The position numbers were made by a program, and so were the translations under genes. The notes under the pieces were generated by a model that was given only the letters and a program-made list of their open reading frames with translations, ran no database searches and was not told the DNA's origin. A DNA stretch of 47,715 nucleotides from Pelomyxa schiedti (Eukaryota > Protista > Evosea). This document shows positions 1-47,715 of this stretch, piece after piece. The first letter of the stretch is position 1. Every line of letters begins with the position of its first letter. The DNA lies in NCBI GenBank assembly GCA_020536535.1, contig JAHLWZ010000918.1, positions 1 through 47,715 of the forward strand. Reading direction: 5' to 3'.

Positions 1-562
1 CCCTTTGCACATTTTTTGATTTCAGAGAATGAAATGACAATGACATGTTCGGTTATCTTTGTGAAGGAGTTGCGCAAAACGCAAACTCCTACTAAACAAA
101 TTGAACTGCTGATATCGCGGTCTCGGACTTGAGTGCAAAGTCAGAAGCCACAACAGCACACCAGTCCTTCCTGATCGACGGTGTGCACAGTTAGGTATGT
201 ATGAGTTCGATTCCACCCTGACCACCCTACCAGAACTCGAATCTCAAACTTACCTAGTACTCACAGGCACTGATCAACAAGGGTGTCTTGTGTATCAACA
301 CCTTTGCTTTGCACTCTGGGCAGAGGCGGGGATATCTAGTACACTATTTTTAGAAGCCGGGGTCTGCGAAATTCGCAACCCCCAAAAAACGAAGAACATT
401 CCATCGGAAATGCCAAGCCCTGAGGCGTATGGGTCGGTTCCTCAGAGGAACTGTGTGCGATTCGGGTACCAGAGCAAAAATGTGCCAAAAGCAAGCAACC
501 TGCACATGATATGAAATCGAACACCATCAAATTCGGCTAACGCGTAGTGGTTCTTTCCCACA

Positions 563-2293
563 ATGCAGAGCGACCAGTGCCGGGGGGCAGCGTTATACGT
601 CGTGGACTGCGCGAGGACCCTTATCGACCAAGTTGGGCCGAGGGCGCCTGGCTCTGAGGGCGAAAATGCCGCTGTGTGTTTGTGTTTGGTTTTTAAATTC
701 ACTGGTTGTTTGTTGTTGGTTTGTATTGTTTTTTTTTAAGGAGTATTAGGGGAACTATGAGTGGGTAGTTTTCGAGTTGCGATTCATCTTCCGTATAGGC
801 TCACATGATTGCCAAAATGATGCAGTCTGTTGTGGATGAGGTGCGCATAGAACCGTTTACTGTGCACCCAACCTCTTTTTACGGTTACATTAAACCTGTG
901 TGGCTACTCTTCATTCTTTCGTCATTGTTGTACTGGTAAGGAAAAAGGCTGTAGTCGGTATTGCACTCCTTAACTCTTCACAACAGGATAGACTTCCCTA
1001 TATTGTCTTGGTGTGTAGGAGCACTTGCGTTCTTAGTTGTGATGACTGTGGTATGGCCCCTGAAACATATAACCCTATCTGGTTTACTTTCATTCATTCA
1101 AACCAGACAGGATTGTATTGGCGAACTTGGGACTTCCTGTTCCCAAGTGCTACATCACACAACGTTATCGGTGTAAAAAGAGCACCAGCACCTACAAAAA
1201 CCCTCATTATTGGGGGGCACGTGGATGCTGCTTGGCAATGGAGATGGAACTACTATGGACGATTCTGGTTAATACTATTTCTGCTTTCGGGTACAAATCC
1301 TCTTGCCAGCATTATTCTTACACTGTTTAGGAATTGTTGGGTGTTTGTGGTTTGGAATTGCAACAATTCCGATTTGGCAAGTCCCCTGGCCTGCAGCCTT
1401 GGTTGCTCATTCGTTATTATTACCTCTTTGCACCGGATGGGCTTTCTTCATTGATTGGAGTACTGGTCGGCATTACTTTCCCACTAACTTCTCTGACTTT
1501 ATTTTCAGTTGTGCCGGGTGCAAATGATAACCTCAGTGGAGTATTTTGTGCTTTGGCAATTGGAAAGTTATTAGCTGAGGGCTCCCTTCACTTACAAAGT
1601 ACTAACTTGGTTTTACTGGCAACTGGTTGTGAGGAAGCGGGACTACGAGGTGCAAAGGCGTATGTAAAGGCGCATAAAAATGAACTAGCCAATGGAGATG
1701 TGGTATTCCTTGCCTTAGGTATGACGGTTTTCTATTTTTTCTTTACGTTTCATTACTGTCTTGCAAAGAAACACTGCATGACAGAAAGTTTTTGTCCGTC
1801 ATGCACCGGGATCTAAACTTCCTTGTTGGGCACGACAAAGAGCTATGTTCTCTTGTTCATCAAGCAGGGACAATGATTGGGTGTGTCTTCCGTGCATTTC
1901 ATTTAAAAACCTGATACCATTAAGCACACCTGTCAAATCGTCAAGTATATTCTTGGGAGCAAGCGACGCTGCCGCTTTCACTCAAGCTGGAGTGCGATCT
2001 TGTTGCATAGCAGCAATGGATCCATCTCCGGCTCACTATTATCGTAATTCTCTTTTGAACCTGTTTACACATTTGACCTTTCTTTCTTCCTACAGACACA
2101 ATTCGGGATACATGGCAGAGTATGGACACAGATACACTTTCCGATGCAATCGCGGTGATTGCTCAGACCGCGAGGTTGTTTGATGATGCGTCACCTTCCC
2201 CTTTCAGGTTTGCCAAATTTGTTTTTCACTTTTTTCTTATCACAATGTAGCACTTCCGGAGTGAAGAAAGACTTATCTATCTCCGTTGTTTGA
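563..2293 (+). CDS. M28-family zinc metallopeptidase with internal transmembrane segments (multi-exon)
   Basis: Spliced product MQSDQC...GPRAPGSEGENAA|AHMIAKMM..VRIEPFTVHP..GGHVDAAW..VPGANDNLSG..GCEEAGLRGA..LALETLHD..GASDAAAF..HYYHTIRD..; shows the M28 HxD, GAxDxxSG, EE and YH motifs; GT-AG introns; stop TGA 2291-2293. Confidence 0.85.
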
Positions 2294-2376
2294 AAATTCG
2301 CCCAAGTACAATTTTGTTTTTCTCCTGCATTCAATTAATAAACGAATCTTGACAAAATTAATTCTTTTTTTTACAA

Positions 2377-4048
2377 CTATGAGCAAGAAATGAGTTTATC
2401 TAGCAGGGAATAGTCCTGACTCTGGTTGAATTCCTTAAACACCCGGACAGCATCCTCAGAACCAGGATAGTCCAAAAATGAACCGCCAGGCTCAGCCAAG
2501 CCCTCATCCCACACACCGGCATACACACTAAAGCCCATTCCTTCAGCAGGTCTCAGTGCACATGCCAAGTCATACAGTGAAGGTGGCTTGTATGTTCCCT
2601 CCAGGAAACAGGAATGTATTCCCTGTGGATTGTCCTTATCAATGGCCACGGACCCACGGGGAACAAAGGTGGGATTCACGTGTATACTCAGCAACGAGGA
2701 TAACTCCTGTTGGTGATAACCATAGAATTCTGACTGAGATGATAGGAATTCGTGAAGGAAGGTGATGGCAGAATGTATATCCTGGATAGCATCCCCGGTA
2801 GTTTGTTGTGGGAGTGGCTTGAGCATGAAGTACATTTTGACAGCCACTCTGAGCTTGATAGCCAGTTTTAGGAACTGAGCCCATTGTAGCGCTGTTAGCC
2901 CTTTATGTAGTACATTGTTCCTGAGGTCATCATCTGCAATTACCATCAGTTCAAATTGATTTAGTGGATTTCCTCTCTTACCGAATACTTCGACACCAAT
3001 GCCTATCTCTAGTCTGGTATTTGAAGTTCCGTGGGAGAATCTGGTCTCAGGTGCCTCATTGATAACCTTGAGCAGTGATAGGAGCTTTGATTCTGTGGCG
3101 TACTCAGGCCGGGACTCTATGCAAATCGTGTCCAGTCTATCCACTGACAGCTTTGCTGCCCTTATGGCCTCGACTAGTACTCTGTGAGGGAATGTTGCTG
3201 TGTCCAACATCGAACCGTTGTTAGACATAATCACCTTTCAGGTAAGTAAGTGACATAGGAAAACGAAACACATGCTAAGCAACCTTTGTCACTGTACCTC
3301 TCCTCTCAAGTAGTAAGTCCCGAGTGTGGTTGACCTGTGCAAGGAGTTCCACTTCCAACAGGCTGTTGGTGTCCTTCCTTGGTACTGGTTTATTAACCAA
3401 AGCACAACTAGTGCATTTTCCCCACCTAACATCCAATTTCAAAAAATGGTTGCGTGCAGAAGGGAACAAACCTGCACGGGGGACAGTCGAATACAACGAA
3501 GTTCCTTGTTGTTTGTGTTGTGAATAACGCACAAAAGGTCTTGTGGATTCCGAAACGAATTCGAAGAAAGAACGTGGATCAGCACATCGCGGAAGTTTCG
3601 TCGTCACTGTGAAAGGTGCGTTCCCCAGATTGTCATTTGGTACTGCGAACAAGCCCCCATCAAGAAATGAACGATGGCTACTATCCTGCAGTCAACTCCG
3701 CTGTTGTGATCCTAGAACTACGTGGGGAGCTTCTGGTTGNNNNNNNNNNNNNNNNNNNNNNNNNNNNNNNNNNNNNNNNNNNNNNNNNNNNNNNNNNNNN
3801 NNNNNNNNNNNNNNNNNNNNNNNNNNNNNNNNNNNNNNNCGTTCCCCAGATTGTCATTTGGTACTGCGAACAAGCCCCCATCAAGAAATGAACGATGGCT
3901 ACTATCCTGCAGTCAACTCCGCTGTTGTGATCCTAGAACTACGTGGGGAGCTTCTGGTTGAGGAAATTCCCAAGTCTCTACTTACAAGATCGAGCACATT
4001 CGGTTGTTCAACACCTTCGACGAAACCAGTTCCCATGCGTTGTACCAT
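2377..4048 (-). CDS. Radical SAM protein, TIGR01210/RaSEA-like, prokaryote-type (multi-exon; start and 5' exons tentative; spans the gap and duplication)
   Basis: Splicing intron 3426-3471 gives FVVFDCPPCRWGKCTSCAL; then KVIMSNNGSMLD, IESRPEY, LEIGIGVEVF|DDDLRNNVLHKGL, VKMYFMLKP, AIQDI, IHVNPTFV, GTYKPP, which follows the Elp3/TIGR01210-type radical SAM motif order. Confidence 0.75.
3619..3960. other. Assembly gap (3740-3839) flanked by an exact 121-bp direct duplication (3619-3739 = 3840-3960)
   Basis: Identical sequence on both sides of a 100-N spacer; typical of an uncollapsed contig overlap. Confidence 0.9.
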
Positions 4049-4064
4049 TTTCTGGAAAACGAAA

Positions 4065-7000
4065 ATGAGCGAGGTCAACACACAACAACGAGAGGGGCGG
4101 CCTGCTAGTGTCGATGATGATGCTACTGATGGCCACGATAACGCTATTGAAGACTACAGATTCCATTATCGTCACACCACCGATCCACGCTTCTGTGGAA
4201 ATAGCGCTCGTGATGGGGATGATGGTGCTGGCGCTGCCGACGCCGACGGCGACGGTGACGCCCGAGGTGCGGAGCCGGCAGGAGCAACAACAGCCCATAA
4301 TCCCGAGCCAGCAGGTGCAACAACCCGCAGTAAAGGGGCCGCGCGGCGGGTGGGCGGTTGCGTCAGTGATGTCGTCAGGAGGGGGTTTGGGTCACAGCGG
4401 GTTCGGTTCATTGGGCTGTCGGTAGCCATTGTTGTGATTACGGGCACGATGATGTGCAGCGTGTGGTACGTGAGGAGCGTGATGGCCTTGGACTCGTTCA
4501 GCAAGGACCTCAATTTGGCAAACAAAGATGGTGTGTAAAAAAATTATGGGATGTGCATGCAGTGTGCTGATCTTTGTTTGCCAAATTGAGCACGTTGGTG
4601 TATTATGATAATTGAAGGGCTACCAATGATAAGATGTATTGAACCCCTGTTTAACTTCTCTTTTTTTTCAAGCTATTGGAAGAGTATCTTTGAGCGTAGT
4701 ACAGGTAGGTTCCTCATTACAATGTTATTTATTGACGTTTGATGTAGACTCTGGATGCAGCTGTTGAGACTCTGTTGTACCAGTTTTGGATCAAACCTGA
4801 ACTTAGGGATCCAACAACTGCAACAACTGTGTGGAGAGACATGATGGTTATCCAGTCCACGGTTTATTCCCCCATTTGCAATTTTCATGAATAAACTCTT
4901 ATCTCTTTTTTTTTTTCCCCTCCAGATGCACCTGCAGTTTTTGGTATCACTTACACCAGAAGACCCTGACGCTTTTGATCCTGCATACTGCTACAAGGTT
5001 ATTGCTGATGATTGTCCCATGGTATCCAACCTACTAGTATGTCTTGCTTCGCTAAAAGAGAGACAGGTACAAACAGTCATTCTTCCTTATGAGGGGAGCT
5101 ATGGTGTTATTCAAAGATCTAAAGAAGTTGAAAACGGTACGTTTTGTGGATTCCTTCCTATCCTCCCTGCTGGTATACTCCTCAAGGTTCCAAATTTTCT
5201 ACCCATAAATGAAATAACGGCCTAAGGCGAAGTGCGATCACTTCTCAAACCCATGGGGGTGGTGGCTAATGACAGCATTAGAAACGGGAGAAATATTTAA
5301 TGACACTCATTACATTCATTTTGGGTATTCGATAAGCCACAGTAAAGATAGACTAACTTATGTATCTACAGGAAGCTGTATTCCGGATATTTCATTTCAC
5401 TGACAAGAGTATCATTTTGTCTTCTATGTTCAACAGTTCTCACACTGTTACTAGGTTATGTTTGGGGATAACGGAAAGCCCCTTACATGGGTCACTGCGG
5501 CAATCGATACTCCCCAGGTAGGCAATATATTTCTGCCTTTTCCAGACTAAATGAAGGTGCAGTTAACGGAACTTCTGAAGCAAGTGCACCTTGGCGAGGC
5601 TGGTTTCGGATACATCATAGATAGTAAAGGGAAGCTCATTGCTTTCATGGGAAATCTTTCTGTTCCTTCCTCGGCCCTTGGGTACCTTTCAAAATGTTAT
5701 CTCTGCTTTGACCAAGCGACAGTGCAATTTCACCAGCGCAGTGCAATGAAACGAAAATATTGGAAACACTCAAGCTTCTCACAGACTTTGACAATGATTT
5801 ACTTCTCTTAGACAAGATCATTGAAGTTAAGTTTCTTTATGAAGAACAGAGCTATGACGTGTATCTATCCACTTGACCAAATGCGAAATGTCTCCGCTCA
5901 ATAGCAAAATAGGATGGCATCTGACTTTCGACCTTTTGGAAATGTGTCCTGGACAATAGTGATCTCCACTGAGTCGAAGTATGCCCATTCCTTTTAGTAT
6001 ACCTTACAAGACCTAGTGACGCGTACATCCACTCAGTAACCAAGATATCAACACTTTTCACGCTTGGTGTCATTGTTGCTTTGCTGGGTTTTGCGTATGT
6101 GCAACTCAAGTTAGATTGCAACACTCACAAGAGAACAGAGTAATTTCGTCTCTTTCGTTGACCGCTGGTAAAAGAGGGATTGGCCCAGAACACATTGATT
6201 TGGATTCCGGGATGAAGAAGGTACAAGCCCTGAATGAACCTTCATTTCTAAGACGAACTTAGGTCATGGAGGAACTGCGAGAAGTGCGAAAACGGGTCAG
6301 TGGTAAAACAAGAGATAGCATTGAGCACATCATCGAATCTCTCTCTTGTACTGAAGGGCTGTTCCGGCCCGATTTGAAACACCAAAAGAAGCTCTTTGAT
6401 AAGGATATACAACTCTGGTTTGCAACGAGAATTACTTATTCTCTTCACTTAGTTACTCATACTCAGGTTGAACTCTGAAATTACACCCGGGTTTCAAGAC
6501 CCTCCTCCGAAACACATAAATGCCTTGACCTCAGCAAAGAAATATATCAGCCGCACCCCGTCCTTCGAGGATTTGTCCATTCTTCAGAAGCTTGACCGCT
6601 GGGATTTTATTGTCCAGATCTTTCCTTCATATCTTTTGTTAATTGAAATGACTTAGGACTCTGAAGGGACTCTCTTGGAAAAAGGAGGCATACTCAGTGC
6701 TATTGCTATTGAAGTTTTGTCCCGGCTGGATGTATTCAGTCATGTCCGCGTGGAGGTGGAGCAACTTCGACAATTTTTTGAAGAACTTGAAAGCAATTAC
6801 AGAGTAAACTCTCTATTTCAAAGTAGTGGCAATCTTCTAAACTTCACTCAGACCATTCCATATCACAATCTGCTCCATGCTGTGGATGTAGTTCAGTGTC
6901 TCTACTTCTTTTTAACGCACGGTTTGTTGGAGTTATTGGGCCCTTGTGCACACTTGGATATTTTTTCCATGATCTGTGCCGCTGTTGGACACGATGTAAG

Positions 7001-8049
7001 TGGCTTTTTTACTCTCTTTCTTACGTTGTTCAGGTGAGCCATCCTGGTGTCAACAACGTATTCCCAGTTCTTTCAATTGACCACTGACTTAGTTGTCTCA
7101 ATAGGCTTTTCTTGTCAATAGTTGCGATCCTTTGGCTGTACAATTCAACGGTAGGTATTGCAATTGCATGAAATCTTTTATGAATAAGGGCTGAAGATAG
7201 AAGTGTTCTTGAAAACTACCATGCAAGCTTCACTATCCGAACTTTGCTGCAGCATGCCTCACACTGGGCATTGAAGCCAGAAGACCTGAAACTAGGTATA
7301 CTTCTAAGCGCATATTGGCCTGTACCAACGAAAAGTTAGTGCGTTCGAATATAATAGAACTCATCCTCTCTACTGATATTTCTCGCCACTTCGAGCTGCT
7401 TTCCAAATTTCAAGTGGGTTCCAGTATCATCTCCAGCTTTCTCGTGTTTAACATTCACTCAGACTTTGACGGAAGGAGGTAAATTTGATCCACGCACGAA
7501 ATCTGAGCACCGCTTACAACTTATGAACATGGCATTGAAGGCTGCTGATATCTCAAATGTTCCTCTCTCCGTTACCTCTTTTTCTGGCTTAATCGTTTCT
7601 CAGTGCATGAGGCCTCATCAAAGTATGCTGTTTTGGGTAAGCAAACTTGTCGACGAATTCTTCTGCCAAGGAGACCTAGAGGTAAAATCCCCAAGTCATA
7701 AAAACCAGGGAGATTACATTCAACCCAAAACGACACTGCCAAAATACTAACAATGAATCAGAGGGAGAGGAATCTGCCGGCGAGCCCGTTCACGGACCGT
7801 GACACTGGGCTGCAGAAGCTTCCCAAGCTGCAGACCAACTTCATCAGCCTCCTCGCCCGGCCCCTGATCCTGGCCATCGACGCCGTGTCCCCCCAGCCCC
7901 ACGCCATCGCCTGCATCAACGCCAACTTGGAGTACTGGTCCAGGGCCCCTTGTTTCACTGACACTGACACCGCCACCAACAACCATGCAATCACAGAGGA
8001 AGCTGAATCACCCCCGCCTGAGAGTGACACTCATTCTCAGGAATCCTGA
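4065..8049 (+). CDS. Class I 3',5'-cyclic nucleotide phosphodiesterase with N-terminal TM, extracellular (Cache-like) region and second TM (multi-exon)
   Basis: PYHNLLHAVDV, GHD|VSHPGVNN, SVLENYHAS, ILSTDISRH, LKAADISN, EFFCQGDLE, LQTNFI; TM at ~4410-4470 and ~6050-6100; GFGYIIDSKGKLIA is Cache-like. Confidence 0.9.
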
Positions 8050-8052
8050 GGA

Positions 8053-8152
8053 NNNNNNNNNNNNNNNNNNNNNNNNNNNNNNNNNNNNNNNNNNNNNNNN
8101 NNNNNNNNNNNNNNNNNNNNNNNNNNNNNNNNNNNNNNNNNNNNNNNNNNNN
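8053..8152. other. Assembly gap (100 N)
   Basis: Run of N. Confidence 0.99.
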
Positions 8153-8318
8153 ATCTGTATAGATGTAATAGCATAATAGTAATAGAACCGACATTTGTGT
8201 TTGGCAAGTTGCGTGTTGTAATTCCCCTGGTTGCCTGAACCAACGCTCAAAATCACAGCGCAGATCCGGAAAGAAGAAAAATAAAAAATAAAAATCAAAA
8301 CAAACCAACAAAGGGGAG

Positions 8319-8937
8319 ATGGCAACACGCAAGAAGCCGACAGCGGCCGCGGCGTCCGCAGCAGCCGAGGAGGGTGACGACGCAGGTGGGCCTGCCGCTG
8401 ACGAGCCAATGGAAGGTGGTGCCGCTGATAAAGTTCGTTCCCCCCCGATACACCTCTTTTTTTTCTTTTTTTTCTCGATTTTTTTTTTATTGTCTGTTTG
8501 TTTTCTGCATTTCTGGTCGACTAACATGTTGGAAAGGTCGTGGCGACCAAGGGAGGAAAGAGATTTGAAGTTAAAAAGTGGAACGCTGTTGCTTTGTGGG
8601 CATGGAATGTGGTCGTCGATAATTGTGCTATATGCCGTAACCACATTATGGAAAGGCTTTATTATTTGAACCCGTTTAACGTTCTAACATCCCTGTAGGA
8701 TCTTTGCATAGAATGCCAGGCCAACCAAGCCAGCGCTACCACCGACGAGTGCACCGTTGCTTGGGGTATTTGTAACCACGCATTCCACTTCCACTGCATT
8801 TCACGCTGGCTGAAAACGAGACAAGTAATTCTCCTTTCTTCACAGCCTCAATACTCATTAACTGACCACAACAATCTTTTGTTTAGGTATGCCCACTGGA
8901 CAACCGTGACTGGGAGTTCCAGAAATATGGTCGCTAA
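8319..8937 (+). CDS. RBX1: RING-box protein 1 (cullin-RING ligase subunit); exons 8319-8432, 8537-8650, 8699-8824, 8887-8937
   Basis: [27 protein letters not shown]|[36 protein letters not shown]|[16 protein letters not shown]; the second intron starts with GA. Confidence 0.97.
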
Positions 8938-8989
8938 ACGTCAACAGAATATATTCTATCCGCGCCACTCTTTCTTTCTTTTTATCCCT

Positions 8990-10391
8990 TTACTTTCCTC
9001 TCGTAGGTTTCTTTTTGTTTGACGTGGATGTTGTACTTCCCTTTGTATTCTTTGTAGCTGCGGCCGTTGGCTTTGTTGACGCCGCAGCAGCAGTTGTTGT
9101 TGTTGTATTTGCAGTGCTGTTTGCTTCCGCACCACTTGCCTTTGTTGACTTTGTTGCCTTGCTACCACTACTGCTACCCGATTTATTTACTGTAACCCCT
9201 GTTGCAGCTGCCGTGTTTGTGCTTGCCTTTTGTCTTCCCGTTGATGGTGCTGTTGTCGCCGTTGCCGTTGCCGTTGCTGCTTGTGTATGTTCTGTGTGTG
9301 CTGTTGTCTCCGTTTGCTGTTGTTGAGGCGGTGTTGATTTATCAGATAGGAGCCTGTTGGCTTTGTGTGTGTTGAAGTCGTGCCGTCCGCACTCGAAGTT
9401 CTGCCTTCGTAGCTTGAACCTGTCAACGACCCAGTCGGTGTCCTCTATCCTGATGTACACGCCCTCGGCCGGGATTGTGGTGCTGAACCGTGAGTGTGAG
9501 ACTGACTTGAGGGCTGTTTGTACTATCCCGGGAATGTCAACTGGTACAGGTCCCTCGTGGAGAAGCTGTGTGTGGTAGTTTGGTTGGTTGGTTTGTTTGG
9601 TTGGGAATTGAGTTTGCTCTGACAGGATTTTTGTTTAGGGAAGTGTTGGTTGTGGATAGTAGGACAGATACTCACAGGAACGGTTGCGAACTTCCCACGC
9701 AGAATTTCGTTGACCTTGCGGTGTGAAACGAACTTGTTGGAAGCAATGTGGAGCACGTCAAAGGCTATAAAGAAGTCCGGTAAAGAGTCGTAGTAAACAG
9801 AGTGCAGCTCCCACAGCCACTCGCCAAAGAGGCAATATTCAGTACCGAGGCACTCCCACAGCTCCTCGATGTGAGTATTGCACCAATCTCTAACCAACCA
9901 TTACACATGGTAACAAAAAGTATTGACAGTGCCGGGGGATACAGACCTGAACACATTGTACTGTGGCTTCTCGTGAGCGTGGATTATATCACCTCGCTTT
10001 TGGCACACCACATTCCACTGTGATAAGAAATAAACACCAACATTGGCCCCGTCCACCTTCTCTATTTGTGTTGTCATTTTATTTGAAACCCACAATTGCA
10101 AGCCCGCCACCACCCCCAACAAAGACAATACAGCACCGGGCAATTAATTACTCACGATCATGCAGATCAAATGGGAATTGACGAGAGGGGTGATTGGGTT
10201 GGGATGGGGAATGTACCCTGAACAACGAGGGACAGGGGCAGCTGGGACGCGGAGGTGGTGCGAGCAGCGGCGATGGTGGCGGCGACCTGCGAGGGCGTCA
10301 CGACCTCGTCATCGTCCACCACGGCGCTGCCTGCCATGTGCGGCGTACGGGGGAACTTGTGGAACCCCGGCTCGCTCGTCGTCGCAGCCAT
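8990..10391 (-). CDS. ATP-dependent RNA ligase-family nucleotidyltransferase with a low-complexity basic C-terminal tail (4 exons)
   Basis: [11 protein letters not shown]|EKVDGAN (motif I KxDG)..LFGEW..HSVYY..FIAFDV..TVP|LLHEG..AEGVYIR..RFKL. Confidence 0.8.
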
Positions 10392-10558
10392 TCCAACCAC
10401 ACCACCCAGATTGATCACAAGCCTGTTAGGCTAAACCCAGAATTAAGTTTTTTTACTGTTGGAATTTTCCTTTTGTTCTTGCGAGGGGAGGCACATGGAA
10501 TACCGATGTGGTGGGGTAGTTATATTTCAAACACTGATGCAGGTGTTCAGTTAGATGG

Positions 10559-10622
10559 GCAAGTGAGCAATTGCGCAATTGCGCAACTGCGCAGGTGAGC
10601 AGGTGCGCAGCTGTACACATGC
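10559..10622. promoter_or_regulatory. Tandem array of eight 8-bp NCANNTGN (E-box-like) units in the divergent RNA ligase/ZIP intergenic region
   Basis: gcaagtga gcaattgc gcaattgc gcaactgc gcaggtga gcaggtgc gcagctgt acacatgc; a regulatory role is inferred only from position. Confidence 0.45.
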
Positions 10623-10731
10623 ACGCAACTTGCCTCCAAGCCTTCATAATCCCGTATAATCGTAGAAAATTATACAATTAAAACACAAGAGTCGTTACCA
10701 CCTTTTTTTATTTCGTCTTATTTTATTTTTT

Positions 10732-11918
10732 ATGACTATGGAGAAAAGTGAGGCACTTCGCATTGCAGCCATTTTCATCATCTTAGTAGTGTCATTACTT
10801 GGTGTATGCTTCCCTATTGTGGCACAGGCCATATACCCCAAGTTCAGTAGTACAAACATCGTGTTCTCGTCTGCTCGTGCCTTTGGTGCCGGCGTTATTC
10901 TTGCCACAGGCCTCATTCACATACTAGCTGAGGCTGGGGAAGTTCTTGGCGAAGCTTTTCCTGACATGGACTACCCTCTGGCCTTTGCGCTGTGCCTTGT
11001 TTCAATATGCACTACTCTGGCTATAGAGCAGGGCGCGGCAGCTTTCTTTGAAATGAGGCACGCTGGATCCAAGCACAGCTGTGAGACCGGCGGAAGCTGC
11101 AAGGAGTCTGGCGCTGTAGTTGTTGGACTTGGAGAAGTTGTTACAGCTTCAGAATCCAGCGCGGCTCCCAAAGGCGAAGGAGAGCTTCAGAAGGAGACTT
11201 CTTCATCCAAGACATATGGCACAGACTCGAGTGCCAGTACGACTGAGCGCATGGCCTCTGTTGGGCACCGATTGCACCATCACCACCAACATCAACACAA
11301 CATGGAGGAGATCCCAGGAGGTTCTTTCTTACCCATTTCTTTGACTATGCACTCTAACTTTACACAGGAAATCAAGGCTGGATTGTTGCTCACATCCTGG
11401 AACTCGGGATAGCACTACACTCTGTCATTATTGGCCTCGCCCTTGGTGTATCCACCGATGCCGCGGATGTGCGGGCTCTAATAATCGCTCTTTCCTTTCA
11501 TCAAGTAAGTCAAAGGTGCAGTCTTATTCACTCTAATAAATTTGCAGTTCTTTGAAGGAATTGCTCTCGGCGTCTGTATACTGGAGGCCAAGCTTTCTTT
11601 ATTTAGAACGGCTTTTATGGTCGGGATATTCTCTGTTACAACGCCACTTGGAATTGGAATTGGCATTGCCATTGGAGAAGTAAATTCCAAAACGGAGGGA
11701 ATTCTCGAGTCTCTGTCTGCCGGAATACTGCTATACATGGCATTGGTGGTATGCTTTCACCTGACATTTGTTATTGATCCTGAACGGCATTCTTCCAGGA
11801 CATGGTTTCAGAGGACTTCCAAAAGACAGGAGGGCACCCTGTGCTCTACCGCTTTGTACTCGTAGCAGCCTTCCTTGTTGGGTCGGCCGCCATGGCTATC
11901 ATTGGAATGTGGGCATAA
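10732..11918 (+). CDS. ZIP-family (ZRT/IRT-like) zinc/iron transporter (4 exons)
   Basis: [15 protein letters not shown], His-rich loop [30 protein letters not shown]|[28 protein letters not shown]|D. Confidence 0.95.
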
Positions 11919-12174
11919 CCCTTGTGAACCTGCATTTATTCATGTGATACTATTTATTTATTGTTTGTTGGCTTCTATCCAATAGAACTCCCAAAATAAA
12001 AGTTGTTGTTACCCAATTTCATTGACACGCAGGGGAGTGGTGACTGGCCATCCCTTGCTTTCAGTTGCTCGAAAGGAAAGGGATTTAGTTGAGATCTTGG
12101 GGAAATCCATCAAGATTGATTGACGTTTCTTCGAAGGAGCGACTTTATTTTCTTTCTTTTTCCACACAGAGAAG

Positions 12175-14492
12175 ATGCGGTGCGGAGGTGCGACATGGTT
12201 GTTGTTGGTGTCGCTGGCGGTGATGACCGTTGTCGTTGTGAACGTTGTTGCGCAAGACGACGACGATCTGGAGCCGAACGTGATTGAAGATGTTATTCCC
12301 GACGCAGAAGATCTCGACGACGATTTTGTGAGTGCCTCTCTGGCAATTGTTTTGGTTTTTTTGTTTTTTTTTTAATCTCGTGACATTTCCAAGGAAGAAG
12401 AGGAGACACCCTTTGTTACTCCAATTGCAGGAGGTTTGACAGAGGGAGTATATTTCTTTGATCACTTTTCCGACGAGACCTTTAAAAATTGGGTTATGCC
12501 CTCATCCTCTAAGTACACTGGTTGCTCTTCCCACCCTAAAAATACATATTCTTACTTGTGTTATTGTATCACAGGAGAGTGGGCTATAGAAGAAGCTGAA
12601 ATTGGCATTACCGGAGATGAAGGGCTCGTCGTCAAGTCTGTTGCCCGCCATCATGGGATTTCAGTGCCTTTATACAAGCCAGTGACTTTAGGTGACCTGA
12701 AGCAACCATTTATTGTTCAATACGAAGTCAAACTGCAACGGGCCCTTGATTGTGGGGGTGCGTATATCAAGCTCCTTAGCAGTCCGGAAGCCGGTAATCC
12801 CTTCCTAATGCCAGTATTTGGTTGCTGACGAAACTACAGGGAAACTTGACCTTACAGCTCTGAAAGATGACACACCCTACACTATTATGTTTGGTCCTGA
12901 TAAGTGTGGGACTGACTCCAAGGTGATTTTTAAAACGTACTGGATACCGAAGGGCTAACGGGAAAATAAAAACCAACAGGTGCACTTCATTTTCCGTCAC
13001 CAGTCACCAATGACTGGAGAATATTCAGAAAAGCACCTTACGAGCCGGCCAACAGTTCCTTCTGATGGATTTAGCCACCTCTACACTCTCAAGATATTCC
13101 CTGAAAACAAATTCGAGCTCTCCATTGATCAGGTTCGTTCAATCCTCCCCCACCCTTGTTTCTAAGTGATGTACAGCAAGTGAAGCGGAAGGGATCGTTG
13201 TTTGAGGAGTTCGAGCCGCCAGTCGTTCCCCCCTTGGAAATTGATGACCCAAGTGACATCAAACCAGCTGACTGGGTGGACACTGCTAAGTAATTGGAGC
13301 TATCACGACAAGACATCTAACCTGAAACCAGGATACCAGACCCCACAGATAGTAAACCTGATGACTGGGATGAGACCCAACCAAGTATATAAGCTTCCAC
13401 CACCGTGCCTTTTTCATTTTTCATGATAGGAACCATTCCTGATCCCAACGCGAAGAAGCCAATTGACTGGCTTGACAATGAACCGGGTACCGTTCTTATG
13501 TGCCTGTGTCCACCAAGTAGCCTAATCACGCAAATATAGAGTATGTACCTGATCCCGCCGCTGAGAAGCCCTCGGACTGGGATGACGACCTCGATGGGGA
13601 ATGGACAGCTGCTCTCATTCGTATGTCTAAATACTGCTTTGTGAAAAGACTTAACAATGTGGGCCTTTCCTTGCAGAAAACCCCAAGTGTCAGGAACTTG
13701 GTTGTGGTGAATGGGCACCCCCAATGATACCCAACCCTGATTACAAGGGCAAGTGGTCTCCCAAGATGATTGACAACCCTGACTACAAGGGACCATGGGC
13801 TCCACGAAAGATTCCAAACCCCAACTACTTCTATGATAGCACTCCACTCAAGTCCCTTGCACCTATTGTGCGTTTTTTGTTTGTCTAGCCTCCATCCTTC
13901 TAACGCTTCATCTCAGGAAGCCATCGCATTTGAGCTGTGGACCATGACTAGTGACATATACTTTGATAACCTTCTTATCACCACATCGCCTTCTATTGCC
14001 GATAAGATTGCCAGTGAGTGGTCCCGGAGATATGAAAAGGAGAAGAAGATCAAGCAATTGACTGACCCGGAACCGGAGGTCTTTTCTTAAGAATTTAACA
14101 ATAACCCGCTCACGCTTGCTAAATTAGGAACCAAACATTGTCTGGCGATACATAAACCATTACCTGCACGACTACATCGAGTTCCTTCAGCTTCTTGTGA
14201 AGGATTACCCCATATTTGTTGGGTTTACTGCGGCCCTTGGTTTCGTTCCTATATTGTATGCAAAACACCCTCTTGGCTATTATTCACAATGCATTTTAGT
14301 TGGTGCTGCTGCTGTGGGAAACGCGAGAGCAAACCAAAGGAGCACCACAAGAAGACCGACAAGCCCGAAGAAGACGACAGCAAGAAAACTACAACCACAA
14401 CCACAACCACAACATCTGCCGCCAAAACCTCTACTAAGAGCACAACAACCACACACCGCAAACAGCCCACCGCATCAGCCAGCAACGAGTAG
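12175..14492 (+). CDS. CANX: Calnexin (multi-exon)
   Basis: Signal peptide; [27 protein letters not shown], KPxDWD repeats, GxWxPPMIxNPDYKGxW repeats, FELWTM, TM followed by WCCCC and a cytosolic tail. Confidence 0.95.
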
Positions 14493-14816
14493 TTTCTCCC
14501 CCCTCCTGTATCACCTCCCACTGCCCAAAATCGACAGGCTGGGAGTACATACAAGAAGATTTTGAAGAAAGTACTTTCTTTTTATAGCTACAGTACCGAA
14601 ACAACCCCGCGGAAGAAAAATCCCCACGGCGTTTCATTGATCATTGTGTGGAGAATGGGGTAGAAGAAACTCTCTTTCCGCAAAAATACAATATAATCAA
14701 AACAGACTACGAAAACAAGCAGAAAAAATGCCACGAAGCAGTAGCAAGGTACAGCCAGAGAACGACGATGTTTCGGTGGCTCATCGCGAGCCAGTGTCAA
14801 CGCACCAGCCTCGATT

Positions 14817-17568
14817 ATGGGACTGGAACACAGCCAGGAGGTGTGTGATGAAGAGGCCAGCTCCATGGAGATGCGTCAATTTGTCAAAGGACACCGAGGC
14901 AACAACTCGGAAGGGGTTTGTTTCGGTTGCTCCTTTACTGTCCCTTTTTCAGTAGTTCTTGTTCTTGTCTCGGTGAGGCCCTTGCCCCTTCCCCCTCCCT
15001 TTTTGTCATTCCGCTAACTGGGTGGGGTGTTGGGGCGTTTAGGTTTTACTGGTCGTCACACCGTGTAGTATTGTGTGGGCGATATCGTACCAGAAGTCCG
15101 GTTCAAGCATCGACGCAATATCTGAAAATCTCGTCGCGTCACTGTCCAAGAACGTGCACGACATCGTCGACGGAATTGTCAATGAAGTTGACACAGCTCT
15201 CGCATCTGAGGTATCGATCATAGTCCTATTCGCTCCCTTCTATAATAAATTTTGGTTTTAAATGCATTCTCTCAAGGTGGAGTGGCTTCGATACAGAAAT
15301 ATTGACATGAATTCGTATTCGTTGTGGCCCAGTATTCTGAGGCCTAGATATGTTCACTTTGCTATTACCTCACCGTACTATTCTTTTCTTTTTCTTCGGC
15401 TTTTTCACTTACTCCAATAGGCTTGGCTCTATTTTCTTGTTATCCCCAAATCTCACAATGATATGTTCTAACTACCATGGCTCTGTCACTGCTGTGTGTA
15501 TCTTGGCATAATAAGTGTATCTTGACACTAAACCAAAGGCCAACTGCGCCCGAAAGACGAATGCAACTGATGGTCTCAACTTTTATCTTGTGGATGCTGT
15601 AACCAATGAGGAAGGAACCAAGATTTTTTCTTCTGCAACCTATCTCCCCTATGCGAGGGTAGTCAATGACGGCGTCTACCAGGACATGTTGATGGGGGTT
15701 CCAAACTGGGGAAAGGTTTGATTTCCCTTTTTCTTGAGGCCACTCACGTACATTGCTCCTTTTCTCCAGGTAGTCACTGTTCAAACTCCTACAGTGTCCA
15801 TGTCGTCATATCACCCTTGTATGTGGCCTTTTCTTTTTATCCTTTATTCGATAATTCACACTTCATAGATATGAGTCCAAGTGGGCAGCTATTGGGCATT
15901 ATTCAGGGTGCAAAACGAGTCACAGGGTTGTCAGATGATCTTCGAGAGGTTAGCTACGTGGGATTTATATTGATAATCCAGTGCAAAAACATAAAAGATT
16001 GCAGCAGGGAAGAACGTTATTTATGTGACAACGGAAGAGGGATTCCTTCTCGGAGCCTCCAACGGGACCGTCCTGGGCGTTGATCCTACAAGTAACTTGT
16101 TTTCCCCGGAATCTTGAATTAAACGACACATCACAGCACTTTCAAATGTCCCTTTACTTGCAAATAACAGCGATAACCCTGTTGTCGCTGCTATAGCTAA
16201 CAAGATTGCCGCCCTAGGCGGCTGCGCAAGTGTCTCAGAATTAACACAGTTTCGTGTGTGCTTGAATGAGAGCACCTACACTGTAGCTACTGCCCGTATG
16301 CACTTCATCAATCCAATTGCCGGAGGTACACTAACTTTTTCCGGCAGATATTCAGGCAGGGCAGCGTCTATGGTGTGGTTTTGCAGCCATCCCAAGCTCG
16401 GAAATGATGAAAACAATTGAGGACGGTAAGACAGTCAGCATCATTGTGTTTGTATGCAGTGTGGTTGTAAGTCTCGTCATGGCCGTGTTTCTGTCAGTGC
16501 TTCTCGTTCTCCCTTTGAGAAAGCTTGCCAGAGGTTACGTGGAAGAGTTTTTTTTCACGGCTCATAGTATATCAGATATGCAGAACCTGTCGAAACTGAG
16601 GTTCAAGCCACTTGGAAAAACTGTAAGTTTCTTTACTGAACTGCGTTCCATGCTCCGCGATTATATGGCCATGAAGCAAGGAATCCACGCTTTTAGTAGG
16701 TGTGTTGGAATTGATCAACAGTTTTTCCGGAAATGCTCATTGAGCTGTGTAGGTACGTGTCTGCAGGCGTGGTCCGGCAGCTCCTTGAAGGAGACAACAA
16801 AATGTCCGGCCTGCATCTGCGGAGGCATACTGTCACTGTTTGTGATTTCCACAAGTTTTTTCTCACTAACCTAATCAAGGTGGTTTTCATGGATGTAGTT
16901 GGGTTCACAGGTCTGTGTGAGGTGCGCACCACCATTGTAATATATCACAATGACTGATTAACTATAGAAACTCACACCCAGTACTTTGGTTACTCTACTG
17001 AGTCTGTTCATGCAACGGATGTGTCAAGTCCTTATTTCTGAAGGCGCAACAGTCGATAAGTTCATTGGGGTGTGTTTCCTACTCTGCTGTCGATCGCCGG
17101 CATCAACAAAAACACAGGATTGCATCATGTCATTCTGGAACCACCCCCAGGCGTGCGAGGATCACACTTTCAGGGCGGTAAGCGCAGTTCTCCGCTGTTA
17201 CAAGGAATTGGAGGAGCTCAACAAAGAAAATATAGCCAAGGGACTCCCGGAAATACAGTTCCGGGCTGGAATAAACACAGGAGCTGTATTAGTTGGGAAC
17301 TTTGGATCACCAGAGAGATTTAATTATACAGTACTGGGTGACACTGTCAATGTTGCTGGTATTCATTTCCTCCCTGCTCATTTCCAGCATTCACAAACAA
17401 AAACCAGCACGGCTGGAACAGCTCAACAAGGAATTTGGTACCAAAATGCTGATTTCAGAAAGTGTGTACAACGACGTAGTTGGCCGGTTCAACATGAATC
17501 CCAAGGGTGATATCAGTATTCGTGGGAGGGAAGCAAAAGTTGAGGTTTATGAAGTAGTTGTCTCCTGA
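14817..17568 (+). CDS. Receptor-type class III adenylate cyclase (TM, extracellular domain, TM, HAMP-like linker, cyclase); start 14817 or upstream 14728
   Basis: VVFMDVVGFT, VDKFIG|DCIMSFW, FRAGINTGAVLVGNFGSPERFNYTVLGDTVNVA|ARLEQLNKEFGT; Lys/Thr specificity residues suggest ATP as substrate. Confidence 0.9.
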
Positions 17569-17751
17569 AAAGGAGACTGTCACATAACGAGATTGAAGAT
17601 ATGTACAAACTTTCGTAATAGAAAAAAAATTGACCCGGCTTTGTAAAAATTTGTACTTGTTATTAGACTTTTGGACGATGAATTGAAAACTAATAAAAAT
17701 CGGCTGTTGTTGTTGGCTGCTTATTGACTTCCTGTTGGTTGTTTTTAATGA

Positions 17752-20700
17752 TTATGACTTTGAGCGACCGCGGGGCTTGCGTGATGAATCCTCTTCTTCA
17801 TCGTCGTCCCGGTCTTGCCAAAGTCCAGCCTGAATGTATGTTAGTGTATTGAATCCAAGAGGTGAGAAATGGGGTGACTGTACCCGGGCTTCTCGGGCGG
17901 CGTCTTGTGCCTCTAGCATTTTTCTGGCAAGAAGGCTGGTTTTATCATGTCCGCTTTCGGCGTGGCATAATCCGGCTTTCACTAGCTCAGCGTTGACATT
18001 GAGAGTGTTGGCTGTCAAAGTGATGTGCATGACTGGCCCGCGTTTGTGTTCCACTGTTGCCTTCATTGTTTTGCCCTGTTGGTGGGAGTGAGCGGAACGT
18101 TGAGGGGGAAATTTAAGATATACCTTTACAAGGTTTGTGAATTTAGTAATTGCTTGATTGTAAAATGGAGATGTTGTTGGAGCGGAAGCGCATCCAGCTA
18201 GTGCACAGTGTATTGCTTGGGCGGGGAATTTGGTGTGTTCCTCGGGTAAGGGTTGCATGTGTGCCCATTGGACCTCTTCAGTCTGTGTGGTTATGGTCAA
18301 CCTCAGGAAAAAAAAAAAGGGATTGCACACATTTCCGTAGTCAATAAAGATTACATGGGCCGATTTTGTTTCTTCTACAACATGTAGAACCTGGGCACGA
18401 TACCAGCAGTTGTCAGCAGCGTACATCGCTCCGACGTACTGATTTTGTGACGGAGTGAATTCTGTGGTTGATGGTGGAAGAGAAGACAAAGCTGTTCTGA
18501 TATCCGATAAGGTATTGGCCGAATCTGAGTTTGAGGTCAGAGTGTGGCTGGACAAACTCTTAGTTACCTGCAGTTGCTATTTGGACATAAAAGTCGTTTA
18601 AGCTGCGTATTTCGGATACAACAACTTCCACGACTTGCTTATTGCTTTCCTCGCTCTCATAAGCCTCCCACAGCTAGGTGTGTTTTAACCAAATAACGAA
18701 AACGCAGGAAATACATACATTTTTTCTTGCCGATTTTGCTTTGGCTTCTGCCGAAGCCAAAGTATGGAATTGAGGAGATCTAGACGCACCTTCAGACACA
18801 GTAACTAACCCTTCTGCAGCCAGCAAAACGGCAAGGTTTTGCTTCGGTTTCAGTTAGTAGGTTTTTGGACTGGGGTGGTGCACACGTTTCCGTTAAGGAT
18901 TGTAAGGTTTCCTAAGAAGTTTCCACCCTTATCTAATCCTTCAACTTCAATTTTTACCTGTAAAGATGTTAAAATGAATTGGGTATTTTAGAGCGATACT
19001 TCTTGAAGATGACATAGAGATTTGGTAAAGGCAAGTCCCCTGTCAGAGTACATTTTTTTACTGGTGTCGTCCTTGGCCGGAGCACGAACGGCTAAGGGTT
19101 TATTAAAAAGGACAATATTTCAAATGATTGAAACCAGAGAGGCAGAATGCTATCATGCAAGACTGTGAAGGAATAAAAAGTTTCAAACGTGTTGCACTGA
19201 AAGTGTACTCAACAATAGCACGATGTACACCTTCTCCGCGCTCCAGGAATGGCAAGAAACGTTTTGATTGTGCTTGTGATTGATTCTGTGGGTGGGTTGT
19301 CAGTATATCAAACCCTTGGATGAAAAAAGGAAGCCAGAAGATACTTGGGTGAGATCGTTAAGTTGGATGAGTTTTATAGCTTTAGGATTCCACCACCCGG
19401 CAAGAGCTTTTTCTGCCCGCTTCTCAGCCATGCAAAGCATGCTATATTGTTGGGAGCATGATTCCTCTGATCGGTGGTTGACAGTTTTGGCGTAACCCAT
19501 CGAAAGAAGAGTCTCGGCGATGTTCCTTTTTGGGTTGTTTTAGAAACTTCTATCTGGGAAGTTAGCACATACTCGTGCTCAAGCAACACAGTGTAGTAAC
19601 CACGTGGTCCCATATTTCTCTGTGGAGTATCGACTGTGGGAGTTCGCTCATAGTCAAGTTTACAAACAACCTAACTGGTGATGAGGACACGTTAATGTCG
19701 AAAAAGAGCGGACTTTTTTGCCAAAAATTTTTTTTCGTAAAAATTCTCTAGCTTCCAAGGCAAGAGAGGTTTCTGCCTAACAACAAAATTGGTATTTATA
19801 CAACAAACTGAGCAAAGAACGAACCTTTTTGGTAGCCAGGGCTTCAGGATCAAGTGCTTCGGGAGTTGCTGCTGCGACTGTTGCAAAGATATCTTCTCGG
19901 CTCATTCTTTGGAAATTAGATACAAAAAGCTGGAAGGAGGCTACCGTGGTACTGTAACACTTGACAGTGAGACCTTTAGTTCATCGCCAGCTGCGGTTTG
20001 AACGGTAAATAGACCGGGGGTGGTTATGTCAACAACCTGACGAAAATTAGACAAAAAAAGGAAAAAAAAAGTAAGTCTTACGAGTCCTTCAACAGTGGTA
20101 TCAGGTCTCTCTGCGACACCCTCCGCGCTTGTGGCGGGTGTGGTGGCTGTGGACCAGATTCCTAGCTTGGAGGTTTTCGCTTTTCTGAACGTTGCTCTAA
20201 TTAGTACAAATACAAGGAACAACAAAACCAAACCCTTGTAAAGCCTGGAGTTGAGTACAGTAAGCAGCCATTGTTGGGTCATGAGTTGGAGCGGACCATT
20301 GGGCGTAGGAGCCAAAGCCAGTGGAAACTAACTCGGAGCCTACATCTCGGCCACTGCATTGGACGGTGGCCACAATGTCATTGTTCTTGTCGACACCTTT
20401 GTGGAAGTTAGAGTCTTCATGAAAACTTGGACAGGCTAACTGTGTAATGTGAGTACTACATCTCTGTGTAATAAATGTTGCTCCACGAAAGCACGAGCTT
20501 CCTTGCCAAATGGATCTGCTTCCAGAGTTCTGGTTTTTTCAACCCACCTCACTGCTGGACAGGCTACACCAGCCAGTATAACGGTCAACAGCCTGAAGGA
20601 GGGAAGAGCAGTAACTCTTAGAACGGAACCCGTGCGGGCTTGTTCAACAATTCCGCGCATGGGTGCATGTCTGTTCTCTTCAAAGAAAGTGAGAGAATCG

Positions 20701-21695
20701 AAACTGTCATAGATTGGTCGAACTGCCAGTTTGGCTGCTGCCTAAAGTCAATTAGGGAAGGAACAGCAGAACACCGGTGCCCATACAGGGTTATGCATCC
20801 CCCTCTTAGCGGCCTTGGCTTCCTCTTCGGCAGCTTGCAGCTCGGTGGATTCTCTATGAAGCATTTGTATACTGGGTGGAATAAGACCGGAACATATTAC
20901 CTGGAACGAGCATGGGCTAACCCCGCACGAACGATGGCTACAGCAAGGTTTTCTCCTTGATGAACAACCGACACAAATTCTCTTCCCTGTGTGCACTAAG
21001 AAGCATAACAGAGGTGCACTTCACTTACTTGAGGCACAACATATTCGACAGTACAGAAAATTGTTTGACCAATAATCTTTTTCCTTAAAAATTCCCTGCT
21101 GTCCCAAGCAAAAGGCTAATTGGTTGTTACAAAACCGAAGAGAGGGCATGAACACACCTCGTCTGGGACAGGTTGTGCAGTGGCACTTGCAACTACTTTT
21201 CCCAATCTGGGAGCTTGAACACCAGACAATGACACTGTTTTCTCGACAGGCACTCTTGTTGGATCATTCTTGTAAACAGCCATGATGACAAAAGAGTCAC
21301 CTGAAAGACCAAGTCAGCTCAGAAGAAAACATACTTCAAGGTTTTACCAGACAAAACTGCCCTCACAACACCCTTTACAGACTCTTTCACACGTTGAACA
21401 AACGTGAGCGGTGGCTGAGCCTGTTGTTGGATAGCAAGCAATTGTTGCTGTTGAAGTTGTTGCTGCTGCTGTGGTGATAGCTGAGAAGTGGCACTCGAAG
21501 TAGTTGGTGCACCAACTGCGGGAGTGGATGCTGTGGGAGTGGGTGTTGGAGACGGCGATTTTTGGTTTTTACTGCCTGAACAACCAATGAGCAAAACAAT
21601 GCAATTTTATACAGCACAATAAATAGGGGGAAAAAAAAATGAAAAAATAGGGGAAAAAAAATCCCCCCAGCAGTACGTGGATTTCTTGATGCCAT
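17752..21695 (-). CDS. SND1: Tudor staphylococcal nuclease (Tudor-SN/p100) (multi-exon)
   Basis: GVVRAVLS|GDSF..LSGVQAPRL..DE|PFAWDSREFLRKK, repeated SN domains, Tudor WYRAQV..VIFIDYGN|TEEV, C-terminal SN5. Confidence 0.93.
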
Positions 21696-22081
21696 TTTGA
21701 AGTCAAATGATGCACAAAAACAGTATTGTCGTGTGTCTTGTATTTTGGTTGCGCGTCGCTTAGCGGACTGATGTCGTTGCTTCGGAAAAAATAAAAAATA
21801 TGAAGAAGAAAATAATAAAAGCTGACGCAGGGCCGCACAGTTGACTTTCCTTTTTTTCTTTTCGTTGTCTTCTCCTTCCACCCTGAGATCTTCATCTCTG
21901 CCAAGTCACTCCCAAGCCGTCACCTTCCCCGACACGAAGTTCCCTCAGCTCTAACTGAGGTACCAACTACTCCTTTCACCACAACAGTCACCAACCCCAT
22001 CACGGAATCAAGATCCGGCACCTTCGTTGAATTCCACGAACTTTCCGACTACTTTTCTTTACCAAGAACAAGCACACAAGC

Positions 22082-25000
22082 ATGCACCAAGAACAGCAGA
22101 CGACCACCAACAACAACACCTCGCCTATTCTTACCCTATTTGCACCCACACCTCAACATCAACATCAACAACAACAGACACAGAGCCTGGGGCCAACACC
22201 ACACTGTGAGACACGGTGTGACTTCCCTGTTTTAGGCACCGAGGTCACTGTCCCAATATCCCCACCCACTGACAAGGGCGGCAGCTTCCCCACCCCCACT
22301 AACTCCCTGAACCGACTTGTGGGACAGAACCAGCAACGCCCCGCAGCCGACGACGCCGAGGAGGATGCCGACGACGGAGGCGGGGGGGCCGATGACGACG
22401 ACGACGACGACGACGAAGGATACTCGTCGTCGTCATTGTCGTCGGTGGTCGTAGTCAGCACGGACGAGGACGAGTGGGCAGCGGCGGGCGCCGAGTCGCC
22501 AAAGTCACGAGTAAGGGCGCCGCCGAAGGTCGCGGGTTCGATTCCGGGAGGACCCATTCTGTCCGGCGCAGCCGCCATTACCAATACTGCTGCTGGTATT
22601 ACTACCACCACTCTGAATGCAGCTTCCGAGGCTGCTTCTGCTTCTGTGACTGTGTATAGGAGCTTTGATAAGGCTTTTGGGGATGAGCCTCCTCCGGGCT
22701 ACAATGAACACTCTCCGCTGTTGCAGTACGCTACTGTGCACCCTACGTTTGTGTCCAGACGAATGATTGATGACGATGCCCCCGAGCGCTGCTTGTCTCC
22801 GGATGGATCGGGATTCATTAGGAGCGACAAGGTGCCTCCGCTGTCGGCATCTTCGAACTTGATTGACTTGATATCGGCCAGCAACCGCAGGGCAAAGAGA
22901 TACGGCTGTTGGTTCATTGTGGAGACTTTCCTATCGGTAACACCGTCTGTAATTGTTGGCTTTATGTTGGCTGCTCTGTTAGTAATGCTTTGGGGATTTG
23001 ATGAGACTTGGAGGGCACTTAATTGGCAAGGGTGGGCTACTCTTATTGTAACCATTGGGTTGGTATTGGTTCTCCTGAGGGATGTCACTCACCCAGCTGT
23101 GGTGGTAATGGCGGCCAACTTGGCCCTGGTTCGTATTTATTCTGAATTACGTAGTTGATAATAATAATTTTCTTAGGTTTCCTTGGGAGTCATCTCTATG
23201 GATGATGTTTGTGAGGGATTTGGAAATACCGGTGTTGTAACTATAGCGATAATGTTAATTGTAAGTGAAGGCATTAAGTATGTTGGATGCAAACACAAAG
23301 GCGTACCTCATTCTTTCCCATAGGGAGACAAAAGCCTTGGACCTTGTGGGTCGGTACATCCTCCCGAAGGGAAAGCAGGTAGCCCTTCCTTCTAGTCATG
23401 ATTGAGTATTCACAAGAGCAGGCTCGCTACCTATGGTGGGCCCAAATACGCTTACTATTTCCAGTACAATGTCTATCTGCGTTCCTTAACAATACTCCCT
23501 GCGTTTCCATGAATATTCCCGTTGTAATGAACTATTGTAAGACTACAGGAAGGAGGTAAAAGCAAATAACTCACATCCAATCCTGACAAAGTTTCAGCCC
23601 TTCCAAGATGTTGATGCCACTTAGCTTTGCCGTCATTGTTGGGGGGCTGATAACTCTTGTAGGTACCAGTACCAATATGATGGTGGTTGGTATGCTCGCA
23701 GTTGTGGCTCCAGATGTTAAATTGGGAATGTTCGAAATCGGTGGGTTTTCTTTCTCTCATACCTTTTCTCAATATTTGGCAGGATATATAGGAATTCCTC
23801 TTTCAATAATCACAGTACTATACACGATATTGGCATCTGGGTAATACCCAATGTTCCCATCTGCTCACTAAGGCTTCTTAAGGCTTCTACCTGACAAAGA
23901 AAGTCTCTCAGCTTTCTTCGAACAAAATCAGCATGACTATACAGTGACTGTTGTTGTACAAAAGGAATCTGTAGTTGTTGGAAATACTATTGGCGGAGCC
24001 GGATTGCGCAGTCTTTCCGGTCTCTTTTTATTTGCAATAGAACGAAATTCTGAAGTATATCCTTCCTGCTTCTCTTCAAAATTATCTTACCTTCCTTAGT
24101 TTTTATCAGAAGTAAATCCCGACACAGTAATTCTTCCCCAAGATGTACTCTATTTTACCGGTGCTGTGAAGTCTGTAAAGGAGTTGCTCGCCATAGATGG
24201 GCTCCAACCTGGTGAACACACAAAAATAGCTGGTGTGCAAGACAAGACTCTTAGATTGATGGAGGTAGTACTTTCTCCCTTTTCAAATTTACTTGGCAAG
24301 ACAATCAAAGAGTCGCAATTCAGGCAAGCAGAATAAAAAAAAACCCAGAGAGAATTTAACGAATACAATAGGACTAAGTACAAGGCATCAGTAGTAGCTG
24401 TTTCAAGGCATGGAGAACCGATCAAAGGAAAGTTGGGAAACCTTAGATTGGAGCAAGGTTCCCACTCTGTTCTCATTCCGCCAATAACCGTGTTAGGCGA
24501 TTTGCTTCTTGTCCTAGCACCACCAAATTTTATTCGTGATTATTCCAGTCATTTTCTATTGATTGCAGAAATGTCTGGCTCCGGACTTTTCACATACATC
24601 CGGTGTGTTTGATTCCATCAGCAACACTATTTGTAAACTCCTCTAGGTGGCAAGTTGCCCTGTCGTTAGTCTGTCTTCTTGTTCCTGTATGCATTTCGGC
24701 AGTCACCAAAGTTCCACTTGCTACTGCTGGAATGTTTGGAATATTCATCTTGGTAATAAGCGGTTTACTCACGGTTCAGCAGTGCCTCAAAGCAATAGAA
24801 GTATTTTGGCCAGAACGACCCTAAAACTAACCCCACAAATAACAAGGGCCTTGTCCTTATAACTGTAGCTGGGTCCTTTGCCCTATCGATTGCCATTACC
24901 AGTTCTGGTGCTGCAGTTACAATTGCTAGTTCTATTGTAAAATTAGTTGGCCACTGGGTATCCTTTTAGACCTACCATCATTCTTCCTAAGTAAAAATCA

Positions 25001-25534
25001 CAACAGGGTAATTTCGGCCTTTTGCTTGGAATTTATTTGCCAACTGTTGCCCTTACAAATATAATGAGTAATGCTGCTGTCGTGGCTTTAATGTTTCCGA
25101 TTGTGTATGCCTAAACCCCCCTTTCTTATATGAATACCAAAGTAGCAAATTCCCAACAAATAGTAGAGGAAAATATTTTATTTTCGTTTCAACAGTTACA
25201 ATTGGCTTATAACAACCAGGTGGTCGCTTGTAAGCAGTACAGGGCTGTCTGTGAAGGCAGCCATGTATGTGCTCATGGTGTCAGCATCATCTTGCTTCAT
25301 TCTGCCAATAGGATATCAGACAAACCTAATGGTTATGGGCCCTGGTTCCTACAAGTACAAAACTCAACTACTAATAGTATAACTATGTAAATATTGATAT
25401 GAATGTAGTCGCTATTGTATGATTGTTGTAACAATACTTGTACTAGAATGGTGGACTTTATCAAGTTTGGCACTCCTCTGACACTATTGCTTGGGATTGC
25501 AACCCTTGTGATACCTTGGGCTATGTGGTGTTGA
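22082..25534 (+). CDS. SLC13/DASS-family permease with TrkA-C domains (Na+/sulfate or carboxylate symporter-like) with a long low-complexity N-terminus
   Basis: LSAFLNNTP, PSKMLMPLSFAVIVGGLITLVGTSTN, VGNTIGGAGLRSLSGLFLFAIER, FRTKYKASVVAVSRHG, TNIMSNAA, LPIGYQTNLMVMGPG, DFIKFG; includes GC-AG intron 24324-24371. Confidence 0.9.
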
Positions 25535-25643
25535 ATGTGTTTGATGGATTTGTAAATTAACAAACAGTTTTTGAGGTTTTTACTATTGAAATCTCATTCA
25601 TTTTAGTCTCTATGAAAACAAACAACCCCACAAACCAGTTGTG

Positions 25644-26986
25644 TTAGGTCTTTTGGGGATCAGACGTGTGAAGGAGTACATCAACAACAGCCCCGGCATA
25701 ACCTAGAGGCAAGTTAATAAGGCTAGGGAGAGTATGGTAAACCGTTGTAGCTCTCCATCAATGAAGCGTTCATTTCCTTGTCTTTGAAGCCCATTTCCTT
25801 CATATGTTTAGTGCCGTTAACCTTTGATCAAGCCGGGAACCTCTAGTTGATTCAATATTGTTGGGTCATCTGGGTCAAACTAGGATTTACGTTAGACAGT
25901 TATTGATTGAATAGAGTTGTTACTTTCTCAACAGAACCAAGCATAGATCGTAGTTCAAGAGATACTTGACGAGGTTACACAAATTTGGTTTTAGCACGGA
26001 ATACTACCTTTGGTTAGCAACGACGGCTTGCGGGAACGAGAATTTCTTGCCGATGACGGGGATTGGGTCACTGTACTGGACTTGTTATTGATTTCGACAA
26101 TCGTAACCTCGTTGTCATCTATTGCGGAACAGCTGTCAGCGTGAGGGTCAATCTCTACTGCAGTTCCCGGTTGCGTATTGGAGCTTTGTTCAGTACTTGC
26201 AGGCAGTGTGGTGGCAATTGGCTCAGAAATGGCAGTCGATGTTGGAGTAGTGAGACTTAGCTCCGAAACGGGAGTTGGTTCGGTTGTGACGGGGCACTCT
26301 GAAACTGATGTGGCGAGAGGTTCTGGTACTGAAGTGATGGGCGTTGAAGACACAGATGTACTGGACTCACATGGTTCCTCAGTAGAAGCTCCCAAGGTAA
26401 GAGGGGCCAAAGGAGGTGGGGAATCGATTTCGGTTGCTGGAAGTTGCGTTACAGAAGCATCGACAGGAAGAACTGTTGGGTCACTGGCAGGGGTTGATGT
26501 ATGATCGGGTTCATCAGCGGTACTCGGTGCTGGTAGAAGGGGTGGCTGTATTGGAGTTTCAACAAGAGGAGGGGAATTGGGTGCACTGGGCGCGGAGTCA
26601 ACAGATGCACTCAGCCTATCACTGTTAAAGAATTGCGATTGAAGGAGTTAGTTAGTGTACTGAGATACTGGACAAAGAAATTCTGAACACGAGAGAGCCT
26701 CCGAGAGAATTGTTTCATCGAAGTCCGTTGTGGTAGGAGACACATGTTGTTGGTGCTCAGCGTCCCTATTAATCATTCCTAACTAGAAGGAACGTAACCA
26801 ATGGCACGTTAATGTCAAGAAAAGTCCTCACAATATAATCTTCGATAACGGCTAGTCGATAGTGAATAGAACCCATTCCTTTGGACAATTTCTGGTAGAA
26901 AATTAAATGTGTATTATTTTACGTGCACATACATCGAGCCTTTCAATAACTTCTTTTAAAGAGGGCTCAGAATTGACTTTATCCAT
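25644..26986 (-). CDS. Hypothetical protein with a Ser/Thr/Pro-rich middle and C-terminal UBA-like domain (start tentative)
   Basis: C-terminal FDPDDPTILNQLE|..KEMGFKDKEMNASLMESYN|GYAGAVVDVLL carries the UBA MGF motif; exon ORF 25991-26410. Confidence 0.6.
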
Positions 26987-27204
26987 TCCCACTTTGTCAG
27001 TACGTAGTAGTGTTGCACGTGCTTGGTATGTGTTGCTGTTATGATTTCTTTACAATATATGATATGTGCACAGAGATCTCCCACATATGAAATAATTGAA
27101 TCAATGTGTCAAATGCCACACGTGACACTTCAATTCCCCGGACACCATCACATCTCCGAGTATTTACAGTTACCAGAATCCCTTCGTCAATCAAATCTTG
27201 AACA

Positions 27205-28711
27205 ATGAGTTGCTGGTCGTGGTTGGGGGATGACGGCAAGTGGGTGCAGTACGACAGTGATACAATGGATCTTTTAGATCGCGCGTATAGAGTGTGTGAC
27301 AAGTGATGCTGCTGTTTGCGGGGACTGTCTTTAAATTTATGGTTGCGCTGCTTACCCCTGTGTAGAAATCAAAGAAGAAGTGCCGAATAAGTGATACTCA
27401 TTCAGTCAACTTGCGTAAAATGGTTCAGTACAGGCGCCACGACAAGTCGAGGTGCCGTGATGTCAAAAGAGAAGGTTCTTCCTTTTTCTATCCCCTAAGT
27501 TTTGATTGCACGTGTAGACTCTCGGAAGGTTGAACTTGCACTGCACTATTGGTAATTAACACCAGTTTCACAGAGGGCGCCAGATGATCCTGCCACCTGG
27601 GCTGAGGCTTCAAAGAAGCCGAGAGTGTACAGCTCTTAATCACCTACCGTCAATTCAATGAGTTTACAGAGACCATGCTCCATCTCAGGGAAGTAGTACA
27701 GAGCAGACTGCCCCACAAACGCCAGAACCAAAACCAGCACCAGCACCAACACCAACCCAAACGCCACCGCCGATGCTGACGCCAGCACCACCAGCGCAAA
27801 CACCACAAGTTATACACCCCCAAGTAGGTAACGTTCCACTCAATAGCCCTGTGCTTCAACCCCAGTTGGCACCGCAACAAATTCTAGTTCCACAATCACC
27901 ATCGGCTTTACTTTCTGCTGCCGCAAGGCCAGCTGACAGAGTTGTTGGTCGCATTTCTAAAAACGCAGTTCGTTTGCACAAAGATCTCATGAATATGCTT
28001 CCAGAACCCAATTCTCCAAAGGTTACGGTATTCAGTGTGCACAACCTCTCATATTTCTTAGATGTGGGAAGCATCACTTATCAATGACGATTTATCACAT
28101 TGGGAAGTGAAGCTATTTGAGTTTGACCCTAACTCTAGACTTTTTAAAGACATGAAAAAGTTTTCTGTGGTAATTGCCTTCACCTATTCATGCACCCAAC
28201 AAGGTCCAGGATCACATTACGCTTTGGTTCAAATTCCCTGAGGCCTATCCTGTTGACTTCCTTTATACACAATTACAATCTCAATTCTCATAGGTGGAGC
28301 CGCCATTTGTCATGATTAGGAAGCCCCGTGTCGGTGGTGGTTCGGTTTGTTGTTTAAGAAATCTAAGTGACCTCACTTATCTTTAGATTTTCAATGGTGG
28401 TCTATGTGTAGATATTCTAATGCAAAATTGGTCTCCTGCCTTGCGCCCTTCTGCTGTCACACTTCAAATTCGTCAGGTAATTCCACCAGCCTAAGTTCAC
28501 TTATTAGAACTTCTTAACCCTTCTAATAATAACACTTTGCAGCTTCTAATGGAAGGTGATGCCGGTATCACAGGCCCTAGGTCTCTGGGAGAGTATTCTG
28601 AAGGTGAAGCTAGGTCTGGCTTTGACATGGCAAAGGTACCTCCATTGTAGTCTTCCCCACCTAACATTGCTAAAGCGTGCTCACAAAAATGACAAAAACT
28701 TTTCTTCATGA
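27205..28711 (+). CDS. WWE domain fused to a UBE2Q-like ubiquitin-conjugating (E2) domain (multi-exon)
   Basis: N-term WSWLGDDGKWVQYDSDTMDLLDRAY..SVNLRKMVQY..RDVKR (WWE); C-term RLHKDL..DDLSHWEVKLFEFDPNSRLFKDM..KFPEAYP|VEPPFV..GGLCVDIL..NWSPA. Confidence 0.85.
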
Positions 28712-28727
28712 AATAAAAGTCCTTTTC

Positions 28728-30999
28728 TTACATCCTTGACCCCAAAAGTACTATCATCAAACAACACTCTTCACCAGAGCGATTGTCACTTGGTGTGCTA
28801 CTGACATTAACAGTGTTACTTTTATTTGGATCAAAGAATACCGCCACCAGAGACGGTTCTGTTTTGTTTTTGTGTCAGTATCTCTATGTTGCACTCAATT
28901 GTTCCTACCTTGTTTCATGACTTGCAGGAACTCAGTTTCACTTATTTTTTCGTCCCTGTTTGTATCCAGGCACAAGAAAAGCTTGTCAATGTATTCATCC
29001 AGAGTCCTTATTGGTACGTCAAATGAAAAGGGTGCCTATGATACAAAAGCACAAGTACATTGGGTGCTTCTTCTTTATGAGCTTGAATAGACCACCCTCA
29101 CCAAGGACGTGCTTCAATTCCTCTTTTGTAATGTCACCAGATTGGTCCTATGTGTTGTGAAAGTTGTAGGTGGCACCCAGGGCAGATATGATGAACTCGT
29201 ACCAAGTCGAATACTGTGAATATGAAGTGCAACTTGTCAGTCACAGACCCCTTGAGCATTATTGATAGCCCGACCATCATCTCCCTGAAGTCAATGTCTG
29301 CGTGTACAGTGAATCAATAGAATTTAGTTGTGACGACACTTTTCTTAAGGGATTTATAATAGTAGTTAATTAGTAGTAGAATGCAGGTGCGTACAGTTGT
29401 TTCCGTCGCTGTCAAATACATCGAATACAGTCTGAAGAACTTCCTTATTTCCGCTCCAGTGTGGCGCCGCCTTGTGCACAAGTGCACAGAATGTTTCAAA
29501 GTTGAGGAGATTCGACGGGGCAGCCTGCTGCCTGGCTGAAGACGATGATGAAGAGGAGGGAGAAGAATCCAACGAAGTGGACGCGGCCGCGAACTGGCTG
29601 CGGAGCATGCGCAGCTCCTGTTCGGTGAAGTGCGTGGCTTTGGCCAGCGCGGCCATTTGCCTTCCCGACAGTTGCATTTGGGTGTCGGCAACTACTGCGT
29701 TGCGGGTTTCGTAAAGCATCGAGGACAGAGTGCTGGTGCTGATTTTCAGAGTCAACTTGTCAACCTATGTTGGGAAGGATATGCATTGAGTTTATGTGTG
29801 AGGATAGTCACGCTTTGGTTGTATGGATGGATGGATGAATGAATAGAGGGAATGTACTTCGCGGAAGAAAGCTGGCAGGTCTGATATGGCTAGAGTGTGG
29901 GGAAGAGCGTGGCACAGTTCAACGCACTTGTGGGCGGAGGAGGCATCAAGGCCTTCGAGTCCCGCACGGTGCAATAGTGCGATGCAAGTAGCATAGATGG
30001 GCGTAACATTGCCTGCGGTGATGAGGCGGTCCCACAGGTTCCACAATATACTGCCGGAGAACTGATGGGCAAAGCAGCATAGAACCCAGCTTGTAGTGAT
30101 TAGGCTGTGATGTATTTTGCAGGTGTCTAAGGCCGTGAGAACAGACGGTAGGTGTTGCTGGAGCATTTTTTCTAGAACTCCTTGTGCAACAAGAAGGCCT
30201 GCAGGATTTTAGAAGAAAAGTACTTCCAGGCACTTCAACCAATCATATGGTCACTGTAGCATTCAAGGCCAATTATATTTGCAACTCGATCAAAAAGCCA
30301 AAAAGCGCATTCTTCCGCGCGCTCATCGATGATAGGAAGAAAGCAACCACACCCGAGTAGGGCTGTTGCTGCAATATCATTCAAGGATTGAGTATAACCA
30401 ACTTGGAAGGGGTGAGAAAATTATGGAGAAAATCGGGGAGAACTGTCAGGGTGCAGAGCTGCGAAAGCTACAAGCAAGTTGCGGAGTAATACATGCGCAC
30501 GGCCAGAGCCACTGAAAAAAGAGCACTCTAATGAGCCAAACAATTAGGAATAAAATAACAGCCCGGATAGAACCCGTGAATGTGCGAGGTAAGTCCAACC
30601 CAATTTGAGTCAGGATTGTCTCAGGAACCTTAATAACAACAAAAGGAAGGGTAAAAAGAAATAAAGCAAATCAAATGCCCAAAACAGCTCAGCAAACGGC
30701 AATCGCACCTGCTTGGATTTCAGCGCTTGGTAGGACACGTTTGACACGGCGTTGAGATCGATTATGGGTTGCGCCACGAACCTCCACGCAATAGCGCGTT
30801 CGTTGGCCAGCTTCGCGGTTGGCCACGAGCCCCGGTTGCGGTCGCCCACGGCCACCCCGTATGCGTCGCGCCCAAACAACTCGTCGCGGTCCGCTGACGT
30901 CATCACGTTGCTGACGTCACTGGTGGAATCAACTGCTTGCGTGGGAGGCGTGCACTTGGTGGCGCTCGTTGCCTGCGTGCCCGTTGGTGCCCCGGACAT
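28728..30999 (-). CDS. TBC-domain Rab GAP with C-terminal EF-hands (multi-exon)
   Basis: QIGLDLPRTF (IxxDxxR), GYTQSLN (YxQ), AFWL, SWVLCCF..LWD; EF-hands FDVFDSDGN..IDFREMMVGLS and DQSGDITKEEL. Confidence 0.88.
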
Positions 31000-31337
31000 A
31001 ATACCGAACCGAATTAATATTAATTCGATTTTCTCACAGTTCAAAGAAAAGGGGACTGCATTGGCCTTCATCTGGTTCCAAGTTCTCTGTCGTTGCATAT
31101 TGCTCTCAGAGGTGTGCCTCAAACTACACTCTCAGTCTGGTGTGTGGGACACGCACCCGAAAAGTGATGTCGTCGTTTTCCGCAAAGGGAATTTCTGACA
31201 AAAAATAAGAAAAAAAACCAAAAAACCAAAAAGCGGGTGAGTTGTGGTAGCGGTGGTTGTGTGCGTGCTGCGACAAACAACGACAACGACAATCTACGTT
31301 TTGATTACGTTCTTATGCGGTAATTAGGGGCGGGGCC

Positions 31338-34018
31338 ATGTCGGACTCTGATGACTCGTTCGAACCGGACTTTCCTGAAGATGAGGCGCCACCATCAGCA
31401 ACAGCAGCAACAACAACAACAACGTCACCATCCGAAGACGGCGTACGCATTACATCACCCTCCCCCTGCTTTTCTTTTCTTTTGCCTTGTTTTCTTGCCT
31501 CTATTCTTACCTTTTCCTTCCCTCCCTTTCCTTTTCCTTTTTCCCCTCTCCCTTTTTCTCTCAGATCGTGAAATTCATATGGGACGGGTGTGAATACCGA
31601 TGCCCTGTGTATATGCAACAGGGCTGTGCCGCAGGAGCATCAACATGGGACCAGATTGAGGTCTCATACAGGACGCAATTGGTTGAGCTTCAGAAAAAAA
31701 CCAAGAGCTTCGCAAAGAAATCCGAGCGCGATGAGGATGATTCCCCAAGGATCGCTGGTGAAGAACCTGAACATGGTGGTACGTGAACAATGTGGTACAA
31801 TCTTCTGCTTACTGTGGAACAGGATGGGCCAAAGGCACGGGTTACGGTTCTGATTATTCCTCTGAGAATAGCCGGGTACCTGTGATGCGTAACGTTGTTT
31901 TCCCTCATTTTTCCTTAGTTTGATATGAATGCCTATTTGGCTGCTAAAAAAGAAGAAGATGAACTGGCTGAAACTTTCCTTACTAGTACTACTCTTGTAC
32001 CTTCTATTGTATTTCAGAACTTTTTACACTTAACAGAGCTTATAAGTGCCTTTGACCAACCAGACGAGGTTCCGTATAACATGATTGAGAGGACTTCTAT
32101 GCTGTCTATTCTGTACTCCTACTTGATGAACGATTCCCTTCTCGACATGTCTATGTAGGTGCCCCAGACTGTGAGTCCTACTTAAAATTGTACAGGCATC
32201 CGGGTCTCTATGCCTCTCTATTTCAGATTTGCCAAATACTTGCATCACGTGAAGAGCTCTTCCCTCTTCTATTTTGTGCCACACAAGTACTTTGACCATA
32301 CCGTTTCTTTTTCCTTATTCGATCAAAGACACAGAAGCCCTTATTCTCTCTTCTAAAGAAGCAAAATGACATTGCAACTAAGACAATGAAACTTGCCCAC
32401 AACACGACTGAGGATGAGGGTGACGCTGCCATAACAAAGGTATGGCTACAAGTCACTTTGACTTCCATAACACTTGGAAGATTATGAAAGGCATAACAGA
32501 GTCTTACGAATCGGCCTATGCCAGACTTGCCAGCCTAACAGGGACCCCTGTATCTAAACCCAAGACATCAACCGATACAACAACCGATACAGCATCATCA
32601 TCAGCGTCAACCACAACCACAACGAGCACCACAACCTCATCAAGTACCACAAGTTCTGAATCCCAAGGTGGGGACTGGATAGATCCCAGTTTCTATAACA
32701 GCCAGTTGGAGCCATTTATGTTCGATGTGAGTATATTTGTAGTCTTTTATTGATTTGACAATTGAGTAGATGACTACAATGGAAATATCCAGCCACCATT
32801 ACAACAGGTTGTCTTTCGTTCCCCTTGCAATTTGCTTATGACGCACAGTGAGATTCAGAGCAGTGGTTCCGCTTCTAAAATTAAAGCTCTGCGGATAGCA
32901 CAGGAGCAAGCAACGTACTGAACGCCCGTTCCTTTTTTGTGCTAATGACGTCTCTCAGACTAGCTACCTGTCTTCCCATCAACAGTGATTCGAGTATTTT
33001 TGTTCGTGTCGACTCGGATCACATGGACGTTTTAAGAGCACTTATCACGGGTAATTTGTTATAAGAAAAAAGCCATTGTTCATGCCGGACTAGGACCAAT
33101 GGCATCAGACTATGGAAGAGATAGCACCCCTTATGCCGGTGGTGCCTTCATGTTCGACATCTTCATTGTACTCGACCTTCTCTTTCTTTTCTTCTTTTTA
33201 AACTTGTTATCATTTATAGCCTTCAAATTATCCCAGTGGCCCACCACATGTAAATCTTCAGACAACCGGAGGAGGAACAGTACGTTTCAATCCAAACTTG
33301 TACGAATGTGGCAAAGGTATACCGTTAATTTACTTTCCCATTTTTTTTTAAAAAACCCCAGTCTGTTTGTCACTTCTCGGAACTTGGGATGGTGATGAGG
33401 TACTATTGTATTCCTTTACGTTTTCTAAGCACACACAAGGGAGAGAACTGGAATTCGGAAACTAGTACTCTTCTTCAAGTTTTGATATCTATCCAGAGTT
33501 TGATTTTTATTCCGCAACCCTACTTTAATGAACCCGGCTATGAATCTGAAATGGGTTTCGCTCCTGTGTAGTAAAGAAACTTCCTAACCTTCTTTTCTCC
33601 GCCCTCAGGCACTTCAAATGGTGACCAAAACAGCCGAAACTACAACGAGGTAACACATTAATATCTTCATACGCTCTTTTTACAATTGTTTCAGAGAATA
33701 CGTGAAGGCACACTAAAACACGCTATACTCGGACAGCTTCAACACCCGTCCCCCGGCTTCGAGGTCTTTCCCTTTCCTTTTTATAGCATTTCCATTTCCT
33801 TATCCCGCGAATTCCCGCACTGACACTGATGCCAGGATGTGATCAAAATGCACTTCTACATGGAACAGCACCGCATTGTTGAACAAGTGCGGAGATGGAT
33901 ACAAGAGGCCAACAAATTCAACAACTCCAGCCACGCATCACGGCTACAGAGCGACCTCGACACCCTCACCCCGCTACTCAAGGCCCTTTCCTATCCTTAT
34001 GGCACCCTCAAACCCTGA
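31338..34018 (+). CDS. BIRC6/BRUCE-type ubiquitin-conjugating enzyme (UBC domain, no BIR seen) (multi-exon)
   Basis: [68 protein letters not shown]|[29 protein letters not shown]. Confidence 0.92.
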
Positions 34019-34217
34019 ACTGAGGGGCCAAATAGAACTTGGCATAGGGTTTTTGGAAAAAAAGCCAAACGGCTAAAAACCTAAACATCGCCGGTAGATC
34101 GCGCTTCGATGTTTTCCCCGGCTTTTCCAAATCAATCAAACAAACAGACAAAAAAAAAAAAAACAGATCTTCAGTTTGTGACCGTCGTTTGGTTGGGCGT
34201 GTGTCGGCTTTCCGGAA

Positions 34218-37200
34218 ATGACGACCATACTGCGTAAGATGGTGTCCAAGCAGAAGAGGAGGTTCGAGGGAGGTGGTTTTGACCTCGACCTGAGCTACAT
34301 TGAGTCTAGAATAATAGGTGCATTTCCCTCCATCCTGAATGCTGGAGTTTTGTTCTTTCGTTTCTTGACAATCAAAAGCGATGGGCTACCCGAGTGAGTC
34401 AATAGAGGGGTTGTACAGGAACAAAATGTCTGATGTGCAAAGGTTTGTCATGATTGATCTCTTTTTTTTTTCCCCTTAAAACCAAAAGATTCTTGGATTC
34501 ACGTATGTACCCTGTAAGAGATTACCTTTCCTGATCCCAAAATTGAACAGTTCACGATAACCACTACAAAGTGTACAACTTGTATGACACACTTTTTCCC
34601 TTTTTTCGAAAAATTAATGTTGGGTGAAGATGTGCAGAGAGGAAATATGACCACGCAAAGTTTCACAACAGAGGTCTTTTATTTTAGAATTATGAGGGCC
34701 TTCGGAATAACTTCCTTAGTCGCGGAGTTCCCCTATTCTGACCACACTTCTCCCCCTCTCGCTTTGACTCTAGCTTTTTGCTTGGATGCTGTATGCACAA
34801 TACTACTTACTTTACCCTCAATCTCTTCAGGAGAAATTCCTTGATTCGGACCCCTCCAATGTTATTGTAGTCCATTGCAAGGTAAATTGGAATCTCCGTA
34901 TCCTCTCTTACCTCTTTTTTCATTAGGCTGGAAAGGTAATTGGTGGAGTGTCTCCAAAGCTGCTAACATGAACAGGGTAGGACAGGTACCTTCATTTCTT
35001 GCCTACTACTGTGGCTTCACATGTGCGGTACTGCTTCTGAAGCCATGAGACTGTTTGGAAATAAGAGAACTCTTAACGGCAGGGTAGAACTTCCCTTAGT
35101 TTAAACGCTTAACAATCATACAGGGAATAACTATCCCATCACAAGAGAGAACAGTTAGGTACTTCGAAAAGTTTACAACTGGCCATCGCCTAGGAACGCC
35201 CCCACCGCCTCTTCCCGCGGAGAGGACAGTTGTATTAATGCACATTCTGATGAAAACTATACCTAACATGGATAGAGCAGGAGGATGTGGTATGTAAACA
35301 AATTGCAAAGCCTGGGGTAATTTTTTTTCCCTCAGAGCCCTGGCTTTCCATTTCTCAATGTGGGAAAACTGTTTATTCATCCAAACCATTGGTTGACAGA
35401 CATTACTCCCTTTTGCACTGACGACTAGCAGAGGGTGAAAAAAGGAACTTCCTCTGTGGAGATAGAGTGTGACCACACAATGCTTCTCAATGATATCAAC
35501 ATTCACTTTTTCCACAAAAATTCAAGTGTAAGCCTTTTACACTTCGTTGGTATTATTAACACCCGTAGTGCAAGATGTTCTCACTTTCGTTCCACACGTC
35601 GTTTCTTAAAGAAAACCTTACTTTCCTCAAGGTGTTTTAGCATTTTATTCTAACTCTGTTTTTACTCCTTTTTCAGCACGATTTGGATCGAGCCTGTAAA
35701 GATAAACTTCACAAAACTTTCCCCCCGAATTTTTCTGTATTCTCTTGTTCAATGATCTTTTTTATGCCTGAAGTTCATGAGGTAACTCTGAATTTTTGTG
35801 AATTTTCCCAAAGACCTGTGGAAACAATTACCTGTTTCTTGTGTAAGAAACCTGTCTCACCTCGTGACATGACTGCAAACTGCGAGTATCCAGTCTAAGC
35901 CTCTTTTTTACTTGACTTACTGGAAAAAAGGGACCGAATATGGCACTGGGATTGTGCTTTGTGCATAAAGTGTGGAAAGCATGTGGTAAGAAATGTTCGT
36001 TTGCTGTCTATACTAATACTATGTTAGGGAGATTGCTGTACCTTTACTCCAGACAAGACTCCAATATGCATTTTGTGTGCAGTATCCAACGAGGACACAG
36101 CAGGAACATTTAAGGGATTCTTCACTTTCTGTGAAGGGTGTGGAGAAGTAAGGGTGATGTAGAGCCTGGCGCTGTATTTTATTCTATTAGGTCATTGACT
36201 CAGAGCTGTACGAACAAATTAGTGACGTCAAATGGCACCAATGGTGCTTTAAGTGCAGTGTGTGCTCCAAAGGCCTAGTAGGCGAAGAGGAGTACACTGT
36301 TCTCAGGAAAAAGCTTTTTTGCAAAGATTGTGCCAGTACGGCATCTCATCTCCGCCGCTTGTCTAACACCTATTATTTAGAACCAGTACTTGATCACCCA
36401 AACGATCCCGTTGTCCCTCCTGGTTTTTTCCTCATTTAATCTTGCCCTCCTAAATCTTACAAGAGCCCGTTCCCGAGCCTACGCCTGTCCACGAAGAACC
36501 AAAACCAATACCTCCTCCAGATCCAATACTGCCGCCACCTCCCCCGCTTGACATTCCACCTCCGACGGCAGCCCCTCCGCCACCCACACCTGCCCCTCCC
36601 CCTCCAACGCCGGCCCCTCCTTCGCCCGCGCCTCCACCCCCCACGCCTGCTCCACCCCCGCCGACTCCTGCTCCGCCTCCACCAACACCTGCTCCACCGC
36701 CAATACATACTCCCTCGCCCCAGCCCACACTTCCCACTGTATCATGTGCATCTACAACTACCAGCAGTTGGAGTACCCCAGATCATGGCGCAGCTGCTAA
36801 GAAAGAGTGGCGCAAGTCAGGTGTGCCAGTTTCCGGTGGTGGAAATACAAGACAATCCCGCCTCTCAATCAATGGTATGCCTTACCATATGCCCTCTTAA
36901 GTAAAATCATTTGTAGAATCTCGCATGCGTGCCAACTTGCCAACTTGCTCCGAGTGCACTAAGTTCATTCTCCCCGATCAGGACCATCTTATGGCGCTTG
37001 GTGGTCATTACCACTCCATGTGTTTCTGCTGCGTGAAGTGCAAGCATCCATTCGAAGACACAAAATTCTTCCTTTGGTACTGTCCAACAAAAGTATTCAA
37101 TTTAACCAATATCCTGAAGGAAAGGGAAACCACATTGCCAAACCTGTGAGACAGAGCTCCGCCTTTCTGAACTTCCAAAATGTGGTTTTTGCAAACAGCC

Positions 37201-37740
37201 TATTGTACAAGGACCTTACATCACTGATGCAGCTGTACGTTCTCTCAACTTCCCTCTTTTCACTGACTACTTCGAAAGGGTGGGAAGTACCATAAACAGT
37301 GCTTCCTCTGCGTGTTTTGCGGAAATAGTATCACAGGACCCTACTTCAACAGGGATGGCAAGATTTATTGCCCAGGAGATTTCGAGAGGCTATTTGCCAT
37401 CCCTTGCCGAGCCTGTTCACAGCCAATAACACAGGGTGCCCATGTACAGGCGGTATGAACCAGCCCCGTTTTCTTCTCCAATCTCACTGCTATTTATGGA
37501 CCTGCTCCATTGCGTTTGGATTAGCTGTCCTACACATACCACATGCACTGCTTCTGCTGTTCCTACTGCCAAGAACTCCTAGAAGGAAAGCCCTTCTTCA
37601 ATACCGGAGGTGAGCCCTCATGTGAGAAATGTGCTGTACAAGCGGCACAAGCCGCGGCAGCATCAGCGGCCTCACCCGCAGCCGATCCCTCTGACCCCTC
37701 GTTATCCTCTACTCCCCCTACTGACTCTTCCTCATCCTGA
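34218..37740 (+). CDS. PTEN phosphatase + C2 domain + five LIM domains with a Pro-rich linker (Dictyostelium Lpten-like)
   Basis: VSKQKRRF..FDLDLSYI..AMGYP..GLYRN, HCK|AGK|GRTG, GITIPSQ, DLDRACKDK; five CxxC..HxxCxxCxxC..CxxC LIM repeats. Confidence 0.92.
36530..36720 (+). repeat. Coding 21-nt degenerate repeat (PTPAPPP)n in the LIM-PTEN linker
   Basis: Repeated ccNacNccNgcNccNccNccN units. Confidence 0.8.
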
Positions 37741-37864
37741 ACAACCAACACCAACCAAAAACAAACAATAAGTACTAGTATAACAAACATTTGAAATAAA
37801 TACACCATTTTGGGAGTTTGCAATTTCATTTCTATTTTCCACTATGTAGGTACAGGCATGCCCC

Positions 37865-40719
37865 TCAATCCTGGTTTGTTTTTGTTGTGGGTGTTTGTGT
37901 TGGTGCAGTTGAGGGTGTTGATGACGTCATCGGCTTTGCGTTTGGTTCCACAGAGGAGGAGAGTGACGGGGCACCAGTCAGGAGGTTGCCGTGGAGTGCT
38001 TTCCATGCTGCGTAGCCACCAAACACAACGCGTACTTGTGGGTGCCCGGCAGCAGCGAGGCGGTACCCGGCAGAGAAGGACATAATTCCGGTGGTGCACA
38101 TCAGAATCACTTCCCTATCCCACGGAACACTGTCAAAGTATCTGCGGTAATAGTGAGTTGGTTGCATTTAGTTGTGCTGCTGGGTGCGTGGTGATGCGTT
38201 GTTTTTTTCCCGTATTTGCTTTTGTTCGGGAGTTTTTTTAGCGGTGGGAATTCAAGGGAAAAAACCTGTCGAAATCAACAAAAGAGAATTCGTGGGCACC
38301 AGGTGCTGACGGTGCAGTAAGGCGTTCAAAAGAGAACCGCACATCGCAAACAAATGTTGATGCTAAACGTGAGGCATCAAGGTGCTAAAAAAAAAAAAAG
38401 GTCAGCCTTTTCTAATTTATGTTAAATTAGGGTTACCTTTGGATCCAACCAGGCAAAAGTAGGAGGGTAACCGCGCAGGATAATTGGTAGAACATGCAAG
38501 AAATAGTCAATATCTGCCACAGTTGTCGTGCAGCCCATACTAATCCTTATTGAGGACAGTGCCTCTGCCACAGTAAGGCCCATACCCAGAAGTACATGGG
38601 ACGGTTCAATCCGATCTTTTCCCAATTAGTTTCTAACAAAAGATAAACAAAATATTACCTGCTGTGCAAGCACTGCCTATGGATACACAGATTTCATAAC
38701 AGTCTAATCCAGCAAGTAATTTAATCCCTTCCTGGCCAGGGAAAGTGACATTAACGGTACCAGGAAGCTGGTGGTCAGGACTGGCCTCAGAAAAAAACGC
38801 AGTTGAGTCAATCGCCGATATACCCTAAGACATTGTTAAATTGGGGAGTCAAAAAAGAAATTGAGTGAAGGTACAGAAATAAGTTTGGCTCGTAAGGCTT
38901 GAAGGCGAGAAAATTCAGAAGTCATTCTTGCGTGAGCAAGCTTTGCAGCAAGCGCAAATCTTCAATATCAATTAGAGACTTAGCAAGAAGAATGTTGAAC
39001 AACCCAGCAATTTGATGTACTGCTTCAGTTCCAGAACGCAACTCCCGCTCTTGATGCCCTCCGTATATCAGAGGGAACCACCCACCCAAGGGATCAATCC
39101 CTTCAACAATTATATGAGCCGCTGCAGTTGGTGTAGAATCACTGGAGACTACTCCTCTCCAAAATAGAGCTCCACACCCTTTGGGGCCATTGATCTTGTG
39201 GGCGGTGATAGTGGCGAAATCAACTCCAAGTTCTGTTCAATAAAGTGAGTTGTAGGAAACAAGAAGTAAAGAGAAGACCTTGCACATTTACTGGTAATTT
39301 GCAGAAACTTTGCACCAAGTCGGTATGCATTAAAATGCCGCGTTCCTTGCATGCAGCAGCAATTTCCTTTATTGGCTGTACAGCCCCAGTTTCGTTATTG
39401 GCGTGCATCACAGTGACTAAAACGGTATCATCACGGATGGCTGCAATTATGTCCTCTACTTTTACTCTCCCATCACGACCTGCATTAACTCTGGTCACGG
39501 TTCCTCCGAGTGCCTCCACCTGTGTGCCGATGTAAATACAACAAACTTCAGAATCTTACAAAGACATTCCTGCATGCATGATCCGAGAATGGAATCATGT
39601 TCTATCGCAGATGTGACGATGTGACCTTTGAATCCAGGCTGCGCCGACTTTCCCAATCTCTGCCAAAGCAGTGAGTACTTGATCACTCAATGGAAAGGCA
39701 GGTACAGGATTGCCGTGAAGAAGTGCATGCATCCAGACACCTTTCACAACAGTGTTATTAGCCTCAGTTCCACCACTTGTGAAAGTGAGCTGGTGAGGAC
39801 TGCAGCCCAGTATACTAGCAATAGAGCATCGTGCAGAGTCAATTACCCCCCTTGCCTCCCGCCCATAAGTATGCAGCGACGATGCATTGCCGTACATGCT
39901 GGTTAGAATGCGTGACATTTCGCGTTGCACCTACAAGTGATACATGTACATGTTTGAGTTTTGTTATCTCAGATATATATATACCCCCGATCCCCTCTCC
40001 CAATCTCGCCAATTCAGCCAACCCCAAAAATGGTTGTAGCAGTCATGCCTCTGGGTCCAGTGGCGTGGACGCGTTGTTGTCAAAGTAGCACTTGTGTTGC
40101 CCCGTAACGAACTTGTTACGCTCTTCCCCCCACCAGCTCCACACCCTACTCAAGAAGAATCCACCCTATTTAACCATGTCAAACGAGAGGGGGAGGGGGC
40201 CGTCCGCGCCAACAATCTACGCGCATCACACGCACGCATCACACGCACGCATCACACGCACGCATCACACGCACGCATCACACGCACGCATCACACGCAC
40301 GCATCACACGCACGCATCACACACACGCATCACACACACGCATCACACACACGCATCACACGCACCTTTGGCTTTGGCCTCCCTACAGCGGGCACAAGCG
40401 ACGACGACGACAAGGAGGAAGACGAAGACGTGGCCGCCGCCGTAGACGACGCGGATGTGGTTGTGGTTGTGGTCGAGGTCGATGTCGTCGTAGTCGGTGG
40501 TGCCGCCGACGGTGACGTCGTAGAAGAAGGTGGGGAGGCAGATGGTGCAGAGCTGCTGCTGTTGCTGCTGCTGCTCGCCGCATCACTCGTACTTGTGGGA
40601 GCCGCGGCGGTGGCGCTAGAGGTCGCCGTCTGGATCGGGGTTTTTGTTGTTGTTGTAGGCGCAGTGGCGGTGTTGTTGTCACCAGACAACGCCGGTTGTT
40701 GCTGCTGGGCGTCCATCAT
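37865..40719 (-). CDS. Group I (NifS/IscS-type) cysteine desulfurase fused to a C-terminal rhodanese domain (~12 exons)
   Basis: [59 protein letters not shown] (PLP Lys), [36 protein letters not shown]; then in frame via introns 38385-38436 and 38142-38265: [45 protein letters not shown]. Confidence 0.9.
40223..40365. repeat. Minisatellite, 11 x 13 bp (GCATCACAC[G/A]CAC), in intron 1 of the desulfurase gene
   Basis: Counted directly: 7 G-type, 3 A-type, then 1 G-type unit. Confidence 0.95.
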
Positions 40720-40802
40720 GATTGTACCGTTTCGAAATACGATATTATTTGGGCAGTTGGCTAGTGTAAAAACAAATCTGTCTTCAAGACTTACTAGAGT
40801 CC

Positions 40803-41898
40803 TTACATGAAAATTTCTTCATTGACGATAAGGTCGGTGGTATGTGGCACAGTGAAGTCACCAACATGAAGCCCGGTGGGACCATCGTGAACCGAAAACG
40901 TGATTTCCGTTGGACTGGTGGGTGTGGACTGATGGCGATGCCCACGTGCAAGGGACAGAAAGCGTAGGCGGGCCTGCCATGTTTCCTGTGTGGTACATGC
41001 TGAACTGTGACTGTGACCTCACGAAAATGTGGCTGGTTCCAATTGGCACCACAGGGTAATTCGATGGAAACTTCGCCACCTCTTTGCTGGTTGTGAGATC
41101 CACCACAAGGTGAGATGGTGCAGAGTAGTCCCAATGAATGATACAAACAGGGCCGCCAGGAATCCAGACCATGCCTTGTGGATAATCACGGCACTGAATT
41201 TCTGATGCTACAACGAGGTGCCCTTGTTCAGAGCTGGCCTTCAAGTCCCAGAAGGTGGCAGTTCCAATGGAACTAAACAACATCAGAACATCATCATTGA
41301 AAGGCGAAAAGTAATGCGCTCCCACACTTCCAATAAGCTCAGGCTTAAATACCATTTCTGTACCTCCACCATCTGGCACCACAAGTACTTGTTCTGAATC
41401 CTCTGACACAACCCACTTCCTGTTGCAACACACAGCTGTGTCCCACAGTTGAACACGTTTTGGTGCCAAGTCATCACTCACTCCTGGAATTGGGCACAAA
41501 TAAGCTCCAGAGCGTTTATTTTGCAACAGAATCCTGCTGAATCCAACACAGCCACATACAGTGTCAGTGACAAAGAACTGTGAGTGCCTGAGAAGCCCCA
41601 GTGTCAGTGACACACTCACATACAAAAAGTGGTTAGGGATTGGGAGCCTGAACACGGCATCATCAAGTGGCCTGAGCACCCAGTCCTCAGCCCACGCCCT
41701 GAACGCCTCAGTGGATTGCGTCCAACGCACCAGCGATTGTGGGACAACAGCCAGGCCACTCCCACCACCGCCACCAACCCAGTCATTTTCAATAAAAAGA
41801 GGGTGCTGCTTTGTTGCTCTTTCTATTGCTGCTTGCCTGCGTGTTTCGGCTATTTGGGCACAGAGAATGGCCAATACCTGTGATTTGGTGGTAGTCAT
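40803..41898 (-). CDS. Intronless hypothetical protein, beta-rich, possibly frameshifted near the 3' end
   Basis: Single ~346-aa ORF from ATG 41898 (stop 40858); an alternative frame near 40920 reads TEITFSVHDGPTGLHVGDFTVP..* to 40803. Confidence 0.55.
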
Positions 41899-42102
41899 TT
41901 GCCTTCGATTGAGTGAACCGAATTGTTTCTTCGCTTGGGACAATAAAATGACCGCAGCGTTTGTGACGATAACAAATTTAATTCTGTTAAATGTGCTAAC
42001 GGGGAGTGACGAACACGTTCGTAGATAAGAAAGTATTCATTTATTTTAATTGAGTTGGTGAGTTCTAAACGAGATGAACTTATTTTTGAGTTCTAAACTT
42101 AT

Positions 42103-43107
42103 TTACAGCTTGAACTGCCCGTGTAGAAGTTGCATTACGAGAGTGATATCTCGCTGATAATCGGGGCTGTGTGGGGTTAGTTGTATTATACCACTGGGGT
42201 GTGCAACTAACGTGAGGGTGTTCCATAGAGCGTTGGCTGCATTGTAGGCTTTCTTGGCTGTTTCGCTGGAACGCTCATCTGAACCCAGTATGTCATAGAA
42301 GAAGGCACTTAAGTTAAATGCGAGGCTGAGGCGAGTGGAGTGAGTAGCCGGCAGTTGTCGTTCCGCTATATCTAGCCCGAAGCGGAATGCACTCAGTGAG
42401 ATATCAGCGAAATTCTTGCGTTCTGGCCCAGTGGAGTTCTCGGCGAGATATCTGCTGTAACTTCCTTTCCTGTGAGATTAGTTCAAGCTCGGTATTGTGG
42501 CATTCTTTTGGCTGGTAACATACATGTTGTAATAACATACTTCACTATCAGCAGATGCGGCAGATGGAATCAAGTGGGTATCCAGTAAGTCCAGCAAATC
42601 TTTACAAATTGCAACAAGTTCCGCTCTCACTGTTTGGAGGAATTCTTTTAATTTGGAACTGTGGAAGGGAGTGCTGGCTTTAGCGGATTCTGCTGGCTCC
42701 ACTGCCGAGATAACCTTGAGAGATAATCTTCTGGCGCCGATTTCATTTTTGTATGCAATTGACAGCAGGTTTATTTCCTCAACTATTCAAAAGCATGACC
42801 TACCGAACACAGGCGGCTTCTTTGTTGTTTTACCCACCAGTGAGGTCCGATTCAGCAGTAGCTACAACGTTCTTCACAGCCACCACCATGTCTATCAGAT
42901 ATTAGTATAATAATCCCAAGCCATACACGCCACGCCCCACTTACATAATACAGCATACCCACAGACATACACACGGCACATACCACAGTACCTCCCAGCC
43001 ATCTCAGCCAGTTTGGCCATCTCCACCCAGTGCGTGTGATTGTGATTGTGCCCCCCACCACACATGCCCCCCGTTTGTTGTTGTGTCCAACATCCCATCA
43101 TCGTCAT
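42103..43107 (-). CDS. Divergent 14-3-3 protein (multi-exon; start tentative)
   Basis: MAKLAEMAGRYC|DMV..EEINLLSIAYKNEIGARR..ELVAICKDLLDLLDTHLIP..M|KGSYSRYLAE..LPATHSTRLSLAFNLSAFFYDIL..AKKAY..DITLVMQLL. Confidence 0.88.
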
Positions 43108-43479
43108 CCCCGTCGTTGTAGCCAGCCTGACCACCTCGCCTGGGGGTGTTCCCGCCGTAGTTGTTGTCTGTACCCTCGCCCCCGTCGCCTGACTTTCTTA
43201 TGTTCAAATCAAAAAGAGACTGGGAGTTGAGATTCGTCCTCGCCATCCGCATTTGCCAATTCAGAGAAGGTCCTGAGACTGTGGAGTGAAACTGAATGAC
43301 TAAGACCTGTCTGAAAGTTCAGATGCGGCCAGGGGGGAAGCATCTAATTTCCCTTGCAACAACTTTGATGTAATTACACAATGTTTTCTCAAGATTGTTG
43401 ACTTGTGGGATCTTATTCTGGGGAAGAACACAAATTTGTGTTCTTTGATGGTGGGGGTAATGGACACCACAGAAGCCTC

Positions 43480-44400
43480 CTTTCACCAGATGCTCTGGAC
43501 AGTTGTGTGCTGTGGGAGAAACAAACAAAGGAGGATATCCACATTGGCGCAAAGGAATCCAGGTAGGCTTGCTGCAAATTGTTTTTGTTGTGGTGCGGGA
43601 AATGTCAGTGGCCAGGAGAGTATTCTAGGGCATTCACTGGTACACACAGGTAAAATGCTGGACACATAAGAATTGAGCCAGTCAACAAGTCCCGGGAAAA
43701 TAGTTTACCCACCAGTAATAAGAATGTTTCGTTGAATAAGTGTACGTGCATCATCTCACATCTGCCAGGATTTTCTTTTTTCTTAGATTAAGAAAATGCG
43801 TTATAAAACTAAATAAAGAACCTGGTAAACTGGTTTTGACCATTTCCAACAGCGGTACGTAATTAGCTGGTGGAGGCAATTCCTTAACCCAGACTTATCG
43901 AAGGTAGATGCCGGGGAAAGCAAGACTTGAAAAGTTGGATTGAACTCGGGAATAGCGGTTTGCTCCAGAGGTAGTTCCCTCAACTGGACAAACAGCTTTT
44001 CTAATGTGTGTCGTTAAATTTACTTTAGTAGTGGAACACAAGTTTTTTACCGGAGAACTGGCTACTTGGTAAAGACTTTCTTTCGTATCAATAATCCCCT
44101 TTGGAGTTTAAGAAATACATTGAATATTGATGCAACTGGTTAGGACACAGAATGGTGGGGGTTCACCTAGAAAGTGAACCACATTGTGATGCAAGACGCC
44201 TCCGATCATGCCGTGAGCGAAAGGAGGAGAAATGGGAAAGAAGTATTACTTACTGCAAGTTAGCTGCCTGTCTTCCACGTCAATTGAAGCCAAATACCAA
44301 GTATAAGTGCTGTCTTTGACTGCAACGGGTGTATTCCCTTGCAAGAAATGATGTAAGGTGATCACCTTGTGTGGTTTGCTGTAGTATTTGGCCTAGCGGT
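43480..44400 (-). pseudogene. Degenerate actin-like (ARP) gene with an in-frame stop and a frameshift; boundaries approximate
   Basis: DDARTLIQRNILITGG*TIFPGLVDWL (actin NIVLSGGTTMFPGIADR; TAA at 43705-43707), IIDTKESLYQVA (IVRDIKEKLCYVA), PAPQQKQFAA. Confidence 0.55.
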
Positions 44401-45317
44401 AACACCTGTGGAAACCGAGCGCAATCAGACTTATGGGTTCTTGCTCCGCCGCGGGCTTCGTCGCTGTTGCCGTTGAGGGTCATCATCGGCCTTCGCACCC
44501 AAGTTGGAGACTTCAAATCGAGGAAAATGTTGCCCAAGCCGAAGTGGCGCCATGAGGGCGCCTCCCATGAGGGATGCCTCAGTCCAACTGTATGGTTGGG
44601 TGAGGGTTAAATTTAGAGCCTGAGAAAGTGGAGAATGTGAGTTCGTGTCGGAGCCTGCAGGAAGTAGCTGGAAGGACCGTGTTCGAAGTACTGAGGAATC
44701 GCAGCCCCGGGGGACAAAGACCCCACCCCTGGGCGGCCTGGCCCCAGCGTCATCGGCACGCACACCCCCGCCGATGCTGCCGAGCCTGCCGCCGCCCCCC
44801 TGGCTAACACAAGCACAGACACATCTTGGCGCAGACCGTGCTCGCGGGATAATCGGAGCTCGTGGCTGGCGCTCGCGGTGTAGCTCGCCAGGCCAGGCCG
44901 GTCTGCTGAGCCGCTGCTGAGCCCGCTGCTCGAGCCCCCTGCTGAGCCGGACGTCGATGGGCCTCTGTGCTGCGAGGGGGGCTGGACCCCTGGTCCCTGG
45001 GGAGATGGTGGGGAACCAGGGGGCTGGCCTTGGGAATTCTGGGTTGAGCCTGAGTTTAGACTGAAGTGTTCCACACTTTTTTGTTTTTTTTTCATGCTGC
45101 CCGCTCTCCTTCCGAAAACGGACCGTTACACGGCCAATGTCATTTTTATGTAAATCTCACTTTCCACTTCAAATTTCACCCCTGTGGAGGAGCAGCAGAA
45201 TGTGGACTGGATGTAAGTGTTGCTGCTCCCGGGGAAATTCACTCCGTCTTCCTGCCCTGATGGTTTTTGATGTTTCTGTTCATTCCACTAAACAATAAAA
45301 CAGTGGCCTGACACACG

Positions 45318-47417
45318 ATGCTCAGCAGCGCTGTGAGTAGGCGGGTCATTGGCTGTGGTAGTACCCCGGCGTGGGGGGTTGCGTGGGGCGTGGCCCGCAC
45401 CCGCGCCCTGGGCACAGCGACGAAGCGCCGGGTGCTGGGGGGCATCATCGCCAGCAACGATAACAACACAGCGGGAGGGCGGGGGGGACGGAGGCACCAG
45501 GCAACTAGCGCCACCAGCAGCGGCGGCGGGGAGGAGGCAAGAGGGGGGGCACGAGGGGGGGACCAGCACGAGTTCAGGATGCACGACAGCATGGTGCCAC
45601 TCACTGACACCCAGAGACAGGTTGGTCGGTCCGGCACCTTCGCTGCATTGCTTTTTTTCCCCTCTCTCTCTCTCTTTTTTTTTTGACTTGAGTGACACCA
45701 ACGGTTTTTTTCTTTCCGGAAATTCAGCTCAAGGAGGCCATATTCAAGTTCGCTCAGAAGGAGATCCAACCTCTGGCACAGCAGTTGGATGATGGCATTG
45801 CCGCACCTCCTGTGTGCTAGATTGACTCTTCTCTCGCACTTTAATTGATTTGAATATTTGGCTTTTTTTTCATTTCATGGTGCTCACTGTTCATGTACAG
45901 GACATGTGGAGAAAGATGGGAGACATGGGATTACTTGGAATTACTGCACCTGGTATTATTATCTTATTCCAATTATTGTGTTTTTGATAACGAATCCCAG
46001 TACAATATGGAGGAATGGAAATGGGTTACTTGGAAAATTGCATTGCGATGGAAGAACTCAGGTTTACTACCCGTTTTTTTCATCCCCCATTGACAACTAT
46101 GCAGCCGGGCATGTGCGTCAGTTGGCCTGTCCTACGCGGCACATTCCAATTTGTGTGTAAGTCAAATCGACAGAAACGGTAATGCGGCGCAAAAACAGTT
46201 CTTTCTGCCAAAAGTACTTGCTTTGCATTCTATTTTTTACCCTCACTGACCAAACTAGCTTGTCTCAGGTGAACATATTGGCGCTCTCTGTATCAGTGAG
46301 GAAGAAGCTGGCTCGGATGTCGTTTCAATGAAGACAACAGCTGTTAAGAAAGGTGCAGTAGACCTGCTGTACTTTGCACTTTCCTAATGGGGAAAAAAAA
46401 AGGGAAACATTTCGTGCTAAATGGAAGTAAGATGTGGATTACAAACGGAGATATTGCTGATGTTTATATCGTGTATGCTAAAACTAATCCCGTGGGAAAG
46501 CAACATGGCATAACTGCTTTTCTCGTGAATAAAGTTGCTCCATTCTCAAGACATGTTGAGTTTAAGTTCCTCACAGAAGTCAAAAGGCTTGAGGGCAAAT
46601 CCGCCACTGGACAAACTGGGCATGAGAGGTTCAAATACCTGCCAGGTATAATCACAAAAAAGACTTCCGCTTACTCTCTATTTAGTTATTCTTTGAGAAC
46701 GTTGAAGTTCCAGGTTTACCGTTAGTGCCTTTTAGTGTGCGATAACACTTGACAGAGGAAAACATTCTTGGACAAGTGGACAAGGGAATTTATGTGTTAA
46801 TGAGTGGGTTGGACTATGAGCGGCTTGCTTTGTCAGCTGGTCCTCTGGGGATAATGCAGTCTTGCGTTGATAACGTAATGCCATACGTCGCTTTGAGAAA
46901 GCAATTTGGAAAGCCACTTTCTTCATTCCAAGTGCGGATTCCCGGCTACTGGTTTTACCTTTTTACCTAAGTGCAGTTGATTCAAGCCAAGCTTGCTGAT
47001 ATGTACACTTCACTATGTGCCAGCCGGGCCTTTGTTTACTCCACCGCCAAGGCAGTGGATGAAAAGCAGCTAGACCAATCCGCCATCACAAGGGTTTTTT
47101 TCCCTTCATATTTAAGCCTCTGCGACTTACTTTGAAATAGAGTTGTGCATCCGCTTTCCTATTCTCTGCCGAGCATGCTACACAGGTAGCATTGCAAGCA
47201 ATACAATGCCTTGGTAACCACCTTCATTCATTCTTGCCATTATCAAACTTGTGGCAAGTTTCTGATGAACATTTCAGGTAGCAGTGGTTACATGAATGAG
47301 TACCCGTTGGGCAGGCTACTTCGTGATGCTAAGCTCTATGAAATTGGAGGTGGAACAACCGAGATACGGCGATTGGTAATAGCCAAAGAACTAGCAAAAC
47401 AACTTGTGGGACTGTAA
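45318..47417 (+). CDS. IVD: Isovaleryl-CoA dehydrogenase with an N-terminal mitochondrial-type presequence (multi-exon)
   Basis: [20 protein letters not shown]|[69 protein letters not shown] (IVD catalytic Glu), [17 protein letters not shown]. Confidence 0.93.
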
Positions 47418-47715
47418 AACAACACAAAAATCACACGTGGCATGCCAAAAAAAAGGGAAAAAACCAAACATCACATCAAACAATGAAAGCTTTCTTTTTC
47501 TTCGCCCTTTGTTCACTGTCCCCCTTTTTTTCCTTCGGGTGTCCACGTTGTCATGTTTGAAGAAAAAAAAGGAATAAACAAACAAGCGATTAAACGACAA
47601 CAAACCACACGTACTCCACAAAGGAGTCGACATTTTAAGCAGAGACTACAAGTTCATCTCGTTAATACCCCTCGACCCACAATTCAACATAGACACACGC
47701 AGCGAGGATGGCACT

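Follow-up and report, generated by a model that had tools for sequence, protein, structure and literature searches.

Archamoebae have lost the mitochondrial ISC system together with NFS1, which elsewhere in eukaryotes also feeds cytosolic tRNA thiolation, and this loss makes the sulfur source of their tRNA thiolation a question. A contig of Pelomyxa schiedti (JAHLWZ010000918.1, positions 1 to 47,715; this whole stretch of 47,715 nucleotides is called the window below) gives the question a concrete object. Its minus strand carries, from position 40719 to 37865, the gene Pelo_14142, in which a cysteine desulfurase is followed by a rhodanese. Three points are considered here: whether both domains belong to one transcript, where the combination came from, and which acceptor might take up the sulfur.

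The gene itself has been listed before. Table S2 of PMC8887013 includes Pelo_14142 among seven 'NifS' and annotates a C-terminal rhodanese domain, so the fusion was not "hidden by introns", as a preliminary description of this locus had put it. The tree of that paper (Fig. 4b) places the protein as sister to Riflebacteria, and an organelle location was not predicted; the main text gives the sister placement, never names the rhodanese and offers no function (PMC8887013). The domain content is already on record in that supplement (PMC8887013), uninterpreted there, and work on bacteria has already described both the desulfurase-rhodanese architecture and the chemistry that goes with it; the eukaryotic member is the new part.

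Gene structure and transcription of Pelo_14142

Contigs assembled from four single-cell RNA-seq runs, all of one sample and one study, resolved Pelo_14142 into 11 exons and 10 introns, giving one frame of 2082 nt that encodes 693 amino acid residues, with zero in-exon stops. Four codons are split by introns, and these read Glu, Gly, Asp and Arg. The principal features are as follows.

40366..40719, minus strand: exon 1; start Met, identical to the published Pelo_14142 start, and a 118-aa low-complexity Ser/Thr/Ala extension
40166..40365, minus strand: intron 1; GT-AG, 200 nt, RNA joint
40049..40165, minus strand: exon 2; Trp-rich leader and start of the desulfurase (YFDNNAST)
39931..40048, minus strand: intron 2; GC-AG, 118 nt, RNA joint
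39706..39930, minus strand: exon 3; desulfurase, PF00266 with 36.6 bits
39570..39659, minus strand: exon 4; desulfurase, substrate-stacking His (EHDS)
39520..39569, minus strand: intron 4; non-canonical GA-AG, 50 nt, RNA joint in X1 and X2
39279..39519, minus strand: exon 5; desulfurase, PF00266 with 66.3 bits
39004..39232, minus strand: exon 6; PLP lysine K355 (codon 39197-39195) and a coding insertion of ~21 aa
38875..38959, minus strand: exon 7; desulfurase
38659..38824, minus strand: exon 8; catalytic Cys C500 (codon 38668-38666), group I loop
38437..38615, minus strand: exon 9; desulfurase C-terminus and linker
38385..38436, minus strand: intron 9; GT-AG, 52 nt, takes out the 38422 stop, RNA joint in 3 runs
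38266..38384, minus strand: exon 10; rhodanese domain, N-terminal half
38142..38265, minus strand: intron 10; GT-AG, 124 nt, RNA joint in 3 runs
37865..38141, minus strand: exon 11; active-site half of the rhodanese, C617 (codon 38098-38096) in the loop CTTGIMS, 43-aa S/T/P tail, stop

The lysine of TAHK (39197-39195), the catalytic cysteine (38668-38666), the stop of the unspliced frame (38422) and the rhodanese cysteine (38098-38096) all lie where the preliminary description had placed them. RNA-seq contigs from three runs contain the joints of the two GT-AG introns by which that description had connected desulfurase to rhodanese, 38436-38385 and 38265-38142; the shorter flank measures 119 letters. 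Desulfurase and rhodanese exons lie together within single contigs (X1 record 3, X2 record 6, X3 record 9); single contigs hold the PLP-lysine exon together with both rhodanese exons, and two contigs also list the catalytic-Cys exon. Spliced transcripts cross the 38422 stop, and Pelo_14142 is a real, transcribed and spliced gene for a single-chain desulfurase-rhodanese. The contigs give presence only and remain compatible with rare shorter forms; RNA coverage of exon 1 reaches ~40540, the 5' part above this position lying outside it.

The extension encoded by exon 1 consists to 68% of Ser, Thr and Ala over its 118 residues, and bacterial relatives do not have it. A 13-bp tandem repeat in 11 copies occupies positions 40222-40365 inside intron 1. 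A candidate intron at 39154-39101, within exon 6, is read through by the RNA and was rejected.

Domains, bacterial relatives and gene context

All searches and trees for Pelo_14142 were run exon by exon. PF00266 matched exons 3, 5, 6 and 8, above the cut-off on exons 3, 5 and 6, and PF00581 matched exon 11 alone with 27.1 bits against a cut-off of 22.2, which is the pair of domains that the preliminary description had expected; exon 10 aligns with the N-terminal half of the rhodaneses of a bacterial fusion family. The PLP lysine, K355, lies in TAHK, which fits the (S/T)xHK motif of group I desulfurases, and the loop of the catalytic C500, an SxGSAC loop with the long extension of group I, runs on from exon 8 into exon 9 as in the commonest loop of that bacterial family (97 of 144). 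The best NCBIfam exon matches were NifS, IscS and DndA. By fold, motifs and loop, the desulfurase half is assigned from its sequence to the group I cysteine desulfurases (IscS/NifS/NFS1 type). Against the NifS equivalog model TIGR03402, a member of the fusion family scored 398.8, below the cut-off of 530.75, Pelo_14142 itself having been searched exon-wise.

The canonical rhodanese loop CxxGxR is absent from Pelo_14142, where the loop reads CTTGIMS. The preliminary description had treated Met in place of Arg as a novelty of the lineage that hinted at altered specificity; it proved to be a family trait. At position 6 of the bacterial family loop, C-x-T-G-[IV]-[FMLY]-S, none of 144 members has Arg; 119 have Phe, 10 Met, 7 Leu, 6 Tyr and 2 Ile. 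Pelo_14142 keeps 126 of the 140 aligned positions that are invariant in the family, which fits a working enzyme. A fold was predicted for the bacterial member P0059 (pTM 0.81), and its best PDB matches span the desulfurase part only.

The bacterial family emerged from a search with exon 11, which returned desulfurase-rhodanese fusions, and was expanded to more than 100 proteins of ~490-500 aa from metagenomes and MAGs (P0010, P0055-P0204). Named members belong to Planctomycetota, Sumerlaeota, Verrucomicrobiota and Deltaproteobacteria, and further ones come from Rifleibacteriota MAGs; the Atlas cluster of the family is 97% bacterial with Rifleibacteriota commonest, in agreement with the published tree (PMC8887013). 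These proteins of ~495 aa share with Pelo_14142 both domains on one chain as well as the catalytic and rhodanese loops, the identity being ~60% per exon in both domains, and the linker of Pelo_14142 is in register with that of the fused bacterial proteins. For exons 3-11, both the best and the median scores of the family exceed those of 79 generic desulfurases. In the phylogeny, which had been proposed as a check and was carried out exon-wise, exon 5 falls inside the family clade (SH-aLRT 99) with the amoeba's own paralogues outside; for exons 3, 8, 9 and 11 the nearest tree rows are family members, in short-exon trees that are poorly resolved.

Since both halves match one pre-fused bacterial family, the comparison indicates that Pelo_14142 was acquired laterally from bacteria, already fused. 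Lateral acquisition, one of the two origins considered in the preliminary description, is borne out; recent fusion, the other, is not, because the halves match a single family of fused proteins. After the transfer, the gene would have gained its ten introns and the low-complexity tails. The family occurs in few and scattered genomes (2 of 301 Planctomycetota and 1 of 301 Desulfobacterota), and for this reason, and because the short-exon trees are unresolved within the family, a donor cannot be named. Pelo_14142 is the only eukaryotic desulfurase-rhodanese fusion among the matches listed, and no eukaryotic orthologue occurs among them, which is a weak test, the searches being length-limited. 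A 'third NifS' is on record for Mastigella eilhardi (PMC10711303).

Two other sets of matches were set aside. A GTDB scan with exon 5 returned unfused generic desulfurases only, which served as outgroup, and matches on a Ralstonia plasmid (90% query cover) consisted of a desulfurase beside a methyltransferase, without fusion.

The bacterial genes occupy a characteristic neighbourhood. A Tes/TrsS-like radical-SAM gene lies at most 2.3 kb upstream in 27 of the 29 bacterial loci with enough upstream DNA, some of these loci being near-duplicates; the wider cluster includes FabF, FabG-like reductases, FabZ, ACP, a nitroreductase, a hexapeptide acyltransferase, PEMT and more radical-SAM genes, and sometimes a PigE-like aminotransferase. 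The radical-SAM orthologue of the cluster is present in all four carrier genomes tested, and the same four encode a separate NifS, above the equivalog cut-off, and NifU, adjacent to each other in three. This context and the separate NifS and NifU suggest that the fusion is an extra, pathway-dedicated sulfur donor. Tes makes lipid S-C bonds using an auxiliary Fe-S cluster (PMC9433317), and from this chemistry we infer that the bacterial cluster may act on an acyl chain carried by ACP, either inserting sulfur into it or cross-linking it, while the fusion presumably replenishes the sulfur. A literature search found no paper describing this rare cluster, which combines a Tes-like radical SAM enzyme, ACP/FAS-II functions and a dedicated persulfide donor, and whose product may be a sulfur-containing or cross-linked lipid new to the literature.

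The amoebal copy, in contrast, stands alone among eukaryotic neighbours: the Tes/TrsS-like radical-SAM, PEMT and ACP/FAS-II cluster is not adjacent to it within the window. Tes/TrsS-like enzymes and PF23545 were not found in the assembly of P. schiedti by six-frame searches, which may miss partner genes split by introns and in which positive controls matched, and the 16 radical-SAM loci of the genome are all unlike the cluster enzymes, the best local E being 2e-4. As the key enzymes of the cluster were not found in the amoeba, the job of the enzyme has probably changed.

Proposed sulfur relay and candidate acceptors

The explanation that we regard as likely is that Pelo_14142 encodes a PLP-dependent desulfurase-rhodanese, probably cytosolic, which was acquired in fused form from an anaerobic bacterium and repurposed, and which relays sulfur to a non-housekeeping acceptor. 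Its closest functional model is the only characterised CD-Rhd, that of Pseudorhodoferax sp. Leaf274 (WP_056898193.1; PMC8931425; biosensor CyReB, PMC12319549). In that enzyme, the rhodanese Cys takes over the persulfide from the desulfurase Cys, which raises turnover about tenfold with GSH and drives the persulfidation of a protein acceptor (PMC8931425). In both proteins, a single rhodanese comes after a group I desulfurase, each domain contributes a catalytic cysteine, and an intramolecular persulfide relay is proposed. They differ in the spacing of these cysteines, 132 in Pseudorhodoferax CD-Rhd versus 117-119 in Pelo_14142 and its family, with 117 in Pelo_14142 itself, and in the introns and the low-complexity tails of 118 and 43 aa of the amoebal gene; moreover, the Atlas keeps Pseudomonadota fusions of 518-522 aa apart from the Rifleibacteriota-type cluster of 491 aa. 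Judged from the Atlas clusters and the Cys spacing, Pseudorhodoferax CD-Rhd probably belongs to a different cluster from the Pelo_14142 family.

By analogy with this enzyme, Pelo_14142 most likely works in the order cysteine, C500-SSH, C617-SSH, acceptor. Desulfurase and rhodanese are encoded by one spliced mRNA, in which the codons of the PLP lysine and of the two cysteines are intact. Cysteine would be converted to alanine, leaving a persulfide on C500, as in Pseudorhodoferax; the persulfide would then move from C500 to C617, with faster turnover, and C617-SSH would hand on its sulfane sulfur, the recipients being distinct from the NifU scaffolds of housekeeping assembly. The radical-SAM/ACP lipid cluster probably took up this sulfur in the donor bacteria.

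In the amoeba, the leading single candidate for this acceptor, put forward tentatively, is the Urm1-Uba4-Ncs6 relay of tRNA thiolation, favoured because the amoebal Uba4 seems to stop after its adenylation domain. The genome survey suggested in the preliminary description found Urm1, an Ncs6-like gene and Uba4/MOCS3 (best PDB match Uba4) all present. After the adenylation domain, the 3' end of the Uba4 gene, which lies at about 18.4-19.75 kb of C961, is predicted to consist of a 49-nt GT-AG intron and a last exon of 30 aa, ending at L228:1722; on C961 the predicted stop is at 19721. A convergent gene with a ferredoxin domain has its stop 38 bases beyond this end. Neither Pfam nor our own rhodanese profile gave a rhodanese match at the Uba4 3' end or beside the other ThiF loci scanned; because our profile is weak on distant types, the argument is carried mainly by the shortage of space for such a domain and by the missing Pfam matches. 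According to this gene model, deduced from DNA, the amoebal Uba4 appears to have no rhodanese domain.

In the Nfs1-Tum1-Uba4(MOCS3)-Urm1-Ncs6 relay, persulfide passes from a desulfurase to a rhodanese (PMC12954526), as proposed for Pelo_14142. In yeast and human, however, the rhodanese is fused to Uba4 and not to the desulfurase, yeast Uba4 needs its rhodanese domain, and yeast Tum1 can partly replace that domain (PMC12954526). A rewired relay can be envisaged, in which Uba4 lost its rhodanese and the fusion gives persulfide in trans for the thiocarboxylation of Urm1, replacing Nfs1, Tum1 and the Uba4 rhodanese at once; this fuller scenario is doubtful. Tandem MPST/Tum1-like rhodaneses are also encoded in the P. 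schiedti genome, and since Tum1 can partly substitute, the fusion need not be the Urm1 sulfur donor. Pelo_14142 provides a concrete, expressible candidate for the sulfur source, and since Uba4 apparently has no rhodanese, three purified proteins would suffice to probe the link.

The enzyme may instead have no dedicated acceptor and act as a general generator of H2S or low-molecular-weight persulfide, or as a protein persulfidase, perhaps feeding other prokaryote-style sulfur relays of the genome, of the CoA-disulfide-reductase-rhodanese type, or providing endosymbionts with sulfide. Such a role would fit the behaviour of Pseudorhodoferax CD-Rhd, which frees H2S very fast and persulfidates roGFP2 (PMC8931425), and further rhodaneses with a CxxGxRS loop are encoded at C800 and C1019 of the amoebal genome. 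The bacterial family, however, is embedded in a pathway and not free-standing, and evidence on export or on a sulfur need of the symbionts was not found. A general role has a rather low probability.

The preferred reading, a relay to a non-housekeeping acceptor, also has to be set against the idea that Pelo_14142 supplies sulfur to NIF-type Fe-S assembly or to Pelo_10620, the NifU-FdhD fusion, which we consider unlikely. As a group I desulfurase with its best NCBIfam exon matches to NifS, the protein would qualify, and extra NifS copies have been suggested as possible partners of NifU-FdhD in PMC8887013, where the organelle NifS is unsettled. Yet exon 5 groups apart from the amoeba's own paralogues, the bacterial carriers keep NifS and NifU separately from the fusion, and the family member, at 399 against 531, falls short of the NifS cut-off; NifU-FdhD was targeted to mitochondria in yeast, whereas Pelo_14142 is not predicted in the organelle (PMC8887013). 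The earlier proposal that the enzyme is probably independent of ISC/NIF Fe-S assembly agrees, as a probable separation from the housekeeping machinery, with these separate genes in all four carriers and with the amoeba's own NifS/NifU sets (PMC8887013); the amoeba has three NifU proteins. Searches of the P. schiedti assembly that included positive controls gave no MoaE, MoaC or SufBD, although introns may hide such genes; with the Moco genes not found, a role in Moco synthesis is without support here.

Retention of the ancestral role is very improbable. On this reading, the amoeba would have a lipid pathway that has escaped recognition, and Pelo_14142 would resupply sulfur to its radical-SAM enzymes, which would modify acyl chains; the sulfur would go into these chains or serve to repair an auxiliary cluster. 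The Tes/TrsS-like gene just upstream in 27 of 29 bacterial loci, often accompanied by PEMT, ACP, FabF, FabG and FabZ, and the lipid S-C bonds formed by Tes with its auxiliary cluster (PMC9433317) would fit, but in the amoebal assembly neither a Tes-like enzyme nor PF23545 was found while the controls were positive, and the 16 radical-SAM loci contain none like the cluster enzymes. That the fusion arose newly in the lineage, or is an artefact of two-gene read-through or bacterial contamination, is hardly credible: the unspliced frame does end at 38422 and the assembly derives from single cells with endosymbionts, but an artefact is contradicted by the RNA joints of ten spliceosomal introns and by single contigs that run from desulfurase into rhodanese, and a new fusion by the match of both halves, with the linker kept in register, to one set of fused bacterial proteins.

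Intron 4 and the published gene model

The joint of intron 4 (39569-39520) can be read only as GA-AG, and no shift of the joint yields GT-AG or GC-AG. Read in this way, the transcript regains residues for which the bacterial relatives have aligned counterparts. The published model of Pelo_14142 is mis-spliced here: its donor GT is placed 10 nt further downstream, its AG also comes later, and the start of exon 5 is lost from it (PMC8887013). The count of GA-AG introns in the P. schiedti genome paper was none (PMC8887013); intron 4 is an RNA-supported GA-AG intron in a genome reported without any, and its reading corrects the published Pelo_14142 model.

Introns and neighbourhood of Pelo_14142

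The genome paper gives GT-AG, GC-AG and one GT-GG as the intron types of P. schiedti, and no others (PMC8887013). RNA joints in two runs define a GA-AG intron in Pelo_14142, and comparison with them shows that the published model (PMC8887013) is mis-spliced at this site. A second GA-AG intron, predicted from sequence in an RBX1-like gene, would be the sole way to regain the conserved frame, which suggests that GA donors are recurrent in this genome. Most of intron 1 of Pelo_14142 is taken up by a tandem repeat beginning directly at the donor site. The flanking genes look eukaryotic in character by eye, with the LIM-domain-like gene and Pelo_14142 ending tail to tail.

Features in the window
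8651-8698, +, predicted GA-AG intron, RBX1-like gene (conserved frame)
36260-37786, +, LIM-domain-like gene (by eye)
39520-39569, -, GA-AG intron, Pelo_14142 (RNA joints)
40222-40365, tandem repeat in intron 1 of Pelo_14142 (13-bp unit; 11 copies; 98% matches)
40858-41943, -, intronless 361-aa ORF upstream of Pelo_14142 (by eye)
42478-42702, -, 14-3-3-like exon (by eye)

Other rhodaneses and candidate acceptors in the genome

Four other rhodaneses were located in the assembly: two of the genes are tandem and MPST/TST-like, and the other two are single domains whose loop reads CxxGLRS. Three additional matches are Cdc25-like. The Uba4/MOCS3 gene appears to stop past the adenylation domain and to lack a rhodanese domain; a ferredoxin-domain gene is convergent with it, its stop lying 38 bases beyond the predicted Uba4 end, and contig C3564 bears a near-copy of the 5' part of the Uba4 gene. 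A ThiF-family gene presumably resembles bacterial TcdA/CsdL and, since E. coli TcdA/CsdL is tied to the CsdA-CsdE sulfur relay, is a possible further acceptor.

Features elsewhere in the assembly
C92:10884-11468, C584:25693-26361, C800:116404-116589, C1019:12119-12307, rhodaneses
C961:about 18430-19721 (L228:430-1722), +, Uba4/MOCS3 gene
C253:61172-61770 (locus L216), ThiF-family gene

Bacterial gene cluster

The bacterial desulfurase-rhodanese gene belongs to a cluster conserved across loci L104, L107 and L200, together with FabF, SDRs, nitroreductase, ACP, FabZ, two Tes/TrsS-like radical SAM genes, a hexapeptide acyltransferase, PEMT, a PigE-like aminotransferase, and additional radical SAM and methyltransferase genes. 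Apparently not previously described, it is a candidate pathway to a sulfur-containing or cross-linked lipid. In five GTDB loci (L025, L058, L059, L082 and L094), generic desulfurases sit within open frames that are very long, 710-1273 aa between stops, and may be further fusions at the N-terminus.
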